Assembly (NCBI GenBank): GCA_016195815.1 | Contig: JACPYX010000004.1 | Span: forward strand, 69,168-133,167 | Reading direction: 5' to 3' | Length of the DNA stretch: 64,000 nt | Source: Chloroflexota bacterium | Lineage (GTDB): Bacteria > Chloroflexota > Anaerolineae > Anaerolineales > Villigracilaceae | Shown here: positions 1 through 64,000 of the stretch, one piece after another | How positions within the stretch are numbered: the stretch's first letter is position 1 | Layout: every line of letters begins with the position of its first letter | Notes under the pieces: generated by a model | The model's input: only the letters and a program-made list of their open reading frames with translations | What the model was told of the DNA's origin: nothing | Databases searched by the model: none | Translations under genes and position numbers: made by a program

Positions 1-2
1 AT

Positions 3-272
<270 letters not shown>

Positions 273-280
273 GAGACAAG

Positions 281-1237
281 ATGCCAAATAATAAACTCGC
301 AGTCATTGCTATCGGCGGCAACTCTCTCATCAAGGATGAGAAACACAAAACTGTCGAAGATCAGTACCTCGCCGCCAAAGAAACCTGTCTCCATATTGCC
401 GACATGATCGAGGCCGGCTGGGATGTGGCCATCGGTCACGGGAACGGACCGCAGGTCGGGTTCATTCTGCGCCGTTCGGAGATCGCCGCCAAAGCCGAAG
501 GCATGCACGAAGTGCCTTTGGATGTGTGTGGCGCAGATTCTCAAGGCGCGATCGGTTACGCCCTCCAGCAAAATCTGCAAAACGAATTGTTTCGGCGCGG
601 CATCCACAAACACGTGGCGACTGTGGTCACGCAGGTGCTGGTTGATAAAGACGATCCGGCTTTCAAGAATCCGTCCAAGCCGATTGGCAGTTTCATGGAC
701 GAGGCCGAGGCGAAGCGCCGTGAAAAAGAAATGAATTGGAACGTCGTCGAAGACGCCGGCCGCGGCTGGCGTCGCGTCGTCGCTTCGCCGATCCCGAAAG
801 AGGTCGTGGAAATCGAGGCGGTGCAAACGCTCCTTGAAACCGGCATGGTTGTCGTCACGGTCGGCGGCGGCGGCATCCCGGTCATTGACTTGAGCCATCG
901 CGAATATCAGGGCGTCGCGGCGGTCATTGATAAAGATTATGCGTCCAGCCTGCTGGCGCAGTTGATCAAAGCCGATCTTTTTCTGATCTCGACTGCAATC
1001 GAAAAAGTCGCGCTCAACTTTGGAAAACCGAATCAGAAATTGCTCGATAAGATGACGCTGGCCGAGGCAAAACAATATCTGGCCGAAGGCACGCATTTTG
1101 CAAAAGGTTCGATGGCGCCAAAGATTCAAGCCATCATCTGGTATTTGGAAAACGGCGGCAAGCAGGCGCTCATCACCAACCCTGAAAATATTGGCCGCGC
1201 CCTCAAAGGCGAAACCGGTACTTGGATCGTGCCGTAA
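281..1237 (+). CDS. arcC: Carbamate kinase
   Basis: 318 aa. Motifs IAIGGNSL, GHGNGPQVG and VVTVGGGGIPV are characteristic of the carbamate kinase / amino acid kinase fold. Confidence 0.85.
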   Translation: MPNNKLAVIAIGGNSLIKDEKHKTVEDQYLAAKETCLHIADMIEAGWDVAIGHGNGPQVGFILRRSEIAAKAEGMHEVPLDVCGADSQGAIGYALQQNLQNELFRRGIHKHVATVVTQVLVDKDDPAFKNPSKPIGSFMDEAEAKRREKEMNWNVVEDAGRGWRRVVASPIPKEVVEIEAVQTLLETGMVVVTVGGGGIPVIDLSHREYQGVAAVIDKDYASSLLAQLIKADLFLISTAIEKVALNFGKPNQKLLDKMTLAEAKQYLAEGTHFAKGSMAPKIQAIIWYLENGGKQALITNPENIGRALKGETGTWIVP

Positions 1238-1245
1238 TAAAATTT

Positions 1246-1283
1246 ATGACAGAGGCCGTTCCATGGCCTCTGTCATATTGGTT
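1246..1283 (+). terminator. Hairpin after carbamate kinase (perfect 12-bp stem)
   Basis: ATGACAGAGGCC (1246-1257), loop GTTCCAT, GGCCTCTGTCAT (1265-1276), then ATTGGTT. The U tract is weak. Confidence 0.5.
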
Positions 1284-1297
1284 ATAAAAACAGCATC

Positions 1298-3331
1298 GTG
1301 AAAACATCTCTGCGCCGACTTTCACTTTTTATAGACTCGCCTTTTGCCGCGCCTCTTCTGCTTGCGCTGGTCACGGTGCTGGCATACGGCTTGTTGATTC
1401 CGCAACTCGGCTTTTATTGGGACGAACTGCCGATGTCGTGGATCCGTTACGAGCTTGGCCCCGACGCGATGGCGCGTTACTTCTCGACCAACCGCCCGGT
1501 TTGGGGACTCCTTTATCAACTCACCACGCGGATATTGCCGCAATCCCCGATCTACTGGCAGGTCTTCGGACTGTTCTGGCGATGGATGTCCGCGCTTTTG
1601 GTCTGGGCGATCATACGGGACCTGTGGCCGGGCCGCCGTCAATTGGCTTTGATCGTCAGCCTGTTCTTTCTGCTGTATCCCGGCTTCAATCAGCAATGGA
1701 CGGCGTATCTTTACAGTCACTTCTTCATCGTTCTGTCTTTCTTCCTGTTTTCCATTCTATGTATGCTTTGGTCGCTCCGCTTCCCGCGCTGGTATTGGCC
1801 GTTGACCATTTTGGCGCTGGCCTTCTCGGCCCTCAACTTGTGGATGCTGGAATATTTCTTCACGCTCGAATTTTTCCGCCCGTTTGTCATTTTCTATTTT
1901 GTCTTCTCTTTTGAACATTTGAAAAGTTTTTGGCCCCGCCTGCGGCGAACGATTTTGCTTTGGATCCCTTACCTACTCGTCTTTCTCGCGGACGTTTATT
2001 GGCGGCTCTTCGTTTTCAATAATACCGTCTATCAGCCCGCACTCATTCCAAAGCTCAAAGCCGCGCCGCTGGCGACTCTCGCGGGTTTGGCGAGGACGAT
2101 TTTCTCGAACTTATACACAGTCAGCCTGGCGGCGTGGGGACAGGTCTTCCAGTTTCCCAACCCCGTTGTTGATGGTCCGCGCACAGTTATTTATTATTTG
2201 ATCGTCGTTTTATTGACCGGCCTGCTGGCGGCTTTCTTCCTGTTCGCCAATCGTTCGCCAGACAACGAACATCCGCGAATAAATTTCTGGCCGATTGGGC
2301 TTGGCCTGATTGCCATGCTGGCTGCCGGCGGTCCCTTCTGGCTGGCGGGACTTGACATTACGCTTGCCTATCCGGCCAGCCGATTTACATTGCCTTTCAT
2401 GCTGGGCGTCAGCCTGCTCTTGGCAGGCCTGCTTGAATTTTTCCCCGTGCGCGTTCGGCTGGGAATCGTTTCCGTGTTGATCCTGCTGGCCGCGGGCCGG
2501 CAGGCTTTATGGGCCGATGATTTTCGCCGCGATTGGAACACGCAGAAAACCATATTCTGGCAAATGTTTTGGCGCGCGCCTGGCATTGCGCCCAATACCA
2601 TTGTTCTGCTCAACGACGGCGCGTTCCAATTCTATGCAGATAATTCCCTCGCCGCCGCTTTGAATTGGATTTACGATCCGGGCAATCGTTCCAACGCGAT
2701 GGATTACGTTTTGTTCTTTCCGACGTCGCGTCTGGGCGGCAGCCTGCAGGGATTCGAAGCGGGCCAGCCGGTCACTTATGATTTTATTTCGGAAATCTTT
2801 CGCGGCAATACTTCTCAGGTGATCGCGTTTTATTATCAGCCGCCGGGCTGCCTGCGTTTGCTGGACCCTGAGATCGATTCTCAAAACCGGTTCATCCCCG
2901 ATGCGACACGGATGCGCGAGGCGGCGGGATTGTCCTCGTCGGCGTGGATAACGCCCGACGAAACGGCGCGCATGCCCAAAATCTATGGCCCCGAACCGGC
3001 GCGCGGCTGGTGCTATTATTTCGAGCAGGCCGACCTGGCGCGTCAAATGGGCGATTGGCAACGCGTCGTCGAGTTGGGAGACAAGGCCTTCAACCTGAAT
3101 GATTATCCCAACGATCCCATTGAACGATTCGTTTTTATCGAAGGCTATGCCCATACTGGAAATTGGACGCGCGCCAAAGAATTGGCGATCGCGTCGTATA
3201 AAGTTTCTCCGAATTACGTGAGTCCGCTTTTGTGCCGTTTATTGAATCGCATAGATCGCGGGCTTCCGGCCAGCGGCGAAAAGCAAACCAGTCTGAACGA
3301 CTTGCGTACCAGGTTTTCGTGTTTGCCGTAA
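1298..3331 (+). CDS. Large polytopic membrane protein, putative GT-C fold (ArnT/PMT-like) glycosyltransferase with soluble TPR-like C-terminus
   Basis: 677 aa with many hydrophobic helices. An acidic first-loop motif FYWDELP fits GT-C enzymes. GTG start. The family assignment is tentative. Confidence 0.5.
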   Translation: MKTSLRRLSLFIDSPFAAPLLLALVTVLAYGLLIPQLGFYWDELPMSWIRYELGPDAMARYFSTNRPVWGLLYQLTTRILPQSPIYWQVFGLFWRWMSALLVWAIIRDLWPGRRQLALIVSLFFLLYPGFNQQWTAYLYSHFFIVLSFFLFSILCMLWSLRFPRWYWPLTILALAFSALNLWMLEYFFTLEFFRPFVIFYFVFSFEHLKSFWPRLRRTILLWIPYLLVFLADVYWRLFVFNNTVYQPALIPKLKAAPLATLAGLARTIFSNLYTVSLAAWGQVFQFPNPVVDGPRTVIYYLIVVLLTGLLAAFFLFANRSPDNEHPRINFWPIGLGLIAMLAAGGPFWLAGLDITLAYPASRFTLPFMLGVSLLLAGLLEFFPVRVRLGIVSVLILLAAGRQALWADDFRRDWNTQKTIFWQMFWRAPGIAPNTIVLLNDGAFQFYADNSLAAALNWIYDPGNRSNAMDYVLFFPTSRLGGSLQGFEAGQPVTYDFISEIFRGNTSQVIAFYYQPPGCLRLLDPEIDSQNRFIPDATRMREAAGLSSSAWITPDETARMPKIYGPEPARGWCYYFEQADLARQMGDWQRVVELGDKAFNLNDYPNDPIERFVFIEGYAHTGNWTRAKELAIASYKVSPNYVSPLLCRLLNRIDRGLPASGEKQTSLNDLRTRFSCLP

Positions 3332-3475
3332 AATAGAAATGTTAAGTTTCTTCCCGAAATAATCTGTTGTTGATACAATCATCTGCAAGAATTGAAAGGA
3401 GGCGGCAGAAAGACGATTTCTCTCACGAAGCGCTTTGAAGAACGAAGTCCAAAATTTAAACAGGAGAAGAAGAAA

Positions 3476-4747
3476 ATGCGTAAGACAATTTTGCAATTCG
3501 CTTTACTGGCAGTGGCTTTTGCGATGGTTCTTTCCGCATGTGGCACTGCTCCAACTGCTGCTCCCGTGGCATCCGAAGCGCCCGCTGTTACTCAAGCTCC
3601 GGTCGTAACTGAAGCTCCGACGGTAGCGCCGACTGCAGCACCATTTACTTTTGGCATCTTGTTGGTTGGGCCTTACAATGACCAGGGCTGGAGTCAGGCG
3701 ACCTACGAAGGCGCTCAGTATGCCGAGAAACAACTTGGCGGCAAATTGGTTTACATTGACAAAGTAAACCCCGCGGATCGTCCCGGCACGACCGCTTCGC
3801 AATTGGCGGAGCAACTTGTCAACCAGGGCGCGAAGCTCGTCATCTTCAACTCGGACGACATGAAGGATGAAGCCCTCAAATTTGCGCAGGCCAATCCCGA
3901 TATTTATGTCATCGGTGCCTCGCTTGACTGGACATGGAAAGACGGTAAGAACTACAAAGAGTCACCCAATCAGACCGATATCATGGGCCGCATGGAATAT
4001 GGCAAGATGATAGCCGGTTGTGCCGCCGCCCTCACCACACAGACCGGAAAGATCGGCTACCTCGGGCCACTTATCAACGATGAGACCCGCCGCCTGGCTT
4101 CCTCCGCCTATCTGGGCGCGAAGTATTGCTGGACGAATTACCTCGGCAAGAATGCGGCAGACCTCAAATTCAAAGTCACCTGGATTGGTTTCTGGTTCAA
4201 CATCCCCGGCGTCACTTCCGACCCGACTCAGGTCGCGGATGAATTCTTCAACAGCGGCTATGATGTCGTCCTCTCTGGCATAGACACGACCGAAGCCAGC
4301 AAGGAAGCCGCCAAGTCTGCCGCGAGCGGCAAAAAGGCCTGGGCCATCCCGTACGATTACGTTGGCTCTTGCGAAGCCGCACCGGATGTCTGCCTCGGTG
4401 TTCCATACTTCAACTGGGGTCCCGCGTTTGCGGCAACGATCAAGACTGCATCCGATGGAACCTGGAAGTCTAACTTCCAGTGGAACGCGCCAGACTGGAA
4501 AGACATCAACAACAAAGACACCAGCGCAGTTGGCTTCGTCAAGGGCAAAGCCCTCTCCGCCGATGCCGGCGCAAATGTTGATAAATTCATCGCCGAACTG
4601 GCGGGCGGCCTGAACCTGTGGACCGGCCCGATCAATCTGCAAGACGGTACAGCTTATCTCAAAGATGGCGAAGTCGGCACTGACTTGCAAGTCTGGTATC
4701 TGCCGCAATTGCTCAAAGGCATGGAAGGCCAGAGTGTTTCGCAGTAA
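3476..4747 (+). CDS. BMP-family (nucleoside/purine type) ABC transporter substrate-binding lipoprotein
   Basis: AGGAG-like SD precedes the ATG at 3476. Signal peptide with lipobox LSAC-G, followed by an Ala/Pro/Thr-rich linker. BMP/PnrA-like body. Confidence 0.85.
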   Translation: MRKTILQFALLAVAFAMVLSACGTAPTAAPVASEAPAVTQAPVVTEAPTVAPTAAPFTFGILLVGPYNDQGWSQATYEGAQYAEKQLGGKLVYIDKVNPADRPGTTASQLAEQLVNQGAKLVIFNSDDMKDEALKFAQANPDIYVIGASLDWTWKDGKNYKESPNQTDIMGRMEYGKMIAGCAAALTTQTGKIGYLGPLINDETRRLASSAYLGAKYCWTNYLGKNAADLKFKVTWIGFWFNIPGVTSDPTQVADEFFNSGYDVVLSGIDTTEASKEAAKSAASGKKAWAIPYDYVGSCEAAPDVCLGVPYFNWGPAFAATIKTASDGTWKSNFQWNAPDWKDINNKDTSAVGFVKGKALSADAGANVDKFIAELAGGLNLWTGPINLQDGTAYLKDGEVGTDLQVWYLPQLLKGMEGQSVSQ

Positions 4748-4762
4748 GCCTGTTTAGTTTAT

Positions 4763-4791
4763 AACGGGGGAGGGCATTGCTCTCCCCCGTT
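4763..4791 (+). terminator. Intra-operon hairpin between SBP and ATPase genes (partial terminator / mRNA stabiliser)
   Basis: AACGGGGGAG (4763-4772) pairs with CTCCCCCGTT (4782-4791), a 10-bp GC-rich stem. There is no strong U tract. Confidence 0.4.
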
Positions 4792-4856
4792 CCTTAATTA
4801 TGGCCGCAAGAAAAATTTCCCTGCCCCGATCAGGGGACGCGAGTTGAGGACAGCCC

Positions 4857-6356
4857 ATGAACGTTGAACTCCGCAACATTCACAAGCATTTCGGCAAAGT
4901 CCATGCAAACAACGACATTCATTTAAATATTCCGGCCGGGACCATCCAAGGCATTCTGGGGGAAAACGGCGCGGGCAAAAGCACACTGATGAAAATCCTG
5001 TCGGGCTTTATTCAAGCCGATAGCGGCGAAATTTTGCTCGATAATCAACCTGTTATTATCCATTCCCCTGCCGACGCCATTCATCATGGCGTCGGCATGT
5101 TGCATCAGGATCCGCTGGATTTTCCGCCGATGCGTGTGCTCGACAATTTTTTGCTCGGGCGCGCAGGCGGACTCTTTCCCGATCGAAAAACGGTCGCGCG
5201 GGACTTCACGCGGCTCGCGGCTCAATTCGACTTTTCCCTCGACCCCGACTCTTATGTCGACTCATTGACCGTCGGCGAACGGCAGCAATTGGAGATATTG
5301 CGCCTGCTGTGGCTCGGCGCGCGTGTTCTTATCCTTGACGAACCTACAACCGGCATCAGCGCCAGCCAAAAAGAAAAACTTTTTGAAACTCTTCGTAAAC
5401 TTGCCGGACAAGGCATGAGCATCATCTTCGTCTCACATAAGCTGGAGGATGTCGAATCGCTTTGCGGCGCGGTGGCCGTACTTCAAGCCGGGAAACTGGT
5501 CGGGGAGGCCAGGCCGCCCTTCCCAACGAAGAAATTGGTGGAGATGATGTTTGGCAGGGAAATTTCCCTCGGCGCGCGGCAGGCTGCAAGTTCGGGACGA
5601 AGCGTGCTTGAATTGCGCGGCGTCGCCTTGGAAGACATCCGCTTTCAAATGTCTGGCATTGATCTTGATGTGCGTGCCGGGGAGGTCATCGGCCTGGCGG
5701 GCATGGAGGGCAGCGGACAAGGCGCGTTCATCCGCGCATGTGCAGGATTGACGCGGCCGGTGGGCGGGCGCGTGGTATTGAATGGCCGTGATCTAACGGG
5801 CAAATCGTATCATGTCTTCAAACACGGCGGTGTTTCATTCCTGCCGGCCTCGCGCCTGGAGGAGGGCCTGGTTCCGGGCTTATCGTTGACCGAACATTTT
5901 GTGCTGGCTGAAGAAACGCGCGGTATTTTCATTGACCGCACTGCGGGACATAAACTTGCCGAAGGGAGAATCAAAGCATTCAACATTCGGGGTACGCCGG
6001 CCAGCCCGGTTGAATCTTTATCGGGCGGCAATCAGCAACGCGCCCTGCTGGCTTTGCTCAAGTCGCCTCTTTCGCTGGTTTTACTTGAACACCCGACGCG
6101 CGGCTTGGATATTGAATCGGTTATTTATATTTGGAGCAAATTGAAGGAGCGTTGCAAGCAGGGCGCGGCGATTGTTTTCATTTCGTCTGATCTGGAAGAA
6201 GTTTTGCAATACAGTGATCGCGTATTGGTCTTCTTTAGCGGAAAGGTTTCGAAACCGCTGGAGGCCTCGAAGACGACCGTCGAACAATTGGGGAATTTGA
6301 TCGGCGGCAAGGATTGGGAATCTCTGGATTTGGAGAAGGCGCATGTTAAAAAATAA
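4857..6356 (+). CDS. ABC transporter ATP-binding protein, duplicated ATPase cassette (sugar/nucleoside type)
   Basis: 499 aa. Walker A GENGAGKST, signature LTVGERQQLEI, second degenerate cassette with LSGGNQQR. Confidence 0.9.
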   Translation: MNVELRNIHKHFGKVHANNDIHLNIPAGTIQGILGENGAGKSTLMKILSGFIQADSGEILLDNQPVIIHSPADAIHHGVGMLHQDPLDFPPMRVLDNFLLGRAGGLFPDRKTVARDFTRLAAQFDFSLDPDSYVDSLTVGERQQLEILRLLWLGARVLILDEPTTGISASQKEKLFETLRKLAGQGMSIIFVSHKLEDVESLCGAVAVLQAGKLVGEARPPFPTKKLVEMMFGREISLGARQAASSGRSVLELRGVALEDIRFQMSGIDLDVRAGEVIGLAGMEGSGQGAFIRACAGLTRPVGGRVVLNGRDLTGKSYHVFKHGGVSFLPASRLEEGLVPGLSLTEHFVLAEETRGIFIDRTAGHKLAEGRIKAFNIRGTPASPVESLSGGNQQRALLALLKSPLSLVLLEHPTRGLDIESVIYIWSKLKERCKQGAAIVFISSDLEEVLQYSDRVLVFFSGKVSKPLEASKTTVEQLGNLIGGKDWESLDLEKAHVKK

Positions 6357-7383
6357 CCGCTGGATCAATCTGGCTTTTCAATTGGCGGCGCTGTTGCTGG
6401 CGGTGATCTTTACTACATTGATCCTGCTTGCCGCTGGCGCGCCGCCCCTGGAAGCCTATAAGAATATTTTGATGGGCGCCTTCGGTTCGTTGGATAATTT
6501 TGCCAATGTGCTGGTAGCCTGGGTGCCTTTGTTGTTGACGACCGCCGGTTTGCTCATTACGTTTTCAGCCGGGTTGTGGAATATCGGCGTGGAAGGACAG
6601 ATCATGCTGGGCGCGATATTCACAACATGGGTCATGCGCTTGTTGCAGGATACAACCATGCCGCCCGCGTTGATTCTCACATTGGCAATTCTGGCGGGGA
6701 TGGTGGGCGGCGCGCTATGGGCCATGCTGGCGGGCGCGCTCAAGACCTTTGGCGGCGTAAACGAAATCTTCGGCGGCCTTGGCTTGAATTTTGTCGCCAC
6801 CGCGCTGACCTTGTGGCTGATCTTTGGCCCATGGAAACGGCCGGGCGTAGCCTCCATGTCTGGCACGGTTCCATTTGATGACAGGCTTTCTTTGACGGTG
6901 TTCACCGGCCTGCGGCTCAGCCCATGGGCTTTGGTAATTGCAGTTGCGGCCATTGTCGTCGTCTATCTGCTTCTGCAGGGAACGTATTTTGGCCTGCGTC
7001 TCAAGGCGGTTGGCAGGAATGCCAGGGCCGCTTTTCTGCTTGGCATTCCAACTTGGCAATATATGATGATGTCTTTTGCACTGTGCGGGTTATTTGCGGG
7101 CGCGGCAGGCGCAATGCAGGTTGTGGCGGTTTATCATCGCCTCATCCCTTCGATCTCAAGCGGATATGGTTATCTGGGCCTGATAGTTGCAATGCTGGTC
7201 AATTATCAGGCCTTATGGGCCGCGCCGGTTGCGCTCTTTTATGCGGCTCTAAATATCGGCAGTATCCAATTGCCCATCGTGCTCAAACTCGATTCTTCGC
7301 TCTCCGGCGTTTTGCAGGGAATGCTGGTCTTATTTGTGGTGCTGGTCGAAGGCGCGCGCCAGCAGTTGATGAAGAAATCGTGA
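6343..7383 (+). CDS. ABC transporter permease (BMP-system type)
   Basis: 346 aa polytopic protein. It overlaps the ATPase stop by 14 nt. The NIGVEGQ motif is typical of this permease family. Confidence 0.85.
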   Translation: MLKNNRWINLAFQLAALLLAVIFTTLILLAAGAPPLEAYKNILMGAFGSLDNFANVLVAWVPLLLTTAGLLITFSAGLWNIGVEGQIMLGAIFTTWVMRLLQDTTMPPALILTLAILAGMVGGALWAMLAGALKTFGGVNEIFGGLGLNFVATALTLWLIFGPWKRPGVASMSGTVPFDDRLSLTVFTGLRLSPWALVIAVAAIVVVYLLLQGTYFGLRLKAVGRNARAAFLLGIPTWQYMMMSFALCGLFAGAAGAMQVVAVYHRLIPSISSGYGYLGLIVAMLVNYQALWAAPVALFYAALNIGSIQLPIVLKLDSSLSGVLQGMLVLFVVLVEGARQQLMKKS

Positions 7384-7390
7384 GGCATCC

Positions 7391-8389
7391 GTGGATACTC
7401 AAACTTTAATTATCGGATTGGCTGGAGTTTTATTTGCCGCGGCGCCCATCGTCTTCGCGGTGCTTGGCGAAACTCTTTCGGAGCGGGCGGGCGTCATCAA
7501 CCTTTCGATGAATGGCAGTATTATCCTTTCTGCGATGGGCGGATTTGCCGTTGCTTATAAAACTGACAATATCTTTCTGGGCTTCTTAACCGGGATGGCC
7601 ATCGGCGCGGCGGTTGCTCTTATCGTTGCGTTCGCATCCATTACGTTGAAGCAGTCTCAGGTCGCAGTTGGATTCGTGTTGACTCTCGTCAGCCGCGACC
7701 TTTCTTACTTCCTCGGCAATCCATTCATGGGGCAACCCGGGCCGCGTCTGTCTTCTCTGTCAATTCCTGGTCTTGCAGATATTCCTTTTATCGGTCCCTT
7801 ATTGTTCAAACACGACCTGATGACGTACTTCAGTTTTCTTTTCATTTTCCTGGCCTGGGCCTGGATCTTTCGCACGCGCCCCGGCCTGATGCTGCAGGGC
7901 ATCGGCGAGCGCCCCGCGGCAGCTTTTGTGCGCGGCGCAAACGTCAACCGCCTGCGTTACTTCTACACTGTGTTGGGCGGCGCGTTAATCGGCCTGGCCG
8001 GCCCGACATATTCGCTCTCGGTCAAGGCGGGTTGGAATGGCACCATTTCCGGCCTCGATGGCATTGGCTGGATCGCGCTTTCGATTACGATTTTCGGCGG
8101 ATGGAATCCGCTGCGGGCCGCGTTCGGTGCGTATCTGTTCGCTCTGCTCCAATGGCTTGGACTTGTCCTTCAACCGAGTCTGCCGGGCATTCCTTCGCAA
8201 GTGTTGCAAGTTGCGCCTTTTCCACTGATGATCCTGACCCTGCTCTTCGTCAACATTGGCAACGCTGAATGGGTCGAGCGGACTCTGGCGGCCATGCCTG
8301 AACCTACAAGGCGCGTGACGGCCAAGGTATTGCGCGCCCTGCGCGCCTCTCCGCCCGCCGCGCTGGGTGTGCCGTTCGAGAGAGATTAA
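7391..8389 (+). CDS. ABC transporter permease (second subunit)
   Basis: 332 aa polytopic protein immediately after the first permease. Confidence 0.85.
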   Translation: MDTQTLIIGLAGVLFAAAPIVFAVLGETLSERAGVINLSMNGSIILSAMGGFAVAYKTDNIFLGFLTGMAIGAAVALIVAFASITLKQSQVAVGFVLTLVSRDLSYFLGNPFMGQPGPRLSSLSIPGLADIPFIGPLLFKHDLMTYFSFLFIFLAWAWIFRTRPGLMLQGIGERPAAAFVRGANVNRLRYFYTVLGGALIGLAGPTYSLSVKAGWNGTISGLDGIGWIALSITIFGGWNPLRAAFGAYLFALLQWLGLVLQPSLPGIPSQVLQVAPFPLMILTLLFVNIGNAEWVERTLAAMPEPTRRVTAKVLRALRASPPAALGVPFERD

Positions 8390-8557
8390 CTTCATTTTGC
8401 AGTTGACGCATTGGGTTCGATGTAAGAGCAATTATCTGAGCTAAACGCGAGAGGGAGGATAGGTCTTTCTTACTGGTTCGTCTTCTCATTACTGTTGGCG
8501 TGTTCGCGCAGAGTTGTAATTGCGGATGACTATCATACAATTTCAATTACAAAATGT

Positions 8558-8587
8558 CTGACAAATTTTACAGGCTTCCAGTATACT
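8558..8587 (+). promoter_or_regulatory. Candidate sigma-70 promoter for the second ABC operon
   Basis: CTGACA (8558-8563), 18-nt spacer, TATACT (8582-8587). AGGAG lies at 8596-8600, ahead of the GTG at 8608. Confidence 0.35.
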
Positions 8588-8607
8588 GAAATAGCAGGAG
8601 CGATCAT

Positions 8608-9768
8608 GTGGCAATGAAAAAATTGTTGCAAAGCGAATGGGTCTCTCGTCTCGTTGATGTGCTCCTGCCTGTCTTCGCGGCGTTGGCGGCATTGTTCGTC
8701 GGCGCGGTGATGCTGCTGTTTTTGAAAGTTAATCCCATCGAAGCATACAAAGCTCTGTGGGATGGCGCATTCGGCAGTTCGAATGCCTTTGCAGAGACGC
8801 TGGTCAAAGCCACGCCTTTGCTTTTGGTTGCATTAGGCATATGCATCTCCTTCCGCGCGGACGTGATCAACATCGGCGGCGAAGGGCAAATGATCGTCGG
8901 CGCAATTTTCGCCACATGGGTCGGGCTGACTTTCACCGGCCTGCCAGGTTGGCTGGTGATCACTCTCGCCATGCTGGCGGGATTTGCAGGCGGTGGAATT
9001 TGGGGCGGCATACCAGGTTTATTAAAAGCTTATTTCAATGTGAATGAAATCTTAAGTACCGTGATGATGAATGCCATCGCGGTGCAGTTGATGAACTTCC
9101 TTTTGCGCGGACCGCTGATCGATCCCGCTCAGGCCGAATTGGCTTCGAAGATTCCCCAAACGGCACGCCTGCTTGAAGCCTTTCAACTGCCTCGTTTGAT
9201 TCCCACCCGCTTGCATCTCGGCGCCCTGATCGCAGTAATTCTGGCCGTTCTGGTTTATATCCTTTTGTGGCGCACGACGCTCGGTTATCGCATCCGCGCG
9301 GTGGGACAGAATCCACATGCTTCACGATACGCCGGGATTAAAGTTCAACGCCATGTGGTGCTGGCTTTGTTGTTGAGCGGAGCGTTTGCGGGCTTAGCGG
9401 GTGCAACCCAGGTCTTCGGCGTAAACTATCGCATGATTACTGACGGCTCCGCTTCGGGGTTCACGGGAAGCGCCGGGTTCAATGGGATTGTAGCCGCGTT
9501 GTTTGGGCAATTGCATCCGATCTTGTCTATCCCTGCTTCGATATTATTTGGCGCGCTTTTGGTCGGCGCGAACAAAATGCAGAGGGTGGTACAGGTTCCA
9601 TCTGCCTTGATAATTGCTCTCAATGGATTGGTGGTAGTCTTTGTTGTGAGCAGTGAAGTCTGGAGACGGAGAAGACAAAAGCGGAGGCTGGCCGCTGCCG
9701 GGCAGGATGACGAATCTTCGCCTCATGCAGGCGGCGAAAAATCGCAGCAAGCGGAGACTGACGCATGA
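8608..9768 (+). CDS. ABC transporter permease (BMP-system type), with charged C-terminal tail
   Basis: 386 aa with motif NIGGEGQ. GTG start 7 nt after AGGAG. An alternative ATG lies at 8614. Confidence 0.85.
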   Translation: MAMKKLLQSEWVSRLVDVLLPVFAALAALFVGAVMLLFLKVNPIEAYKALWDGAFGSSNAFAETLVKATPLLLVALGICISFRADVINIGGEGQMIVGAIFATWVGLTFTGLPGWLVITLAMLAGFAGGGIWGGIPGLLKAYFNVNEILSTVMMNAIAVQLMNFLLRGPLIDPAQAELASKIPQTARLLEAFQLPRLIPTRLHLGALIAVILAVLVYILLWRTTLGYRIRAVGQNPHASRYAGIKVQRHVVLALLLSGAFAGLAGATQVFGVNYRMITDGSASGFTGSAGFNGIVAALFGQLHPILSIPASILFGALLVGANKMQRVVQVPSALIIALNGLVVVFVVSSEVWRRRRQKRRLAAAGQDDESSPHAGGEKSQQAETDA

Positions 9769-10697
9769 TCTCAGACCTGTTTTCTACGACCGTATTGATC
9801 GGCATTCTCGCTTCCGGGATTCGTCTGGCTACTCCATACTTGTATGCTTCGATCGGCGAGGTATTTGGTCAAAAAAGCGGGGTACTTAACTTGGGCATTG
9901 AGGGACAGATGCTTTTGGGCGCGTTCGCCGCATTCTATGTTGCGCTAACCACTGGAAATTTATGGCTCGGTGTGCTGGTCGCCATGATTGTTGGCGCGGT
10001 GATGGGGTTGGCCATGGCGTTCGTGACTGTCAACCTGCGTGCCCAGCAGGGCATCAGCGGCATCGGCTTTTATCTGTTCGGCATGGGCGTGAGCGATCTG
10101 CTTTTTCAGAAATTACTTGGCACGGTGGAAACTGTCAAAGGCTTTCCGAAGATTTTCATTCCCGGCCTGAGTGATATACCTGGCGTTGGGGAAATTTTCT
10201 TTAGCCAAAACCTGCTTGTGTATATTGCTTACCTTCTCGTTCCTATTGCTTGGTTCGTTCTGAATAAGACAACCCTCGGATTAAAGATTCGTTCGGTGGG
10301 AGAAAACCCGGATGCGGCGGATTCGCTCGGGGTCAGCGTGGCGCGCATCAGGTATTTCACGATCATCCTCGGCGGGATTCTGTCCGCCGTCGCGGGAGCG
10401 TCCCTTTCCATCGCTTTATTGAACGTATTCCAGCAAAACATGACCAGCGGGCTGGGCTTTATCGCGGTGGCGCTGGTGTACTTCGGCGCGTGGAAGCCGG
10501 CTGGTGTTTTGGGGGGCGCATTATTGTTCAGCATGATTAACTCTTTGCAGTTATGGATTCAGGTGCTGGGCATTCCCATTCCATCCGATATCGCGGTGAT
10601 GATGCCGTATGTGCTGACGATATTGGTTTTGGTTGCCGCCGTTTCAAGAGTAAGGGCACCCTCTGCGCTGACAAAACCTTTTGAGCGGGAAGATTGA
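9765..10697 (+). CDS. ABC transporter permease (second subunit)
   Basis: 310 aa with motif NLGIEGQ. ATGA start/stop overlap with the upstream permease. Confidence 0.85.
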   Translation: MISDLFSTTVLIGILASGIRLATPYLYASIGEVFGQKSGVLNLGIEGQMLLGAFAAFYVALTTGNLWLGVLVAMIVGAVMGLAMAFVTVNLRAQQGISGIGFYLFGMGVSDLLFQKLLGTVETVKGFPKIFIPGLSDIPGVGEIFFSQNLLVYIAYLLVPIAWFVLNKTTLGLKIRSVGENPDAADSLGVSVARIRYFTIILGGILSAVAGASLSIALLNVFQQNMTSGLGFIAVALVYFGAWKPAGVLGGALLFSMINSLQLWIQVLGIPIPSDIAVMMPYVLTILVLVAAVSRVRAPSALTKPFERED

Positions 10698-10791
10698 CTT
10701 TTTATGGAAAAGGAGGTGTGTTTGATAAGAAGGCGAACTAGAATTCTGAAAAAACAAAGTGTTATTACCTATCCAAAATAAGGAGAAGAAG

Positions 10792-11850
10792 ATGAAAAAG
10801 TTCGTTTGGTTTATGACCCTTGTTCTCGCCTTTGCGCTTGTTTTAAGCGCATGCGGCGCCCCGGCTACCGAAGCCCCTGTTGTCACCCAGGCCCCGGCAA
10901 CTGAAGCTCCAACAGCGGCTCCTACCGTGCCGCCAGCCCCGGCGAAACCATTTCGCGTGGCAGTTGTGATGCCGAGCGCCATCAATGACCTGGCTTTCAG
11001 CCAGAGTATGTACGATGCGCTCGTTCGCATTCAGACCGAGATGGGCGGACCCGGTAAATTCGAGTTCGTCTACTCGGAGAACATGTTCGTGGTGGACGAT
11101 GCTGCCGCGGCTATTCGCGACTATGCCACACAAGGCTATGACCTGGTGATTGCTCATGGCTCGCAATACGGCTCATCCCTGCAGGAGATCGCTCCCGACT
11201 TCCCCAAGACCAGCTTTGCCTGGGGAACCACGGTGGATACCTTTGGCCAGCCGAACATCTTTGCCTATGAGGCCGCATCTCAGGAAGGCGGTTATGTCAA
11301 CGGCGTGCTGGCGGCAACCCTCTCCACCAGCAAGGTGATTGGTGTTGTCGGCCCGATTGAAACCGGCGACGCGAAACTATATGTGGACGGGTTCAAAGCC
11401 GGTGTCAAGGCGACCAATCCTGACATTGATGTTCGTGTGAGCTACATCGGTTCGTTCTCTGACGTTGCGCTGGCTTCTGAAGCCGCGACGACGCAAATCG
11501 CCGCCGGCGCAGATGCGTTGACCGGCACCGCCCAGATGGTTGTCGGCGCGATCGGTAAAGCCGAAGAAGCCAACGTGTTGTGGTTTGGCACGCAATCCAA
11601 CCAATCGTCTCTTGCGCCTTCCATCGTGGTTGCCAGCCAGGTCTATCATTGGGAAGTGGTACTCAAAGAGATGATCTCCAAGATACAGGCCGGCACACTG
11701 GGTGGCGAATCCTTCAGAGCCAATCTTGCGAACGGCGGTGAGGTGATCGAATTCAACCCGGATTATGCCCTTTCTGCTGAAGCCAAGTCGTTGGCGGAAA
11801 CTACCATAAAAGGGATTATTGACGGAACCATCAAGATCACTCTGCCGTAG
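10792..11850 (+). CDS. BMP-family ABC transporter substrate-binding lipoprotein (paralogue of 3476..4747)
   Basis: AAGGAG SD, signal peptide with lipobox LSAC-G, and an Ala/Pro/Thr linker. Confidence 0.85.
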   Translation: MKKFVWFMTLVLAFALVLSACGAPATEAPVVTQAPATEAPTAAPTVPPAPAKPFRVAVVMPSAINDLAFSQSMYDALVRIQTEMGGPGKFEFVYSENMFVVDDAAAAIRDYATQGYDLVIAHGSQYGSSLQEIAPDFPKTSFAWGTTVDTFGQPNIFAYEAASQEGGYVNGVLAATLSTSKVIGVVGPIETGDAKLYVDGFKAGVKATNPDIDVRVSYIGSFSDVALASEAATTQIAAGADALTGTAQMVVGAIGKAEEANVLWFGTQSNQSSLAPSIVVASQVYHWEVVLKEMISKIQAGTLGGESFRANLANGGEVIEFNPDYALSAEAKSLAETTIKGIIDGTIKITLP

Positions 11851-11870
11851 TTGATAGCAGGTTCGATCTA

Positions 11871-11907
11871 AAAGACTTCGGAAGTCTTTCCCAAGACTTC
11901 CGAAGTC
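11871..11907. repeat. Double palindrome between SBP and ATPase genes
   Basis: AAAGACTTCGGAAGTCTTT (11871-11889) and GACTTCCGAAGTC (11895-11907). The two units are reverse complements of each other. Confidence 0.4.
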
Positions 11908-11929
11908 CAACAAATTTCAGGATGGCGCG

Positions 11930-13495
11930 ATGACCGAATCAAACAGACTCGCTTCCGGCCGGGCTCGCATTGACAGCCTCGAGATGCGCGGCATCACCAA
12001 GCGTTTTCCCGGCGTGCTTGCCAATGATCATATTGATTTCGATGTTCATTTCGGTGAAGTCCATGCCCTGCTGGGGGAAAATGGCGCGGGCAAAAGCACG
12101 TTGATGAGAATCCTGTATGGTTTGTACCATCCCGATCAGGGAGAAATTCTATTGAACGGCAGGCCGGTCATCATTTCATCGCCGACCGATGCGATCAACC
12201 TGGGCATCGGTATGATCCACCAGCACTTTATGTTGGTGCAATCCATGACCGTGGCCGAAAATGTAGCCCTCGGATTGCCATCCTCGCGCGGCCTGCTTAC
12301 AGATCTCGACCGCGTCTCAAAACGAATTGTGGAACTGGCCGAAATCTACAGCCTGAAAATTGACCCCTCCGCTTACATCTGGCAACTGTCGGTCGGCCAG
12401 CAGCAACGTGTAGAAATTATCAAGGCACTTTATCGCGGCGCGGCTCTCCTTATTCTTGATGAGCCGACCGCTGTTCTTACCCCTCAGGAAGTGGACGAAT
12501 TATTCATCATCATGCGCCAGATGGTGAAAGACGGTCACGCGCTCATCTTTATCTCTCACAAATTGCACGAAGTGGTTGCGATCAGTAATCGCGTCACCGT
12601 CCTGCGTGATGGACGCAAGATCGGCACGCGCCCAACTTCTGAAACCACCAAACAGGACCTCGCCAATTGGATGGTTGGCCGTGAAATCAGCTTTGCGCCA
12701 GATCGCGGAAATGTCGAACGAGGCGAGATCCGCCTGAAGCTGGACCAGGTATGTTGCGGCAGTGACCGCGGCACGCCCGGTCTGTGCGATGTCGGTCTTG
12801 AAGTTCGTTCCGGCGAAATCCTTGGCGTCGCCGGTGTCTCCGGCAACGGTCAATGTGAATTGGCGGAAACAGTAACAGGGCTGCGTAAAATCACGGCAGG
12901 AAGAGTCGTGCTGGAAGGCGAAGATGTGACCGGGCTGGCCCCTGGGGAATTGACCGACCGAATGCTTTCCTACATTCCCGAGGAACGTATGCGCGATGGC
13001 ATGATCCGGGAATTTACCGTCGCCGAAAACATGATCCTGCGCGAGCATCACAAGCGGCCATATTCACGCTTTGGTTTTCTGGCCTTGAGCGATATCTCCA
13101 CCCATGCAGAAAAATTGATCGCACAGTTCCATGTCAAAACCCCCTCCCGCGAAACTCTTGCAAAAAACCTTTCCGGCGGAAACATCCAGAAGGTTGTGTT
13201 GGCGCGCGAACTTTCCAGGAGTCCGCGCGTCATTATCGCCGCCCAGCCAACACGCGGTCTCGATATCGGCGCGACGGAATACGTCCGCGAACAATTGCTT
13301 GAACAGCGCCGCGCAGGCGCAGCCATCCTGCTCATCTCCGAAGACCTCGACGAAATTCTCGCGCTCTCCGACCGCATCGCGGTCATCTACGAAGGCCGGG
13401 TCATGGACATCGTCTCGCGCGAGGCGGCCACTCCTCAAAAGCTTGGCCTGCTGATGGCAGGCGTCCACCCGGAGGAAAGCGCGCCAGCAACATAA
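11930..13495 (+). CDS. ABC transporter ATP-binding protein, duplicated ATPase cassette
   Basis: 521 aa. Walker A GENGAGKST, signature LSVGQQQRVEI, second cassette LSGGNIQK. Confidence 0.9.
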   Translation: MTESNRLASGRARIDSLEMRGITKRFPGVLANDHIDFDVHFGEVHALLGENGAGKSTLMRILYGLYHPDQGEILLNGRPVIISSPTDAINLGIGMIHQHFMLVQSMTVAENVALGLPSSRGLLTDLDRVSKRIVELAEIYSLKIDPSAYIWQLSVGQQQRVEIIKALYRGAALLILDEPTAVLTPQEVDELFIIMRQMVKDGHALIFISHKLHEVVAISNRVTVLRDGRKIGTRPTSETTKQDLANWMVGREISFAPDRGNVERGEIRLKLDQVCCGSDRGTPGLCDVGLEVRSGEILGVAGVSGNGQCELAETVTGLRKITAGRVVLEGEDVTGLAPGELTDRMLSYIPEERMRDGMIREFTVAENMILREHHKRPYSRFGFLALSDISTHAEKLIAQFHVKTPSRETLAKNLSGGNIQKVVLARELSRSPRVIIAAQPTRGLDIGATEYVREQLLEQRRAGAAILLISEDLDEILALSDRIAVIYEGRVMDIVSREAATPQKLGLLMAGVHPEESAPAT

Positions 13496-13605
13496 AAAGC
13501 AGTACAATTCAATTCCATCGGTTCGGTGGTCGCTGAGTGCGAATCACACAGCGGCGTTGGGAACCATCCCATCGAAAAGTGCCGCCGTCAGAAAGGACGC
13601 CACCA

Positions 13606-14478
13606 ATGAACCTTTGGCAAAATTATCTCAGGCCGAAAACATTATCCGAAGCAATGGACGCGTTCGCACATGCGCCGCGTCCGCTTGCGCCGATTGCAGG
13701 CGGGACAGACCTATTATTGGATTTGGAACAAGGCCGTCATTCCTCCGTCCAAACCTTGATTGACGTAACTGAAATTAAAGAATTGCTCGCCCTGGAAATA
13801 CGCGCAGACTCTCTCTTCATCGGCGCCTCCGTCCCGGTCAACCGCATCGTTCTGAACCCTCGAACTGGCGCGCACGCCCAAGCCTTGACCGAAGCCTGTG
13901 AGTTGATCGCAGGCCCGCAAGTCCGCAATGTCGCCACGCTCGGCGGTAATGTCGCACACGCCCTGCCCGCCGCAGATGGGACAATTGCCCTGGCTGCCCT
14001 TAATGCCGAAGCCGAGATTGCCGGCTTCTCTGGCAATCGCAGAATCCCATTTCAGGAATTATTCGTTGGCCCAGGAAAATCTTCCCTGAAACATGGCGAG
14101 GAACTTCTCGTCGGTTTCTACCTTCCACTTTCCACTCGTCACCAAGCCTCCTGCTTCAAACGCATCATGCGTCCGCAAGGCGTGGCCTTGCCCATTTTGA
14201 ATTGCGCGGCCTGGCTTGAACGTGAGGACAATGCCATCAAAGATATTCGCATCGCCGTTGGTCCCGGCGGCGGGACGCCCTTTCGCGCCACGCAGGCCGA
14301 AGATTCCTTGCGCGGACAACATCTGAACGAAACAACATCTGAGTCCGCACTTGAGTCCCTGCTTGCCCAAGCCCAATTCCGCACCAGCGCCCGCCGCGCC
14401 AGTGCAGATTATCGCAGGCATATTGTTAGCGGGTTGTTCAGGGATACGCTTGAAACTGCGTGGTCAAGGGCAAAATAA
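13606..14478 (+). CDS. Xanthine dehydrogenase family, FAD-binding (CoxM/XdhB-like) subunit
   Basis: GGTDLL motif and CO-dehydrogenase flavoprotein-like architecture. The likely start is the ATG at 13606 inside the longer ORF 13537..14478. Confidence 0.8.
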   Translation: MNLWQNYLRPKTLSEAMDAFAHAPRPLAPIAGGTDLLLDLEQGRHSSVQTLIDVTEIKELLALEIRADSLFIGASVPVNRIVLNPRTGAHAQALTEACELIAGPQVRNVATLGGNVAHALPAADGTIALAALNAEAEIAGFSGNRRIPFQELFVGPGKSSLKHGEELLVGFYLPLSTRHQASCFKRIMRPQGVALPILNCAAWLEREDNAIKDIRIAVGPGGGTPFRATQAEDSLRGQHLNETTSESALESLLAQAQFRTSARRASADYRRHIVSGLFRDTLETAWSRAK

Positions 14479-14631
14479 TATTGCCCATAAACTCTGCCGG
14501 TTGAGTAGGCGGCGTTCTTCGACCGTATCGAAACCAGCAATCAAAAGTAAACTTGAAATTGGTGGTCTCGATATGCTTCTCGAAGTGTGCTCGGAGCTAC
14601 TCGACCACCGAACTACATTAGGAAGTAAATA

Positions 14632-17436
14632 ATGAACAATCAAATCTCTCTTACTGTAAACGGCATCAAACATAATCTCGAACCCGTTGCAGGCGAAACC
14701 CTCTCCGCCCTCCTGCGCCAGAGACTTCGCCTTACCGGCACAAAGATCGGCTGCGAGGAAGCCGAGTGCGGCGCGTGTACTGTCCTCGTGGATGGCGAGC
14801 CGGTGGTCTCATGCATCTATCCCGCTGAGCGCGCGGATGGGAAGGTCATCGTCACCATTGAAGGACTCGCGCAGCGTGTGCACGAAGAAATGAAACTGCA
14901 CCCGTTGCAGGAAGCTTTTGTGCAACACGGCGCAGTGCAATGCGGATTCTGCATCCCTGGGCAAATTATGACCGCCTACGCGTTGCTCAAACGCAACCCA
15001 AATCCGAATTCGGATGAAATCCGTTTTGCATTGAAGGATACACTTTGTCGTTGCGCGGGTTATCCCGCGATTGAGAATGCGATTCTTGCCGCGGCGGAAT
15101 CGTTGAGAACAGGCGAACCTGTCAGGAAACCAAATATCCCTGATTCGATTCACGTCCATCAATCGGTTGGACATACTCACTTACGACCCGATGGAATCGA
15201 GAAAGTCACGGGCGCGGCAATCTACACCGATGACCTTGTGTTCGATGGCATGTTGTATGCCAAAGCGCGCCGCGCGATGATCCCGCATGGCTTCTTGAAG
15301 AAACTCGATATTTCAAAAGCAAAAGCCTTACCTGGCGTTGTTGCCATATTAACTGCTGAAGATATTCCTGCCGAACATAATCATGGATTGGTCATCTATG
15401 ACTGGCCCGTGATGGTCGGTGTCGGCGAACGCGTCCGCTATGTGGGGGATGCGATCGCGCTTGTAGCGGCAGAAACGCAACAGATCGCCGAGCAGGCTTC
15501 GGCTTTGATCGAAGCGGAGTTCGACCTCCAGCCTGTGATCACGAATCCAGTAATGGCACACCAAGAGGGAGTCCCGCAAATCCACGAAAAGGGAAATTTG
15601 CTCAAGCACATCAAAGTCCGCAAGGGCGATATGGAGAAAGGGTTTGCTGAGTCCGACATTATCCTTGAACACACATTTCACACGCAGACCACCGACCACG
15701 CGTTCCTTGAACCTGAATGTAGCATCGGTGTGCCGTTGGCGGATGGGCGAATGGAAATTTATTGCGGCTCGCAAATCCCGTATCAGGATCGAACGCAAGT
15801 GGCGCGCGTGATGGGCTGGGACGAGTCGCGCGTGCGAATCGTTGGACAGTTGATGGGCGGCGGATTCGGCGGCAAGGAAGATGTGATGGGACAAATCCAT
15901 GTGGCGATGCTGGCGAATGTGACGCAGCGCCCTGTGAAGTTGTTGTTTGATCGTCACGAAAGTTTGCTTGTGCATCCGAAGCGGCATGCTACACAGATCC
16001 GCGTGAAGATTGGCGCGAAGCAAGATGGCCGGCTCGTGGCGTGTGAGACCGAACTGTATGGCGATACGGGCGCGTATGCGTCACTCGGTGAAAAGGTGAT
16101 GACCCGCGCCACCACACACTCGGCGGGTCCGTACGACATCCCGCATGTGCGCGCCGATTGTTATGCCATGTACACTAACAATCCGCCTGCGGGCGCGTTC
16201 CGCGGCTTCGGCGTCACACAATCGGCATTTGCCGTCGAGTCCGCGATGGACATGCTCGCCGAGAAATTAAATATCGAACCCGTTGAACTTCGCCGCATGA
16301 ACGCACTTCACGTTGGAAGCATCACCAACACCGGACAGGAATTACGTGAGTCAGTTGGACTCATGGAATGTATTGATAGGGTTTCAAGTGTCATGTGTCA
16401 GGCGTCAGGTTTGCCAGAGAAGGAACTGTTCAAGCCGCGCGTGACACCTGACACGCCGCACCTGGTACGCTCGTGGGGCTTTGCCGCGGCGTACAAGAAC
16501 ACGGGACTCGGCGGCGGCGCGCCTGATAAATCCGGCGCGGAAGTTGAGTTGTTCGATGATGGCAAGTTTGAAGTGAGAAGCTCCTCCGCCGAAATGGGGC
16601 AGGGACTCGTCACGGTCATGCGTACGATCGTTGCCGAAGAAATGTCTGTCGCGCCTGAACAAGTGAAAGTTTTGGTGATGGACACGGACTTAACCCCGAA
16701 TGGCGGACCCACCACTGCCTCACGTCAAACTTATGTGACGGGCAACGCTTCGCGTTACGCGGCCAGGACTTTGCGTGAGGCGATGATCGCCTCCCTCGCC
16801 GAAAAATATGATGTGCGTCCCGAACAGATTCGCTTCGAGAACGGCATCGTCCATGCCAACGGACATTCGATGACCTATGCCGAAGTCGCCAAAGAAATGA
16901 AGGCCATGGGACAACAACCGCGCGCCCTCTACGAATACGAAGCGCCGAAGACCCAGCCGCTCGGCACAGGCGGCGACATGCACTTCGCCTTCTCCTTTGG
17001 TGTCCAAGCCGCGGAAGTGGAAGTCAACAAACTGACGGGTGAAGTCCGCGTTCTGAAAGTCATCTCTGCCAACGATGTGGGCATGGCTGTTAATCCGCTC
17101 GGCTTGCAGGGGCAAGTCGAAGGCGGCGTGATGATGGGACTCGGCAACGCACTCACCGAAGAGTTCATCATGGATAACGGCTATGTGGTCACTGACCATT
17201 TGGCGCGTTATCGCGTGCCCGGTATTATGCTCACGCCGGAGATCACCTCCATCATTGTTGAGCATCCCACTGCAGAAGGTCCCTACGGCGCAAAAGGAGT
17301 CGGGGAGATATGCAGTATCCCTACCACTCCCGCCATCACGAACGCGATCTATAACGCGGTGGGTGTCCGCGTGGATAAGTTGCCTGTGGATCAGGAGATG
17401 ATTGCAAGAGAGTTGTGGGAACGAAACGGTAAGTAA
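14632..17436 (+). CDS. Xanthine dehydrogenase family protein, fused [2Fe-2S] + molybdopterin-binding subunit (XdhD-like architecture)
   Basis: 934 aa. The N-terminus carries the CxxxxC..C and CGACTV / CGFC ferredoxin motifs. The body has the GGGFGGK aldehyde oxidase / XDH molybdopterin domain. Confidence 0.85.
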   Translation: MNNQISLTVNGIKHNLEPVAGETLSALLRQRLRLTGTKIGCEEAECGACTVLVDGEPVVSCIYPAERADGKVIVTIEGLAQRVHEEMKLHPLQEAFVQHGAVQCGFCIPGQIMTAYALLKRNPNPNSDEIRFALKDTLCRCAGYPAIENAILAAAESLRTGEPVRKPNIPDSIHVHQSVGHTHLRPDGIEKVTGAAIYTDDLVFDGMLYAKARRAMIPHGFLKKLDISKAKALPGVVAILTAEDIPAEHNHGLVIYDWPVMVGVGERVRYVGDAIALVAAETQQIAEQASALIEAEFDLQPVITNPVMAHQEGVPQIHEKGNLLKHIKVRKGDMEKGFAESDIILEHTFHTQTTDHAFLEPECSIGVPLADGRMEIYCGSQIPYQDRTQVARVMGWDESRVRIVGQLMGGGFGGKEDVMGQIHVAMLANVTQRPVKLLFDRHESLLVHPKRHATQIRVKIGAKQDGRLVACETELYGDTGAYASLGEKVMTRATTHSAGPYDIPHVRADCYAMYTNNPPAGAFRGFGVTQSAFAVESAMDMLAEKLNIEPVELRRMNALHVGSITNTGQELRESVGLMECIDRVSSVMCQASGLPEKELFKPRVTPDTPHLVRSWGFAAAYKNTGLGGGAPDKSGAEVELFDDGKFEVRSSSAEMGQGLVTVMRTIVAEEMSVAPEQVKVLVMDTDLTPNGGPTTASRQTYVTGNASRYAARTLREAMIASLAEKYDVRPEQIRFENGIVHANGHSMTYAEVAKEMKAMGQQPRALYEYEAPKTQPLGTGGDMHFAFSFGVQAAEVEVNKLTGEVRVLKVISANDVGMAVNPLGLQGQVEGGVMMGLGNALTEEFIMDNGYVVTDHLARYRVPGIMLTPEITSIIVEHPTAEGPYGAKGVGEICSIPTTPAITNAIYNAVGVRVDKLPVDQEMIARELWERNGK

Positions 17437-17442
17437 ATCGAG

Positions 17443-17480
17443 AAGGACTCTCAAGGTTTCAAGCCTGCGAGTCCTTTTCA
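17443..17480 (+). terminator. Hairpin after XDH large subunit
   Basis: AAGGACTC (17443-17450) pairs with GAGTCCTT (17469-17476), followed by TTTTCA. Confidence 0.4.
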
Positions 17481-17526
17481 GGTCTGCTCCTATATCGGGT
17501 AAAATCAAGCCAAGAAAAGGGTAACT

Positions 17527-18831
17527 ATGACTAAATTCACTGGCTATCGCTGTTCACTCTGTGGGACCGAATACCTGCCTGATCAGGTCGCGTATACCTG
17601 CCCCAAAGACGGCGGCAATCTCGACATCATTCTCGACTACAAGGCGATCCGAAAGAAATACCAGCCTGAAGATATTCTCTCGCGCGGTGACGCTTCGCTT
17701 TGGCGCTACCTTCCGCTTTTGCCTGTGCCTGAACCCGAAGGCGACTCTACTCCGCTTCATGTCGCGGGAGGCACACCAGTTTTTGCCCTGCGGCAGCTCG
17801 GCGAAAAGCTCGGCCTGAAACATCTCTGGCTCAAGGACGAGTCACGCAATCCATCGGCCTCGTTCAAAGACCGGGCCAGTGCAGTCGTAGTGACGCGCGC
17901 GCGCGAAATCAAGGCAGATGTAATCGTTACAGCCTCGACTGGTAATGCAGGCGCGGCTTTGGCAGGCATGTCTGCGGCAGTGGGACAAAAAGCCGTAATC
18001 TTCGCGCCGAAGACTGCTCCGCCCGCCAAAGTGGCGCAATTGCTGATCTTTGGCGCGCAGGTAATTTTGGTGGATGGCACTTATGACGATGCCTTTGATC
18101 TGACCATCCAGGCCTCAAACGAGTTTGGTTGGTATTGCCGAAACACAGGCTACAATCCTTTTACAGCCGAAGGCAAGAAGACTGCCGCGTTCGAAATATG
18201 GGAATGGTGGCAGGCAACACACCAGGAGTGGCACAAGCAGCATGGTGAAAATCTCGACCATTCAGCCCTGACCGTTTTTGTCTCTGTGGGCGATGGCAAC
18301 ATTATTTCGGGCATTCACAAAGGCTTCAAGGACCTGCTTGAATTGGGCTGGATTCCCCGCCTGCCGCGTATCATTGGCGTGCAGGCCGAGGGTTCGGCGG
18401 CCATTGCAAATGCCTTCCATGCAAATACTGAAAATATCATTCCCATCTCAGCCAAAACGATTGCAGATAGCATTTCCGTGGACCTGCCGCGCGACGGTGT
18501 GCGCGCAGTGCGCGCGGCCCGCGAAACGGGCGGGACTTATGTCACTGTTTCAGACGATGAAATCCTCAAAGCGATTGCGGAACTTGGCAGGCAGGGTATC
18601 TTTGCAGAACCGGCCGGGGCCGCCGCCTATGCCGGTTTAACGCGCGCCGCGGCACAGGGTCTGGTGGGAGGCGATGAACCCATCCTGGTGTTGAATACCG
18701 GCAGTGGGCTCAAAGATGTCCGCGCCGCAATGCAGGCCGTCGCCGCATCGTCGCCGCACGGAGAAGCGCCCGTGATCGAACCCACATTGAAGGCCCTCAA
18801 GCGCATACTGCAAAACCCTGCGCAGCAATGA
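17527..18831 (+). CDS. Threonine synthase-like PLP-dependent enzyme with N-terminal Cys4 zinc-ribbon
   Basis: 434 aa. CSLCG...CPKDGG ribbon, PLP lysine motif SFKDRAS, STGNAG. Fold-type II PLP enzyme. Confidence 0.75.
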   Translation: MTKFTGYRCSLCGTEYLPDQVAYTCPKDGGNLDIILDYKAIRKKYQPEDILSRGDASLWRYLPLLPVPEPEGDSTPLHVAGGTPVFALRQLGEKLGLKHLWLKDESRNPSASFKDRASAVVVTRAREIKADVIVTASTGNAGAALAGMSAAVGQKAVIFAPKTAPPAKVAQLLIFGAQVILVDGTYDDAFDLTIQASNEFGWYCRNTGYNPFTAEGKKTAAFEIWEWWQATHQEWHKQHGENLDHSALTVFVSVGDGNIISGIHKGFKDLLELGWIPRLPRIIGVQAEGSAAIANAFHANTENIIPISAKTIADSISVDLPRDGVRAVRAARETGGTYVTVSDDEILKAIAELGRQGIFAEPAGAAAYAGLTRAAAQGLVGGDEPILVLNTGSGLKDVRAAMQAVAASSPHGEAPVIEPTLKALKRILQNPAQQ

Positions 18832-19994
18832 ATCGAACCTGGGAATCACCCTTTCGTTACATCGTCCTCACAGCTCTGCTGATCTTGTTTGCAGGGCTGT
18901 TGTGGTATATCCGCGAAATCTTTAAGCCGTTGTTGAGCGCGGCGCTGATCGCATATTTCCTCAGCCCTGGGGTGAGTTTTCTTGCGACGCGTTTTCGATT
19001 GCGGCGTAAATCGGCGGCCACCCTGATGTATGCGTCTATCCTGGTTGGGCTGCTCATTTTTTTAGTAACGATCGTGCCGGTTATATTCACACAGGTTAAA
19101 TCCATCACGGAAGATTTTCAATCGGCCCTCAAGGACCTTGAGAATCTCCTAAGCGCCCCGCTCCAATTGGGCAACTTGAGCCTCGATTTGAGATTGCTCG
19201 CTCCCGCCTTGCGGACAATGTTCAATGGGGGAGCGATTGCCCCGCAGTTGCAACAAGCCCTCCAATTCCTGCAGATTACATCGCGCGGCTTTCTCTGGAT
19301 GCTGGTGATCCTTGTGGCTGCTTATTATTTGATGACCGAATGGGACCGCCTGCGAGACTGGCTGATCAAACTTGCGCCGCCTCATGAACAGAGTGATTTG
19401 ACCCGTCTCTACCGCGAAATACGCGCGGTGTGGACGAATTATCTGCGCGGCCAGATACGGCTTGTGATCATTCTGGCCATCATTTATACAGCGGCCTGGC
19501 AATTGATAGGATTACCCGGTGCACTTTTGTTGGGCTTTATGGCAGGCGTGCTTAACCTTTTGCCCGAAATTGGCCCGGCGGGCGTAGCCATTCTTGCTAC
19601 TCTCGTGGCCTTCCTGGAAGGTTCCAGCTACCCTCTTTTTGCAATGCCCAATCTCTGGTTTGCCGCTCTAACGCTCGGCATTTATTTACTACTTAACACC
19701 TTCAAGACCGTCTGGCTTCAACCGCGCATTCTCGGCCATAGCGTGCTCATGCACGAAGGCCTGGTTTTTATTGCCATCGTGACCGCCGTGATTTTGCAGG
19801 GCGTTCTTGGCGTTCTGATCGTCGTTCCGCTTTTAGCGACCATCATTGTCATTGGAAAATATATCCGCCGCAGACTGCTTGGCCTGCCGTCGTTTGAAGA
19901 TGAAGAGCCAGCATCTTCCCCGGACCTCGAACCGGCCGCGGCCTTAAAATCAGAATCCACTCTCAGGCCGACTCCTGCTCGAAAAAAAGAATAA
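18828..19994 (+). CDS. AI-2E (PerM/YhhT) family transporter
   Basis: 388 aa polytopic protein. ATGA overlap with the upstream gene. Family-typical LNLLPEIGP segment. Confidence 0.8.
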   Translation: MNRTWESPFRYIVLTALLILFAGLLWYIREIFKPLLSAALIAYFLSPGVSFLATRFRLRRKSAATLMYASILVGLLIFLVTIVPVIFTQVKSITEDFQSALKDLENLLSAPLQLGNLSLDLRLLAPALRTMFNGGAIAPQLQQALQFLQITSRGFLWMLVILVAAYYLMTEWDRLRDWLIKLAPPHEQSDLTRLYREIRAVWTNYLRGQIRLVIILAIIYTAAWQLIGLPGALLLGFMAGVLNLLPEIGPAGVAILATLVAFLEGSSYPLFAMPNLWFAALTLGIYLLLNTFKTVWLQPRILGHSVLMHEGLVFIAIVTAVILQGVLGVLIVVPLLATIIVIGKYIRRRLLGLPSFEDEEPASSPDLEPAAALKSESTLRPTPARKKE

Positions 19995-19997
19995 GAA

Positions 19998-20948
19998 ATG
20001 AAAATTACTTACTCGATCATCGCGCCGATTTACAACGAGCTCGATAACCTGTCAGAACTGCACCGTCGCCTTCATGAAGTGATGGACGCGACCCGCCAGC
20101 CCTGGGAACTCATACTCGTGGATGACGGCTCGACCGACGGCTCGACCGAAAAGATCCGCGAACTGGCCAGGGTTGATAAACGCGTCCGCCCGGTGATCTT
20201 TGCGCGCAACTTCGGGCATCAGATTGCCATCACCGCCGGCTGGGACTATGCGCGCGGCGCGGCGGTCGTCATCATTGACGCGGATTTGCAGGACCCGCCT
20301 GAAGTGATCCTGGATTTGGCGAAGAAGTGGAAAGAAGGCTACGAAGTGGTCTACGCGGTGCGCGCCGAGCGCGAAGGCGAGAGCTGGTTCAAGAAATTTA
20401 CCGCCTCCATGTTCTATCGCATCATCTATCGCATCACCGACGTAAAAATTCCAGTGGACACCGGCGATTTCCGCTTGATGGATCGCAAAGTGGTGGACGT
20501 GCTCAAGCAGATGCCGGAGCGCCACCGCTTCCCGCGCGGCATGTCGGCCTGGGTGGGCTTCAAGCAAATCGGCGTGGAGTACAAACGCGCCGCCCGTCAC
20601 TCCGGTGTGACGAAGTATCCGTTCCGCAAGATGCTGAAACTGGCGCTGAACGCCATCACCAGCTTCTCGTATTTCCCATTGCAGGTTGCAACCTTCTTTG
20701 GCTTTTTCTCGGCTGGGATTTCAATCCTTGCCATTCCGATAGTTATCTATATGCGTATTATGGGGTCGGGAGCTTTCTTCGGCCAGGCCACCACATTGAT
20801 CGCAGTGCTGTTCCTCGGCGGCGTGCAGTTGATCTCACTTGGAATTTTGGGGGAATACATCGGGCGGCTCTATGATGAAGCCAAAGGCCGGCCGCTTTAC
20901 ATCGTCAGGGACGCGCCGAATTCGTCGGATCAAAACGAGGGCGGCTAA
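19998..20948 (+). CDS. Family 2 glycosyltransferase, polyprenol-phosphate sugar transferase type (DPM1/ArnC-like) with C-terminal TM helices
   Basis: 316 aa. VDDGSTDGS and DADLQDPPE motifs, plus two C-terminal TM segments. Confidence 0.85.
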   Translation: MKITYSIIAPIYNELDNLSELHRRLHEVMDATRQPWELILVDDGSTDGSTEKIRELARVDKRVRPVIFARNFGHQIAITAGWDYARGAAVVIIDADLQDPPEVILDLAKKWKEGYEVVYAVRAEREGESWFKKFTASMFYRIIYRITDVKIPVDTGDFRLMDRKVVDVLKQMPERHRFPRGMSAWVGFKQIGVEYKRAARHSGVTKYPFRKMLKLALNAITSFSYFPLQVATFFGFFSAGISILAIPIVIYMRIMGSGAFFGQATTLIAVLFLGGVQLISLGILGEYIGRLYDEAKGRPLYIVRDAPNSSDQNEGG

Positions 20949-20992
20949 ACCGCCTTCGTTTGTTTTGTGCGCCGGTTTGTTGAGGAAAAACG

Positions 20993-22162
20993 ATGAAACA
21001 TGACTTTGACCATACCCCGAATCGCCGTAATCCAAACCACAAAAATAAATGGACCTGGTACCCAAACGATGTTCTCCCCATGTGGGTGGCGGATATGGAT
21101 TTTCCGTCGCCGAAACCGATTTTGTCTGCGCTTCGTAGAGCCATTGACAACGGCGTGCTGGGATATGAACTTCCTTCAAAAGCGTTGTATGAAACGGTCT
21201 CTGCCCGAATGGACAGGCTGTACGGCTGGAAGGTCAAGCCCGAAGCGGTCGTTGCGGTTACAGGCATCGTCAGCGGGTTCAGCGTCGCGGCGCGGACTTT
21301 TTGTACTCCAAAGAAGGGGGTGTTGATCCAGACACCGGTTTACAATGAATTTCATGCAGTCAAGAATAACCTGGGCATTCCGCAAATTGATGCGCCCTTT
21401 GTGAAAAGCGTGGACGGAAATATTCTTCATTATGAAATTGATTGGGATTTGTTCGCGCGACAGACGAAAAAGGCAGGCATGTTCCTGTTGTGCAATCCGC
21501 ATAACCCGCTGGGTATCCTTTTCTCGCGCAAAGACCTGCTGCGCATGGCCGAGATTTGCATCAAGAATGACGTCCTGATCGTCTCGGATGAAATCCATTC
21601 GGAGTTACTGTTGGACGATAATCAATTCACACCGATGGCGAAGTTGTCTCCCGAAATTGCAAAACATACCGTCACGTTGATTGCCCCATCCAAGACTTTC
21701 AATGTACCGGGGCTGTTCTGTGGCTTTGCAATCATTCCAAATAAGGAATTGCGCGAGCAGTATGCGAAGACGGTTGAACATTTGAGATTGCATGTAAGCA
21801 GTATGGGACTCTTTGCGGCGCATACCGCATTCGGCGGTCAATGCGACGGGTGGTTGAGAGACTTGCGCCGTTATCTCACTGCCAACCGCGATTTTCTTGT
21901 GGACTATGTCACCGAGTACATGCCCGATGTCCGCACGACGGTACCAGCGGCGACTTATCTTGGCTGGCTCGATTTCACATCTGCGGGAATCAAAGGCTCG
22001 CCGTTTGAATTTTTTATGAAGGAAGCCAAGGTTGCTTTGAGCGACGGGAAGATATTCGGCAGGGAAGGGGAGGACCATGTCCGCATCAATTTTGGGACGA
22101 CGCGAAAATTGCTCGAGCAGGGCCTGGAACGGATGAGGAAGGCCCTCAAGCGAATTCAATAA
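20993..22162 (+). CDS. MalY/PatB-type class I/II aminotransferase (cystathionine beta-lyase / C-S lyase)
   Basis: 389 aa. The N-terminus ...KWTWYP.DVLPMWVADMDFP and the SKTFN PLP lysine motif are typical of PatB/MalY. Confidence 0.8.
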   Translation: MKHDFDHTPNRRNPNHKNKWTWYPNDVLPMWVADMDFPSPKPILSALRRAIDNGVLGYELPSKALYETVSARMDRLYGWKVKPEAVVAVTGIVSGFSVAARTFCTPKKGVLIQTPVYNEFHAVKNNLGIPQIDAPFVKSVDGNILHYEIDWDLFARQTKKAGMFLLCNPHNPLGILFSRKDLLRMAEICIKNDVLIVSDEIHSELLLDDNQFTPMAKLSPEIAKHTVTLIAPSKTFNVPGLFCGFAIIPNKELREQYAKTVEHLRLHVSSMGLFAAHTAFGGQCDGWLRDLRRYLTANRDFLVDYVTEYMPDVRTTVPAATYLGWLDFTSAGIKGSPFEFFMKEAKVALSDGKIFGREGEDHVRINFGTTRKLLEQGLERMRKALKRIQ

Positions 22163-22195
22163 GTTTTTCAAAACATTATCGGTAAAGGAGAATAT

Positions 22196-22834
22196 ATGAG
22201 CGAATTAAATTATCAAGCTGTGCAGGAATTTCTAACTTCTCTTGTTCCGCCGCGCGAGGCGGAGCTGCAGGAAATGGAAAAGTACGCAGAGAAGACGGAC
22301 TTTCCCATCATTGGTCCCGCGGCGGGATATATGTGTTATCAAATCGCGCGCATGATCGGGGCAAAGTCCGTGTTCGAGATGGGATCAGGCTATGGTTATT
22401 CGACCGCGTGGTTTGTGAAAGCGGTGAAAGACAACGGCGGGGGAGTCGTGCATCACGTCGTCTGGGACGCGAAGTTATCTGAGATGGCGGCCGGCCATTT
22501 GTCCAGGTTGGGATTCGGCGATTTGGTCCGATATCATGTGGCCGAAGCGGTGGCCACGCTTCGTCAAACATCCGGCCCGTTCGATTTGATCTTCAACGAC
22601 ATTGACAAGGAAGCCTATCCCGACTCTTTGCCGTTCATCAAGGAAAAATTGCGGAGCGGCGGCGCGTTGATCATTGACAACATACTTTGGAGCGGGCGCA
22701 TCTTCGATAAGAATGACACCTCACCCGCTACCGAAGGCGTGCGCAAATTTACGCGCCTGATCACACACGACCCGGATTGGATTGTTTCGCTCGTCCCGGT
22801 GCGGGATGGCGTGATCGTGGCTTATAAAAAGTAA
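22196..22834 (+). CDS. Class I SAM-dependent O-methyltransferase (caffeoyl-CoA OMT family)
   Basis: 212 aa. VFEMGSGYGYS SAM motif and DLIFNDIDKEAYP. Confidence 0.8.
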   Translation: MSELNYQAVQEFLTSLVPPREAELQEMEKYAEKTDFPIIGPAAGYMCYQIARMIGAKSVFEMGSGYGYSTAWFVKAVKDNGGGVVHHVVWDAKLSEMAAGHLSRLGFGDLVRYHVAEAVATLRQTSGPFDLIFNDIDKEAYPDSLPFIKEKLRSGGALIIDNILWSGRIFDKNDTSPATEGVRKFTRLITHDPDWIVSLVPVRDGVIVAYKK

Positions 22835-22968
22835 TGATCTTGAAAAAGATATTGTGCCAACCGGAAGGCATAACCAGATTTTGGTTCTCTATTTTTTGAT
22901 TGTGCGATATAATACAAGTTGTCAGACAAATTCAACTTGCGCCTGCGCGTGCGCAGGCAGGAGAACCC

Positions 22969-24436
22969 CATGACCACAATTGACCTAACTGTCGAAAAAT
23001 CCCGTCGCAAGAACGCCATTAAACAAGCGCGCGAGCGCAATATCATCATCCCGACCTACGCGCAGATGAAAGACCCGTCCAAGATTCCCGCAAAAGTCAG
23101 GGATGAACTGAAGAAGATCGGATTGTGGGATGTAGATCCGCGTAACTTGTTCCGCATCACCTGGCATAACGAACCCACCGCTTCGGGCGGGACATTTGGC
23201 GGAGTCAACTACCTCGAGCTTCCACCTTCACTGACGGGCGTCCCCGCGCGCATCATCGTGTTGATCGGCAAATGGTTCCCGACCGGCGCGCATAAAGTGG
23301 GGGCCGCGTTCAGTTGTCTTGTGCCGCGCCTCGTCACCGGCCAGTTCGACCCGACTAGGCAGAAAGCCGTCTGGCCCTCGACCGGAAATTATTGCCGCGG
23401 CGGCGCGTATGACTCGGCCCTGCTCGGATGCGAGTCCATTGCGATTTTGCCGGAGGGCATGTCGAAGGAAAGATTCGAGTGGCTGTCGAAGATCGCGGGT
23501 GAAACAATCAAAACCCCCGGCTCTGAATCTAACGTCAAGGAAATTTTCGATAAATGCAAGGAACTGCGCGCCTCCGGCCAGGACTTGATGATCTTCAATC
23601 AGTTTGAAGAGTTTGGAAATTATCTGTGGCATTATGAAGTCACAGGCCACGCCATGGAAGAAGTGCTGAAAAAAGTGATGGGCAAAAACGACCGCTATCG
23701 CGGCATGGCTTCGGCCACCGGTTCGGCAGGAACGATTGCCAGCGGCGATTACATGAAGCAGGTTTTCCCCGACAGCAAGATCGTCGCCAGCGAAGCCCTG
23801 CAATGCCCGACTCTCCTGGAAAATGGATTCGGTTCCCATCGCATCGAAGGCATCGGCGATAAACACGTGCCGTGGATCCACAACACGAAAAATACGGACG
23901 TTGTCGTTGCAATTGATGACAACGCGGTGGTCAACATTGCCCGCCTGTTCAACGAGGAAAGCGGACGCGCCCATCTCGTTCAGAAAGGCGTCCCCGAAAA
24001 AGTAGTCAACCAACTCGACCTGCTGGGCTTCTCCGGCATCTCGAACGTTCTTTCCGCCATCAAGACCGCCAAATATTACGAGATGGGCGAGAACGACATC
24101 ATGCTGACTGTGCTGACCGACTCGATGGAACTCTATCGCTCACGCATCCACGAGATGCACATGGAACACGGGCAATATACCGAGTCCGATGCCGCCGCAG
24201 ATTTTGCCCGCTATCTGCACGGCCAGTCCACGGACAACATGCTCGAACTGCGTTACACCGACCGCCGCCGTGTCCATAATTTGAAGTATTACACCTGGGT
24301 CGAACAACAGGGCAAAACCTACGAAGAGATTCAAGATATGTGGTATCAGCCGAATTACTGGACCGACGTCCAGAAGCAGGCAAATGAAATTGACGAGTTG
24401 ATCGTCGAGTTCAACAAGGAAGTTGGGCTGGGTTAG
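22969..24436 (+). CDS. PLP-dependent enzyme, fold type II (Trp-synthase-beta-like superfamily), function unknown
   Basis: About 489 aa from the ATG at 22969. FPTGAHKVGAA resembles the TrpB-type PLP lysine motif. The glycine-rich GSAGTI loop is present. Confidence 0.7.
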
Positions 24437-24451
24437 TTTGAAAGTTGACAG

Positions 24452-24494
24452 GTTGAAGGTTGCAGGTTATCTTAACTTGCAACCTTCAACTTTT
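24452..24494 (+). terminator. Rho-independent terminator built from a GTTGAAGG/GTTGAAAG low-complexity repeat
   Basis: GTTGAAGGTTGCAGGTT (24452-24468) pairs with AACTTGCAACCTTCAAC (24474-24490) with 1 mismatch, followed by TTTT. Confidence 0.55.
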
Positions 24495-24498
24495 AAAT

Positions 24499-25083
24499 AT
24501 GTTATCCCCGGCCTCACTCGTTCTGGTTTGCTTAATTCCGACCCCGCGCGACCTGGATTTTGCGCGGTTGTTGGGCTGGTATCGCATCCCGCTGCGCACC
24601 GCGCCGAAAGTGGTCGCGGTGGACTATCTGGCTTTTTACCAGCCCTCGGCCTTCGGCGCGCGCGGCGGACAGATCGAATTCGTTTCGCAAGTGCGCGGCC
24701 ACGAGTTGACCACGCGCGGCGAATTGTTGAAAGATGAAGCCGATCACCCGCGCGCACATGAAGAATATTTCAAGATCCAGATCGGCGCTTTGGAAAAATT
24801 GTCCCAACCCGTGCTGGCTGACAAATGGAAACGACTGACCTTTCTTTACACAACCGGGGAATATTTACTCAAAGCCGGAACGCTCAACGATTTGATCGTT
24901 AATACAGATGAGCGCGCCGTGTTGTGGCGTTCGCTTCGTGAGAGAGCAGAAAACACCCAGCTTTATAAAACCGATCTGCCCGAAGCGGATATTCCGCCTG
25001 AAATCTTGATTGCGTTGCTGGGCATTAAAGAAGTTCAATCTTCCTACGAAACAAAGGAGCAGAAATATGAAGCTCTTGATTAA
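24499..25083 (+). CDS. Hypothetical protein (no family recognised)
   Basis: 194 aa from the ATG at 24499, just after the terminator. Coding-like composition. It overlaps the next gene start by 17 nt. Confidence 0.45.
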   Translation: MLSPASLVLVCLIPTPRDLDFARLLGWYRIPLRTAPKVVAVDYLAFYQPSAFGARGGQIEFVSQVRGHELTTRGELLKDEADHPRAHEEYFKIQIGALEKLSQPVLADKWKRLTFLYTTGEYLLKAGTLNDLIVNTDERAVLWRSLRERAENTQLYKTDLPEADIPPEILIALLGIKEVQSSYETKEQKYEALD

Positions 25084-26479
25084 GAACGGCACTCTTATCA
25101 CTGCCTCTGATACTTTTCGATCTGACATTCTGATTGAGGGCCAGACAATTTCCCGCATCGGCCTGGACCTCGAAGTGGATCCCGCGCAAGTGATTGATGC
25201 AAGCGGAAAACTGATCCTGCCCGGCGGCGTGGACCCGCACACGCATTTTGATTTGCCCATGTTCGGCACGGTCTCGTCTGACGACCATTACACCGGTCAC
25301 AAAGCCGCCGCCTTTGGCGGAACAACGACTGCCATAGATTTTGTCGTGCTGGAAGATCAAGGTTTTCAATATTCCGTTGACCTTTGGATGAAGAAAGCCG
25401 AGAAAGCCGCCATTGATTATTCCTTTCACATGAACCTGACCAAATTCGATGAGAAGATCGCCAAAGAGATTCCTTCCCTGCGTGAAATGGGAATCACCAC
25501 GCTGAAAGTTTTCACCGCCTATAATGGCCGCCTGCGCCTCGATGATGCCGGTATCTTCAAGGTTTTAAGAATCGCAAAAGAAAATGGAATGCTCGTGATG
25601 GCCCATTGCGAGAATGGCGACGTGATAGACACACTGGTCGCGGATGCGCTTAACGCTGGTCATCTGACTCCCGAATGGCACGCCCTGACGCGTCCGGTGT
25701 GGGGCGCGGTCGAAGCCACACTTCGGATGGCGGCCATGGCCGAACAGGCTGGCGCGCCGGTTTACATCGTCCACATGAACGCGGGCGGCGAAGTGGATAT
25801 GCTTCGCTACGCGCGCGAGCGCGGCGTCAAAGTGATGGGCGAGACGTGTCCGCAATATTTGTTTTTCACGATTGACCATTTGCGCCGCGCCGATGGCGCG
25901 AAGTGGATTTGCTCGCCGCCCATGCGCACGGAGCAGGATAACGCGCGTTTGTGGGAGGGACTGTCGAATGGGATTTTGCAGACGATAGGCACGGATCATT
26001 GCCCATTCTATTTTGACGGGACGCGGCCCATCGTCTATGAAGGACGCGGGATTGCCATCCCGGGCAAAGAACTTGGCAAAGATGACTTTACCAAAATTCC
26101 CAACGGCCTGCCGGGAGTCGGAGATCGCCTGCCGATTATGTGGACCTATGGAGTGCGCGCGGGCAGGATCACCGCGAATCAATTTGTCGCGTATAACAGC
26201 ACGAACCCGGCAAAGATATTTGGGCTGTATCCGCGCAAGGGCGCGCTCCTGCCCGGCTCGGACGCGGATATTGTGATTTGGGACCCGCAGAAAAAAGTGA
26301 AATACGGCGTGGCTCATTCGCATCAGCGCACAGATTACAATTTGTATGAAGGCTGGGAGTTGACCGGTTTTCCCGAAAAAGTTTTTCTGCGCGGCCAGAT
26401 GATCGTGGATGGCGATGAGTGGAAGGGCAAACAGGGCGCTGGAAGGTTTTTGAAGAGAGCGGAGGGAGAAGTTCAATAA
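25067..26479 (+). CDS. Dihydropyrimidinase / D-hydantoinase (cyclic amidohydrolase)
   Basis: AAGGAG SD. GGVDPHTHF metal motif, carboxylated-lysine region LKVFTAY, and DADIVIWDP. Confidence 0.85.
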   Translation: MKLLIKNGTLITASDTFRSDILIEGQTISRIGLDLEVDPAQVIDASGKLILPGGVDPHTHFDLPMFGTVSSDDHYTGHKAAAFGGTTTAIDFVVLEDQGFQYSVDLWMKKAEKAAIDYSFHMNLTKFDEKIAKEIPSLREMGITTLKVFTAYNGRLRLDDAGIFKVLRIAKENGMLVMAHCENGDVIDTLVADALNAGHLTPEWHALTRPVWGAVEATLRMAAMAEQAGAPVYIVHMNAGGEVDMLRYARERGVKVMGETCPQYLFFTIDHLRRADGAKWICSPPMRTEQDNARLWEGLSNGILQTIGTDHCPFYFDGTRPIVYEGRGIAIPGKELGKDDFTKIPNGLPGVGDRLPIMWTYGVRAGRITANQFVAYNSTNPAKIFGLYPRKGALLPGSDADIVIWDPQKKVKYGVAHSHQRTDYNLYEGWELTGFPEKVFLRGQMIVDGDEWKGKQGAGRFLKRAEGEVQ

Positions 26480-26676
26480 TAAACAAGAGGCCAGGCTTCA
26501 TTGAGGAACCTGATCTTCTTATAAAGATTTTATTGATCACTTTACAAAGCGCGTTATGGAATTTTTTACCTTGAAGCGTACTGTTTTCTAAAATTCAACT
26601 TCATCCCTTATAATTGGCTTTGCCAATCGAAAACTTGCGCGCACTGAAATATCCAAAACCTGAAGCCGAGTATCCC

Positions 26677-28209
26677 ATGACCCAACTTGTTGAATGTATC
26701 CCCAATTTTTCTGAAGCGCGCCGACCCGAAATTGTTGACCAGATCGTGGCGGCCATCACATCTGTCGAAGGCGCGCGCCTGCTGGATCGTTCGTCCGATC
26801 TCGATCACAACCGCACAGTCGTGACGTATGCCGGGCCGCCCGAAGCCGTCGAAGAGGCGGCTTTTCGCGCCATCCAAACTGCATCCGAGTTGATTGACCT
26901 GAACAAGCACACCGGCGAACATCCGCGCATGGGCGCGACCGATGTCGTGCCGTTCGTGCCGATCTCAGGCGTCAACATGGATGAATGCGTCCAAATGGCA
27001 AAACGTTTGGGTGAGCGCGTGGGCCGCGAGTTGCAAATCCCGGTCTATTTGTATGAGCAGGCCGCCTCACGTCCCGAACGGACGAATTTGGAAAATATCC
27101 GCAAGGGTCAATATGAAGGCATCAAAGTCGAGATCGAATCAAACCCCGAGCGCAAGCCCGATTATGGTCCCGCAAAAATGGGACCTGCCGGCGCAACCGT
27201 CATCGGCGCGCGTAATCCACTAATCGCATTCAATGTTTATTTGACGACCGATCAAGTGGACATCGCCAAGAAGATCGCAAAAGCCGTTCGGCAATCATCG
27301 GGCGGATTGAGATACGTAAAAGGTCTGGGACTTTTAGTGGACGGCCGCGCCCAGGTCTCGATGAACCTGACGAATTTCCGCGAGACTCCGATCGCGCGCG
27401 TAGTTGAATTTGTGCGCCGCGAAGCTGAACGTTACGGCGCGGGTATTCATCACAGCGAGCTGGTTGGATTGATCCCGCAGGAAGCGTTGACGGATGCAGC
27501 GGTCTGGTACACACAGCTCGACGCTTTTTCACACGAACAGATTCTTGAGTCGCGGCTTTACTCGCCGGATGTAGTTGCCAATTCCCAGCCTTCATCTCAA
27601 CCGGGCTTTCTCAACGAAGTTGCGGCCGCAACTGCCGCGCCGGGCGGGGGTTCTGTCGCGGCCTACGCGGGCGCGTTGGGCGCGGCCCTGGCCGAAATGG
27701 TCGCCGGCTTGACCATCGGCAAAAAGAAATATGCCGATGTCGAAGCCGAGATGCAGGCGATTCGCGTACAGGCTGGTGAACTTCGCAAGGAATTAACCGG
27801 CGCCGTTGACGATGACGCGGCGGCGTTTGAAGCTGTGATGGGCGCATTCAAATTGCCGAAAGAAACCGAAGAACAGCAAACGGCGCGCAAGGCCGCCATC
27901 CACATGGCGACGGTGAATGCCGCACATATTCCGCTCGATACTGTCAAGGCCGCGGTCAAGGTGATGGAATTGGCCGCCATGTTGGTGAAGGATGCGAACT
28001 TGAACGCCATTAGCGACGCGATGTCGGGCGCGGCGATGACGCGCGCCGCAATTACTGCGGCGGGATATAACGTGAGAATTAATTTGAATTCGTTGGAAGA
28101 TAAATCGGCGGGGGAGAAGATGTTGAAGGAACTAAAAGAATTGGAAAAGAAAGCCGATAAGATCGAAAAGGAAATCCGCAAAACGATGGAAGAGCGCGGC
28201 GGAGTTTAG
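26677..28209 (+). CDS. Bifunctional glutamate/glycine formimidoyltransferase - formimidoyl-THF cyclodeaminase
   Basis: The N-terminus [10 protein letters not shown] is typical of formiminotransferase. The C-terminal ~200 aa is a helical cyclodeaminase domain ([17 protein letters not shown]). Confidence 0.85.
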
Positions 28210-28227
28210 GAATCATCGCCGCACAGA

Positions 28228-28277
28228 CGCGGAGTTCACAGAGAAAACAAAATCTTAGCGTTCTCTGCGTCTCCGCG
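28228..28277. repeat. Compound hairpin after the formiminotransferase gene (CACAGAG...CTCTGCG...CCGCGGTGA type)
   Basis: CGCGGAG (28228-28234) pairs with CTCCGCG (28271-28277). The inner pair is CAGAGAA (28239-28245) with TTCTCTG (28261-28267). Confidence 0.4.
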
Positions 28278-28304
28278 GTGAAATCTTATAAAAGGAATTT
28301 ATGT

Positions 28305-28859
28305 ATGGGTCTTAAGCCTGATCACTGGATTCGCAAGATGGCAATCGAGCATAAAATGATCGAACCGTTCGAGGATAGGCAGGTACGCAACGGCGTGATT
28401 TCCTATGGCGTTTCATCGTACGGATACGATGTGCGCGTGGCGGATGAGTTCAAGATTTTTACCAACGTTTTCTCCGCCACGGTTGACCCGAAAAACTTCG
28501 ATACCAAATCCATGGTGGATTTCATCGGTGATGTTTGTATCGTCCCGCCGAATTCGTTTGCGCTGGCGCGCACGGTTGAATATTTCCGTATTCCGCGTAA
28601 CGTGTTGACGGTCTGTCTCGGAAAATCCACGTACGCGCGCTGCGGCATCATCGTCAACGTCACGCCATTCGAGCCGGAATGGGAAGGCTTTGTCACGTTG
28701 GAAATTTCAAATACCACGCCACTGCCTGCAAAAATTTATGCCAATGAAGGTTTGGCGCAAGTGCTGTTCTTTGAAGCTGACGAAGAATGCGAAATATCCT
28801 ACGCAGATAAAAAAGGCAAATACCAGAAACAACAGTCCATTGTTTTGCCGAAGCTGTAA
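28305..28859 (+). CDS. dcd: dCTP deaminase
   Basis: 184 aa. MGLKPDHWI start, [11 protein letters not shown], and a C-terminus typical of Dcd. Confidence 0.9.
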
Positions 28860-28954
28860 ATGGAAAGGAAGGGGGAGCCGCTATCGGGTCCGAGATGAAG
28901 CAAATAAAATGACCGAGGCATTGCCTCGGTCATTTGCCGCGTTTTTCTGTTCGA

Positions 28955-30325
28955 TTATTTTTTGCGTCCGGCGTCGTAGTTCTTTACGTCGTCAATGGCT
29001 TTCTTCACGTTGACAAAGGGCAATACGATCAAGCCGGCGATGAAATAGAAGATCAGCGATAGAATGCCATAGCGCAGGCTGCCAAATATTTGATTGGCTA
29101 GACCGAAGACCAGCGGGCCGGTCCATGATGTGCCGCGTTCGCTGACTTCGTAAAATGAATAGAATTCGGCTTCTTTGCCGCTCGGAATCATTTGCGCGAA
29201 CAAACTGCGGCTGATGGCTTGCGAGCCTCCCATCACAATGGCAATAAACATGCCGAGGATGAAGAATTGCATGGTGCGGCTGTCGCCTTTGAGTCCGCCA
29301 TATGCGTAAATGACGACGCCCAGCCAAATGACGAGGCTGACGATGATGGCGCGCTTGGCTCCGATCCGGCCGGCGAGCCTGCCCCACAGGAGCGCGCCGC
29401 CAAAGGCCACGAATTGAATCATCAGGATGACGACTGTCAGTGTGCTTTGACCCATTTCAAGTCCGCCCTGAATAAGCGGCGCGGCGGCGAAAGTGGATGC
29501 GACCGCGATGACCGTTTGAATCCCATCGTTGTAAAGGAAGTAGGCTAAAAGATATTTGAGCGTTTCAGGGAAGTTCCTGATTTCCTTCAGCGTTCCCCCG
29601 AGTTGTTTGAAGCCAACGCTGGCATATGTTTCTCCCTGAGGTAATTGATGCGCCGCATGGCGGGGACGCACGCGCGCCCAAGTGATGAACGAGAAGCCCA
29701 TCCACCATAGCCCTGCGGATGCGAGGTTGATACGCACGGCCAGCCCGCCTGGGATGCCGAGCTTGTCGCTGAACATGTAAAGCGCAAGATTCAAGACGAG
29801 AAGCAGGCCTCCGCCGAGGTAGCCCATTGCCCAACCATAAGACGAGACACTATCGCGCCGGTCTTCTGTGGCGATATCTGGCAGATAAGAATTGTAGAAA
29901 ACAATGGATGCGCCAAAGGCCAGATTGGCTATGATGAACAGCACACCGCCCAGCCACCAAAGATCGCCGGAAACGGCAAAGAGCAAAATGGTGGCAAGCG
30001 CGCCGATGGCGGCGAACAATTGCATCATTTGTTTGCGGCGATGGGAATAGTCCGCGATCGCGCCGAGGATGGGCAGGAAGAGCACCTGCATCCCCACCGA
30101 AAAGGAAATGGAATAAGGCAGGAACGAATCGGGCGCGACGGGAATTCCAAAAAATGGAACGGTCCCTGTGCCGGCTTTTTCCGCTGCGGCGCGCGCCAGC
30201 GATGCGACATAAGGCGCGAGAAATACTGTCCCCACCGTGGTGCTGAAGGCTGAGTTGGCCCAGTCGTACATTGCCCAGCCGAAAATTTCCCGTTTGTCAT
30301 TTGTCATTGCTTTTTCTTGCGACAT
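28955..30325 (-). CDS. MFS transporter, UMF1 (Atg22-like) family
   Basis: GGAGGAG SD before the ATG at 30325. WAMYDWANSAF is the UMF1 family N-terminal signature. 12 TM-like segments. Confidence 0.8.
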   Translation of the reverse strand: MSQEKAMTNDKREIFGWAMYDWANSAFSTTVGTVFLAPYVASLARAAAEKAGTGTVPFFGIPVAPDSFLPYSISFSVGMQVLFLPILGAIADYSHRRKQMMQLFAAIGALATILLFAVSGDLWWLGGVLFIIANLAFGASIVFYNSYLPDIATEDRRDSVSSYGWAMGYLGGGLLLVLNLALYMFSDKLGIPGGLAVRINLASAGLWWMGFSFITWARVRPRHAAHQLPQGETYASVGFKQLGGTLKEIRNFPETLKYLLAYFLYNDGIQTVIAVASTFAAAPLIQGGLEMGQSTLTVVILMIQFVAFGGALLWGRLAGRIGAKRAIIVSLVIWLGVVIYAYGGLKGDSRTMQFFILGMFIAIVMGGSQAISRSLFAQMIPSGKEAEFYSFYEVSERGTSWTGPLVFGLANQIFGSLRYGILSLIFYFIAGLIVLPFVNVKKAIDDVKNYDAGRKK

Positions 30326-30663
30326 ATCTCCTCCATCTTGTTTGGGAATCTGTATAGAAAACACGCCAGCTTAATGGAAGTTTCGTTTCACCATGGAGAT
30401 ACATTGCTTAATAATCATGGGCTAAACATCGAATCGGAATCAATCTGGGCAGGGCTGTCTGTCCGGTTTGTTGCGCATCACAATATAGCGATTTGATCTT
30501 TTGTGGCTGCCTTTATTTGGAAGAGAAACATCCGTGTGAAGCTTTCCGCCTTTTCCTGGCCACCTGTTCAATTTAAATCGTTTCTACCTTGCAAGACTTC
30601 GTAAATAACAGGCTTGCCGTAGAAAAAGAAACCGCATCTCAAAGTGACATCCAAGTTCTGGTT

Positions 30664-32463
30664 TTATTTGCCTAATCTCGCTCGTTCCTCATCAATAACT
30701 GTTTCTTCTAGTTTTTTAAATAATGGGGCCGGCTGATTCAACTTCTTGCCAGGCTGTAACTCGCTGGGTTTCCATTGCGGGCGAGTCTCGGACTCGCCCC
30801 TGCGGTATCTCAACACCGTATGCTCGCCGAGTGAGTCTTTGACCGTCTCGGTGTATTGCTCGCCGAAGAGCGGAGTCTCATAGCCGAAGAAGCCGTGCAG
30901 TTTTTCGCAGGTGAACGGCAGGAAGGGGGCGAATATCACCTTGAGCGAGTCAATGGCTTTGAGGGCGGTGTAAACTGTTTTGGCCGCACTGTCTTTATCA
31001 ACTTTGATGGCCGACCACGGCGCGTTGACATCGAGATACACGTTCACGGCGGTGGCGAGTTTTATCGCTTCGCCCAGGGCAGAGCGCAGGCGCACGGCTT
31101 CGAGTTCCGCGCCCACAGAGTTGAATCCGTTTTCGATAACGGCCAGCAGTTCAACGTCCGTGGGACGAAGCGTTTTTACATCCACATCCGGCGCGTGCCC
31201 ATCCCAATTTTTATAACAAAACGCCAGCACGCGATTCGCAAGGTTGCCCCACGTCGCCACCAGTTCGTTATTATTGCGCGCCACGAACTCGGCCCAATCC
31301 CAATCGCTGTCTTTGGCTTCGGGCATGTTCGCGGTCAGGTAATAACGCAGGGCGTCGGGGTCATAACGCGTCAGCGCATCGCGTCCCCACACCGCCCAGT
31401 TGCGCGAGCCGCTGATCTTTTTGCCTTCGAGATTCATAAATTGATTGGCAGGCACATCGAACGGAAGAATGAGCGGGATTTCTTCGCCGGCGAAGATTTT
31501 CATGAATGCGCTTCCGACTCCCATCAGCTCGGCAGGCCACAGCGACGTGTGGAAGAAGATGTTGTCCTTGCCAATGAAGTGGAATTGCTTCGCTTTGGGA
31601 TTCGTCCACCACCCGCGCCACGCTTCATTCTCCGCCGATAACTGACTCCACTCGATGGGGGCGGAGAGGTAGCCGATGACGGCCTCGAACCAGACGTAAA
31701 GTTTTTTCGTTTCCCAGCCCGCCTCACTGACCGGGACGGGAATGCCCCAATCGAGATCACGGGTGATGGCGCGCGGTTTGAGTCCCTCAGCTTCAATCTT
31801 CCTCAGCGACTCGCCCAACACCGTATCACGCATGTGCGGGGCGCGTTCCTTGAGGAACTTCCTGACGTCGGGTTCGAGTTTGGAGAAGTCAATGAAATAA
31901 TGCTCGGTGTCGCGCAATTCGAGCGCGCCGTCGCCTGTCTTGGCGCGTGGATTAATTAGTTTTTCAGGCTCCAGCACGTTTCCGCAATTGTCGCATTGAT
32001 CGGAGCGTGCGCCCTCGAAGCCGCAAATGTAACACGTCCCTTCGACGTAACGGTCGGGCAGGAACTTGTTCGCGCTGGGTGAATACCATTGCTTGTTGAA
32101 CTGCTTGAACAGCAATCCGTTTTTTTGCAGGGCCAGGAAGATCGCCTGCGCGACCTTGAAATGATTCTCAGTGTGCGTAGATGTGAACAGGTTGTAGGTA
32201 ATGCCATAGCCTTTGAAGACTTCAAGGAAAGTATCGTGATATTTCTTATACACTTCCTCGACGGATTTGCCTTCCTTGTCCGCCGCCAGCACAACGGGCG
32301 TGCCGTGCGAGTCTGTGCCAGAAACCATCAAGACATTATTCCCTTTGAGTCTGTGATAACGCGCGACAATGTCGCCGGGCAGGTGCGAGCCGGTGATATT
32401 GCCAACGTGGATTTCGGCATTTGAATAAGGCCAGGCAATGGCGATGAGTATGTTTTCGGACAT
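30664..32463 (-). CDS. metG: Methionine--tRNA ligase
   Basis: 599 aa. HIGH-type motif HVGN, zinc knuckle CYICG...CDNCG, KMSKS-type KISGS. Confidence 0.95.
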   Translation of the reverse strand: MSENILIAIAWPYSNAEIHVGNITGSHLPGDIVARYHRLKGNNVLMVSGTDSHGTPVVLAADKEGKSVEEVYKKYHDTFLEVFKGYGITYNLFTSTHTENHFKVAQAIFLALQKNGLLFKQFNKQWYSPSANKFLPDRYVEGTCYICGFEGARSDQCDNCGNVLEPEKLINPRAKTGDGALELRDTEHYFIDFSKLEPDVRKFLKERAPHMRDTVLGESLRKIEAEGLKPRAITRDLDWGIPVPVSEAGWETKKLYVWFEAVIGYLSAPIEWSQLSAENEAWRGWWTNPKAKQFHFIGKDNIFFHTSLWPAELMGVGSAFMKIFAGEEIPLILPFDVPANQFMNLEGKKISGSRNWAVWGRDALTRYDPDALRYYLTANMPEAKDSDWDWAEFVARNNNELVATWGNLANRVLAFCYKNWDGHAPDVDVKTLRPTDVELLAVIENGFNSVGAELEAVRLRSALGEAIKLATAVNVYLDVNAPWSAIKVDKDSAAKTVYTALKAIDSLKVIFAPFLPFTCEKLHGFFGYETPLFGEQYTETVKDSLGEHTVLRYRRGESETRPQWKPSELQPGKKLNQPAPLFKKLEETVIDEERARLGK

Positions 32464-32497
32464 GAGGTGGCTCCGTAAGTAATTTGCGATTTGGAAT

Positions 32498-32526
32498 AAA
32501 AAAAGCCGCCCGCGTTACTGGACAGC
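32498..32526 (-). terminator. Intrinsic terminator inside the metG 5' leader (attenuator)
   Basis: Minus-strand RNA is GCUGUCC-AGUAACGC-GGGCGGC followed by UUUUUUU. The stem is 7 bp including 2 G-U pairs. It ends 35 nt upstream of the metG ATG. Confidence 0.55.
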
Positions 32527-32550
32527 CCGTTTTCGTTCAAGTTCGTAGGC

Positions 32551-32628
32551 CTAACGTGCTTTCCACTCGGCGCGGCAGAGCATTTCCATTCGCCCCTCCA
32601 TGTTGGGGGTTTTGGTCATGGTCACCAT
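32551..32628 (-). CDS. Putative Met-rich leader peptide ORF (25 codons) upstream of metG
   Basis: ATG GTG ACC ATG ACC AAA ACC CCC AAC ATG GAG GGG CGA ATG GAA ATG CTC TGC CGC GCC GAG TGG AAA GCA CGT TAG gives MVTMTKTPNMEGRMEMLCRAEWKAR. Five of 25 codons are AUG. No clear SD. Confidence 0.35.
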   Translation of the reverse strand: MVTMTKTPNMEGRMEMLCRAEWKAR

Positions 32629-32659
32629 TGGAAAAGCAGGTTTGTATTTCACGCTGCCA

Positions 32660-32688
32660 AGTTTACTATGTCCTCCGGCTGATGGCAA
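32660..32688 (-). promoter_or_regulatory. Candidate promoter for the metG leader
   Basis: Minus strand: TTGCCA (32688-32683), 17-nt spacer, TAAACT (32665-32660). Confidence 0.25.
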
Positions 32689-32859
32689 GTGGAAGATGCT
32701 CTTTTGGGCCTGCCAAGTATGAATTTAATTGTCAATACGGGTAAGCCGCCCTCCTATTGGATCGTTACTTAATTGTAAGATATTCACAACTTTCCGTATG
32801 CTATACTAAAAATTGATCATGGTTTATTTAATCCATTCTTTTGTGCCCTCGAGGTAACT

Positions 32860-35800
32860 ATGAAGTGGTACCAAAGCCGCACAATGTATTTGTTTGCCCT
32901 TGTGGGGTTTCTCGCGGGATTTGTATTTCTCGTTGCAGGTACCTGGCTTGATTCTATCAGGCATAGCATGCCGTTTACTGTAGAATCTTTTATCGCCTTG
33001 CATAAGATCGACCCCATGATATTAATGCTCGATATTGCCCCGCTTGTCATGGGTATTATGGCTGGATTAATCGGGACGCAACGCAGCCTTTCTACGGCGG
33101 TGGCTCGGGCAGAAAAGGAATGGGAGGTCATTTTCGACTCTTTTTCAGATCCAATATTTGTCATCAACATAAATAATGTGATTCTGCGCTGCAACCATGC
33201 TGTTGCAGACCGTCTTAATACAAACTTCGCAAACCTGATCGGAAAGCCTCTTATTGACACCATTGGCGTGAATCATCTGGATTCCATAAAAACTGGTATA
33301 GGAGAATTTCTGTGGCTAAAACGTTTATATGAAGTTTCTGCATATTCAATCCAGGCCGCGGATGTGGAACCGCAAACACTCATTATTTTTCATGATGTGA
33401 CTGATCGAAAAGAGGCAGAGGATAAACTATTCCTTGAAAAGAATCTCCTGCGAACATTAATTGACAACCTGCCGGACCGCATCTACGTCAAAGATACCCA
33501 CGGAAGAAAAAGCATATCCAACCATGCGGATATGCTCGCCTCTGGTGGGAAAACCATGCAGGATGTTGTTGGAAAATCGGATTTTGATCTGTATCCTGCC
33601 GAACTTGCCGAAAAGTTTTGGGCAGACGATAAAGCGGTGTTGGATACTGAATTCCCGGTATTAAATCGTGAAGAACCCGGCCTTGACGAAAACGGAAATT
33701 CAATCTGGGTAATGACATCGAAGGCGCCCGTAAAAGACAGCCTTGGGCAGGTGGTGGGACTGGTAGGCATTGGCCGCGATATCACCCAGCAGAAAAATAT
33801 TGAGTTGGAGATCAAGCGCCAGAAACAATTTTATGAAACACTTATTTCAAATAGTCCAGTTGCCATTGTCGTTCTGGATACCGATGAAAAGATCAGCTCA
33901 TGCAACCCGGCTTTTGAAAATTTATTCGGTTATAAAAGCGACGAGATTATGGGGGTGTCACTGGATACACTGATCACGACCGATGAAACTCGTTTGGAAG
34001 CTCGAAATTATACACAACAAGTCATGAATGGTACCGTTCATGCATTTAGCAAACGCCGCCGCAAAGACGGCTCTTTGGTGGATGTTGAAATTTTCGGCGC
34101 GCCCGTATTTGTGGAAGGAGAGAAGGTTGGTGCGCTGGCGATCTACCACGATATATCCGAAATTGTCCGCGCCCAGCAGGAAGCCGAAGAAGCCAACCGC
34201 TCAAAGAGCGAATTCCTCGCCAATATGAGCCACGAAATCCGCACGCCAATGAACGGCGTCATGGGCATGCTTGAACTGGCGCTTGATACCCAGCTTACTT
34301 CCGAACAGACCGATTATCTGCAAACATCGCTGCATAGCGCAGAAGCGCTCCTGTCCCTGCTCAATGATATTCTTGATTTCTCCAAGATCGAAGCAGGCAG
34401 GCTCGAACTCGAATCGATCAACTTCAGCCTGCGGAATGCAATCGAAGATGTGGCGTATACACTTGCCAAGCGCGCTCAAGACAAGGGACTCGAAATGGCT
34501 TGTTTGGTGGATCCAGACCTGACATCCAATTTGCGCGGCGACCCAGGCAGATTAAGACAAATATTGGTCAACCTCGTTGGGAACGCCATCAAATTTACGC
34601 ATCAAGGTGAGATCGTTATTCGTGCTGAGCCCATTGAAGAGTCAGATAACCACGTTACCGTCCATTTCTCGGTGCAGGATACAGGCATTGGCATCCCGTA
34701 TGAACGTCAGGCCGCAGTCTTCGACAGGTTTACCCAGGCCGATGGGTCCACCACGCGCACATACGGCGGAACAGGGCTGGGTCTCACAATTTCCAAGCAG
34801 CTGGTTGAAGTTATGGGAGGCAGGATCGGCCTCGAAAGCACACCGGGCATCGGAACTACTTTTTGGTTCGATGTAAAGTTCGAGAAACAACCTCCTGAAC
34901 GTCGCGGCGTTACAGCTCCGCTCACACTTGGGCCTGTGAACCTTGCACAGGCGCGCATTCTCGTTGTGGATGATAATCAGACCAACCGTATGATCCTCAC
35001 AAAGAATGTGGAAGCGCTTGGTTCCCGTGTGGATGTTGTCTCCAGCGGCGCGAAAGCCCTTGAGAGTCTTCGCAACGCGCATCGCACCGGCGACCCTTAT
35101 CACATCGTCCTGCTCGATATGCAAATGCCAGGCATGGACGGAGAACAGACCGCCCGCGCCATCAAGAGCGACCCTGCCGTGAAAGATGTCAAGATCCTCA
35201 TCCTCACGTCCATGGGACAGCGCGGAGATGCCGCCCGCCTCGAAGCGCTCGGATGCTCCGGTTATTTACTCAAGCCTGTAAAACAGCAAATGTTATTCGA
35301 TGCTGTTATCGCGGTACTGGGTCGCAAGGAAGACCAGCCACCAAGCCTCATCACGCGTCACCTGCTTTCAGAGCAAAGGAAATTCAACCTTCGCCTTCTA
35401 TTGGCCGAAGATAACCCCATCAATCAAAAACTGGCAGTCATCTTGTTGCAAAAAGCGGGCTACTCGGTAGATGCGGTAGAAACAGGCGCGCAGGCTCTCG
35501 AAAAAACGCAGGCCAATCACTACAGCGCCGTACTGATGGATGTTCAAATGCCCGAGATGGATGGTTTCGAAGCCACGCGCCGCATCCGCGCATGGGAACA
35601 GGAAAACAGCCAGCATGTTCCAATCATTGCCATGACGGCACATGCCATGGCGGGAGATCGCGAGCGCTGTCTCGAAGCAGGAATGGATGATTACATTACC
35701 AAACCGCTGGAGCCGCGCGCATTGTTCAATGCCATTGATCGCTGGACGCAAACCGATACCCCGCCCGGCGCTTCTGTCGCGGCCGGCCTTCCGCAGGATT

Positions 35801-36261
35801 ATTCATCAAATACCGGCATTTTATCCGAAACGTTTGACGATGGACTCTTTGGCGAACCGACCGATCCCGCCTCTAATGAGATGATGGAATCTGCTCCCGT
35901 TTCAAAGGCCGAATCATCCTCTTCGACTCTTCCCGTCAACTTCAAAACCGCCCTGCATCGTTTTGGCGGCGACGCTGAATTTATGAAGGAAATGTTCCAG
36001 GAATTCAAAGACCACATCCCGGAACGTATGGATGAAATTCGCGCCGCTTTGCAATCTGGCAACGCCGGCGTCCTCGGACGCCTCGCGCACAACCTCAAAG
36101 GAGTTTCCCTCAACTTCAGCGCCGAACCACTTGCCAATACCGCTCTCCAAATTGAAGAATTGTGCAGGCACGAAGATCTGACGAACGCGCCGGCCCTCGT
36201 CGCTCAGTTGGGGACGGAAGCCGGCAGACTCGTTGAATATCTTTCAACTCACGCTCCGTAA
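32860..36261 (+). CDS. Hybrid sensor histidine kinase: membrane N-terminus, multiple PAS, HisKA, HATPase, two receiver domains, C-terminal HPt
   Basis: 1133 aa. H-box [10 protein letters not shown]-box GTGLGLTIS, two REC domains ([24 protein letters not shown]), HPt HNLKGVS. Confidence 0.9.
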
Positions 36262-36276
36262 GAAAGGAGAAATAAA

Positions 36277-37494
36277 ATGCCCCGTGTGCTTTTTATTGAC
36301 GATGAACCTCTCAATTACCAGTTGGTGGCGCATGCACTTGAACCTCTCAAATGCGAATTGCACTATGCTGAAAATGGAAAGAACGGAGTGGAGCGGGCGC
36401 GCAACATCAAACCCGATATTATCATCACCGATGTAATGATGCCTGAGATCAACGGCTACGAAGTGACTCGTCTGTTGCGCCGCGATTTGCAATTTTCATC
36501 CACGCCCATCCTTGTTTTGACCGCGCAATCCGGGCTTCAGGATAAATTGAAATCCTTTGAAGCCGGCGCAGACGATCACCTGACCAAGCCCTTCGAAGCC
36601 GCGGAATTAGCCGCCAGGGTAGCATCCCTGCTCAGGCGCGCGGAAACCGCTAAAATGTCCCGCGTAGAAACTGCCGCCAGGGAAGGTGCGCACATGATTG
36701 CCATCCATAGTCTGCGCGGAGGGACGGGGTGTTCCTCGCTCGCAACCAACCTCGGTGTCGGGCTGGCCGGGTTGTGGATGAAACCTGTTGCTTTGCTCGA
36801 TCTAACGATGACTGCCGGGCAGGTTGCTTTAATGTTGAACATGACTCTACGCCGCACATGGGCGGATATTGCCCGTTTTGAGCCGGCTGAACTGGATGCG
36901 GATGTTGTTGCGTCCATCTTGAGCCTTCACGAAAGCGGACTTTCATTCATTGCCGCGCCAACCTTTCCATCTCAGGCAGAGACTTTGCGCGGCGAAACAT
37001 TGGGCACTGCGATCAGGCTGGTTAAATCCCAGAACGAATACGTAATCGCCGACTTACCGCACGATTTCAGCGAACCTGCCATTCAAGCCCTCGATGCGGC
37101 AGATGTGATTCTAATGGTTGCCACGCCGGATATGGCCTCCATCCGCGCCGTTACTGCCGCGATGGACACTTATGAAAAACTTGGATATCCAAGAGAGAAG
37201 ATCAAATTTTTATTGAGCGCCACCTTCCCGCATTCCTCTCTGTTGAAGGAGAAAATTGAAGCCGCACTCGGTACAACTGCACTTGCCACAATTCCCTATG
37301 TGCAGGATGTTTTTGTGGATGCGATCAATCTCGGCCAGCCCGTCGTTTATGCAAGGCCCGATTTGCCGGTATCTGGTCTTTTAGAGGATTTTGCTTTTCA
37401 TCTGAGCAAAGATGCTCATAAAAAAGCCAAACCCGAAAATCCCACCGAAACATGGAAGAGAGTATACAAACGTTTTCAGGAAAGAAAAAAATAG
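36277..37494 (+). CDS. Response regulator receiver fused to a ParA/MinD/CpaE-like P-loop domain with degenerate Walker A
   Basis: 405 aa. REC domain (FIDDE..., IIITDVMMPEING, K in HLTKP). The ATPase-like domain has RGGTGCSS where the deviant Walker A KGGxGK[ST] is expected. Confidence 0.8.
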   Translation: MPRVLFIDDEPLNYQLVAHALEPLKCELHYAENGKNGVERARNIKPDIIITDVMMPEINGYEVTRLLRRDLQFSSTPILVLTAQSGLQDKLKSFEAGADDHLTKPFEAAELAARVASLLRRAETAKMSRVETAAREGAHMIAIHSLRGGTGCSSLATNLGVGLAGLWMKPVALLDLTMTAGQVALMLNMTLRRTWADIARFEPAELDADVVASILSLHESGLSFIAAPTFPSQAETLRGETLGTAIRLVKSQNEYVIADLPHDFSEPAIQALDAADVILMVATPDMASIRAVTAAMDTYEKLGYPREKIKFLLSATFPHSSLLKEKIEAALGTTALATIPYVQDVFVDAINLGQPVVYARPDLPVSGLLEDFAFHLSKDAHKKAKPENPTETWKRVYKRFQERKK

Positions 37495-37519
37495 GCAAAA
37501 GATATTAATATTTTTGTAA

Positions 37520-37553
37520 AAACAACGCCCCCAAGAATCAGGGGACGTTGTTT
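37520..37553. terminator. Bidirectional terminator between convergent RR gene and rpoD
   Basis: AAACAACGCCCC pairs with GGGGACGTTGTTT with one internal mismatch. A T-run lies on the minus-strand side (TTTTT at 37511-37515). Confidence 0.55.
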
Positions 37554-37556
37554 GCT

Positions 37557-38741
37557 TTATAAATATTCCTTCAATTCGCGCGCTTTGCGCGGATTTCTCA
37601 ACTGTCTCAGCGCCTTGCCTTCGATCTGTCGGATGCGTTCACGCGTCAGGCCGAATTTCTGGCCGACTTCCTCCAGCGTGTAGATATTGCCATCGTCGAG
37701 TCCAAAGCGCAGACGCAGCACGCGCGCCTCGCGCGGCGAGAGACTGGTGAGCACTTCTTCCAGTTTGTCTTTCAGCATGGACTCGTATGCGTTTTGCTGT
37801 GGCGAGGGCGTGAGATCATCGCGAATGAACATGCCCATCTCAGACTCGCCGTCCTCGCCGGCAGGGGATTCCAGCGAGAGCGGCTGCCAGGAAACCTTGT
37901 GGATCCACTGAACTTTTTCGACGCTCAATTTGACGTTTTCTGCCAACTCCTCGATGGTAGGCTGCCGCCCCAGCTTTTGTTCCAATTCCTGAGTGGCTTT
38001 ATACAACATGCGGATGCGGTCAATCATGTGGACGGGCACGCGGATTGTCCGCGCCTGGTCGGCCAGCGCGCGCGAGATGGTTTGCCGAATCCACCAGGTG
38101 GCATAGGTCGAGAAGCGGAAGCCGCGGTGATAATCATATTTCTCGACTGCTTTCATCAGGCCGAGGTTGCCCTCCTGGATCAGGTCGAGAAATGCGACGC
38201 CGCGTCCCATATAGCGTTTGGCGATGGACACAACCAGCCGCGTGTTGGCTTTGATCAAATGCTCACGCGCCGCGCTGCCATCTTGAACGAGCAGTTCAAG
38301 TTTGCGGCGTGAGGCGGTTAAGTTGCGGCTGCTGAGAGTCAGCAGTTCGGCTTTTGCACGGCGTCCCTTTTCGATGCGGATGGCGATACTGAGTTCATCT
38401 TCCATTGAAAGCAGGGGTACGCGTGTCATCTCCTTGAGATACAGGCCGATCGGGTCGTCGCCGGAGAGATGTTCATTTGAGTGTGAATCAAGGTCTGTGA
38501 GGGATGAGTCCGCTTCGGGGGCGGTGTCTGACGCGGCCTCTTCGTCTGTGTCAACAACATCTACACCGCGATGTTGCAAGATTGCGAAGAGGGCGCGTAG
38601 TTTCTCGCTGTTGCGCGCAGAATCAGGAAAGACCTCCATGAGATCGTCGGTGGTCAAATATCCTTGAACGCCGGCTTTTTCCATAAGAAGGCCGAGCACA
38701 ATTTCTCGTTGGCTTGCTTTCAAGGAGCCTCCAGGGCGCAA
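37557..38741 (-). CDS. rpoD: RNA polymerase primary sigma factor (sigma-70 family, group 1)
   Basis: 394 aa. Region 2 has [17 protein letters not shown] and YATWWIRQ. Region 4 has [16 protein letters not shown]. Confidence 0.9.
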
Positions 38742-38745
38742 TGGG

Positions 38746-39249
38746 CTATAACAATTTTTTCAGGATGGAGAACGGCGAGTCGTCTTCGGGCTGCCGGTGT
38801 CCGCAATTGGCGAGGTTGAGGTCCTGCCCGCATTCGAGGCACAGGCCTTTGCAATCGGGTTTGCAGATGGGGTTGATGGGTACTTCGAGCAGGGCATATT
38901 CGCGCAGGAGCGGCGCGAGATCTATTTGAGCGTCTTCGGGGATGATGAGATCCGATTCGCTCACAGACTTGTAGCTGAACGCGTATAGCTCGGTTAATTT
39001 CCAGACGAGGTGGTGGCTGTAAGGCTTCAAGCACCTGACGCACTCAAGGTCGGTGTCGCCTTGAAAAGAGCCGGTCAGGATGAGTCCCTGCGGCGTGCGG
39101 CCTACTTGTGCTGACCCGCTAAATTGCCGGAGTTCCAAATCGTCGAGCTTGATCTTGTCGAATTCGAACGGAAACTCGCCGACGTGGCCGATATCCGCGT
39201 GAATGATGAATCCGACATTGATCCGAAAGGGCTTGCGTGAATTGACCAT
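38746..39249 (-). CDS. DUF177 (YceD-like) protein
   Basis: 167 aa. The C-terminal CKPDCKGLCLECGQDLN cysteine motif is typical of YceD/DUF177. Confidence 0.8.
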   Translation of the reverse strand: MVNSRKPFRINVGFIIHADIGHVGEFPFEFDKIKLDDLELRQFSGSAQVGRTPQGLILTGSFQGDTDLECVRCLKPYSHHLVWKLTELYAFSYKSVSESDLIIPEDAQIDLAPLLREYALLEVPINPICKPDCKGLCLECGQDLNLANCGHRQPEDDSPFSILKKLL

Positions 39250-39269
39250 GTTGATGCCGCTGATTGATT

Positions 39270-40235
39270 TTATACTTTTCTATCTACAATGAATTTTGCC
39301 AGGTTTTCCAGTGATTCAAGTTCGGGGCTGGGTTCAAATCTTTCAAGGGCGCGCAGGGCGCGCTCTACATGCTGGGTGGCTTCGGCCATGGCTTTTTTGA
39401 CCGAATCGGTGCTGCGGATGGAATTGACCAGGCGCGCCATGCGTTCCTGGTTGGCCCAGCCGCCATCGGCCAGGGATTTAATATCTTCATCAGTGGGGTG
39501 CGACTCGGCGTAGAAAATGGCCGGAAGCGTGACAAGGCCGTTGAGCAGGTCTGAGCCGACGGGTTTGCCGATGGCGGTTTGTTCGCCGGTGAAGTCGAGG
39601 ATGTCGTCTATGATCTGGAAGGCGATGCCAACTTCATAGCCAAATACGCGCATCGATTCGATCACCGATTCATCCACCGGGCTGACCATGGCCGCCGAGC
39701 GGCTGGTCATTTCAAATAATGAGGCAGTCTTGGCGTAGATGCGCTGGGAATAGTTCTCGCGGCTGATGACGCCGCGCGCCGAAAACATTTGCGTCAATTC
39801 GCCGTTGACAATGACTGCCAGCGTCTCCGAAAACAATTTCATCAGCGGCAAATAGTCGGTCTCGGCCGCCAGTTTAGCGGCGCGCGCAAAAAGGAAATCT
39901 CCCGTTAAAACAGTGGCGGCGGGCGACCAGCGCGCGTTGAGGGTGGGCATGCCGCGGCGCAAGAGCGCGCCGTCAATCAAGTCATCGTGTACCAGCGTGG
40001 CAGTGTGTAGTAATTCCACAGCCGCGCCGAGTGTTATGAGCTTTTCCTCGGGCGCGCCAAGCATGTTTCCGACCAACAGGCCTAAAGTCGGGCGGATGCG
40101 TTTTCCGCCGGCGGCCAAAATTTGCTCGAAGGCGGCGCGCAAATCTGGATGACGGTCATCCGCCTGCGCATGCAGGCGGGACTCAATGGCTTGAAGTTGT
40201 TCTTGAACGGGAGAAAGGAACGTAACGTTGTTCAA
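39270..40235 (-). CDS. Polyprenyl diphosphate synthase (trans-isoprenyl, medium/long chain)
   Basis: 321 aa. First and second Asp-rich motifs LVHDDLIDG and DDILDF. Confidence 0.85.
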   Translation of the reverse strand: MNNVTFLSPVQEQLQAIESRLHAQADDRHPDLRAAFEQILAAGGKRIRPTLGLLVGNMLGAPEEKLITLGAAVELLHTATLVHDDLIDGALLRRGMPTLNARWSPAATVLTGDFLFARAAKLAAETDYLPLMKLFSETLAVIVNGELTQMFSARGVISRENYSQRIYAKTASLFEMTSRSAAMVSPVDESVIESMRVFGYEVGIAFQIIDDILDFTGEQTAIGKPVGSDLLNGLVTLPAIFYAESHPTDEDIKSLADGGWANQERMARLVNSIRSTDSVKKAMAEATQHVERALRALERFEPSPELESLENLAKFIVDRKV

Positions 40236-41053
40236 ACAGTCTCTCCCCAGGAGAAGAGTCGTGCCGCGTTTTCTGATGTAATCATGGCAACCTCCTGCGG
40301 GGTGTGGGAATGGATTTCTGCAATTTTATCAGCAATATGCGAAACAAAGGCAGGTTCGTTGCGTTTTCCTCGGTGTGGAATTGGGGCGAGAAAAGGCGCG
40401 TCAGTTTCGATGAGCAGCCTGTCCAGCGGCAGGCTGGCAATGACCTGACGTTTCCCGTCTGCGTTTTTGTACGTGACCGGGCCGGTGACGCCGATATAGA
40501 ATCCGAGGCGGAGCGCGCGTTGCGCGGTTTCGAGCGAGCCGCTGAATGAGTGCAGGACGCCGGGCGCTTCTTTTCCGGACTTTGAGCGGCCTGCCCATTC
40601 ATCGAGAATTTCCATCAAGTCTGACGCGCACTCGCCGTGCTCGGCGTCGTTTTTTTCGCGCAGGTGAATTACGACCGGCAAATTCAATTCTTCGGCCAGC
40701 ACGAGTTGTTCCTTCAATATTTTTTGTTGGAGATCATGCGGCGCATCGTTCCAGTAATAGTCGAGTCCGATCTCGCCGATGGCCGCGATCTTTTTGCTGG
40801 CGGACGCGAGTTTTCTCAAGCCTGCCAGCGTTTCGTCGTTCCATGTCAGTGCATCGTTGGGGTGGACGCCGATGGCGGCGTAAAGCATGGGGTGAGTCCC
40901 GGCCAATTTAACGGCGGCCCGGCTTGAGTCGAGAGTCAGAGCCGGGATCAGGATGCGCGTCAGGCCTGTGTCTATGGCGCGTTGAATCACTGCGTCGCGG
41001 TCTGTGTCGAACTTATTTAAATCCAAATGGCAGTGAGTGTCTGTTAAGTTCAA
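40232..41053 (-). CDS. tatD: TatD family metal-dependent hydrolase/DNase
   Basis: 273 aa. DTHCHL start motif. 4-nt overlap with the downstream gene. Confidence 0.9.
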   Translation of the reverse strand: MNLTDTHCHLDLNKFDTDRDAVIQRAIDTGLTRILIPALTLDSSRAAVKLAGTHPMLYAAIGVHPNDALTWNDETLAGLRKLASASKKIAAIGEIGLDYYWNDAPHDLQQKILKEQLVLAEELNLPVVIHLREKNDAEHGECASDLMEILDEWAGRSKSGKEAPGVLHSFSGSLETAQRALRLGFYIGVTGPVTYKNADGKRQVIASLPLDRLLIETDAPFLAPIPHRGKRNEPAFVSHIADKIAEIHSHTPQEVAMITSENAARLFSWGETV

Positions 41054-41115
41054 GGTTCAAAGTTGAAAGTTGGGCGTTTGGCATTAAACCTTCAAACCGG
41101 CAACTTTCAAACCAT
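41051..41115. repeat. GTTGAAAG/GTTGAAGG low-complexity palindromic element (second copy, opposite orientation to 24431..24494)
   Basis: The reverse complement contains GTTTGAAAGTTGCCGGTTTGAAGGTT, versus GTTTGAAAGTTGACAGGTTGAAGGTT at 24436-24461. TTGAAAGTTG pairs with CAACTTTCAA. It also encodes the last residues (GLKVAGLKV) of the PGM gene. Confidence 0.4.
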
Positions 41116-42514
41116 CTTGCAATATTGCTTGCACTTTATCCTGGTGCGTCGTCTCGCAATAGACGCGCATGATCGGCTCGGTGCCGCTGAAACGGATGAG
41201 CAGCCAGCCGCCGTCTTCGAGCTTGAATTGGAAGCCGTCCACCGTGACGAGTTCGGTGACTTTCAGTCCGCCGATGGTTTTGGGATTGGCTTTGAGGATG
41301 GCCTCTTCGCGCGATTTCCGGTCGCCGCTGAACGGCGTATCAATGCGATCATAATAATGCACGCCGACTTTATCGAAAAGCATTTGCAATAACTCGGTTG
41401 GCTTCTTGCCGGTGCGAACCATGAAATCCAGCATATAGAGTCCCGCCAGAATTCCATCGCGTTCCGGGACATTTCCACGGAAGGCATAGCCGCCGCTTTC
41501 TTCGCCGCCGATCAGCGCATTGGTCTCGGTCATCTTCGGTGCGACATATTTAAATCCCACTCCTGTCTCGTAAACAGGCACGTTGTAGAGTTCGCCGAGT
41601 TTGTTGAGCATGGTCGTGGTCGAAAGTGTTTTGACAATCGGGCCGCGCAGGCCGCGCACCTCGAGCAGGTAATACGCCAACAGGGCGTAAACGCGCAACT
41701 GATTAATGAACTTTCCGTTTTCGTCGCCGATGCCGCAGCGGTCGGCGTCACCGTCGGTGATGAGCAGAACATCGGCTTTGTTATCAACAGTGGCTTTGAG
41801 CCCAACATCAATATTGGGTTGGATCGGCTCGGGCCGCTTCATCTCCGGGAACGACGGATTGCGCATGTTATGAATTTCAATGACTTTAGTCTTGCCGCCC
41901 GCCAGCAAGCGCGTGAACCAGCCCGCGCCGTTGCCCCACATGGCATCCACCATGACGGTCAGGCCCGCGTCTTTGATGGGTTGCAGGTCAATCAGCCGAT
42001 CGCGCGTGAGATGTTCGATGTAGGGCGCGGCCGCGTCGAACTTGACGATTTGACCGGATTTTTCGGCTTCGGCATAATTTATCCGCTTCACATCCTGGAC
42101 TGAATCCGGGATACTGCTTTCGATCTGCTTCAAACCATCGGGATCAATCGCACCGCCCGTCTCGTTGCGGACTTTGAATCCGTTATCGGTGGGGGGGTTG
42201 TGCGAAGCGGTGATGTTAACTGCGCCGCAGGCTTTCTTGTCCACGACCGCATAAGCAATGACCGGCGTGGGCGTGGCGCCATCGGTCAGATAAACTTTCA
42301 GCCCGTTGCCCGCCAGCACTTCGGCAACTGCCGCCGCAAAAAATTCCGACGAGAAGCGTTTGTCGTGGCCGACGATGACCCATTGGCCTTGTTTGCCTTT
42401 TGAAAGCAGATAAGTTGCAAAACCCTGCGCGCATCGGCGGACGTTGTCGAAGGTGTAATCTTCCGCGATGACGCCGCGCCAGCCGTCTGTCCCGAATTTG
42501 ATGGATGTCGCCAT
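41084..42514 (-). CDS. Phosphoglucomutase/phosphomannomutase family protein
   Basis: 476 aa. Active-site loop [13 protein letters not shown] and metal loop DGDADR. Confidence 0.85.
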
Positions 42515-42589
42515 AAGAACTCCTGAATCTTCGAGGATGATACGATTATATCAGCGAACAAATGGTGCAAGCGGTATAATCTTTCAAAT

Positions 42590-43762
42590 ATGGATGAAAA
42601 AATTTATCTTGACTACGCTGCAACCACTCCGGTTGACTCGCGCGTGCTCGATGTGATGATGCCTTATTTTTCAGCATCTTTCGGGAACCCGTCATCGGTT
42701 CACCGTTATGGACAGATCGCCGAAGCCGCAATCGACTCTGCGCGCGAGAAAGTTGCCGCCGCATTGAATTGTCGCCCCGATGAAATTGTCTTTACTTCCT
42801 GCGGTACCGAGTCTGATAATCTGGCTCTGCGCGGCGCGGCTTTGGCCATGCGCGAGAAGACCGGCGCAAATTGGATCATTACATCCAAAGTTGAGCATCA
42901 CGCCGTTAGCAAGACCGCCGGGCAACTCGAAAAACATTATGGCTTCCAGGCCGAGTGGCTGGATGTGAATGAGTACGGCATGGTCACGCCAGACGCGGTT
43001 GAAAAAGCAATTTGCGACCAGACCGCGCTGGTTTCGGTCATGTATGCAAATAACGAAATCGGCACGATCAACCCGATCAAAGAGATTGCAGAGATTTGCC
43101 GAAAGAATAATATTCTTTTTCATACCGACGCTGTCCAGGCGGCGGCCTATTTGCCGGTGGATGTTCAGATACTGGGTGTGGACTTGCTCTCGTTAGGCGG
43201 GCATAAGCTTTACGGTCCGAAAGGAGTCGGCGCGCTATATGTTCGCAAAGGCGCACAGATTTTGCCGAGTCAAACTGGCGGCGGGCAGGAAAATGGCCTG
43301 CGCGCCGGAACGCAAAATGTGCCGTACATTGTCGGCTTTGCCGAAGCGTTGCGGCTGGCTGTCGAAGAACGCCAGCAACGCACGGCACACGTCAAGCCGC
43401 TGTGCGACAGAATCATCGGTACAGTTTTGGAAATGATTCCCGATTCCAAATTAACCGGTCACATCGAATACCGTCTGCCGAATCATGCCAGCTTTGCATT
43501 CAAAGATGTGGATGGAAATCTGCTGTTAACTTTACTCGACGCGGCGGGCTTTGCGTGTTCATCAGGTTCGGCTTGCAAAACAGGCAATCCCGAACCGAGC
43601 GAAGTGATGTTGGCAATCGGCTTGGCGCGCGAGTGGGGGCTGGGTTCGTTGCGTGTGACGCTGGGCATGAATACCACTCCCGCCGATGTGGATTCTTTTT
43701 TGAAAGCCTTGCCTGTGTTGGTGGCGCAGGCAAGAAAACTAGCTACAGATAAACGCGGATAG
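42590..43762 (+). CDS. Cysteine desulfurase (NifS/IscS class I)
   Basis: 390 aa. PLP lysine region LGGHKLYGPKG and active-site SSGSAC. It is adjacent to mnmA. Confidence 0.9.
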   Translation: MDEKIYLDYAATTPVDSRVLDVMMPYFSASFGNPSSVHRYGQIAEAAIDSAREKVAAALNCRPDEIVFTSCGTESDNLALRGAALAMREKTGANWIITSKVEHHAVSKTAGQLEKHYGFQAEWLDVNEYGMVTPDAVEKAICDQTALVSVMYANNEIGTINPIKEIAEICRKNNILFHTDAVQAAAYLPVDVQILGVDLLSLGGHKLYGPKGVGALYVRKGAQILPSQTGGGQENGLRAGTQNVPYIVGFAEALRLAVEERQQRTAHVKPLCDRIIGTVLEMIPDSKLTGHIEYRLPNHASFAFKDVDGNLLLTLLDAAGFACSSGSACKTGNPEPSEVMLAIGLAREWGLGSLRVTLGMNTTPADVDSFLKALPVLVAQARKLATDKRG

Positions 43763-43770
43763 AGGATAAT

Positions 43771-43983
43771 TTGATGGAAGTAAATGAAGGCACAGAAAAA
43801 GTAATTGGCGGTCTTTTCAAAGTGAGTAATACTACTGTCAGGTTGTTTGAAGAAGTATACACGGCACAATGCTTGAATTATCTTCGAACCACAGGCTTGC
43901 CTGTTTGTTTGCTTGTAAATTTTTATCGCCCTAAACTCGAAATCAAGCGTATCATTGCCAATAGCGCATGGCTTTCAAAATAA
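43771..43983 (+). pseudogene. GxxExxY (PD-(D/E)XK_3) family gene, internally deleted
   Basis: 70 aa. TEKVIGGLFKV...LFEEVY joins directly to QCLNYLRTTGLPVCLLVNFYRPKLEIKRII. The ~60 aa central nuclease core of the ~125 aa family is missing. Confidence 0.55.
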
Positions 43984-43992
43984 TTCATCACC

Positions 43993-44020
43993 CATCTGTG
44001 TTTATCCGTGATCATCTGTG
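43993..44020. repeat. Tandem CATCTGTG-N12-CATCTGTG motif; right inverted repeat of the GxxExxY cassette
   Basis: CATCTGTG occurs at 43993-44000 and 44013-44020. ATCCGTGATCATCTGT (44004-44019) is a 13/16 inverted match to ACAGATAAACGCGGAT (43745-43760). Confidence 0.5.
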
Positions 44021-44029
44021 GCTAATATT

Positions 44030-45094
44030 ATGACCAAAGTTGTGGTTGCCATGTCTGGAGGTGTTGACTCCTCCGTTGCCGCGGCCCTGCTCAAACAGCA
44101 GGGTTATGATGTTATTGGCATGATGCTGAGGCTGTGGTCGGAGCCGGGCAAGGAAGATTCCAATCGCTGCTGCACGCCGGATGCCATGGCGCAAGCGCGG
44201 CGTGTGGCGGCCGGGCTGGATATTCCGTTTTATGTTGTAGACGCCAAGGATGTTTTCCGCAAGACCGTGGTGGAATATTTTTTCGATGGCTACGCCTCAG
44301 GCGGGACCCCAAATCCGTGCCTGGTTTGTAATCGTTCCATCCGCTGGGAATTTTTACTGAACCACGCGTTAGCGCTCGGCGCGGAATATATGGCGACGGG
44401 ACACTATGTTAGGCGGAAGACCGGGGACGGTGGCTCGATTAAACTTTTGCGCGCGGTGGATCATTCAAAGGATCAATCTTATGTTTTGCATGTGTTGACT
44501 CAGGAAAAATTAAAGCATGCATTGTTTCCTGTGGGAGAGTACCCCAAAACTGAAGTTAGAAAGATTGCCGAATCTTTTGGACTGCCAACTGCATCGCGTC
44601 CGGATTCGCAAGACTTATGTTTTCTCGCTGGCGAAGACTACCGTACTTTTCTCCGGCGCAATGCGGCGCAGATGCTTCGTCCCGGTGAAATCGTCACGCG
44701 CAACGGGACAGTCGTTGGTTCACATGATGGATTGGCGAACTACACCATTGGCCAAAGAAAAGGACTCGGCGTTGCTTCTCCTGTCCCTTTGTATGTGATC
44801 ACGAAAAACGCAATACACAATACGCTTGTTGTTGGGACGCAGGAAGAACTCGGCTTGAGCGAACTCATTGTGCGCGATGTCAACTGGCTTTCGGGCGTTG
44901 CTCCAACTGAAGTTTTTCGCGCGTTGGTCAAGATTCGTTACAGCGCCAAAGAAGTCGAAGCGTGGGTCAGGCCTTTCGAAGACGGTACCCGCGTTGAGGT
45001 CCGGTTTGATGCGCCGCTGCGCGATATCACGGCAGGGCAGGCGGCTGTTTTTTATGACGGCAACGTCATGCTTGGCGGCGGCATGATTATCTAG
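44030..45094 (+). CDS. mnmA: tRNA 2-thiouridine(34) synthase
   Basis: PP-loop AMSGGVDSS, CC..PD motif, 354 aa from the ATG at 44030. Confidence 0.9.
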   Translation: MTKVVVAMSGGVDSSVAAALLKQQGYDVIGMMLRLWSEPGKEDSNRCCTPDAMAQARRVAAGLDIPFYVVDAKDVFRKTVVEYFFDGYASGGTPNPCLVCNRSIRWEFLLNHALALGAEYMATGHYVRRKTGDGGSIKLLRAVDHSKDQSYVLHVLTQEKLKHALFPVGEYPKTEVRKIAESFGLPTASRPDSQDLCFLAGEDYRTFLRRNAAQMLRPGEIVTRNGTVVGSHDGLANYTIGQRKGLGVASPVPLYVITKNAIHNTLVVGTQEELGLSELIVRDVNWLSGVAPTEVFRALVKIRYSAKEVEAWVRPFEDGTRVEVRFDAPLRDITAGQAAVFYDGNVMLGGGMII

Positions 45095-45182
45095 CTGCGC
45101 GTAGACATGATAAGATAATTCGGGCTAACCTGTCTCGTTGCTCTTAATCAGAAACGATAAGATTGTTTAACTTTCCGAAAGG

Positions 45183-47102
45183 ATGCATCTCATGAATTAC
45201 CGCGTTGAATCCCTTATGTCGGCCCGTTTGTTTGTTGCGCCGCAGTTCGCTGACGAACGCATATTTTTTCTGAGTAACATTTCCGGCCACTTGAGTTTAT
45301 ATGCCATGTTTTATGGCGGCAGTGTGCCTGAGCCGCTTTTGCCGCCGAATATTGCGCTGCAGAATCCGCATTTGATTGACGGACTTTCTTTTTATGTTTT
45401 TCCAGGGCTTGAAAAAATTCTTGTGATGATCGATCGTGATGGCGACGAAAATTATCAGCCGATGCTGATCCCGCTCGATGGCGGATTCCCCGAACCGTCA
45501 TTCGATAATTATTTTGCAAATTATCGCGTTCATATCGGCGAATGTGATCGCGAGAAAAATATCGTTTACCTTGTTGCTGAACGCCGCGACAAACCGATTC
45601 AGGAAACGTATCGCGGAAATTTAAAAACTGGACGACTAACGAAGATTGCCGAGAGCGAATGGGGATATTTTCCAAGCGCGGCCAGCAAAGATCATCGCAA
45701 ACTTTTGCTGGGAAACAATTACACCACCGGCGACAGTGTTCTTTATTTGTGGGCCAATAATAAATTCAGGGTTTTGTACGGAACTCCGCTTGAGAATCGC
45801 GCGGAGGGCGGGTCGGTCCCGTTGAATGGAATTGGGTCGGCTGTGTTTTCTCCGAGTGAAAAAGGCGCTATCGTGTCCAGTGCTGTTTTTGAAGACACAT
45901 ATAGCCTCGGTTACATTGACTTTGCCAGACCCGGAAAAATGGAAAAGATCAAGCTCAAAGGTGTGGCGCACACCGGCCTTGGTGAAATGGCCGGACTCGG
46001 TTATCTCAAAGATGATCGCTATGTGGTGATGTTTAATATTGACGGATGTTCATGGGCCTATGAAGGTATCTTCGACGAAGAAAAGCTCGTCATGAATTTG
46101 AAGTATGTGTTGGCTGGCCAGGAGCCGTTTGATAACGGCATGTTGGAACATATAGACTACGACAAGGTCGAAGATATTTTCACGCTGTCTTTCTCCACCG
46201 CCACCTCGCCGACTCAAATTTATACCGTCGAAGGCAGGAGGCGCAACGATCTTTCTTTGCACACAAACGAAAAAATTCTCGGCATCCCGGATGCACATCT
46301 ATCGAAAGGCGAAAATGCTTCATTCATTTCGCATGATGGATTGCGTGTTTCGGCGCGTCTGTATCTTCCAGCCAGATTGCTTGGCTTCAAAGGCGCGCGT
46401 CCGCTCGTTTATTACATTCATGGCGGCCCGCAGGGGCAGGAGCGCCCGGACTTTGCCTGGTTCTCCATGCCGCTGATTCAGTTCCTGACTCTGCGCGGCT
46501 TTGCAGTTTTTGTTCCGAACGTGCGCGGCTCCACCGGTTATGGACTCTCGTATACCAAGCACGTTGACCATGACTGGGGCGGCCAGGATCGCCTCGACCA
46601 TGTCTATGCCATGACGAAGGTCTTGCCAAAAGATAAACGCGTGGATGTTTCGCGCGCGGCTGTCGTCGGACGTTCCTACGGCGGTTACATGACTCTCACA
46701 TTAGCGGGTCGTCATCCCGACTTGTGGGCGGCCTCGTGCGATATGTTTGGTCCATACGATTTGCTGACCTTCTCCGAACGGATTCCCGAAACATGGAAGC
46801 CTTATTTCAAAATCGCTCTCGGCGACCCCGCCAGGCCGGAAGAAAAAGCCTTCCTGATCGAGCGTTCGCCCAAGACGCACCTGTCGAATATGGCCGCGCC
46901 CATGCTTGTCATTCAGGGGCGCAACGATCCGCGTGTGGTCGCGGCGGAATCCGAAGACTTGGTCAGGCAATTGAAGGCGCAGGGCAAACAATTGGAATTG
47001 TTGGTCTTTGAAGACGAAGGCCATGACGTTCTCAAATATGAAAACCGCGTTACTTGCTATAACTCCATCGCCGATTTCTTCGCGAAATATTTGAATCCGT
47101 AA
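45183..47102 (+). CDS. S9 family serine peptidase (prolyl oligopeptidase / acylaminoacyl peptidase type) with N-terminal beta-propeller
   Basis: 639 aa. Nucleophile elbow GRSYGGYM. C-terminal region QGRNDPRV and EDEGHD. Confidence 0.85.
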   Translation: MHLMNYRVESLMSARLFVAPQFADERIFFLSNISGHLSLYAMFYGGSVPEPLLPPNIALQNPHLIDGLSFYVFPGLEKILVMIDRDGDENYQPMLIPLDGGFPEPSFDNYFANYRVHIGECDREKNIVYLVAERRDKPIQETYRGNLKTGRLTKIAESEWGYFPSAASKDHRKLLLGNNYTTGDSVLYLWANNKFRVLYGTPLENRAEGGSVPLNGIGSAVFSPSEKGAIVSSAVFEDTYSLGYIDFARPGKMEKIKLKGVAHTGLGEMAGLGYLKDDRYVVMFNIDGCSWAYEGIFDEEKLVMNLKYVLAGQEPFDNGMLEHIDYDKVEDIFTLSFSTATSPTQIYTVEGRRRNDLSLHTNEKILGIPDAHLSKGENASFISHDGLRVSARLYLPARLLGFKGARPLVYYIHGGPQGQERPDFAWFSMPLIQFLTLRGFAVFVPNVRGSTGYGLSYTKHVDHDWGGQDRLDHVYAMTKVLPKDKRVDVSRAAVVGRSYGGYMTLTLAGRHPDLWAASCDMFGPYDLLTFSERIPETWKPYFKIALGDPARPEEKAFLIERSPKTHLSNMAAPMLVIQGRNDPRVVAAESEDLVRQLKAQGKQLELLVFEDEGHDVLKYENRVTCYNSIADFFAKYLNP

Positions 47103-47111
47103 AAGGATTAT

Positions 47112-47193
47112 GTCATTGCGAGGGCGAGCCCGAAGCAATCTCTCAAATTGCAGTAGGGATTGCTTCGCCGCAAAAGCGGCGGCTCGCAATGAC
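47112..47193. repeat. Nested-palindrome repeat element, copy A (GTCATTGCGAG...CGAAGCAATC...GATTGCTTCG...CTCGCAATGAC)
   Basis: Outer 11-bp arms at 47112-47122 and 47183-47193. Inner 10-bp arms at 47131-47140 and 47158-47167. Related copies lie at 49575 and 54790. Confidence 0.7.
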
Positions 47194-47205
47194 GCTAATA
47201 AAATC

Positions 47206-47490
47206 ATGACTCTCCCGTCCATTCTATTTGGCTTGACCATTGCCCTGCTGATTGGCGCATTCTTTCATCTTTTGCGCGGCGGCAGCTTTGGCAGGTTATT
47301 CCTGTATTTTGTATTGAGTATTTCCGGTTTTGCGGCGGGGCACTTGCTCGGCCAGTCACAAGGCTGGATACTTTTTCCGGTCGGCCCGCTTGATACCGGT
47401 CTGGCAATCATAGGGAGTTTGGTATTTCTTGGCCTGGGCGATTGGATCAGCCGCATCGAAATTAAGCCGGACGATAATTCTCAGGTATAA
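47206..47490 (+). CDS. Small membrane protein (3 TM helices), unknown function
   Basis: 94 aa from the ATG at 47206. The longer ORF from 47110 reads through the palindromic repeat and is rejected. Confidence 0.5.
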   Translation: MTLPSILFGLTIALLIGAFFHLLRGGSFGRLFLYFVLSISGFAAGHLLGQSQGWILFPVGPLDTGLAIIGSLVFLGLGDWISRIEIKPDDNSQV

Positions 47491-47524
47491 TCGCCCAACT
47501 TGTATCTTACCTTGAGAGGGCAGC

Positions 47525-48160
47525 ATGGACTTTCTAAAAAATCTTGTTGACATCTTTTTGCGCCTGGACAAATATCTGGCCGATATCATCGTCCAATATG
47601 GGGCTTGGACTTACGGCATATTGTTCCTTGTGATCTTCATGGAAACAGGCTTTGTGGTGACTCCCTTCCTGCCGGGCGATTCCCTGCTCTTTGCGGCTGG
47701 AACATTCGCCGCGCTCGGCTCACTTAATATCTGGCTATTGCTGGGTTTGTTGATGATTGCGGCAGTTGGCGGTGATACGGTCAATTATTGGATTGGTCAC
47801 TATCTTGGCGATCGCGCTTACAACGTCAAATGGATCAAGCGTGAATATCTTGATCGTACCCATGCCTTCTTTGAGAAGCACGGCGGCAAAACGATTTTCC
47901 TGGCACGTTTCGTCCCAATCGTCCGCACCTTTGCCCCTTTCGTCGCCGGCATGGGACGCATGTCGTATGGCTATTTCTTTTCCTATAATGTATTTGGCGG
48001 CATTACCTGGGTTGCGCTCTTTACATTGGCCGGATATTTCTTCGGCAACATTCCTTTCATCAAAAACAACTTTGAATTTGTCATCATCGCCATTATTTTG
48101 ATTTCAATCCTCCCCATGGTTTGGGAAGCGATCAAGGCGCGGCGCGAAAAGACAAAATAA
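47525..48160 (+). CDS. DedA family membrane protein
   Basis: 211 aa. Family motifs PFLPGDSLLFAAG and FLARFVPIVRTF. Confidence 0.85.
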   Translation: MDFLKNLVDIFLRLDKYLADIIVQYGAWTYGILFLVIFMETGFVVTPFLPGDSLLFAAGTFAALGSLNIWLLLGLLMIAAVGGDTVNYWIGHYLGDRAYNVKWIKREYLDRTHAFFEKHGGKTIFLARFVPIVRTFAPFVAGMGRMSYGYFFSYNVFGGITWVALFTLAGYFFGNIPFIKNNFEFVIIAIILISILPMVWEAIKARREKTK

Positions 48161-48196
48161 AACAAACAGGACGCCGTACGGCGTCCTGTTTGTTTT
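48159..48196. terminator. Bidirectional intrinsic terminator between DedA gene and asnS
   Basis: Perfect 17-bp stem AAAACAAACAGGACGCC / GGCGTCCTGTTTGTTTT with loop GTAC. The A/T runs serve both strands. Confidence 0.8.
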
Positions 48197-48213
48197 ACAG
48201 AAGCAGGAGTAGG

Positions 48214-49557
48214 TCACGGATAAACCCGTTTGATCGTCCTCGGGAACGCAATCGCCTCGCGCACATGCTCGATGCCGCACATCCATGCGGTAACGCGTTC
48301 CGTGCCCATGCCGAATCCGCTGTGGGGGACAGAGCCATACTTGCGGAGTTCCAGATACCATTTGAATGCTTCTTCCGGTAATTTCTGCTCGCGGATGCGC
48401 TTCAACAAAAGATCGTGGTCGCTGATGCGCTCGGAGCCGCCGCAGATTTCTCCGTAGCCTTCCGGCGCGAGCAAATCCACCGACTTGCAGACCTCAGGCC
48501 GACCCGGCCAGGGTTCCATGTAAAAGGCTTTGACCGCGGTTGGATACCCGTATACAAAAACGGGTTTATCGAATTGCTGCGTGATGGCCGTCTCGTGTGG
48601 TGCGCCGAAGTCAATGCCCCAATCGAATTTGAGAAGTTCCTTCTTTTCGGGGTCGCTTTCTTTTTTGTACATTTCCTGTAACATCTTCGCCGCATCGTCA
48701 TACGAAATGCGCGGGAAGGGCGCTTTGATGTTTTCCAGTTTCGTCAGGTCACGCCCTAATGAAACCAGTTCCGGCTTCCGGTCCCGCAAGACGCGCTGGA
48801 CGATGTGTGTGATCATCTGCTCTTCGACTTCCATCAACCCATCCAGATCGGTGAAAGCCATTTCCGGTTCGAGCATCCAGAACTCGGTCAGGTGCCGGCG
48901 CGTCTTGGATTTTTCGGCGCGGAAAGTTGGGCCGAAGCAATACACTTTTCCGAACGAAAAAATATTTGCCTCGTTGTAAAGCTGGCCGGTTTGTGCAAGA
49001 TAGGCCTTGCCTTCATCGAAATATTCCGTTTCGAAAAGTGTGGTCGTGCCTTCGGCGGCGGCGGGAGTCAGGATGGGCGTGTCCATGGCGATGAAGCCGT
49101 TGTTGTCGAGCCATTCCCGCGTGGCGGCCATGACTGTGGCACGAATGCGCAAGATGGCCCACTGACTTTGCATTCGCAACCACAAGTGACGATTGTCGAG
49201 CGCGAAATCCACGCCGTGGTCTTTGAGCGCCATCGGATAATCCGCATCGGCAGATTGAACGACTTTCAAATCCTTGATGCCGACTTCAAAACCGCCAGGG
49301 ATGCCGGGCGCGCGTTTATCCTCGCGCACCGCGCCCGTGATGATGACCGACGACTCTTGCGGCAGACGCATGATCTGATCAAATAGTTTTTCGTCGAGAT
49401 CGCCTTTGAAGGCCACGCATTGAGCAAATCCGCTTCCATCGCGCACGAGCAAAAAGACCAGTTTGCCTTTGTCGGTGCGGTTATAAACCCAGCCTTGAAT
49501 GATAACTTCTTCGCCGGCATGTTTTGATAATTCCGTAACCCGTACGATTTCTGCCAT
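48214..49557 (-). CDS. asnS: Asparagine--tRNA ligase
   Basis: Class IIb synthetase. OB-fold N-terminus (GWVYNRTDKGKLVFLLVRDGSG) and YGSVPHSGFGMGTERV. The start is chosen at 49557 (GGAG 7 nt upstream). The ORF also allows an ATG at 49569. Confidence 0.85.
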   Translation of the reverse strand: MAEIVRVTELSKHAGEEVIIQGWVYNRTDKGKLVFLLVRDGSGFAQCVAFKGDLDEKLFDQIMRLPQESSVIITGAVREDKRAPGIPGGFEVGIKDLKVVQSADADYPMALKDHGVDFALDNRHLWLRMQSQWAILRIRATVMAATREWLDNNGFIAMDTPILTPAAAEGTTTLFETEYFDEGKAYLAQTGQLYNEANIFSFGKVYCFGPTFRAEKSKTRRHLTEFWMLEPEMAFTDLDGLMEVEEQMITHIVQRVLRDRKPELVSLGRDLTKLENIKAPFPRISYDDAAKMLQEMYKKESDPEKKELLKFDWGIDFGAPHETAITQQFDKPVFVYGYPTAVKAFYMEPWPGRPEVCKSVDLLAPEGYGEICGGSERISDHDLLLKRIREQKLPEEAFKWYLELRKYGSVPHSGFGMGTERVTAWMCGIEHVREAIAFPRTIKRVYP

Positions 49558-49574
49558 AAGATTCTCCATTCACC

Positions 49575-49655
49575 GTATTGTGAGCCCGAAGGACGAAGCA
49601 ATCTCCTCATAAGCGTGGGGATTGCTTCGTCGGCCTGTGGCCTCCTCGCAATGAC
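49575..49655. repeat. Nested-palindrome repeat element, copy B, between aspS and asnS
   Basis: Degenerate left arm GTATTGTGAG (49575-49584). Inner ACGAAGCAATC / GATTGCTTCGT. Right arm CTCGCAATGAC (49645-49655). It fills the aspS-asnS spacer. Confidence 0.65.
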
Positions 49656-49656
49656 A

Positions 49657-51423
49657 TTATTCGCTTATTTTAATATGCAATTCCTTCAACTGTTTCTGCT
49701 CAACCGGTGACGGCGCATCGGCCATCACATCGCGCGCGTTTTGATTCTTCGGGAAGGCGATCACTTCGCGAATGTTTGGTTCGTCGGCCAGCAGCATCAC
49801 AAGGCGGTCAATTCCAGGAGCCATGCCGCCATGCGGCGGCGCGCCATATTCGAAGGCTTCCAGCATGTGGCCAAACTTCGCCTGAATGTCTTCATCCTTG
49901 ATTCCAAGCAGTTGGAACATCTTGAGTTGAATATCGCGGCGATGGATACGAATGGAACCCGAAGCCATCTCGTAACCGTTGCACACCATGTCATATGCAT
50001 CCGACAAAACTTCGCCGGGATTCGTGTCGAACTTTGGCAGGTCTTCAATCTTCGGCATGGTGAACGGATGATGTTCCGATTCCCATTTTTGTTCATCCTC
50101 ATTCCACGCGAAGAACGGGAAATCCACGACCCAGGCAAAAGCCATCAAATCTTTGTCGGCCAGGTTGAGTTTATCGCGTAGAATCAAACGTAGTGCGCCG
50201 AGAACTTTATTGACCACTGCACGTTTATCGGCGGCAATCAGGATCAGATCGCCTTCCTTCGCTCCCGTTATTTTTTTGACTTGCTCCGCTTCTTCAGGTT
50301 TGACGAATTTCGCGGCGGTTCCTTTCAGGCCCTCGGCGGTTACCGCTAAAGTGGCCAGTCCCTTCGCCCCAAATGTTTTCGCAGACTCGGTCAACGCGTC
50401 CACTTCCTTGCGGGACATGTCCGCGCTATCGGGGGTGACGATGCACTTGATCACGCCCCCCGCTTCAAGGGCAGATTGAAAGACGCGGAAATCGGTCGCT
50501 TTGAAAATATCGGTCAAGTCTAGAAGCTCCATCCCGAAGCGCAAGTCCGGTTTGTCTGATCCATATTTTTCGACGGCTTCTTTATAGGAAAGTTTCGGCC
50601 ACGGCGTGGATAATAATTTTTTGTGCGGCGCGACCGCGGGAATCATTTCGGTGTACAGCCCCTCGACCATTTCGAGTACATCATCGCGATGCACGAAGGA
50701 CATCTCAAGATCAAGTTGAGTGAATTCGGGCTGGCGGTCGCCGCGCAAATCTTCGTCGCGGAAACAACGCGCGATCTGAAAGTAGCGGTCCATGCCTGCC
50801 ACCATCAGCAACTGTTTGAGTTGTTGTGGTGATTGCGGCAGCGCGTAAAACTGTCCGGCGTGAATGCGGGAGGGGACGAGGTAATCGCGCGCGCCTTCGG
50901 GTGTGGCCTTAAAAAGGATGGGCGTTTCGACTTCGATGAAGTTCCGCTGGTCGAGATAATCGCGCATGAACTTGATGACGCGGTGCCGCAAAACCATGTT
51001 GCGATTCATTTTCTCGCGGCGCAGGTCGAGATAGCGATATTTCAGGCGCGTGTTCTCGTCCGGCAGGTCGGTATCGTCGCTGACCATCATCGGCAGGGTT
51101 TTGGCGGGATTGAGCACTTCGATGGATTGTGCGATGACTTCGATCTCGCCCGTTTCCATTTTCGGATTTGCCATGCCGTCCGGCCGCTTTTGAACAACAC
51201 CCGTTATTTGCAAAACCCATTCGAAACGGACATTTGCCACGCTGTCGAGAGTTGCCTTGGACAGATTAGGGTTGATGGTAACTTGCACGATGCCATAACG
51301 GTCGCGCAGATCAAAGAAGATCACCCCGCCGTGGTCGCGCCGACGATGCACCCAGCCCGCCAGTGTGACGGTCTGTCCCACATGGGATGTTTGCAATTCG
51401 CCGCAAGAATGAGTTTTATACAT
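49657..51423 (-). CDS. aspS: Aspartate--tRNA ligase (bacterial type)
   Basis: 588 aa from the ATG at 51423 (GGAGG SD 6 nt upstream). [10 protein letters not shown]... [17 protein letters not shown], class II motifs, and the bacterial insertion domain. The 90-codon upstream extension of the ORF is rejected. Confidence 0.95.
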
Positions 51424-51529
51424 AATGCGCCTCCAGAATTCAAATTCAAACCGCGCGAAGGCCGCAAGGAAGAAAGATGAAAGAAGAAAAATCTCAGTGT
51501 CCTTAGCGTGCTTGGCGGTAATCTTAGAC

Positions 51530-51564
51530 AAAATAAATCGCCCTCCGCGTCTGCGTTGGGCGAT
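51530..51564 (-). terminator. Intrinsic terminator in the aspS leader (attenuator)
   Basis: Minus-strand RNA is AUCGCCC-(14 nt loop)-GGGCGAU followed by UUAUUUU. The 5' arm overlaps a perfect 10-bp alternative pairing partner. Confidence 0.6.
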
Positions 51565-51586
51565 TGGTTTGATCACCTGATTTCGA

Positions 51587-51673
51587 TCAACCTGCAACGT
51601 TTCGCCCAACGTCCGCTTTGCGGTCGTCATTATCATTATTATTGTTGTTAGCGAAGAGTTTGTTGGGCTGCAT
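51587..51673 (-). CDS. Putative Asn/Asp-rich leader peptide (28 codons) of the aspS-asnS operon
   Basis: Reads [28 protein letters not shown]. Codons 9-17 are AAC AAC AAT AAT AAT GAT AAT GAC GAC. The ATG lies 8 nt downstream of a TGcTATAAT box, so the geometry is leaderless. Confidence 0.5.
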
Positions 51674-51681
51674 GTGACGAC

Positions 51682-51690
51682 ATTATAGCA
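51682..51690 (-). promoter_or_regulatory. Extended -10 promoter element (TGcTATAAT) for the aspS leader
   Basis: The minus strand reads TGCTATAAT. The -35 region is weak, as is usual for extended -10 promoters. Confidence 0.4.
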
Positions 51691-51837
51691 CAAGTGATTT
51701 GGGGCCGACGTTTTGAAAACCGCTCAACCGTCAGACACATGACTTTCTTGAAATCCATGGCGGACTCTATCCATTATCATTTTTTCAGACAAGATTTTCG
51801 ATGTTCAAAACTCATGGAGGTTCGATAAACTCTCCTC

Positions 51838-51867
51838 TTGACAATTATAGAACAATTGTTCTATAAT
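51838..51867 (+). promoter_or_regulatory. Consensus sigma-70 promoter overlapped by a 24-bp perfect palindrome containing a Gram-positive-type LexA box (GAAC-N4-GTTC)
   Basis: TTGACA (51838-51843), 18-nt spacer, TATAAT (51862-51867). ATTATAGAACAA|TTGTTCTATAAT (51844-51867) is perfectly self-complementary, with core AGAACAATTGTTCT. Confidence 0.6.
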
Positions 51868-51898
51868 CTGTTTACTTGTGACCTCAAAGGAGGCAGTA

Positions 51899-52672
51899 AT
51901 GAACACTTATCGTCCAACGCGTACATTAGGGGATGGCTTGGCAAAACTCTGGCGTGATCTAACTCACGGGCGCGCTCTCAATCGCGGCGCGGCCTGGGGA
52001 CTGATGATCGTCGGCGCTTTGCTCGCTTTCGAAGTTTTCAACTTTAGCACCACACAGTTTGCCCTGGCAGATGTGCTTGGCAATCTGGCTTTCGCCGGTT
52101 TTCGCTGGGCCACCATTCTCGCTATTGCATTCTGTGGCATTGACTTTGCCGGTATTGCCCGCATCTTTACTCCGCAACAAGGACGCGACGAACCCGCTGA
52201 AGTCTGGTATCTGTTCGGTGCGTGGCTGCTGGCGGCCGGCTTTAACGCCATACTGACCTGGTGGGGCGTATCCGTTGCAATTGTCAACAACACCAGCGCT
52301 GCCTCGGGCGCAGTTCTCAGCGTCGCCACGATGACCAAAGTCGTGCCGATCTTTGTGGCTGTCATGGTCTGGCTGATTCGCATTTTGATCATTGGCACGT
52401 TTTCGCTTTCCGGCGATAACCTTTTCTCCACGGCTGAAGTCCGCGCCAGGCAAGGCCAGCGGCCAGTGATGCAGCCGCCGCGGCCCGCCGCATCTTCGCA
52501 GCCGATCTTGCGGCCAGCCTCATCCCTGCCGCGGCCGATTCAGGCCCAGCCATATCGTCCCGCGCCGAAACCGGCGCCGCCAACCCAATATAATCGCCCT
52601 GAACCCACCTATCACAATATGTCTTTCGATGCACCTTCCACGCCTTATGATGCCGGAGAACCGCGCAACTAA
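51899..52672 (+). CDS. Membrane protein with ~4-5 TM helices and Pro/Gln/Ala-rich C-terminal tail, unknown function
   Basis: GGAGG SD 6 nt before the ATG at 51899. 257 aa. The tail reads ...QPPRPAASSQPILRPASSLPRPIQAQPYRPAPKPAPPTQYNRPEP. Confidence 0.65.
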   Translation: MNTYRPTRTLGDGLAKLWRDLTHGRALNRGAAWGLMIVGALLAFEVFNFSTTQFALADVLGNLAFAGFRWATILAIAFCGIDFAGIARIFTPQQGRDEPAEVWYLFGAWLLAAGFNAILTWWGVSVAIVNNTSAASGAVLSVATMTKVVPIFVAVMVWLIRILIIGTFSLSGDNLFSTAEVRARQGQRPVMQPPRPAASSQPILRPASSLPRPIQAQPYRPAPKPAPPTQYNRPEPTYHNMSFDAPSTPYDAGEPRN

Positions 52673-52743
52673 ATTAACTGCTTCAAAAATAAAACAATTC
52701 AATCGACGCGGGTTTCCAAACCCGATGTGCAAAGGAAAATACT

Positions 52744-53417
52744 ATGCCCCGCGCTCGTCACAATCAAAACATCCGGCAAACAGCCGCGGCCAACGAATAC
52801 GAAGGCAGCGGCTGTTTGTCTGTCTTCATGCTTCCGCCGCTCATTGTCCTTTTTGTTGGGCTTTTACTGGCGTTCTTCGCCGCGAATATTCCCGCTCAAG
52901 CTACCACTCTTCAAATGGCCAATGCGGAACTGGCTCCGTTCTTCACCCCCGAAGTGGATTATTGGGCAGCGGCCATTTCAAGATGGGCAAACGCTTCAAA
53001 TCTGGACCCGAACTTGGTCGCCGTTGTCATGCAGATTGAATCGTGCGGAAATCCTTCTGCGCGCTCGAGCGCCGGAGCCATGGGGCTTTTCCAGGTTATG
53101 CCGTTTCATTTTTTCGTTACCGACAGTATGACCCGGACACAAATGCCGCGCGTGGATTGGCTTATCTCAAGCGCGCTCTCAATGCGGCCAAGAATGATGT
53201 TCGATTGGCACTGGCAGGTTATAACGGCGGTATCGGCGTCATTACAAGCGCTGAATTGAATTGGCCGGCCGAGACCGTCCGTTATGTTTATTACGGAAGC
53301 GGGATCTATGAAGACGCGCGCGCCGGGCAGCCGCGGAGCAGCCGTCTTGATGAATGGTATTCAAGATACGGGGCGGGGCTTTGCAATCAAGCGCGGCAGT
53401 ATCAAACCGCGCGCTGA
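52744..53417 (+). pseudogene. Membrane-anchored lytic transglycosylase (SLT domain), split by a -1 frame change at a T6 run
   Basis: Frame 1 carries the TM anchor and QIESCGNPSARSSAGAMGLFQVMPFHF. The rest of the domain (YDPDTNAARGLAYL...LALAGYNGG) is in the frame of ORF 53043..53417. The switch point lies at T TTT TTC, 53109-53115. Confidence 0.7.
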
Positions 53418-54781
53418 TTACTGATTAATGGAAGCCAGATTGCGAAGGTTGTGCCGCTGCCTTCCTTCGACTCGACTTTGATCGTCCCCTCGTGGTTTTC
53501 GACGATCCATTGTGCGATGGACAGACCGAGGCCGAAGCCGCTGGTCTTTGAGCGCGTACGCGATTTTTCGGCACGGTAGAAGCGCTCGAAGATGAAGGGC
53601 AAGTCTTCGGCGGGGATGCCCGGCCCAGTGTCCCGGACGATGATGCGAACCTGGTCGCCGATCTTTGCCAGCCCTATGAAAACATCCCCGCCCGGCGGCG
53701 TGTATTGGATGGCATTTCCAACCAAATTAAGTAAAACCTGTTTCAAACGATCGCGGTCGCCGGTGATTTGAATTTGATCAATATCGGCCATCTTAAGACG
53801 GACTTTTGTTCCTGCCAGAACGCGCATTTCCTGAAAGACTTCCAGCAGGAGTGTATCGAGTTCGACGGTTTTCATGTTGAGTGTCATCTTGCCGGACTCG
53901 GCCTGCGCCAGCAGGAGCAATCCGCCTACAAGACGGGTCAGACGGCCGGCCTCCTGATCAATGCTGGTCAACGATTCGTTGTCCAGTTGTTTCATGCGCC
54001 GCATGAGATCAACGTTGCCTTTGATGACAGTTAACGGAGTGCGAAGTTCATGACTGACATCTGCCAGAAAACGCTGTTGCGATGTGAAGAGTGTCTCAAG
54101 ACGTCCGAGCGTTTGATTGAAAGATTCGATCAGATTGCCGATCTCATCATTAGGCGGGCCTTTGTATGGAATGCGGCGTGATAGATCGTCTGCGCGGTTA
54201 ATGGCATCTGCCGTTTCCGAAACCGTCCGAAGCGGCGCGAGTGTCTGCCCGAGCACGAGCCAGGAACCAAGCCCGGCCAAAGCCACCGCGATCACCGCGG
54301 AAAAAAGAAGCGTGTTCAGCAAGCTGTTGCGGGCAGTGTCCGCCACGTTTAAATTGATTGCGACTTGCAGGATGCCGACTTTGTGACTTCCCACCCGCAA
54401 TGGGACGTTTAGGACGCGCAGATGTACGTTGTTGATCGTGTTTTCCCTGTAAACAGGCCGCCCCCAGCGCAGCCCGATCGGATCGAGCGAAGTAGTCAGT
54501 CGAGAGATTGCCGGCGAGGCGGTTTTGAGTTTCCCGTCCGTGCCCCATATTTGAATGTATGCATTACTGGTCATGTTGAGGGGCAGGGTAATGGCAGTGA
54601 TCTCGCCGCCAGATGTAACCTGCGTAACCTGCATGATCTCAAAGGCCGTACTGGCGAGCGTGTCATCCACCTGATTGAACAGCAAAATGCTAATGAGAAT
54701 ATAAGCCGCCGCGCCGAAGACGAGCAGGATTCCCCCGACCAGCGTGGAATAGAGAAGCGTAAGGCGGATACGGAGCGACAT
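53402..54781 (-). CDS. Sensor histidine kinase (2 TM, HAMP, HisKA, HATPase)
   Basis: 459 aa. H-box SHELRTPL, N/G boxes, and GFGLGLSIAQ. Confidence 0.9.
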   Translation of the reverse strand: MSLRIRLTLLYSTLVGGILLVFGAAAYILISILLFNQVDDTLASTAFEIMQVTQVTSGGEITAITLPLNMTSNAYIQIWGTDGKLKTASPAISRLTTSLDPIGLRWGRPVYRENTINNVHLRVLNVPLRVGSHKVGILQVAINLNVADTARNSLLNTLLFSAVIAVALAGLGSWLVLGQTLAPLRTVSETADAINRADDLSRRIPYKGPPNDEIGNLIESFNQTLGRLETLFTSQQRFLADVSHELRTPLTVIKGNVDLMRRMKQLDNESLTSIDQEAGRLTRLVGGLLLLAQAESGKMTLNMKTVELDTLLLEVFQEMRVLAGTKVRLKMADIDQIQITGDRDRLKQVLLNLVGNAIQYTPPGGDVFIGLAKIGDQVRIIVRDTGPGIPAEDLPFIFERFYRAEKSRTRSKTSGFGLGLSIAQWIVENHEGTIKVESKEGSGTTFAIWLPLISNQRAV

Positions 54782-54789
54782 AAAAATAT

Positions 54790-54895
54790 GTCACTGCGAG
54801 AAGTGTTGGTCATCCACTGCACACACGGCAAGCGGATACGAAGCAGTCTCTTTTTTTACGATGGATCGCTTCGCCTGGAAACGGCTCGCAATGAC
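54790..54895. repeat. Nested-palindrome repeat element, copy C (longer, more diverged), between RR and HK genes
   Basis: Left arm GTCACTGCGAG (54790-54800). Inner CGAAGCAGTCTC ... GATCGCTTCG. Right arm CTCGCAATGAC (54885-54895). Confidence 0.6.
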
Positions 54896-54904
54896 GGGGG
54901 AAAA

Positions 54905-55582
54905 TTAAGGATTTTCGCGAAGAACGTAGCCAACGCCGCGTACAGTATGAATAAGCCTCGCTTCGTTTTCGGCCTCCAACTTTTGGCGCAAATAGCGGAT
55001 GTAAACTTCCAGCACATTGCTCTCGCCGCCGAAGTCATAGCCCCAGACACGGTCAAAAATAACCTCGCGTGTTAAGACTTGTTTGGGGTGCCTCAGAAAG
55101 AGTTCGAGCAGTTCGTATTCTTTGGCGGTCAACGCCACGAGACGATTGCCGCGTGAGGCCTGCCTCGACCCGGTGTCAAGCGTCAGATCGGCAAATTTCA
55201 GCACGGGCACGCGCTCAGGCTGGGTGCGGCGTAGCAATGCCCGTACACGCGCCAACAGTTCGTCGAGGTTGAACGGCTTGACCATATAGTCGTCCGCCCC
55301 CGCGTCCAAGCCCTGAATGCGGTCATGCACCGTGTCTTTGGCGGTCAGCATCAAGATCGGGATCGAACTGCCCGTCCGCAGGCGATGACAAACTTCAAGA
55401 CCATCCATGCCGGGAAGCATCCAATCCAAGACAACAAGATCCGGTGTATGGTCACGCGCCAGGATCAAACCTGTTCGGCCATCGATAGCTGTATCAACGG
55501 TATAACCTTCGTAGGCCAGGCCGCGTTGCAGAAGTTTCAAAATTGCCTGATCGTCTTCAATGATCAATATGCGCTCATTCAT
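54905..55582 (-). CDS. OmpR-family response regulator
   Basis: AGGAG SD before the ATG at 55582. REC domain ([19 protein letters not shown]) plus a winged-helix C-terminus (VRGVGYVL). Confidence 0.9.
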
Positions 55583-55668
55583 AGTCAACTCCTGAACAAA
55601 ATATACCATAAATTGACTTGCTGTTACCATCGTCCGTTATCAACGATGTAGGTGATAAAATTGCAGGC

Positions 55669-56289
55669 ATGTCTCCTGTCAAGCGAATCTTTGACTTGTT
55701 GGCAACATCGCTTGGGCTGATCGTGATATCACCGATCATTTTTCTGATCGCGATTCTCGTTCGCGTCTTTCTTGGGACCCCAATCCTGTTTCGCCAGCAA
55801 CGACCCGGTTTCAAGGGACGGCCTTTCTACATCTACAAATTTCGCACCATGACCGATGCGCGCGGCCCCGATGGCAACCTGCTCCCCGACTCTGCGCGTC
55901 TAACTCGCTTCGGGCGGTTCCTGCGTTCTTTGAGTTTGGATGAGCTCCCGGAGCTTTTCAACATCCTGCGCGGCGAGATGAGCCTGGTCGGCCCGCGTCC
56001 CCTGCTGATGGAATATCTCCCGCTTTATTCACCCGAACAGATGCGCCGCCACGACGCGCATCCCGGCCTTACAGGCTGGGCGCAGATCAATGGGCGCAAC
56101 GCGATTGACTGGCCGACTCGCTTTGCGCTGGATGTTTGGTACGTGGATCACTGGTCGTTTTGGCTGGACATAAAAATATTATTCCTGAGTCTATGGAAAG
56201 TCATCAGGCGCGAAGGTGTCAGCCAGCCGGGGCAGGCCACAACGGAATACTTCACCGGCAATGAAGAGCAGAAATTGCCGAAATCTTGA
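55669..56289 (+). CDS. Bacterial sugar transferase (small PglC/WbaP-C-terminal type polyprenyl-phosphate hexose-1-phosphate transferase)
   Basis: 206 aa. N-terminal re-entrant helix, KFRTM, DELPQL-like DELPELFN, and GEMSLVGPRPL. Confidence 0.85.
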   Translation: MSPVKRIFDLLATSLGLIVISPIIFLIAILVRVFLGTPILFRQQRPGFKGRPFYIYKFRTMTDARGPDGNLLPDSARLTRFGRFLRSLSLDELPELFNILRGEMSLVGPRPLLMEYLPLYSPEQMRRHDAHPGLTGWAQINGRNAIDWPTRFALDVWYVDHWSFWLDIKILFLSLWKVIRREGVSQPGQATTEYFTGNEEQKLPKS

Positions 56290-56291
56290 AG

Positions 56292-56800
56292 ACCGATCAG
56301 AGTGATTTACTTGTGTTTGGGCCTGGCACGATGGCAGAAATGCCCATTTTGCGCATGTAGGCTGGCAATGTAGGGCGCGAAACGCCAAATTCGGCTGTAG
56401 GATCACCGCAATTTTGCGGGAGCCATAGAACGGACAGGCCGTGTAGATCTCGTCAATCCGTCGCTTGCTCGCCAGTTCGCGCGCCGAGGGGTGGCATAGG
56501 TATAATAATTGCCGCCAGAATCACAAAGATCTTGTTTCGCCTGATTGTCCAAGGCATATTGGCTCAAAAAAGGCTGATGAGGAAACTTGGGGAAAGATAT
56601 AAGTACAATCTGAAACATTTTCCTGTAAAGCGAAGGATAGAAGACTGGCTTCTTTGCAGGGGCCCTAAATAATTCAGATTACCAATTATTATATCGACAA
56701 TTAACCACTTCTTGAAATAATCCAAGCGGCCGAGCAAGCGGTGGAGAAAGCGGGCTGTCGGACGGGACCGTATGTCTAATCCTTGCCAGATCAACCGGAT
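56292..56800 (-). mobile_element. Decayed IS3-family transposase remnant (end of OrfA / N-terminal part of OrfB, several frameshifts, DDE domain absent)
   Basis: Minus-strand frames give ...SGGNYYTYATPRR / ARELASKRRIDEIYTACPFYGSRKIAVILQ / EFGVSRPTLPAYMRKMGISAIVPGPNTSK. This matches the conserved region preceding the IS3 integrase core. It is truncated at the sugar transferase stop. Confidence 0.5.
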
Positions 56801-56978
56801 GTCGGCGGGAAATGTTAAGACCTTTCGAAATCCTGATGAACAACACTTACTAATTACAGTAGAATGAACATAATAATAGATGAAGCCTGATTGGCAAGCA
56901 AAGCGAAAGGAAGTTGAGATGCAAGAAAGCCAACTAAACAGGGAAGAAAAAGAAGATCATGAATAAGACAACCCGGCG

Positions 56979-57212
56979 TTGAGTAAAGTGGGTGAAGAGT
57001 TCGAACGCCGCGCCGACCTGGATTTACATATTGGACTGTTGACCGAGCATGAATTGACCTGCGTCTTGCAGATGCAGGACGCGATACAGGATAAAATGGG
57101 AATCGCCAGTGATGAGAACAGCGAACTAACAGACCTTGAAATGGAAACCAAGCCAGAAGATGTATTGGCTGAAATTCACCGTCTTCAACAGCGCGAATAC
57201 AACACAAGGTAA
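56979..57212 (+). CDS. Small acidic hypothetical ORF (77 aa), doubtful
   Basis: ORF only, with a GTG start, in an AT-rich patch. No family recognised. Confidence 0.2.
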   Translation: MSKVGEEFERRADLDLHIGLLTEHELTCVLQMQDAIQDKMGIASDENSELTDLEMETKPEDVLAEIHRLQQREYNTR

Positions 57213-57246
57213 TCATTATGAAAAAAAGCTGCACTCCCAATTAAAT

Positions 57247-58785
57247 ATGGAAGATAAAGAACAAGGATATCGCATCATCTTTGAAGCCGCCAGTGACGGC
57301 ATGATCATCAACGATGCAGAAACCGGCCGCGTGGTGGACGCCAACCCTGCCGCCATCGCGATGCACGGTTTTACGCGCGAGGAATTCATCGGCTTGCATC
57401 TCACGGCATACATCCATCCCGACAGCCAGCGCCTGTTCATTGAATCTGCCCATGACGCTCGGCCGGGTGGCATATTCGATGTGCCGGCAGTTCATTTGCG
57501 GAAGGACGGCTCATCGTTCTATGTGGATGTGCGCAGAACAGCCATCCGGTTTCAGGCCCGACCATGCCTGCTCAGCGTTGTCCGGGATGTCAGCGAGCGG
57601 ATCAATGCAGAACGCCTGCTTCACGAGCGCGTGGAACTCCACACGCGTGAGCAAGCAGCGCTACTAGAGATCTCCCAAACCCTGGCATCTGCATTGGAAC
57701 TCAAGCCGGGTTTGATCCTTGACCAGTTGCGGGTATTGGTCGAGTACACCCATGCTGAATTGTTCGTGCTCGAAGGAACCGCTATGGTCGCTCTGGCGGT
57801 ACGCGGGTCACAACGATTGGAGGAAACCGTTCCCTTCCGTATACACTTGCAGGGCCCCGAGACTCTGTTGAAGCTGTTCAATGAACACCAGCCTGATCGC
57901 ATCGCCGATGTATGGAGCGCCGAACCCTCAGCCCAATTTCTCCGGTCACTTCTGAATGATCAGGCGGATCTGTTGTTGAAAGGGGTGCGGGCTTGGATGT
58001 GGGTTCCCGTGGCTGTAAAAAACCGCGTCATTGGCAGTGTAGGCGTTGCACATGTTGAGCGGGATTACTTTACGGCTCATCACGCAGATTTGGCGCTGAC
58101 TGTGGCAAACCAGGCCGCGATCGCCTTGGTCAATGCCGAGCTGTTTGAACACGCGCAAGCGCTCGCCGCCATGCAGGAACGCCAGCGCCTGGCACAGAAC
58201 CTGCATGATGCCGTCAATCAGTCGCTCTTCTCCGCCGGTCTGATCGCGGATGTCCTGCCGCGCTTGTGGGATCGGGATCAGGATCTGGCGCGGAAGTCGC
58301 TGATTGATCTGCGCCGATTGACGCGCGCCGCACAGGCGGAAATGCGCGCGCTGTTGGCTGAACTGAGGCCCTCCGCAATAACCGATACGGACCTTGGCGA
58401 TCTGTTGCATCTTTTGGGAAATGCGCTCTCGGGTCGGATCAATATTCCGGTCACAGTCACTGTAGCGAAGGAAATCATCCTGCCCGCCGAAGTGCAAGTG
58501 GCATTCTACCGCGTCTGTCAGGAAGCGCTGAATAATGTTGCCAAGCACGCCGAAGCCAGCCAGGTGGATATCGATTTAAAGTATGAGGGCACAACCGTAG
58601 AATTGCGTATTCGCGACGATGGCAAAGGCTTTGATCCTGAACGGACACTTTCAGGTCACTATGGCTTGGGCATGATGCGCGAGCGCGCCGAAGCCGTTGG
58701 GGCGCTATTAACCGTCACCAGCCGGCCCAGTCACGGCGCTGAACTCGTCATGCGCTGGAGGAAAGACGTACAGAAGGAGGCCTAA
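57247..58785 (+). CDS. Sensor histidine kinase, cytoplasmic PAS-GAF-HisKA_3-HATPase (NarL-partner type)
   Basis: 512 aa from the ATG at 57247. The H-box region RLAQNLHDAVNQSLF is typical of HisKA_3. C-terminal HATPase (GLGMMRERA). Confidence 0.85.
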   Translation: MEDKEQGYRIIFEAASDGMIINDAETGRVVDANPAAIAMHGFTREEFIGLHLTAYIHPDSQRLFIESAHDARPGGIFDVPAVHLRKDGSSFYVDVRRTAIRFQARPCLLSVVRDVSERINAERLLHERVELHTREQAALLEISQTLASALELKPGLILDQLRVLVEYTHAELFVLEGTAMVALAVRGSQRLEETVPFRIHLQGPETLLKLFNEHQPDRIADVWSAEPSAQFLRSLLNDQADLLLKGVRAWMWVPVAVKNRVIGSVGVAHVERDYFTAHHADLALTVANQAAIALVNAELFEHAQALAAMQERQRLAQNLHDAVNQSLFSAGLIADVLPRLWDRDQDLARKSLIDLRRLTRAAQAEMRALLAELRPSAITDTDLGDLLHLLGNALSGRINIPVTVTVAKEIILPAEVQVAFYRVCQEALNNVAKHAEASQVDIDLKYEGTTVELRIRDDGKGFDPERTLSGHYGLGMMRERAEAVGALLTVTSRPSHGAELVMRWRKDVQKEA

Positions 58786-59435
58786 TGACAATTTCTCCCT
58801 CCAAACCCATTCGTGTCATGCTCGTGGACGATCATCTGATGGTTCGTCGAGGGCTGGCAACTTTCCTGAAGGTGTTCGATGATCTGGAATTGGCGGGCGA
58901 AGCCGAAAGTGGCAAAGCGGCCATTCAACTCTGCGGCGAGATCCTGCCCGATGTGATCCTCATGGATATGTCCATGCCGGACATGGATGGCTCTGCCGCG
59001 ACACGGATCATCCGCAAGCAGTTTCCGCAAGTACAAGTCATTGCGCTGACCAGCTTCAAAGAGGGGAAACTGATCAAGATCGCCCTGGAAGCTGGCGCGA
59101 TTGGCTATTTACTTAAGGATGTCTCTGCCGACGAACTGGTACGCTCTATCCGCTCTGCACACGCCGGACGCGCCACACTCTCGCCGGAGGCCGCTCAAGC
59201 CCTGGTCGAGGAAACCAATCAACCGCCCGCGCCCGGTCTTGATCTGACAGAGCGTGAGCGTGAAGTTCTAAAGCTGATGATCGAAGGGCTGAACAACACG
59301 CAGATCGCCGGAAGATTGACCGTCAGTCCATCCACGGTCAAATCCCACGTCAGTAATATCCTTTCCAAATTAGGCGTCGCCAGCCGCACGGAAGCCGTAA
59401 CGATGGCCCTGCGCAACCGCATCGTCTCGTCCTAG
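58785..59435 (+). CDS. NarL/LuxR-family response regulator
   Basis: 216 aa. REC domain (VMLVDDH, ILMDMSMPDMDG) plus a LuxR HTH (LTEREREVLKLMIEGLNNTQIA). The start overlaps the HK stop. Confidence 0.9.
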   Translation: MTISPSKPIRVMLVDDHLMVRRGLATFLKVFDDLELAGEAESGKAAIQLCGEILPDVILMDMSMPDMDGSAATRIIRKQFPQVQVIALTSFKEGKLIKIALEAGAIGYLLKDVSADELVRSIRSAHAGRATLSPEAAQALVEETNQPPAPGLDLTEREREVLKLMIEGLNNTQIAGRLTVSPSTVKSHVSNILSKLGVASRTEAVTMALRNRIVSS

Positions 59436-59466
59436 CCCAAATTTCCCCCAAGTGGCGGAGTAGGAT

Positions 59467-59505
59467 ACTCCCCAGTCGCAGGATGCGACTGGGGAGTGTT
59501 TGTTG
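59467..59505 (+). terminator. Rho-independent terminator after the NarL-type RR
   Basis: Perfect 13-bp stem ACTCCCCAGTCGC / GCGACTGGGGAGT, loop AGGAT, then GTTTGTTG. Confidence 0.7.
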
Positions 59506-59517
59506 TAGGATGAGTGT

Positions 59518-59886
59518 ATGACCCGCGTATATTTAGCCGATGCCAAATCCGAAGAACGCGCCTCCCTGCGTCTCTTGCTACTTGATCTGAAGATGGAGAT
59601 CGCTGGTGAAGCCGCCGACTGGCCAACAACGTTAGCCCAAGCACCAGTCAGCCACACAGACATGTTGCTGGTGGATTGGGATTTAATCCCAAGCGCGCCT
59701 GGTGCGGCTCTTGGCGAACTCCGGAAGGCCTGCCCGGCCGCGCTGGTCATTGTGCTCATCAGCCATCTGGACGCCCGTCAACAAGCCGCACTCTCAGCCG
59801 GCGCCGATGCGTTTATCAGTAAAGGTGAAACGCCGGATCGTGTGGCCGAACGCCTGCGTTCCGTTGCCGCGAGCATTCGTGTTTGA
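59518..59886 (+). CDS. Single-domain response regulator (receiver only), atypical acidic pocket
   Basis: 122 aa. Acceptor context LLVDWDL, with conserved S (VLIS) and K (FISKG). The N-terminal pocket reads LADA instead of DD. Confidence 0.7.
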   Translation: MTRVYLADAKSEERASLRLLLLDLKMEIAGEAADWPTTLAQAPVSHTDMLLVDWDLIPSAPGAALGELRKACPAALVIVLISHLDARQQAALSAGADAFISKGETPDRVAERLRSVAASIRV

Positions 59887-59924
59887 TGTCAACTGGCTGA
59901 ATGAGAGACAAAAACCGGCGCACT

Positions 59925-59963
59925 ATACTGTCCCGAGCGCTGGCGCAAACCGGGACAGTATTT
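59925..59963 (+). terminator. Hairpin after the single-domain RR
   Basis: ATACTGTCCCG (59925-59935) pairs with CGGGACAGTAT (59951-59961), then TTCG. The U tract is weak. Confidence 0.45.
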
Positions 59964-60004
59964 CGTGAATAGAAGTTTTTTTAAAACAATCGAAAGGAGG
60001 TTCT

Positions 60005-60244
60005 GTGAATAAAGATGTTTTTGCAGGCAAGTGGAAACAGATCCGAGGTGAGGCCAAAGCGTGGTGGGGCAAACTCACTGACGATGATTTGGAGCGCGCG
60101 GCCGGCAAGTTCGACGTTCTGGCTGGCCTGCTTCAGGAAAAATACGGCTATACCCACCAGCGCGCAACCGATGAAATCGATCGACGCGTGACGGAGTACG
60201 AGGCCAATTTGAACAAGAAGACGGTGCCACGCCCCGGTAAATGA
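60005..60244 (+). CDS. CsbD-family general stress protein
   Basis: 79 aa. GKWKQIRGEAKAWWGKLTDDD...LQEKYGY is the CsbD signature. GTG start after AAAGGAGG. Confidence 0.85.
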   Translation: MNKDVFAGKWKQIRGEAKAWWGKLTDDDLERAAGKFDVLAGLLQEKYGYTHQRATDEIDRRVTEYEANLNKKTVPRPGK

Positions 60245-60310
60245 GTCAAATTGGATCATCAAAAACAAACACCAATCCGTACAACTCAATCATATACATA
60301 GGAGCTAAAA

Positions 60311-60568
60311 ATGAACCTTCTTATATACTTGCTCGTGGCCGCAGTAATCGGCTGGATAGCGACCGAACTCATGCATGACCGCTCGAACCTGCTTATCAAT
60401 ATCGTCGTGGCAGTCGTGGGTGCATTCATCGCTGGTTACTTCCTCAGCCCCATCTTTCGTGTTGGGACAATCAATGATGCGATCACCATTTCGACCATGC
60501 TGGTTACCCTGCTTGGATCTTTGATCCTGCTGGTGGTTGTCAACTTCTTCCGAAGAGGGCGCGGTTAG
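60311..60568 (+). CDS. GlsB/YeaQ/YmgE family (transglycosylase-associated) stress membrane protein
   Basis: 85 aa, 3 TM segments, with family-typical IGWIA and GAFIAG segments. Confidence 0.85.
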   Translation: MNLLIYLLVAAVIGWIATELMHDRSNLLINIVVAVVGAFIAGYFLSPIFRVGTINDAITISTMLVTLLGSLILLVVVNFFRRGRG

Positions 60569-60718
60569 CCCGACTGTGTTTCTTCCCCGTCCCTCGTCAA
60601 TGGGCTGGTTACGGTGCTTTGCTTAACCATGTCGCAGACTAATCCTGAATAATCAGATTATGTTTTAGTGATCAGGTTGGCACAATTATCAATCAGTTCC
60701 ATACCAAGAAAGGTCAAA

Positions 60719-61135
60719 ATGTCAAACGACAACAGAGTATCGCAAGTTACATCCTCGCAACAGGAGCCCGAACGCGAACAACGCATCTTTACTTTTAAGG
60801 CCACTCAATTGGTCTGGCTGTTGTTCGGCGTCCTTGAAGCCCTCATTGCGCTGCGCATCGGCTTGAAGCTGATCGGCGCCAATCCCGAGAGCCCGATCGT
60901 TGCCCTGATCTATGGGTTCACCTACCTGTTCCTGTTTCCTTTTACCGGCCTGGTTGGCTCTCCAACGGCCGGTGCGATGGTCCTTGAACTCTCCTCCATG
61001 TTTGCCATGCTTATCTATGGCCTGATCGCATGGGCTATAGAAAGGACCGTCTGGCTGGTTTTTTACCGCCCGAGCGGTGGTCCTGTAGTAGGCGTTACTG
61101 AAACTACAACCAGCGAGCATCATAGCACCCCATAA
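60719..61135 (+). CDS. YggT-like membrane protein
   Basis: 138 aa from the ATG at 60719. QLVWLLFGVLEALIALRIGLKLIGANP...FLFPF resembles the YGGT repeat family. Confidence 0.6.
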   Translation: MSNDNRVSQVTSSQQEPEREQRIFTFKATQLVWLLFGVLEALIALRIGLKLIGANPESPIVALIYGFTYLFLFPFTGLVGSPTAGAMVLELSSMFAMLIYGLIAWAIERTVWLVFYRPSGGPVVGVTETTTSEHHSTP

Positions 61136-61150
61136 ACCCGAGAGGCAAGA

Positions 61151-61309
61151 ATGGATAGATCTTTCCGTAGACAAGCATCAGACACGCAGCGATCGAGCAG
61201 CTTCCTGGCCGGACTGCAGATTTTTCACGGCATTCTAAATTGGCTGGCGGGTCTCATTCAGTTGACGGAAGAAGAACAAGATGATGCTGGTATCTATTTA
61301 GGCGATTAA
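61151..61309 (+). CDS. Unannotated small ORF (52 aa), hypothetical
   Basis: GAGAGG 5 nt before the ATG. Reads MDRSFRRQASDTQRSSSFLAGLQIFHGILNWLAGLIQLTEEEQDDAGIYLGD. It is followed by a 42-nt perfect hairpin and is not in the supplied track (<60 aa). Confidence 0.3.
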   Translation: MDRSFRRQASDTQRSSSFLAGLQIFHGILNWLAGLIQLTEEEQDDAGIYLGD

Positions 61310-61321
61310 AGCGACAATTAT

Positions 61322-61363
61322 GCATGGCCGATGCTGAATCTGCGAATTCAGCATCGGCCATGC
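61322..61363. terminator. Perfect 18-bp hairpin without U tract
   Basis: GCATGGCCGATGCTGAAT-CTGCGA-ATTCAGCATCGGCCATGC. Confidence 0.45.
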
Positions 61364-61406
61364 TCAACAAACACTCACAACATTTGAAAGACAAGGAGAA
61401 AGCACA

Positions 61407-61763
61407 ATGATCAATGAGAATCAGGAATCGGAAAACCACAACAATCACAATATTTTAGGCATTTTAGCCGGACTGTTGATTGGCAGTCTGGCTGGCGCAG
61501 TGACAATGCTCTTGCTGGCGCCGCAATCCGGAGAAGAGACCAGGATGCAGATTCAGGAAAAAGGCATTGAACTGCGCGAACAGACCGCTGGGATCATGGA
61601 AAATGCCATGGCGCAGGTGCGTTTGGATAAGAACAAAATCACCATGGGCGGGCGTCGGAAGGCCAAAGAATTATTGCAACACGGTCAAGCGCTGGTGGTT
61701 GAGCAATTGGAGCGCGTCTCCGATGCCGCACAAGCCGGAAAAAAGGCAATCCAAAGCTCCTAA
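61407..61763 (+). CDS. YtxH domain general stress protein
   Basis: 118 aa. N-terminal TM segment followed by APQSGEETR, the YtxH signature. AAGGAG SD. Confidence 0.8.
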   Translation: MINENQESENHNNHNILGILAGLLIGSLAGAVTMLLLAPQSGEETRMQIQEKGIELREQTAGIMENAMAQVRLDKNKITMGGRRKAKELLQHGQALVVEQLERVSDAAQAGKKAIQSS

Positions 61764-61882
61764 GGCTGAAATGGCATATGTCAACTTTACGAAAGGAGAA
61801 AAATCGAACCGATACGACAAGGTTCCTACGCTCTTCGTAGAGTAATTCCGTTTCATACTTAAATCATTAAGGAGAGATCAAA

Positions 61883-62038
61883 ATGAACATGGAAAAGATT
61901 AAGTGGATATTGCTTGCTGTATTTCTGATCTTGGAGGGTTTGATGCTACTGGGTGTGAATATCGGCGGATCGATCATGGCCCTCATTGCTGGCATCAGCG
62001 CCATAATTGCAGGCGTCCTGTTCCTGATCAACCGCTAA
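61883..62038 (+). CDS. Unannotated small membrane protein (51 aa, 2 TM)
   Basis: AAGGAGAG SD 6 nt before the ATG. Reads MNMEKIKWILLAVFLILEGLMLLGVNIGGSIMALIAGISAIIAGVLFLINR. A strong terminator follows. Confidence 0.45.
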   Translation: MNMEKIKWILLAVFLILEGLMLLGVNIGGSIMALIAGISAIIAGVLFLINR

Positions 62039-62045
62039 ATCCGAT

Positions 62046-62085
62046 GCCACCTGGCTGCTCTAGCCAGGTGGCTTGTCTTTATTTG
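62046..62085 (+). terminator. Rho-independent terminator closing the stress-gene cluster
   Basis: Perfect 11-bp stem GCCACCTGGCT / AGCCAGGTGGC, loop GCTCT, then TTGTCTTTATTT. Confidence 0.75.
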
Positions 62086-62184
62086 AGAAAATATTATTGG
62101 AACCGTATTGAGAATATCATAAGATGCGGGACGAGGAGTTTATATGTCCGGAACAAATAACACGAAAGGATTCCGCCGAATCAC

Positions 62185-62763
62185 TTAGAGCCTGTATGCA
62201 AAATCAGAAAAGAGGAAAATGGAAGCAATCGTAATAATGGCAGAGAAGTTGACAGCCCGTTTTTCATAGCGAGTGGCAATCCGACGAAATTGTTTGAGAC
62301 GATTGATGAGGCGTTCAACAATGTTTCGTTTGCGATAGTGCTGTTTGTTGAACGAACCTCTGCAGCGCTCATTACTGCGACGAGCAATGGTACAACGAAT
62401 GTGCTTGCGATGGAGATACCTTCGAAAGGTAACACTGGTGTAGCCTTTATCGGCAACTAAACGCTCCGGGTGTTGGTGGGATTGCACCGTTGTGGAGTCG
62501 ATGAAATGGATCTCCCAATCCACATTGCTCTCCACATCCAGAGCCGTCTGAAGCTCAGCAAACATCTTGTTCCAGACCCCCGACTTACGCCAACGTTGGA
62601 AGCGACTGTAGATGGTTGTCCACTTGCCATAGCGTTCCGGCATATCTCGCCAGGGTGTACCGGTTCGCAGCACCCACAAAATGCCGTTCAGGAGTTGCCG
62701 ATGGTCTTGGGCAGGTCGTCCACGTTTCGTTTTTGCCTTCGCAAAAGTTCTATCTGCTCCCAT
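62185..62763 (-). pseudogene. IS5-family DDE transposase, defective
   Basis: Carries LNGILWVLRTGTPWRDMPERYG, IDSTTV, ADKGY and NIVERLINRLKQFRRIATRYEK. About 70 aa between AHQH and ADKGY are missing. The N-terminal MPLNWLAWQ segment is in another frame with a stop. Confidence 0.7.
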
Positions 62764-62838
62764 TATTCATTGCTTAGGTCACCACGGTTTGCCATGCCAA
62801 CCAGTTTAATGGCATTTTTCAAATTTGCATACAGACCC
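62188..62838 (-). mobile_element. IS5-family (IS1031/IS427-like) insertion sequence, internally deleted, ~651 bp, with terminal inverted repeats and flanking TA
   Basis: IRs are GAGCCTGTATGCAAAAT (62188-) and the reverse complement of AAATTTGCATACAGACCC (62821-62838), which reads GGGTCTGTATGCAAATTT. TA lies at 62186-62187 and 62839-62840. Confidence 0.75.
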
Positions 62839-63308
62839 TAATGATTCTTCTGCCAAATTACCCAATTGAGAACCATGGCAAACGAAACCCACGCGAGGTA
62901 GGGTAACAAGAGAATACCTGCCAACAAGTTCAGTCGCCAGAAAGAAATTAATGTGGCTAGAATGAGAATCCATAACGCGGCAATATCGATCAGTGCGCTA
63001 CGAATTTGGTGACGGCCGAAGAATAGCCAACTCCAAGCGGCGTTCAACAGCAGTTGCAGGACGAATAGGCTGAGCGGAACGAGGGCGGCGCTGATTCCAT
63101 AACGTTGCCAGACGAGCCAGGCAGCGGCGGCCATTAGCAAATACAAGATGGTCCAAACGGGTGCAAAGATAGAGTTCGGTGGGTTCCAACTGGGTTTATT
63201 CAGTTTGCGATACCACTCGTCAGGAAGGAATCGCGCTCCGATGGCAGCTGTCCCGAAAGTAAGCACTAACCAACCTGCTGCGCCAATGATGGAAATCGTA
63301 GTTGTCAT
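62838..63308 (-). CDS. tspO: TspO/MBR family tryptophan-rich sensory protein
   Basis: 156 aa from the ATG at 63308 (GAGG SD). Five TM helices, Trp-rich, with PSWNPP and FAPVWTILY motifs. Confidence 0.85.
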   Translation of the reverse strand: MTTTISIIGAAGWLVLTFGTAAIGARFLPDEWYRKLNKPSWNPPNSIFAPVWTILYLLMAAAAWLVWQRYGISAALVPLSLFVLQLLLNAAWSWLFFGRHQIRSALIDIAALWILILATLISFWRLNLLAGILLLPYLAWVSFAMVLNWVIWQKNH

Positions 63309-63573
63309 GGAGTACCTCTTTCGAATAATGAATGTTTGTGCCTGTCGATGATTGCTGCTTCTTGTATCTGCCCAACGGTGTGCGTTAGCCGCAAGTGGGC
63401 GGGAGGAGACTCGGCTTGAGAGCAGAAAAAACTCGATGCCAGAAAAATGCTCGAAAATGCCGCAGAATCCCACACGTCAGGTGCATGCTTTGTTGGGCAA
63501 ATCCGATTGAGCAAGACACGCTACCTAAAAAAGACAATACCGCTTACTTGATTAACTTTTACACACAACCTTA

Positions 63574-63993
63574 CTAATTTCGTTTGAATAGCGGGTGATT
63601 GGCATTAAGTTGTAGTAAGTCCCATAAATTTCCATATAAATCTTCAAATACAGCAACCAGTCCGTAAGTTTCTTCTTTTGGAGCTCTTACAAACTTTATG
63701 CCTTTGGAGACCATCTCGTTATAATCTCTCCAAAAATCATCTGTGTTAAGAAAAAGAAATACTCTTCCGCCTGCTTGATTGCCAATAAAGGGTTGTTGTT
63801 CTGGTTTTGATGCCCTAGCGAGAAGAATTGTTGTTCCACTTGAGCCAGGAGGAGAAACTACAACCCAACGCTTATCTTGCTCTGGCTGATATATATCTTC
63901 GACAAGTGTAAAGTGAAGTTTCTCAGTATAGAAAGCAATAGCTTCATCATAGTCTCTCACAACTAATGCAATATGTACAATTGACTGTTTCAC
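63574..63993 (-). CDS. VOC (glyoxalase/bleomycin resistance) family protein
   Basis: 139 aa. HIALVVRDYDEAIAFY and a paired beta-alpha-beta-beta-beta module pattern. The gene is visibly AT-richer than the rest of the window. Confidence 0.8.
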   Translation of the reverse strand: MKQSIVHIALVVRDYDEAIAFYTEKLHFTLVEDIYQPEQDKRWVVVSPPGSSGTTILLARASKPEQQPFIGNQAGGRVFLFLNTDDFWRDYNEMVSKGIKFVRAPKEETYGLVAVFEDLYGNLWDLLQLNANHPLFKRN

Positions 63994-64000
63994 AAGGATT

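Follow-up and report, generated by a model that had tools for sequence, protein, structure and literature searches.

In Firmicutes, aminoacyl-tRNA synthetase genes are usually controlled by the T-box riboswitch (RF00230). The pheST attenuator of Escherichia coli works through the leader peptide pheM, whose ORF carries Phe codons and has a ribosome-binding site of its own. In the trp system the antiterminator is less stable than the terminator, and the choice between the two is kinetic.

The pheST system is cited as the gamma-proteobacterial precedent for synthetase attenuation, and candidate attenuators have been put forward for trpS and leuS in Streptomyces (PMC1262725) and for the hisS paralogs in Bacillus (PMC2965389). 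In Deinococcus deserti, leaderless leader peptides precede synthetase genes and transcription attenuation has been predicted for them; the leader start codon lies at the transcription start mapped by dRNA-seq, just past the -10 box, and the cognate residue is abundant in the peptides, the cysS peptide having 2 Cys in 10 aa (PMC4007540). The polycysteine leaderless short ORFs of mycobacteria act on translation: a stalled ribosome opens a structure that hides a downstream ribosome-binding site (bioRxiv 10.1101/834739). For Chloroflexota, earlier surveys recorded only a few T-boxes (PMC2494555). In the literature covered, which did not extend to the D. deserti list of 14 genes, no earlier report of an attenuator with Met codons or of a metG leader peptide was found.

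Here we describe a leader upstream of metG in a bacterium of the order Anaerolineales (phylum Chloroflexota). The locus lies in a 64,000-nt stretch of DNA, the whole of which was analysed and is called the window below. A first-pass annotation of the window had read a mini-ORF rich in cognate codons, followed by a leader terminator, as a ribosome-mediated attenuator of a synthetase gene. Comparative tests and negative Rfam searches support this core reading, and we consider it highly probable that the element is a ribosome-mediated transcription attenuator that adjusts metG to the supply of charged elongator tRNA-Met. The further suggestion of a lineage-specific alternative to T-box control overstated the novelty, as leader peptides had already been described as attenuators of synthetase genes (pheST, trpS, leuS, hisS, D. 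deserti).

Results

A Met-rich leader ORF upstream of metG

The presumed regulated gene, metG, occupies 32463-30664 on the minus strand, the strand of all the leader features described below. It encodes a methionine--tRNA ligase of 599 aa, and the product matches NCBIfam TIGR00398 with 457.5 bits (cut-off 336). A Shine-Dalgarno sequence, GGAG, was read from the sequence at 32474-32471, and GGAG or GGAGG is kept ahead of the metG ATG in relatives.

The 25-codon ORF annotated earlier at 32628-32551 (MVTMTKTPNMEGRMEMLCRAEWKAR, with Met at positions 1, 4, 10, 14, and 16) is present in the translation. It is the 3' part of a larger frame that extends upstream to a GTG at 32652. At the position of this GTG, 166 relatives have ATG; hence, the real ORF comprises 33 codons and a stop (32652-32551, peptide VKYKPAFPMVTMTKTPNMEGRMEMLCRAEWKAR), starting eight codons upstream of the start first assigned, and the leader length is corrected from 165 nt to about 189 nt. 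Within the 170 leaders examined, the GTG start was confined to the clade of the window and was common to its closest relatives (MetRS 98% identical). The putative regulatory tract of Met codons spans 32628-32581, with in-frame AUGs at 32628, 32619, 32601, 32589, and 32583. It may be noted that the window leader is atypical in its GTG start, its five Met codons, and an insertion that interrupts the M-x-M rhythm.

When the leaders of relatives were compared, 405 ATGs were found in frame and 20 out of frame. Met made up 21% of the residues of the leader peptides (mean 6.4 per peptide), and most leader ORFs had 5-9 in-frame AUGs. The last Met was located 9-11 codons ahead of the stop in 69 of 75 leaders. 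There were 20 length classes of the ORF (21-50 codons), and all of them stayed in frame from the conserved start to the C-terminus, which is likewise conserved; the length of the non-coding spacer, unlike that of the ORF, varied without a multiple-of-three rule. Frame, start, and stop proved conserved across 75 sequences from genomes and 92 from metagenomes. Judged from the sequences, there is a strong case that the leader ORF is translated.

Promoter and predicted leaderless start

The promoter that the first-pass annotation had offered as a candidate (32688-32660) consists of a -35 element TTGCCA (32688-32683), a 17-nt spacer, and a -10 element TAAACT (32665-32660). It was recovered by a consensus scan as the only sigma-70-like match within 31500-34000. 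A -10 box (TAAAAT, TAAACT, or TACAAT) was present at the homologous site in all 75 genome loci and in 92 of 94 metagenome loci, and TTGACA stood 17 nt upstream of it in 34 of the 75 genome loci. In 148 sequences the leader start codon followed the -10 box by 7 nt, and in a further 17 and 2 the distance was 6 and 8 nt, respectively, so that it fell within 6-8 nt in 167 of 169 sequences. In the window, the GTG follows the -10 box by 7 nt. From this geometry, the ORF is predicted to be leaderless, with its start codon at the transcription start. The absence of a Shine-Dalgarno sequence for the leader ORF had been counted as a weakness; the sequence is indeed absent, and the predicted leaderless start accounts for it.

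Distribution and linkage to metG

Related genomes carrying the arrangement belonged to Anaerolineales; among the matches listed in the protein search, the relatives all showed at least 82% identity. An ORF followed by a terminator preceded metG in all 78 informative genome loci, i.e., those with enough upstream sequence (75 canonical, which form the alignment used below, 2 variant, and 1 partial). A pattern scan of metagenomes gave 99 matches, of which 97 were real and 2 were chance matches in unrelated GC-rich DNA. Of these 97 leaders, 81 were followed by metG within 700 nt on the same strand and 13 were truncated; an ORF of about 270-280 aa lay between the terminator and metG in the remaining 3. 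No informative metagenome match preceded a regulated gene other than metG, and a Met regulon under the same leader was rejected on this ground. A comparative alignment of metG leaders, proposed earlier as a check, showed AUG enrichment, frame, stop position, and terminator to be conserved. The combination of a Met-rich ORF and a terminator before metG is real and lies far beyond chance.

Initiation on leaderless messages depends on 70S ribosomes and fMet-tRNA. This dependence (cf. PMC9031893) is what a general sensor of translation rate or stress would exploit, the leaderless ORF reporting overall ribosome or initiation capacity and its Met codons being incidental. Such a sensor would also be in keeping with the conserved non-Met parts of the leader peptide, KPAFP and CRAxWKAR; these parts, however, map onto segments 1 and 2 of the helices described below. 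Moreover, no codon but that for Met is strongly enriched (it accounts for 405 of the 2197 internal codons, nearly all in frame). The divergent leaders L074, L075 (MKHSAMMMSC...), L049, and L058 keep a leaderless Met-containing ORF and a terminator, the sequence of which differs in L074 and L075; divergent leaders change all else but retain the Met codons. The aspS-asnS leader in the same window, to which the first-pass annotation had compared that of metG, was confirmed to have the same design with Asn and Asp codons in place of Met, which argues for a cognate-codon logic. A general sensor is thus improbable in our estimate.

The window and all loci were also scanned generically for short ORFs equipped with a -10 box, start codon, and terminator; apart from a few small ORFs without codon bias, this returned only the leaders of metG and that of aspS. 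Separately, a pair of ORFs at 1298-4747 has lengths equal to those of aspS-asnS; a duplication of aspS-asnS was rejected here, since the first ORF (1298-3328) has no similarity to AspRS.

The terminator

The intrinsic terminator (32528-32498) has a 9-pair stem (GGGCUGUCC / GGGCGGCUU), an 8-nt loop, and a U run. Its core, which begins 24 nt past the stop codon of the ORF, was found as annotated: GCUGUCC (32526-32520), the 8-nt loop, GGGCGGC (32511-32505), and U7 (32504-32498), the first two U of which are assigned to the stem by the consensus scan, which recovered the terminator too. The distance from the T run to the metG ATG (32463) is 34 nt in the window, and not 35 nt as first given. RNAalifold returned the terminator as the consensus structure of the 75 sequences, all 9 pairs being standard save in one alignment cell. 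With -12.5 kcal/mol, the hairpin of the window is the second-weakest of the 75 (family median -16.0 kcal/mol). Across relatives, the interval between terminator and metG varies in length (about 20 to 340 nt) and contains unrelated repeats, and hence the terminator, rather than the ribosome-binding site of metG, is the probable point of control.

Promoter, ORF, and terminator together form a complete unit, as expected for an independent small gene that makes a functional Met-rich peptide or a small RNA and ends at its own terminator, with metG transcribed from a separate promoter. Met-rich metal-binding motifs resemble M-x-M-x-M, a candidate likeness to the leader peptide, and the 100-340 nt or whole ORF found before metG in many relatives could hold a promoter. 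Against this, only about 20-35 nt without a promoter-like site separate the T run from metG in the window and several relatives; the 34 nt of the window leave no room for a separate promoter, and no promoter-like site was found there. The unit always adjoins metG on the metG strand, whatever gene lies upstream, and the residues between the Met codons vary freely. In addition, the 5' arm of the terminator can pair with a second, conserved partner, the end of which falls exactly on the stop codon of the ORF. Taken together, these points make an independent gene very unlikely.

Alternative pairings of the leader RNA

Returning to the attenuator reading, three segments of the leader can enter into alternative helices upstream of the 3' arm of the terminator. 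Segment 1 (32637-32629, GCUUUUCCA) is the 5' strand of an anti-antiterminator, or 1:2, helix. Segment 2 (32564-32553, GGAAAGCACGUU) takes in the final four sense codons together with the first stop-codon base. Segment 3 (32531-32520, AACGGGCUGUCC) is common to the antiterminator and the 5' arm of the terminator. Segment 2 can pair either with segment 1 or with segment 3. In the latter case it gives the antiterminator GGAAAGCACGUU:AACGGGCUGUCC, which terminates at the stop codon; in the former it gives the helix GCUUUUCCA:UGGAAAGC, which completes the classical four-segment design. The antiterminator annotated earlier, GGAAAGCACG (32564-32555) with CGGGCUGUCC (32529-32520), does pair at 8 of 10 positions and forms only the core of this longer helix.

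As a 13-pair helix in alignment A1, the antiterminator had 75.7% of its cells paired, compared with 19-50% in slid registers. In 54 of 75 sequences, the upstream strand that pairs best with the 5' arm of the terminator ended at the stop codon, and when the nascent transcript was truncated, the antiterminator was the minimum-energy fold in 64 of 75 (mean -12.1 kcal/mol). Both strands are nearly invariant. Only 2 cells were changed on both sides, a number also reached by shuffles, and two A-G mismatches are conserved. Segment 3 is nearly invariant in the 75 sequences, while its partner in the terminator varies between A and G and retains U-A or U-G pairs; this pattern fits a strand under two pairing constraints. 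The codon after Trp changes among K, I, and M (AAA, AUA, AUG). These changes are radical at the peptide level, and in the RNA they convert an A-G mismatch to U-G, or A-U to G-U.

For the 1:2 helix, 78% of the cells were paired in alignment A1, compared with 33-43% overall in slid registers, and 4 of the 7 pairs were changed on both sides. The energy of the cognate duplex was -7.40, whereas permuted duplexes gave -6.93 +/- 0.11, none of 300 permutations being as low. The signal is modest, and the fact that the sequences are related could inflate it. In the absence of a ribosome, segment 2 paired with leader nt 10-22 in most of the folds computed for individual sequences.

With a ribosome placed at the stop codon, the terminator folded in 75 of 75 sequences. 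When a stalled ribosome was combined with the whole terminator in equilibrium folding, the terminator was still predicted in 50-96% of the sequences, depending on the Met codon. A purely thermodynamic switch was therefore rejected, as the terminator still wins in most sequences at equilibrium. Since the terminator is thermodynamically stronger, the switch would have to be kinetic. Pairing potential and conservation suggest the RNA switch, covariation being weak.

Searches for known leader families

Rfam covariance models were searched against the window, and no family reached its gathering score; nothing relevant appeared at E<=10 in 32300-33000, and the loci of seven relatives gave no match at E<=1. 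The T-box (RF00230), the SAM riboswitch families, and the other known Rfam leader families were rejected, as none had a match in the window, the leader, or the seven relatives. A T-box or SAM element covering the leader had been named in the first-pass annotation as a finding against the attenuator reading, which stands after these searches.

Binding of a synthetase to its own leader has precedents, e.g., E. coli ThrRS. A structured RNA with a ligand, a tRNA, or a protein as its binding partner (a riboswitch, a T-box-like element, or autoregulation by MetRS), with the ORF as a by-product, would be in line with such cases and with the high nucleotide conservation of the leaders, which includes the third codon positions of WKAR. 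The AUG-rich region can also form hairpins, CCAUGG being self-complementary. The negative Rfam searches speak against such an RNA, and an untranslated leader would not be expected to show the frame bias of the ATGs, indels that preserve the frame, or a start fixed at the promoter. The terminator was the sole consensus structure that RNAalifold returned from the full alignment; consensus minimum-energy folding cannot reveal alternative helices. We hold a structured RNA to be the least likely of the alternatives weighed here.

Discussion

The attenuator reading leads to the following mechanism. Transcription would start about 7 nt past the -10 box, on the first base of the ORF or immediately beside it, as the promoter geometry predicts, and translation of the ORF would be leaderless. 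With ample Met-tRNA-Met, the ribosome would reach the UAG and cover segment 2; segment 3 would then pair with segment 4, forming the terminator, and transcription would stop before metG. When Met-tRNA-Met is scarce, through low methionine or low MetRS activity, the ribosome would stall on the AUG tract and disrupt the 1:2 hairpin. Segment 2, thus freed, could pair with segment 3 before segment 4 is synthesized, and RNA polymerase would read through into metG. If no ribosome is present, both the 1:2 and the 3:4 helices would form, resulting in termination. As a counterpoint, Met starvation would also lower fMet-tRNA, and hence reduce translation of the leader and push the outcome towards termination.

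It is possible, and we propose it tentatively, that many or most synthetase genes of Anaerolineales, perhaps of Chloroflexota, are under leaderless leader-peptide attenuators that serve as a ribosome-read stand-in for the T-box. The leaders of metG and aspS-asnS would be the first two members of this set, and that of metG the first attenuator with the initiation codon as its regulatory codon.

The present analysis provides an essential gene of a large order, most of which is uncultured, with a well-supported cis-regulatory annotation. As no Rfam family covers the region, it would otherwise pass for empty intergenic DNA or for a hypothetical small protein. About 155 distinct natural variants are at hand for a covariance model. 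With its start codon fixed at the predicted transcription start, the leader is also a clean system in which to study how leaderless translation is coupled to transcription. If the reading holds, leader-peptide attenuation is extended to Met codons, to metG, and to a new phylum; the mechanism itself is textbook, and the gain is therefore one of breadth and not of principle.

Compared with the T-box, the proposed mechanism similarly induces a synthetase gene by uncharged tRNA through antitermination at a leader terminator. The metG leader lacks the structure and sequence of a T-box, and its proposed sensor is a translating ribosome, whereas the T-box binds tRNA directly. With the mycobacterial polycysteine ORFs it shares a leaderless short ORF, a run of cognate codons, and, as proposed here, amino-acid sensing by ribosome stalling; it differs from them in having a canonical intrinsic terminator and a variable distance to the ribosome-binding site of metG.

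Like the trp, his, and leu attenuators (Yanofsky model), the leader can form 1:2, 2:3, and 3:4 helices, and a ribosome terminating at the stop codon would mask segment 2. Unlike in these attenuators, AUG serves both as regulatory and as initiation codon, most of the regulatory codons lie downstream of segment 1 and not within it, and the start is predicted to be leaderless. The likeness to pheST lies in the order of elements: a short ORF rich in cognate codons, then an intrinsic terminator with an alternative antiterminator, before the cognate synthetase gene. The metG leader, in contrast, has Met in place of Phe codons, a start at the predicted 5' end instead of a leader ribosome-binding site, no sequence similarity to pheST, and a home in another phylum. 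The leaders of D. deserti resemble that of metG in the start codon just past the -10 box, the peptide rich in the cognate residue, and the synthetase gene downstream, the start in the present case being a prediction from promoter geometry. The metG peptide is longer (about 30 aa), has 5-9 regulatory codons, and comes from a different phylum.

The metG locus and its leader

The metG gene (32463–30664, minus strand) encodes a 599-aa methionine–tRNA ligase (TIGR00398, 457 bits; cut-off 336). It is divergent from the upstream gene, which encodes a hybrid histidine kinase and begins at 32860 (plus strand); the 396-nt gap between the two therefore holds the control regions of both. Within this gap, the first-pass annotation had proposed a ribosome-mediated attenuator on the minus strand. 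Its parts were a Met-rich ORF (32628–32551, encoding MVTMTKTPNMEGRMEMLCRAEWKAR and a stop), an intrinsic terminator (32526–32498; GCUGUCC, 8-nt loop, GGGCGGC, U7), a pairing of 32564–32555 with 32529–32520 at 8 of 10 positions, and a candidate promoter (TTGCCA-17-TAAACT, 32688–32660). All four were found at these coordinates. The candidate was the sole promoter-like site within 31500–34000, and none lay in the 34 nt between the end of the T run and the metG ATG.

Rfam searches gave zero matches for the whole 64-kb window at the gathering score and for the loci of seven relatives at E ≤ 1; for 32300–33000 at E ≤ 10 there was only a meaningless microRNA match. A T-box or SAM element over the metG leader, the outcome named beforehand as contrary to the proposal, was absent from these searches.

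Conservation of the leader and its link to metG

One genome per species was scanned, yielding 80 loci with methionyl-tRNA synthetase (MetRS) 78–86% identical to that of the window. Their labels were nearly all Anaerolineales, Anaerolineae or Chloroflexota metagenome-assembled genomes. A strikingly conserved block was observed within 200 nt upstream of metG, with the consensus ATGGTGACAATGACCATGGCCATG..ATGCGAATGGA.ATG...GCCGCGCC.A.TGGAAAGCACGTTAG, a short spacer, and AACGGGCTGTCC-loop-GGACAGCCTTTTTGTTTG. This canonical element occurred in 75 loci. It was further upstream in one locus (L035), cut by the contig end in another (L004), and replaced by a variant with a different terminator in L074 and L075; the upstream sequence of L050 and L078 was too short to judge.

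Metagenomes were scanned with the exact pattern GCACGTTAG, 18–32 nt, ACGGGCTGTCC, and 99 matches were obtained. A same-strand metG lay at most 700 nt downstream in 81 of these, downstream sequence was insufficient in 13, an ORF of ~270–280 aa separated the terminator from metG in 3, and 2 were chance matches in unrelated GC-rich DNA. This outcome indicates that the element is dedicated to metG. The metG leader is real and strongly conserved; the comparative alignment called for in the first-pass annotation confirmed that Met-codon enrichment and the terminator are conserved in the metG leaders of relatives. A regulatory role for it is almost certain.

An Anaerolineales-type metG with its leader was also seen in some contigs labelled as 'Gammaproteobacteria bacterium', 'Herpetosiphon sp.' or 'Anaerolinea thermophila' metagenome-assembled genomes (L070, JAJTYX010000105.1; L080, DYDH01000115.1; L045; L079). 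These labels probably reflect binning contamination or loose naming.

Among relatives, the terminator-to-metG distance ranged from ~20 to 340 nt, with the interval occupied by unrelated inverted repeats and in some cases by entire ORFs. Because distance and content vary in this way, control is placed at the terminator and not at the metG ribosome-binding site. The long inverted repeats are of several recurring types (e.g., CATGTCATTGCGAGG...GAAGCAATC...GATTGCTTCG...CCTCGCAATGACAT, AACACAAAGGGCACGAAG..., TAGCGGTTAGC..., CGAATATCGAA...; L005:2890–3000, L002, L013, L043, L184:1380–1490) and resemble mobile elements of the REP or MITE kind that settle beside the terminator; the window's terminator–metG spacer contained none of these types. 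A few lineages carry an ORF between terminator and metG (L172, 270 aa; L165; L168, 282 aa; L182/L183:956–1480, 174 aa), and the Met leader would then control it together with metG. Hydrophobic stretches are predicted in the 270-aa protein, which did not match Pfam; no Pfam match is on record for the 174-aa ORF.

The leader ORF and its Met codons

In relatives an ATG further upstream opens the reading frame, and the peptide has the consensus M-(N/K)-(F/T)-(K/R)-P-A-(F/Y)-P-M-V-T-M-T-M-A-M-R-M-E-M-x-C-R-A-x-W-K-A-R-stop. Hence the sequence and stop of the ORF annotated earlier were retained, while its start at 32628 was replaced by the homologous start codon, a GTG at 32652, giving 33 codons (VKYKPAFPMVTMTKTPNMEGRMEMLCRAEWKAR, stop). 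ATG occupied this position in all 166 other sequences analysed, non-ATG starts being found only in the window's clade. The GTG is taken as real since it is common to the closest relatives (98% identical MetRS, GCA_016191495.1).

In the genome set, the leader ATG followed a −10 hexamer (TAAAAT, TAAACT or TACAAT) by 7 nt in 69 of 75 sequences, by 6 nt in 5 and by 8 nt in 1, and TTGACA lay 17 nt further upstream in 34 of 75. The metagenome set showed the arrangement in 92 of 94 informative sequences (7 nt in 79, 6 nt in 12, 8 nt in 1). Bacterial transcription usually starts 6–8 nt downstream of the −10 element, so the start codon falls at, or one base off, the predicted 5′ end. From this spacing, the ORF is most likely leaderless. 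The missing Shine–Dalgarno sequence, previously counted as a weakness, is accounted for by this position of the start codon.

Excluding start codons, ATG occurred 405 times in frame, compared with 5 and 15 times in the other two frames, and Met was by far the most frequent codon (405 of 2197). There were 20 ORF length classes (21–50 codons), each linking the conserved start to a conserved W-x-A-R-stop in a single frame; the non-coding spacer past the stop (21–27 nt) followed no multiple-of-three rule. Several lineages carry a 36-nt palindromic insertion within the ORF (ACACTTGCACCTGGCGCAAGTGCAGGTG..., read as TTLAPGASAGVT), always in frame and free of stop codons (L001:471–506; also L012, L013, L040, L028, where it is longer, and many metagenome loci); in L046 a related sequence sits in the spacer, outside the coding part. 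The residues that separate the Met codons change freely (T/L/S, A/L/S/Q, R/Q/P/K, E/D/N), but the Met codons do not. Divergent leaders follow the same principle although their sequences differ: MKHSAMMMSCIHEQFSAR (L074), MNENGLMMSRPHLQFKAR (L075) and MNKGFTSMEQMSLPYSTRDER (L049), each followed by a stop. Judged from sequence comparison, frame bias, in-frame indels and fixed Met codons form the pattern expected of regulatory codons read by a ribosome, and would argue against an untranslated RNA.

One metagenome leader (L172) is degenerate (MKTIMRIQTCDWKAR, stop), with a single internal Met, ATA (Ile) at expected Met codons and an intact terminator; it may be an attenuator that lost sensitivity. 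Separately, a generic scan revealed a conserved small ORF in the metG-locus flanks of L095 and L036, MH(K/E)DKV(R/Q)AILDDGLKVAGIK and a stop, which begins 6–8 nt past a −10-like box, precedes a terminator and has no amino-acid bias.

Alternative RNA structures

Four segments were considered: 1:2 forms an anti-antiterminator, 2:3 an antiterminator and 3:4 the terminator, and segment 2 ends at the leader stop codon. The terminator is a consensus structure whose nine pairs were standard in all alignment cells but one. Its 5′ arm is nearly invariant; the 3′ arm varies between A and G, keeping U-A or U-G pairs. This asymmetry fits a second partner for the 5′ arm. That partner is the sequence running as far as the stop codon: GGAAAGCACGUU(A) with (U)AACGGGCUGUCC, 12–13 positions with two conserved A-G mismatches. 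Pairing held in 75.7% of cells, compared with 19–50% in slid registers, and when every 14-nt window upstream was compared as a duplex partner for the 5′ arm, the best one ended at the stop codon in 54 of the 75 sequences. The codon after Trp alternates between AAA, AUA and AUG (K, I, M), changes that are radical for the peptide while helix pairing is improved or kept. Covariation in the antiterminator was almost nil and did not exceed the shuffle control, because both strands hardly vary.

When transcripts were cut before the 3′ arm and folded with a ribosome masked on the last Met codon, the antiterminator was the predicted minimum-energy fold in 64 of 75 (mean −12.1 kcal/mol). In 69 of 75 sequences the last Met codon is 9–11 codons upstream of the stop, and in this model stalling at that codon would keep segment 2 uncovered. 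With the ribosome at the stop codon, all 75 folds gave the terminator. In ribosome-free transcripts, segment 2 is predicted to pair with leader nt 10–22 (GCUUUCC, codons A-F-P), closing a long hairpin around the Met tract. This 1:2 helix was paired in 78% of cells, whereas sliding the register gave 33–43% over the complete structure tested, and it had four pairs with changes on both sides. Its cognate duplex energy was −7.40 kcal/mol against −6.93 ± 0.11 for permuted partners, with 0 of 300 permutations as low. Both 1:2 statistics are uncorrected for relatedness.

Terminator hairpins had a median of −16.0 kcal/mol, compared with about −11 to −12 for the antiterminator, and once complete the terminator is the predicted more stable fold for most stall positions. 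The outcome of the switch must therefore be decided by which segments are made first; the energies of the trp leader are ranked in a similar way.

By sequence, the window's copy is a somewhat atypical yet fully homologous member of the family. It has the GTG start, five Met codons and an insertion, KTPNMEG, that interrupts the M-x-M rhythm. Its antiterminator is weaker (−7.8 kcal/mol), its terminator (−12.5 kcal/mol) is the second weakest of 75, and an extended helix pairing GCCGCGCC with the terminator loop and 3′ arm is also predicted as possible.

Proposed mechanism

The leader is, with good probability, a classical ribosome-mediated transcription attenuator sensing Met-tRNA-Met; the earlier interpretation is thus upheld, with the corrections described. 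When charged tRNA is plentiful, a ribosome reaching the UAG would mask segment 2, 3:4 would form, and transcription would terminate. When it is scarce, the ribosome would stall on the AUGs and break the 1:2 hairpin; 2:3 would then form first, and RNA polymerase would read through into metG. Three rival readings were weighed: the leader as a sensor of translation in general, as a small gene in its own right, or as an RNA that binds a ligand or protein. None of them accounts for all of three observations, namely the excess of Met codons in frame, the constant association with metG, and the conserved second partner of the terminator 5′ arm at the stop codon. In the attenuator, one complication could arise because MetRS also charges the initiator tRNA: severe starvation could lower leader initiation, favouring termination.

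A second leader and comparison with known systems

The recurrence of the design upstream of aspS–asnS was also confirmed. The aspS leader (51687–51527, minus strand) comprises TATAAT, 8 nt, an ATG-initiated ORF with 8 Asn and 4 Asp codons, and a terminator (UCGCCC, 14-nt loop, GGGCGA, UUUAUUUU); GUUGGGCGA within the ORF is able to pair with the terminator 5′ arm. It precedes aspS (ATG at 51423, minus strand; by Pfam a class II synthetase with a GAD domain, AspRS) and then asnS (49569–48214, minus strand; a 451-aa class II D/K/N synthetase by Pfam). The aspS leader is thus a second probable attenuator built on the metG plan.

Leader-peptide attenuation of synthetase genes is known from pheST of E. 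coli. Established or predicted cases comprise pheST and, in Streptomyces, trpS and leuS (PMC1262725), together with hisS paralogs in Bacillus (PMC2965389). In Deinococcus deserti (PMC4007540), leader peptides upstream of cysS, and of further genes for synthetases or for biosynthesis, begin at the mapped transcription start, whereas the metG leader begins at a predicted one. Leaderless polycysteine ORFs of mycobacteria are translational attenuators (bioRxiv 10.1101/834739). For Chloroflexi, an early survey reported only three T-boxes per Dehalococcoides genome (PMC2494555). Full-text literature searches, the Deinococcus deserti gene list aside, found no Met-codon leader peptide or metG attenuator. 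As far as these searches reach, the codon specificity, the gene and the phylum are new for leader-peptide attenuation, and the significance would be greater if the same design governs many synthetase genes in this lineage.

Follow-up and report, generated by a model that had tools for sequence, protein, structure and literature searches.

A candidate leader-peptide transcription attenuator with an Asn/Asp codon run upstream of aspS-asnS in Anaerolineales

The window analyzed here is the whole 64,000-nucleotide stretch of Chloroflexota DNA, and all of the features of the element described below lie on its minus strand. As the sequence-only reading of the region had assigned them, the two genes at the locus encode an aspartate-tRNA ligase (aspS; 49657 to 51423, with the ATG at 51423; 588 amino acids; NCBIfam NF001750, 866 bits) and an asparagine-tRNA ligase (asnS; 48214 to 49569; 451 amino acids; NCBIfam NF003037, 528 bits). 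The Shine-Dalgarno sequence of aspS is GGAGG (51430 to 51434), the aspS ATG of relatives being preceded by GGAGGCRC, and a terminator scan identified a terminator with a 19-bp stem (48157 to 48198) that closes the operon. Farther upstream, the extended -10 promoter TGTGCTATAAT (51682 to 51692), with the core TGCTATAAT at 51690 to 51682, lacks a conserved -35 element. Judging from conservation, the transcription start is predicted to be the A at 51675, 7 nt past the -10 hexamer. A leader ORF of 28 codons plus stop (51587 to 51673), delineated from the sequence and family comparison, begins with an ATG (51673 to 51671) located 8 nt past the extended -10 box and ends with TGA (51587 to 51589). 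Its codons 9 to 17 (51623 to 51649; AAC AAC AAT AAT AAT GAT AAT GAC GAC) form an uninterrupted putative regulatory Asn/Asp run, NNNNNDNDD.

The leader contains four segments capable of alternative pairing. Conserved segment 1, CTTCGCT (51650 to 51656; Phe-Ala codons), is the anti-antiterminator strand, whose partner in segment 2 is GGCGAA(G). Segment 2, CGTTGGGCGA (51602 to 51611), has segments 1 and 3 as alternative partners, and the leader stop codon is located 12 nt past it. Segment 3, TCGCCCAACG (51554 to 51563), serves both the antiterminator, where it faces segment 2, and the terminator, where it faces segment 4; segment 4, GGGCGAT (51537 to 51543), is followed by TTATTTT. Folding and comparison delimit the intrinsic terminator as AAUCGCCCaaCGC-AGAC-GCGgaGGGCGAUU plus the U-tract UUUAUUUU (51530 to 51565), ~105 nt upstream of aspS. 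Two local hairpins are also predicted: an inner hairpin, GACGaCCGC-AAA-GCGGaCGUU (51608 to 51628), between the last Asp codons and the 5' edge of segment 2, and a variable hairpin holding the stop codon, GGUUGAUC...GAUCAAACC (51566 to 51592; -8.3 kcal/mol), which prolongs the 2:3 helix. The earlier positions of the -10 box, ATG, ORF, Asn/Asp codons, segments 2 to 4, U-tract, stop codon, and aspS ATG were all exact; the sole slip concerned GCCCAAC, the stretch then taken for segment 1, which lies at 51668 to 51662 and not at 51669 to 51663.

For an unbiased comparative sample, Anaerolineales loci were retrieved via the AspRS protein and not via the leader. The element was present upstream of aspS in 16 of the 17 informative loci (AspRS 71% to 91% identical), the one exception being L013. 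About 118 metagenome contigs, found with a sequence pattern fixing most of segments 2 to 4, also carry it, and the short ORF and its Asn/Asp run, whose conservation the sequence-only reading had made a test, were kept in all 16 element-bearing related genomes and in the ~118 metagenome copies. The carrier organisms are uncultured and represented by metagenome-assembled genomes (MAGs). Every copy with sufficient flanking sequence precedes aspS-asnS, aspS-gatCAB, aspS plus a second Asp-tRNA(Asn) ligase gene (aspS2), or asnA. In support of the proposed control of aspS-asnS, the element was seen only before genes for Asp/Asn-tRNA or asparagine synthesis. Leaders preceding asnA contain on average 6.8 Asn and 1.0 Asp codons (n = 5, related sequences), versus about 5.5 Asn and 3 Asp elsewhere, and two of them have Asn-only runs. 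Only the asnA leaders differ, and given their small number and relatedness, a dependence of the N:D ratio on the type of operon is suggestive only. No Asn/Asp leaders beyond chance expectation were detected before aspS in other phyla (80 genome loci). The distance from the terminator to aspS ranges from 27 to 203 nt among relatives and is often occupied by an unrelated repeat; this variability favors transcription control over occlusion of the aspS ribosome-binding site.

The promoter core TGCTATAAT is invariant in 118 to 120 of 120 distinct family members, whereas no conserved -35 element was found, the positions upstream of the -10 box carrying ≤0.35 bit. In 90 leaders the start would be near-leaderless, with the ATG located 7 to 11 nt past the extended -10 box. 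In 32 others it is replaced by an ~20-nt untranslated region (UTR) with TGAGG 5 to 6 nt before the ATG; these GAGG Shine-Dalgarno leaders belong to one subclade. An A occupies position 7 after the -10 box in 64 of 69 leaders of the spacing-9 class and in 27 of 29 of the Shine-Dalgarno class. Together with the -10-to-ATG spacing, this A predicts a 5' UTR of 0 to 3 nt in the near-leaderless class. For the window, a transcript starting at the conserved A, with a 2-nt 5' UTR, appears more likely than a strictly leaderless mRNA; in place of the leaderless translation originally proposed, the -10/ATG spacing predicts a (near-)leaderless start.

All complete family members have an in-frame ORF of 23 to 29 codons, except for one with 42, and all complete copies retain the ATG, the reading frame, and the stop. 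Across the family, 794 of the 886 codons in the run interval (90%) are AAT, AAC, GAT, or GAC, and both synonymous codons are used for each amino acid (439, 164, 112, and 79, respectively). The run usually comprises 7 to 10 Asn/Asp codons, reaches 22 in L099, and changes in length by whole codons only. Segment 1 is in frame in 115 of 120 members, and its distance to segment 2 is a multiple of three in 109, with the stop at +18. The frame reads VGRSxAG*, with this stop counted from GGGC, while nine copies in which the frame is shifted by 1 nt (RWAKxC*) have mostly acquired a new stop at +14. In 106 of 119 leaders, 11 or 14 nt separate the last Asn/Asp codon from segment 2, and the N-terminal residues of the peptide vary. 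These patterns suggest that the short ORF is probably translated.

The complementarities are nearly invariant. Over 118 distinct sequences, 96.1% of cells are paired in the 1:2 helix (7 pairs, CTTCGCY with GGCGAAG), whose loop encloses the Asn/Asp run; two compensatory pairs occur in L007 (TTTTGCCC/GGGCAAAA), and a mismatch (TTTTCC) interrupts the helix centrally in L016, L019, L100, and L200. This CTTCGCY, located just 5' of the run, replaces GCCCAAC as segment 1, the latter being confined to the window and a small number of close relatives. The switch proposed between a 2:3 antiterminator and a 3:4 terminator was supported, with 99.5% of cells paired in the 10-bp 2:3 helix and 98.5% in 3:4. 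Opposite a U of segment 2, the free position of segment 3 is invariably a purine (A in 76 sequences, G in 43), and loop and internal-loop positions are free to vary. The terminator is an interrupted GC-rich stem of 11 pairs followed by a U-tract (mean, -17.5 kcal/mol); it shows an A-U to G-C compensatory change in L008, and an 8-nt loop insertion lengthens its stem in L006, L012, L126, L133, and L146. The compensatory changes sought in segments 1 to 4 amount to three double changes in total, too few for covariation, and this minimal covariation is uninformative rather than negative because the helices are nearly invariant and the pattern used for the metagenomes fixed most of segments 2 to 4. 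The inner hairpin (-9.1 kcal/mol in the window) reaches ≤-2 kcal/mol in 95% of 119 leaders (mean, -5.6 versus -2.7 kcal/mol for shuffles) and is made from differing sequences (e.g., ACGAT/ATCGT, CGGCC/GGCCG, TCCC/GGGA). Further candidates were rejected as conserved structures: the stop-codon hairpin and a GGUU/AACC extension of 2:3 (poorly alignable; slightly ahead of shuffles, mean z -0.87) and a local RNAalifold hairpin within segment 2 (GGCGA/UUGCU), which is not retained in the Shine-Dalgarno subclade.

In folding calculations, the free full-length leader adopted the terminator fold in 111 of 119 cases, with 1:2 also formed in 90 of 119. The mean energies were -21.7 kcal/mol for the antiterminator domain, -17.5 for the terminator, and -14.3 for the 1:2 domain. 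The idea that a ribosome stalled in the run lets 2:3 form was borne out for a transcript ending before the 3' arm of the terminator (99% of stall positions) but not at equilibrium, where the terminator was preferred at 81% of stall positions even with the stalled ribosome. Equilibrium thermodynamics alone was therefore rejected as the switch, and the choice between 2:3 and 3:4 must be kinetic. With no ribosome and segment 4 not yet made, 2:3 was optimal in 69 of 119 leaders and 1:2 in only 41. A ribosome at the stop codon had been expected to mask segment 2. When the stop codon occupies the A site, a footprint of standard size reaches only the last 3 to 4 nt of that segment, leaving the remainder outside, and when pairing around the ribosome was allowed, 2:3 still formed in 83 of 119 leaders. 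Masking therefore needs steric effects and the conserved inner hairpin.

We consider it highly probable that the element is a ribosome-mediated (leader-peptide) transcription attenuator sensing the charging of tRNA-Asn and tRNA-Asp. Its anatomy, conservation, coding constraints, complementarities, and strict association with Asp/Asn-tRNA genes are direct observations, and the comparative data support the trp/his-type attenuation logic first proposed, with corrections concerning segment 1 and masking. We infer that the ORF is translated, where the start site lies, that the ribosome stalls, that selection of 2:3 or 3:4 is kinetic, and which way regulation runs, as follows. Transcription would start at the -35-independent extended -10 promoter, 2 to 3 nt before the AUG, and a ribosome would load at the near-leaderless 5' end or, in one subclade, at the GAGG Shine-Dalgarno sequence. 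With ample Asn-tRNA and Asp-tRNA, the ribosome would pass the 7 to 10 Asn/Asp codons and segment 2 and stop 12 nt further on, where it would partly hold segment 2 while the inner hairpin recaptures the 5' edge of that segment. Upon ribosome release, segment 2 would re-pair with segment 1, leaving segment 3 free for segment 4, and the GC-rich 3:4 hairpin with its U-tract would end transcription some 105 nt short of aspS. If one or the other charged tRNA is in short supply, the ribosome would stall in the run, between segments 1 and 2, with the last run codon 11 to 14 nt from segment 2. It would thereby block 1:2 and expose segment 2, which could capture segment 3 once made (10 bp plus extension); with 2:3 formed, the terminator could not form and RNA polymerase would read into aspS-asnS. 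The most likely effect of the element is thus to raise aspS/asnS when charged tRNA-Asn or tRNA-Asp runs short.

A skeptical alternative is that nothing here is regulatory, an AT-rich repeat containing a short ORF by chance, with a commonplace hairpin or terminator next to it in a divergent intergenic region. It could draw on the folding of the full 261-nt window leader, which is only mildly better than that of shuffles (z = -1.83), and on a simple terminator scan, which missed the leader hairpin because its loop exceeds 8 nt. However, the leader run is the sole run of at least five Asn/Asp codons in the six frames of the 64-kb window, the longest such run in 200 block-shuffled windows was ≤6 codons versus the 9 observed, and the whole arrangement recurs in >120 independent sequences; a chance origin is excluded on these grounds, and the observation is real. 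In those >120 sequences the element is kept although AspRS is only 61% to 91% identical and the flanks have fully diverged. The covariance model scores the window copy at 118.7 bits, and the only other match in the window below E = 0.01 (33.9 bits) is the palindromic terminator itself, read on the opposite strand, so that the window contains no second copy by this model. As far as sequence comparison can decide, this alternative is already refuted, and we give it practically no credence.

Two other readings accept the element as regulatory and differ over how it works. It might be an untranslated RNA switch in which the AAY/GAY repeats in the 1:2 loop bind the anticodons of tRNA-Asn and tRNA-Asp, or a protein, and so shift the balance between 2:3 and 3:4 in a T-box-like or protein-mediated manner. 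AAC and GAC are the specifier codons that a T-box would use, and segments 2 to 4 are sequence conserved with near-zero covariation, as are ligand- or protein-binding sites. Against this, the leader has neither a Stem I nor T-box sequence, and cmscan of positions 51300 to 52000 with E values of up to 10 gave no T-box (RF00230), no match to the Rfam leader families (His, Trp, Thr, Leu, and Phe), and no other family, so that the suggested check for a known riboswitch or T-box offered no alternative explanation; nor was a T-box or any Rfam family detected upstream of aspS in six other loci scanned (Chloroflexota and other phyla). Moreover, an RNA that is not translated would have no need of the coding signatures seen here, namely the conserved ATG at a fixed distance from the -10 box, the Shine-Dalgarno swap in one clade, the strict 3-nt periodicity, indels of whole codons, and a stop whose position is compensated, and we regard such a switch as very improbable. 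Somewhat less improbable, but still unlikely, is that the ORF is translated while the main output is not Asn/Asp-dependent antitermination: the ~145-nt terminated RNA or the peptide might act in trans (as with rnTrpL/peTrpL of Sinorhizobium), or the leader might respond to the overall speed of translation or to EF-P-dependent pauses on the Pro codons after the run. Pro or Pro-Pro codons do follow the run directly in most copies (DDP, NRPPA, NPPI), but they overlap the C-rich inner hairpin. The extreme sequence conservation of the segments could mean an additional constraint, yet the C terminus of the peptide is dispensable (the frame-shifted RWAKxC* variants retain the RNA and not the peptide), and the N-terminal residues and run length vary. 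The element's linkage to Asp/Asn-tRNA genes alone, together with the Asn-only runs before asnA, points to amino acid specificity. Small RNAs derived from attenuators, and leader peptides, have been documented to act in trans (PMC6614838, PMC7298713), but a trans function would add to attenuation and not replace it.

The mechanism of a leader-peptide attenuator is itself textbook attenuation; we found no earlier description of the Asn/Asp specificity. In agreement with the initial impression that no Asn/Asp leader peptide controlling aspS and asnS had been described, none was found in the literature searched or in Rfam 15, and none in Chloroflexota, a prior mention being possible in Lopatovskaya et al. 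2010 (Mol Biol; cited in PMC4833913) or among the 14 leader peptides listed in the Deinococcus deserti supplement. On balance, we think it fairly probable that this is the first described Asn/Asp-responsive ribosome-mediated attenuator, a dual-amino-acid and mostly near-leaderless sensor defining a small Asp-tRNA/Asn-tRNA supply regulon in an Anaerolineales clade (Candidatus Villigracilaceae and relatives). The regulon would cover the direct route (aspS-asnS), indirect transamidation (aspS-gatCAB and aspS-aspS2), and asparagine synthesis (asnA), with codons tuned to the target (Asn-only before asnA). If so, classical attenuation would have arisen anew, on a near-leaderless transcript, in a phylum that has been little studied, with two amino acids integrated by one leader for two synthetases. 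The indirect Asn-tRNA pathway (nondiscriminating AspRS plus GatCAB) could then fall under Asn-codon control, a direct handle on its regulation in bacteria. The covariance model is ready for the annotation of MAGs, in which standard gene finders are unlikely to call such short ORFs, and the element provides a compact, highly conserved switch for studying leaderless translation-transcription coupling.

Leader-peptide attenuation is well established for Trp, His, Phe, Thr, Leu, and Ile/Val. In Escherichia coli pheST, the pheM leader peptide, which has a Shine-Dalgarno sequence, senses Phe. The element resembles this system in having a cognate-rich leader peptide followed by a terminator/antiterminator, with stalling as the proposed means of governing a tRNA synthetase operon. 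However, pheM reads one amino acid, is proteobacterial, and shares no sequence similarity with the element. The latter lacks a Shine-Dalgarno sequence in most copies and would read two amino acids, on behalf of a pair of synthetases or of AspRS and the GatCAB amidotransferase. With the his (hisL) and trp (trpL) leaders the element shares the 1:2/2:3/3:4 logic, the U-tract intrinsic terminator, and a long unbroken regulatory run (seven consecutive His codons in hisL; Rfam His_leader) placed so that stalling would free segment 2. It differs in its predicted near-leaderless initiation and in its proposed control of synthetase genes, amidotransferase genes, and asnA rather than a biosynthetic operon alone; in addition, its stop codon lies 3' of segment 2, whereas that of the trp leader lies before it. 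In Firmicutes, aspS, asnS, and asnA are controlled by T-box riboswitches (general survey, PMC2494555), which read tRNA directly without translation. There, genes of these kinds are antiterminated in response to uncharged tRNA-Asp or tRNA-Asn, the physiological logic also proposed here, but the element has neither T-box features nor an Rfam match. Leaderless leader peptides have been reported before tRNA synthetase genes in D. deserti (cysS and others; PMC4007540) and before alaS, leuS, trpS, and thrS in Streptomyces lividans (PMC8079986), and poly-Cys leaderless short ORFs have been reported in mycobacteria (bioRxiv 10.1101/834739). The passages of these three reports covered here name no Asn or Asp leader. 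Such transcripts begin at or near the AUG of a cognate-rich short ORF upstream of an aminoacyl-tRNA synthetase or biosynthesis gene, as is predicted for the element, with attenuation predicted or shown. They belong to other phyla and concern other amino acids, with mostly one to six cognate codons and often no clear terminator, whereas the Anaerolineales element has 7 to 10 such codons (22 in L099) and a canonical terminator.

The element lies on the minus strand upstream of aspS-asnS. Read from the window sequence, it opens with an extended -10 promoter box, TGTGCTATAAT (51692-51682), followed by GTCGTCAC, the leader ORF start ATG (51673), the codons CAG CCC AAC AAA CTC TTC GCT, and the Asn/Asp run AAC AAC AAT AAT AAT GAT AAT GAC GAC (51649-51623). 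The ORF continues as CGC AAA GCG GAC GTT GGG CGA AAC GTT GCA GGT TGA (stop codon, 51589-51587); a hairpin follows and then the terminator AATCGCCCAACGC-AGAC-GCGGAGGGCGATT and TTATTTT, which ends at 51530, 106 nt before the aspS ATG (51423). This nine-codon run has no counterpart of five or more Asn/Asp codons elsewhere in the 64-kb window, whichever frame is read, and the longest such run did not exceed six codons in any of 200 block-shuffled windows. The downstream genes, aspS (49657-51423, minus strand; 866 bits) and asnS (48214-49569, minus strand; 528 bits), were confirmed by NCBIfam, and the strings and coordinates of the sequence-only reading were all right except that GCCCAAC, its segment 1, is located at 51668-51662 and not at 51669-51663. 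Between the convergent asnS and DedA-family genes (the latter at 47525-48160) lies a perfect hairpin of 19 bp, flanked on either side by T-runs (48157-48198); it is a strong terminator 3' of asnS, probably a bidirectional one.

Other features were also seen in the window and its relatives. A palindromic repeat of ~80 nt, GTCATTGCGAGG...GACGAAGCAATC...GAGATTGCTTCG...CTCGCAATGAC, is found at several places within the window (47112-47193; 49594-49655, in the aspS-asnS spacer; and about 54839-54895). At loci L001, L002, L005 to L007, L009, L010, L012, and L019 (L-numbers designate relative or metagenome loci), it has inserted 3' of the attenuator terminator, ahead of aspS, and its features suggest a REP/MITE-like element belonging to these Anaerolineales. 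A perfect TTGACA-18-TATAAT promoter (51838-51867, plus strand) precedes a divergent 264-amino-acid ORF (51878-52672, plus strand), which had no NCBIfam match.

Relatives were sampled by an AspRS protein scan, with one genome per species; because the loci were fetched via the protein, this sample is unbiased as to the leader. The 18 close relatives (71 to 91% identity) are all Anaerolineales metagenome-assembled genomes (MAGs), including Candidatus Villigracilis (Chloroflexota). Comparison of their aspS upstream regions, proposed earlier as a check, showed that the ORF and its Asn/Asp run are kept: the element is present in 16 of the 18 loci (the L001 copy is truncated by a contig end), is absent from L013 (an Anaerolinea sp.), and could not be sought at L015, which has no upstream DNA. 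It was also absent at more distant aspS loci, including those of Dehalococcoidia, Planctomycetes, spirochaetes, and archaeal-labelled MAGs. A metagenome scan with a DNA pattern from the conserved core matched at least 120 stretches; five of the listed matches are GC-rich chance matches and the remainder true copies. Genome loci and listed metagenome matches together gave at least 128 leaders, at least 124 of them distinct, the metagenome set carrying an ascertainment bias since the pattern fixes most of RNA segments 2 to 4. On this comparative evidence, the element is a real, strongly conserved cis-regulatory element.

Several features, both in the coding part of the leaders and in their start signals, support translation of the short ORF. 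Among the matches listed, the leader peptide has 23 to 29 residues, with the single exception of L099 (42 residues); 115 of 120 leaders keep the Phe-Ala codons that precede the run in the frame set by the ATG; the run varies in length by whole codons only; and its interval comprises 886 codons across the leaders, of which 794 are AAT, AAC, GAT, or GAC (439, 164, 112, and 79, respectively). The 42-codon ORF of L099 (L099:1067-1252) contains 20 consecutive Asn codons and then D-N-D, showing that the run can lengthen through codon slippage with the frame kept. In at least nine loci (named members L010, L088, L098, L104, L117, L137, L164, and L165), a 1-nt insertion in the inner-hairpin loop causes a +1 frameshift by which the C terminus YRWAKPC (or ...HC*) replaces IVGRSFAG and the new stop codon lies 4 nt upstream of the usual one. 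Such a small displacement shows selection on the place at which the ribosome stops and none on the peptide sequence at the C terminus. Pro or Pro-Pro codons follow the run in most copies among the matches listed (NRPPAVGRS in L083, DDNPPIV in L111, and DDPCIV in L003), whereas the window has DDRKAD. These codons could impose an extra EF-P-dependent pause just before segment 2 or could be no more than a by-product of the C-rich inner hairpin.

The leaders among the matches listed share an essentially invariant extended -10 box, TGCTATAAT. Nothing 5' of it is conserved across leaders, indicating that there is no -35 element. The distance from the box to the ATG is 7 to 11 nt in at least 90 distinct copies (mostly 9 nt; 8 nt in the window), which fits the leaderless start that had been suggested. 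An A located 7 nt after the hexamer is conserved in both start classes among the matches listed; as the expected +1, it predicts a practically leaderless mRNA with a 5' untranslated region of 2 to 3 nt. In one subclade (at least 32 copies), the ATG is ~20 nt from the box and is preceded at a proper distance by TGAGG; here the start signal is evidently exchanged and the ORF retained. The discriminator between the box and the predicted +1 is GC rich in the window (51676-51681) and throughout the family (consensus, GCCGCC). In Escherichia coli, GC-rich discriminators mark stringently controlled promoters, and by analogy ppGpp-type control may be layered over the attenuator.

In an alignment of 119 sequences among the matches listed, segments 2 (CGUUGGGCGA), 3 (UCGCCCRACG), and 4 (GGGCGAU) are nearly invariant. 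The antiterminator (2:3) is paired in 99.5% of the cells and the terminator (3:4), with its inner CGC/GCG extension, in 98.5%, in agreement with the pairings of the sequence-only reading. Its segment 1, GCCCAAC, lacks conservation. The Phe-Ala codons that adjoin the run on its 5' side, CUUCGCY, are instead conserved as the partner of segment 2, and they pair with GGCGAAG in 96% of the cells in the leaders among the matches listed. Positions unpaired in the model (the terminator loop and an internal loop, GA/AA/CA/GC/UU) vary freely in the leaders among the matches listed, and the single free position of segment 3 opposite a U of segment 2 is only A (76) or G (43) in 119 leaders among the matches listed. 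In addition, an 8-nt insertion in at least five loci lengthens the terminator stem (CGCUCCC-AAA-GGGAUGCG). The compensatory changes for which a test had been proposed earlier were found at L007, where both 1:2 strands change together (UUUUGCCC/GGGCAAAA), and at L008, with one A-U to G-C change in the terminator, but covariation is otherwise nearly absent. This is expected because each base in segments 2 and 3 can pair with either of two partners and because segments 1 and 2 carry codons as well, and the helices thus rest on conservation and complementarity and not on covariation statistics. Of the leaders among the matches listed, 95% have an inner hairpin in which the last Asp codons are joined with the 5' edge of segment 2; several unrelated sequences make it up in different leaders, and its mean energy is -5.6 kcal/mol, versus -2.7 for shuffles. 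The hairpin between segments 2 and 3 that contains the stop codon is a weak candidate for a conserved structure.

The run is inside the loop closed by the anti-antiterminator (1:2), so that 1:2 cannot form while a ribosome occupies any part of the run. In 106 of 119 leaders among the matches listed, 11 or 14 nt separate the final regulatory codon from segment 2; a ribosome reaches about this far downstream, and segment 2 would therefore stay exposed. For the leaders among the matches listed, simulated folding of the free full-length RNA gave the terminator in 111 of 119 cases, with 1:2 also formed in 90 of 119, and mean stabilities were -21.7 (antiterminator domain), -17.5 (terminator), and -14.3 (1:2 domain) kcal/mol. 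When the transcript ended before the 3' arm and the ribosome and everything 5' of it were masked, 2:3 formed at 99% of the stall positions in these listed leaders, but at equilibrium the full-length leader with a stalled ribosome still preferred the terminator at 81%. Folding both structures had been proposed earlier; on these results, the decision between 2:3 and 3:4 must in this model be kinetic, as for trp. The idea that a ribosome finishing the peptide masks segment 2 held in part: a ribosome whose A site holds the stop codon would, by its standard footprint, cover just the last 3 to 4 nt of the segment, and 2:3 persisted in 83 of 119 leaders among the matches listed when pairing around the ribosome was allowed. 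In the replete state, segment 2 would be neutralized jointly by the ribosome parked 12 nt downstream, by the re-formed inner hairpin, which would take up CGU of the segment, and by 1:2 pairing, which would follow ribosome release. The terminator-to-aspS spacer varies from 27 to 203 nt across loci, often with an unrelated palindromic repeat, which argues that the element acts on transcription and not via pairing with the aspS ribosome-binding site. The sequence evidence makes it most likely that the element attenuates transcription in a ribosome-mediated manner and senses Asn- and Asp-tRNA.

Among the matches listed, every copy with enough flanking sequence, except those at L122 and L169, is followed by a gene that serves the synthesis of Asp-tRNA, Asn-tRNA, or asparagine. 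The leader precedes (i) aspS-asnS in at least 22 copies, including the window; (ii) aspS-gatC-gatA(-gatB), with at least 14 copies reaching gatA, at least 9 reaching gatB, and at least 2 reaching only gatC, plus at least 1 more continuing into asnS; (iii) aspS and a second, archaeal-type aspartate--tRNA(Asn) ligase (NF003483; 506 bits) in at least 4 copies, plus at least 2 continuing into gatCA; and (iv) asnA (aspartate--ammonia ligase, TIGR00669; 381 bits) in at least 5 copies. Asn codons make sense before aspS-gatCAB because Asn-tRNA is made there via AspRS and the amidotransferase. The second ligase lies directly 3' of the bacterial-type aspS under the same leader (L088, L164, L115, L004, L172, and L180). 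At least three asnA copies (L095, L151, and L174) have tandem attenuators, leader-asnA-leader-aspS, and L095 and L151 show asnS 3' of aspS as well; the remaining two of the five asnA contigs end within asnA. The asnA leader is Asn-only in L095 (nine codons) and L174 (seven codons), and the aspS leader on the same contigs mixes Asn and Asp. The loci grouped under this arrangement are L095:83-1467, L151, L174, L093, and L160. At L122 (L122:152-1330), a 392-amino-acid ORF resembling a transposase separates the attenuator, as an insertion, from the expected place of aspS, and L169 is rearranged.

The element is not a T-box and matches none of the Rfam leader families: the search suggested earlier gave no meaningful Rfam 15 match in 51300-52000, even at an E value of 10. 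Leaderless leader peptides before tRNA synthetase genes have been described in Deinococcus deserti (14 predicted, cysS shown; PMC4007540) and, before alaS, leuS, trpS, and thrS, in Streptomyces lividans (PMC8079986). Mycobacteria use poly-Cys short ORFs, likewise leaderless, as attenuators (bioRxiv 10.1101/834739), so this kind of element is already known. The portion of the full-text literature searched described neither a leader peptide for Asn/Asp nor an attenuator of this type in Chloroflexota, and an earlier mention may exist elsewhere. The mechanism is a textbook one, and leaderless aminoacyl-tRNA synthetase leader peptides have precedents; the element stands out by its unusually clean comparative signature and interesting regulon. 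It would operate in the same way as the trp, his, and pheST attenuators, as the sequence-only reading had argued, and every structural feature of this class that is open to in silico testing was found.
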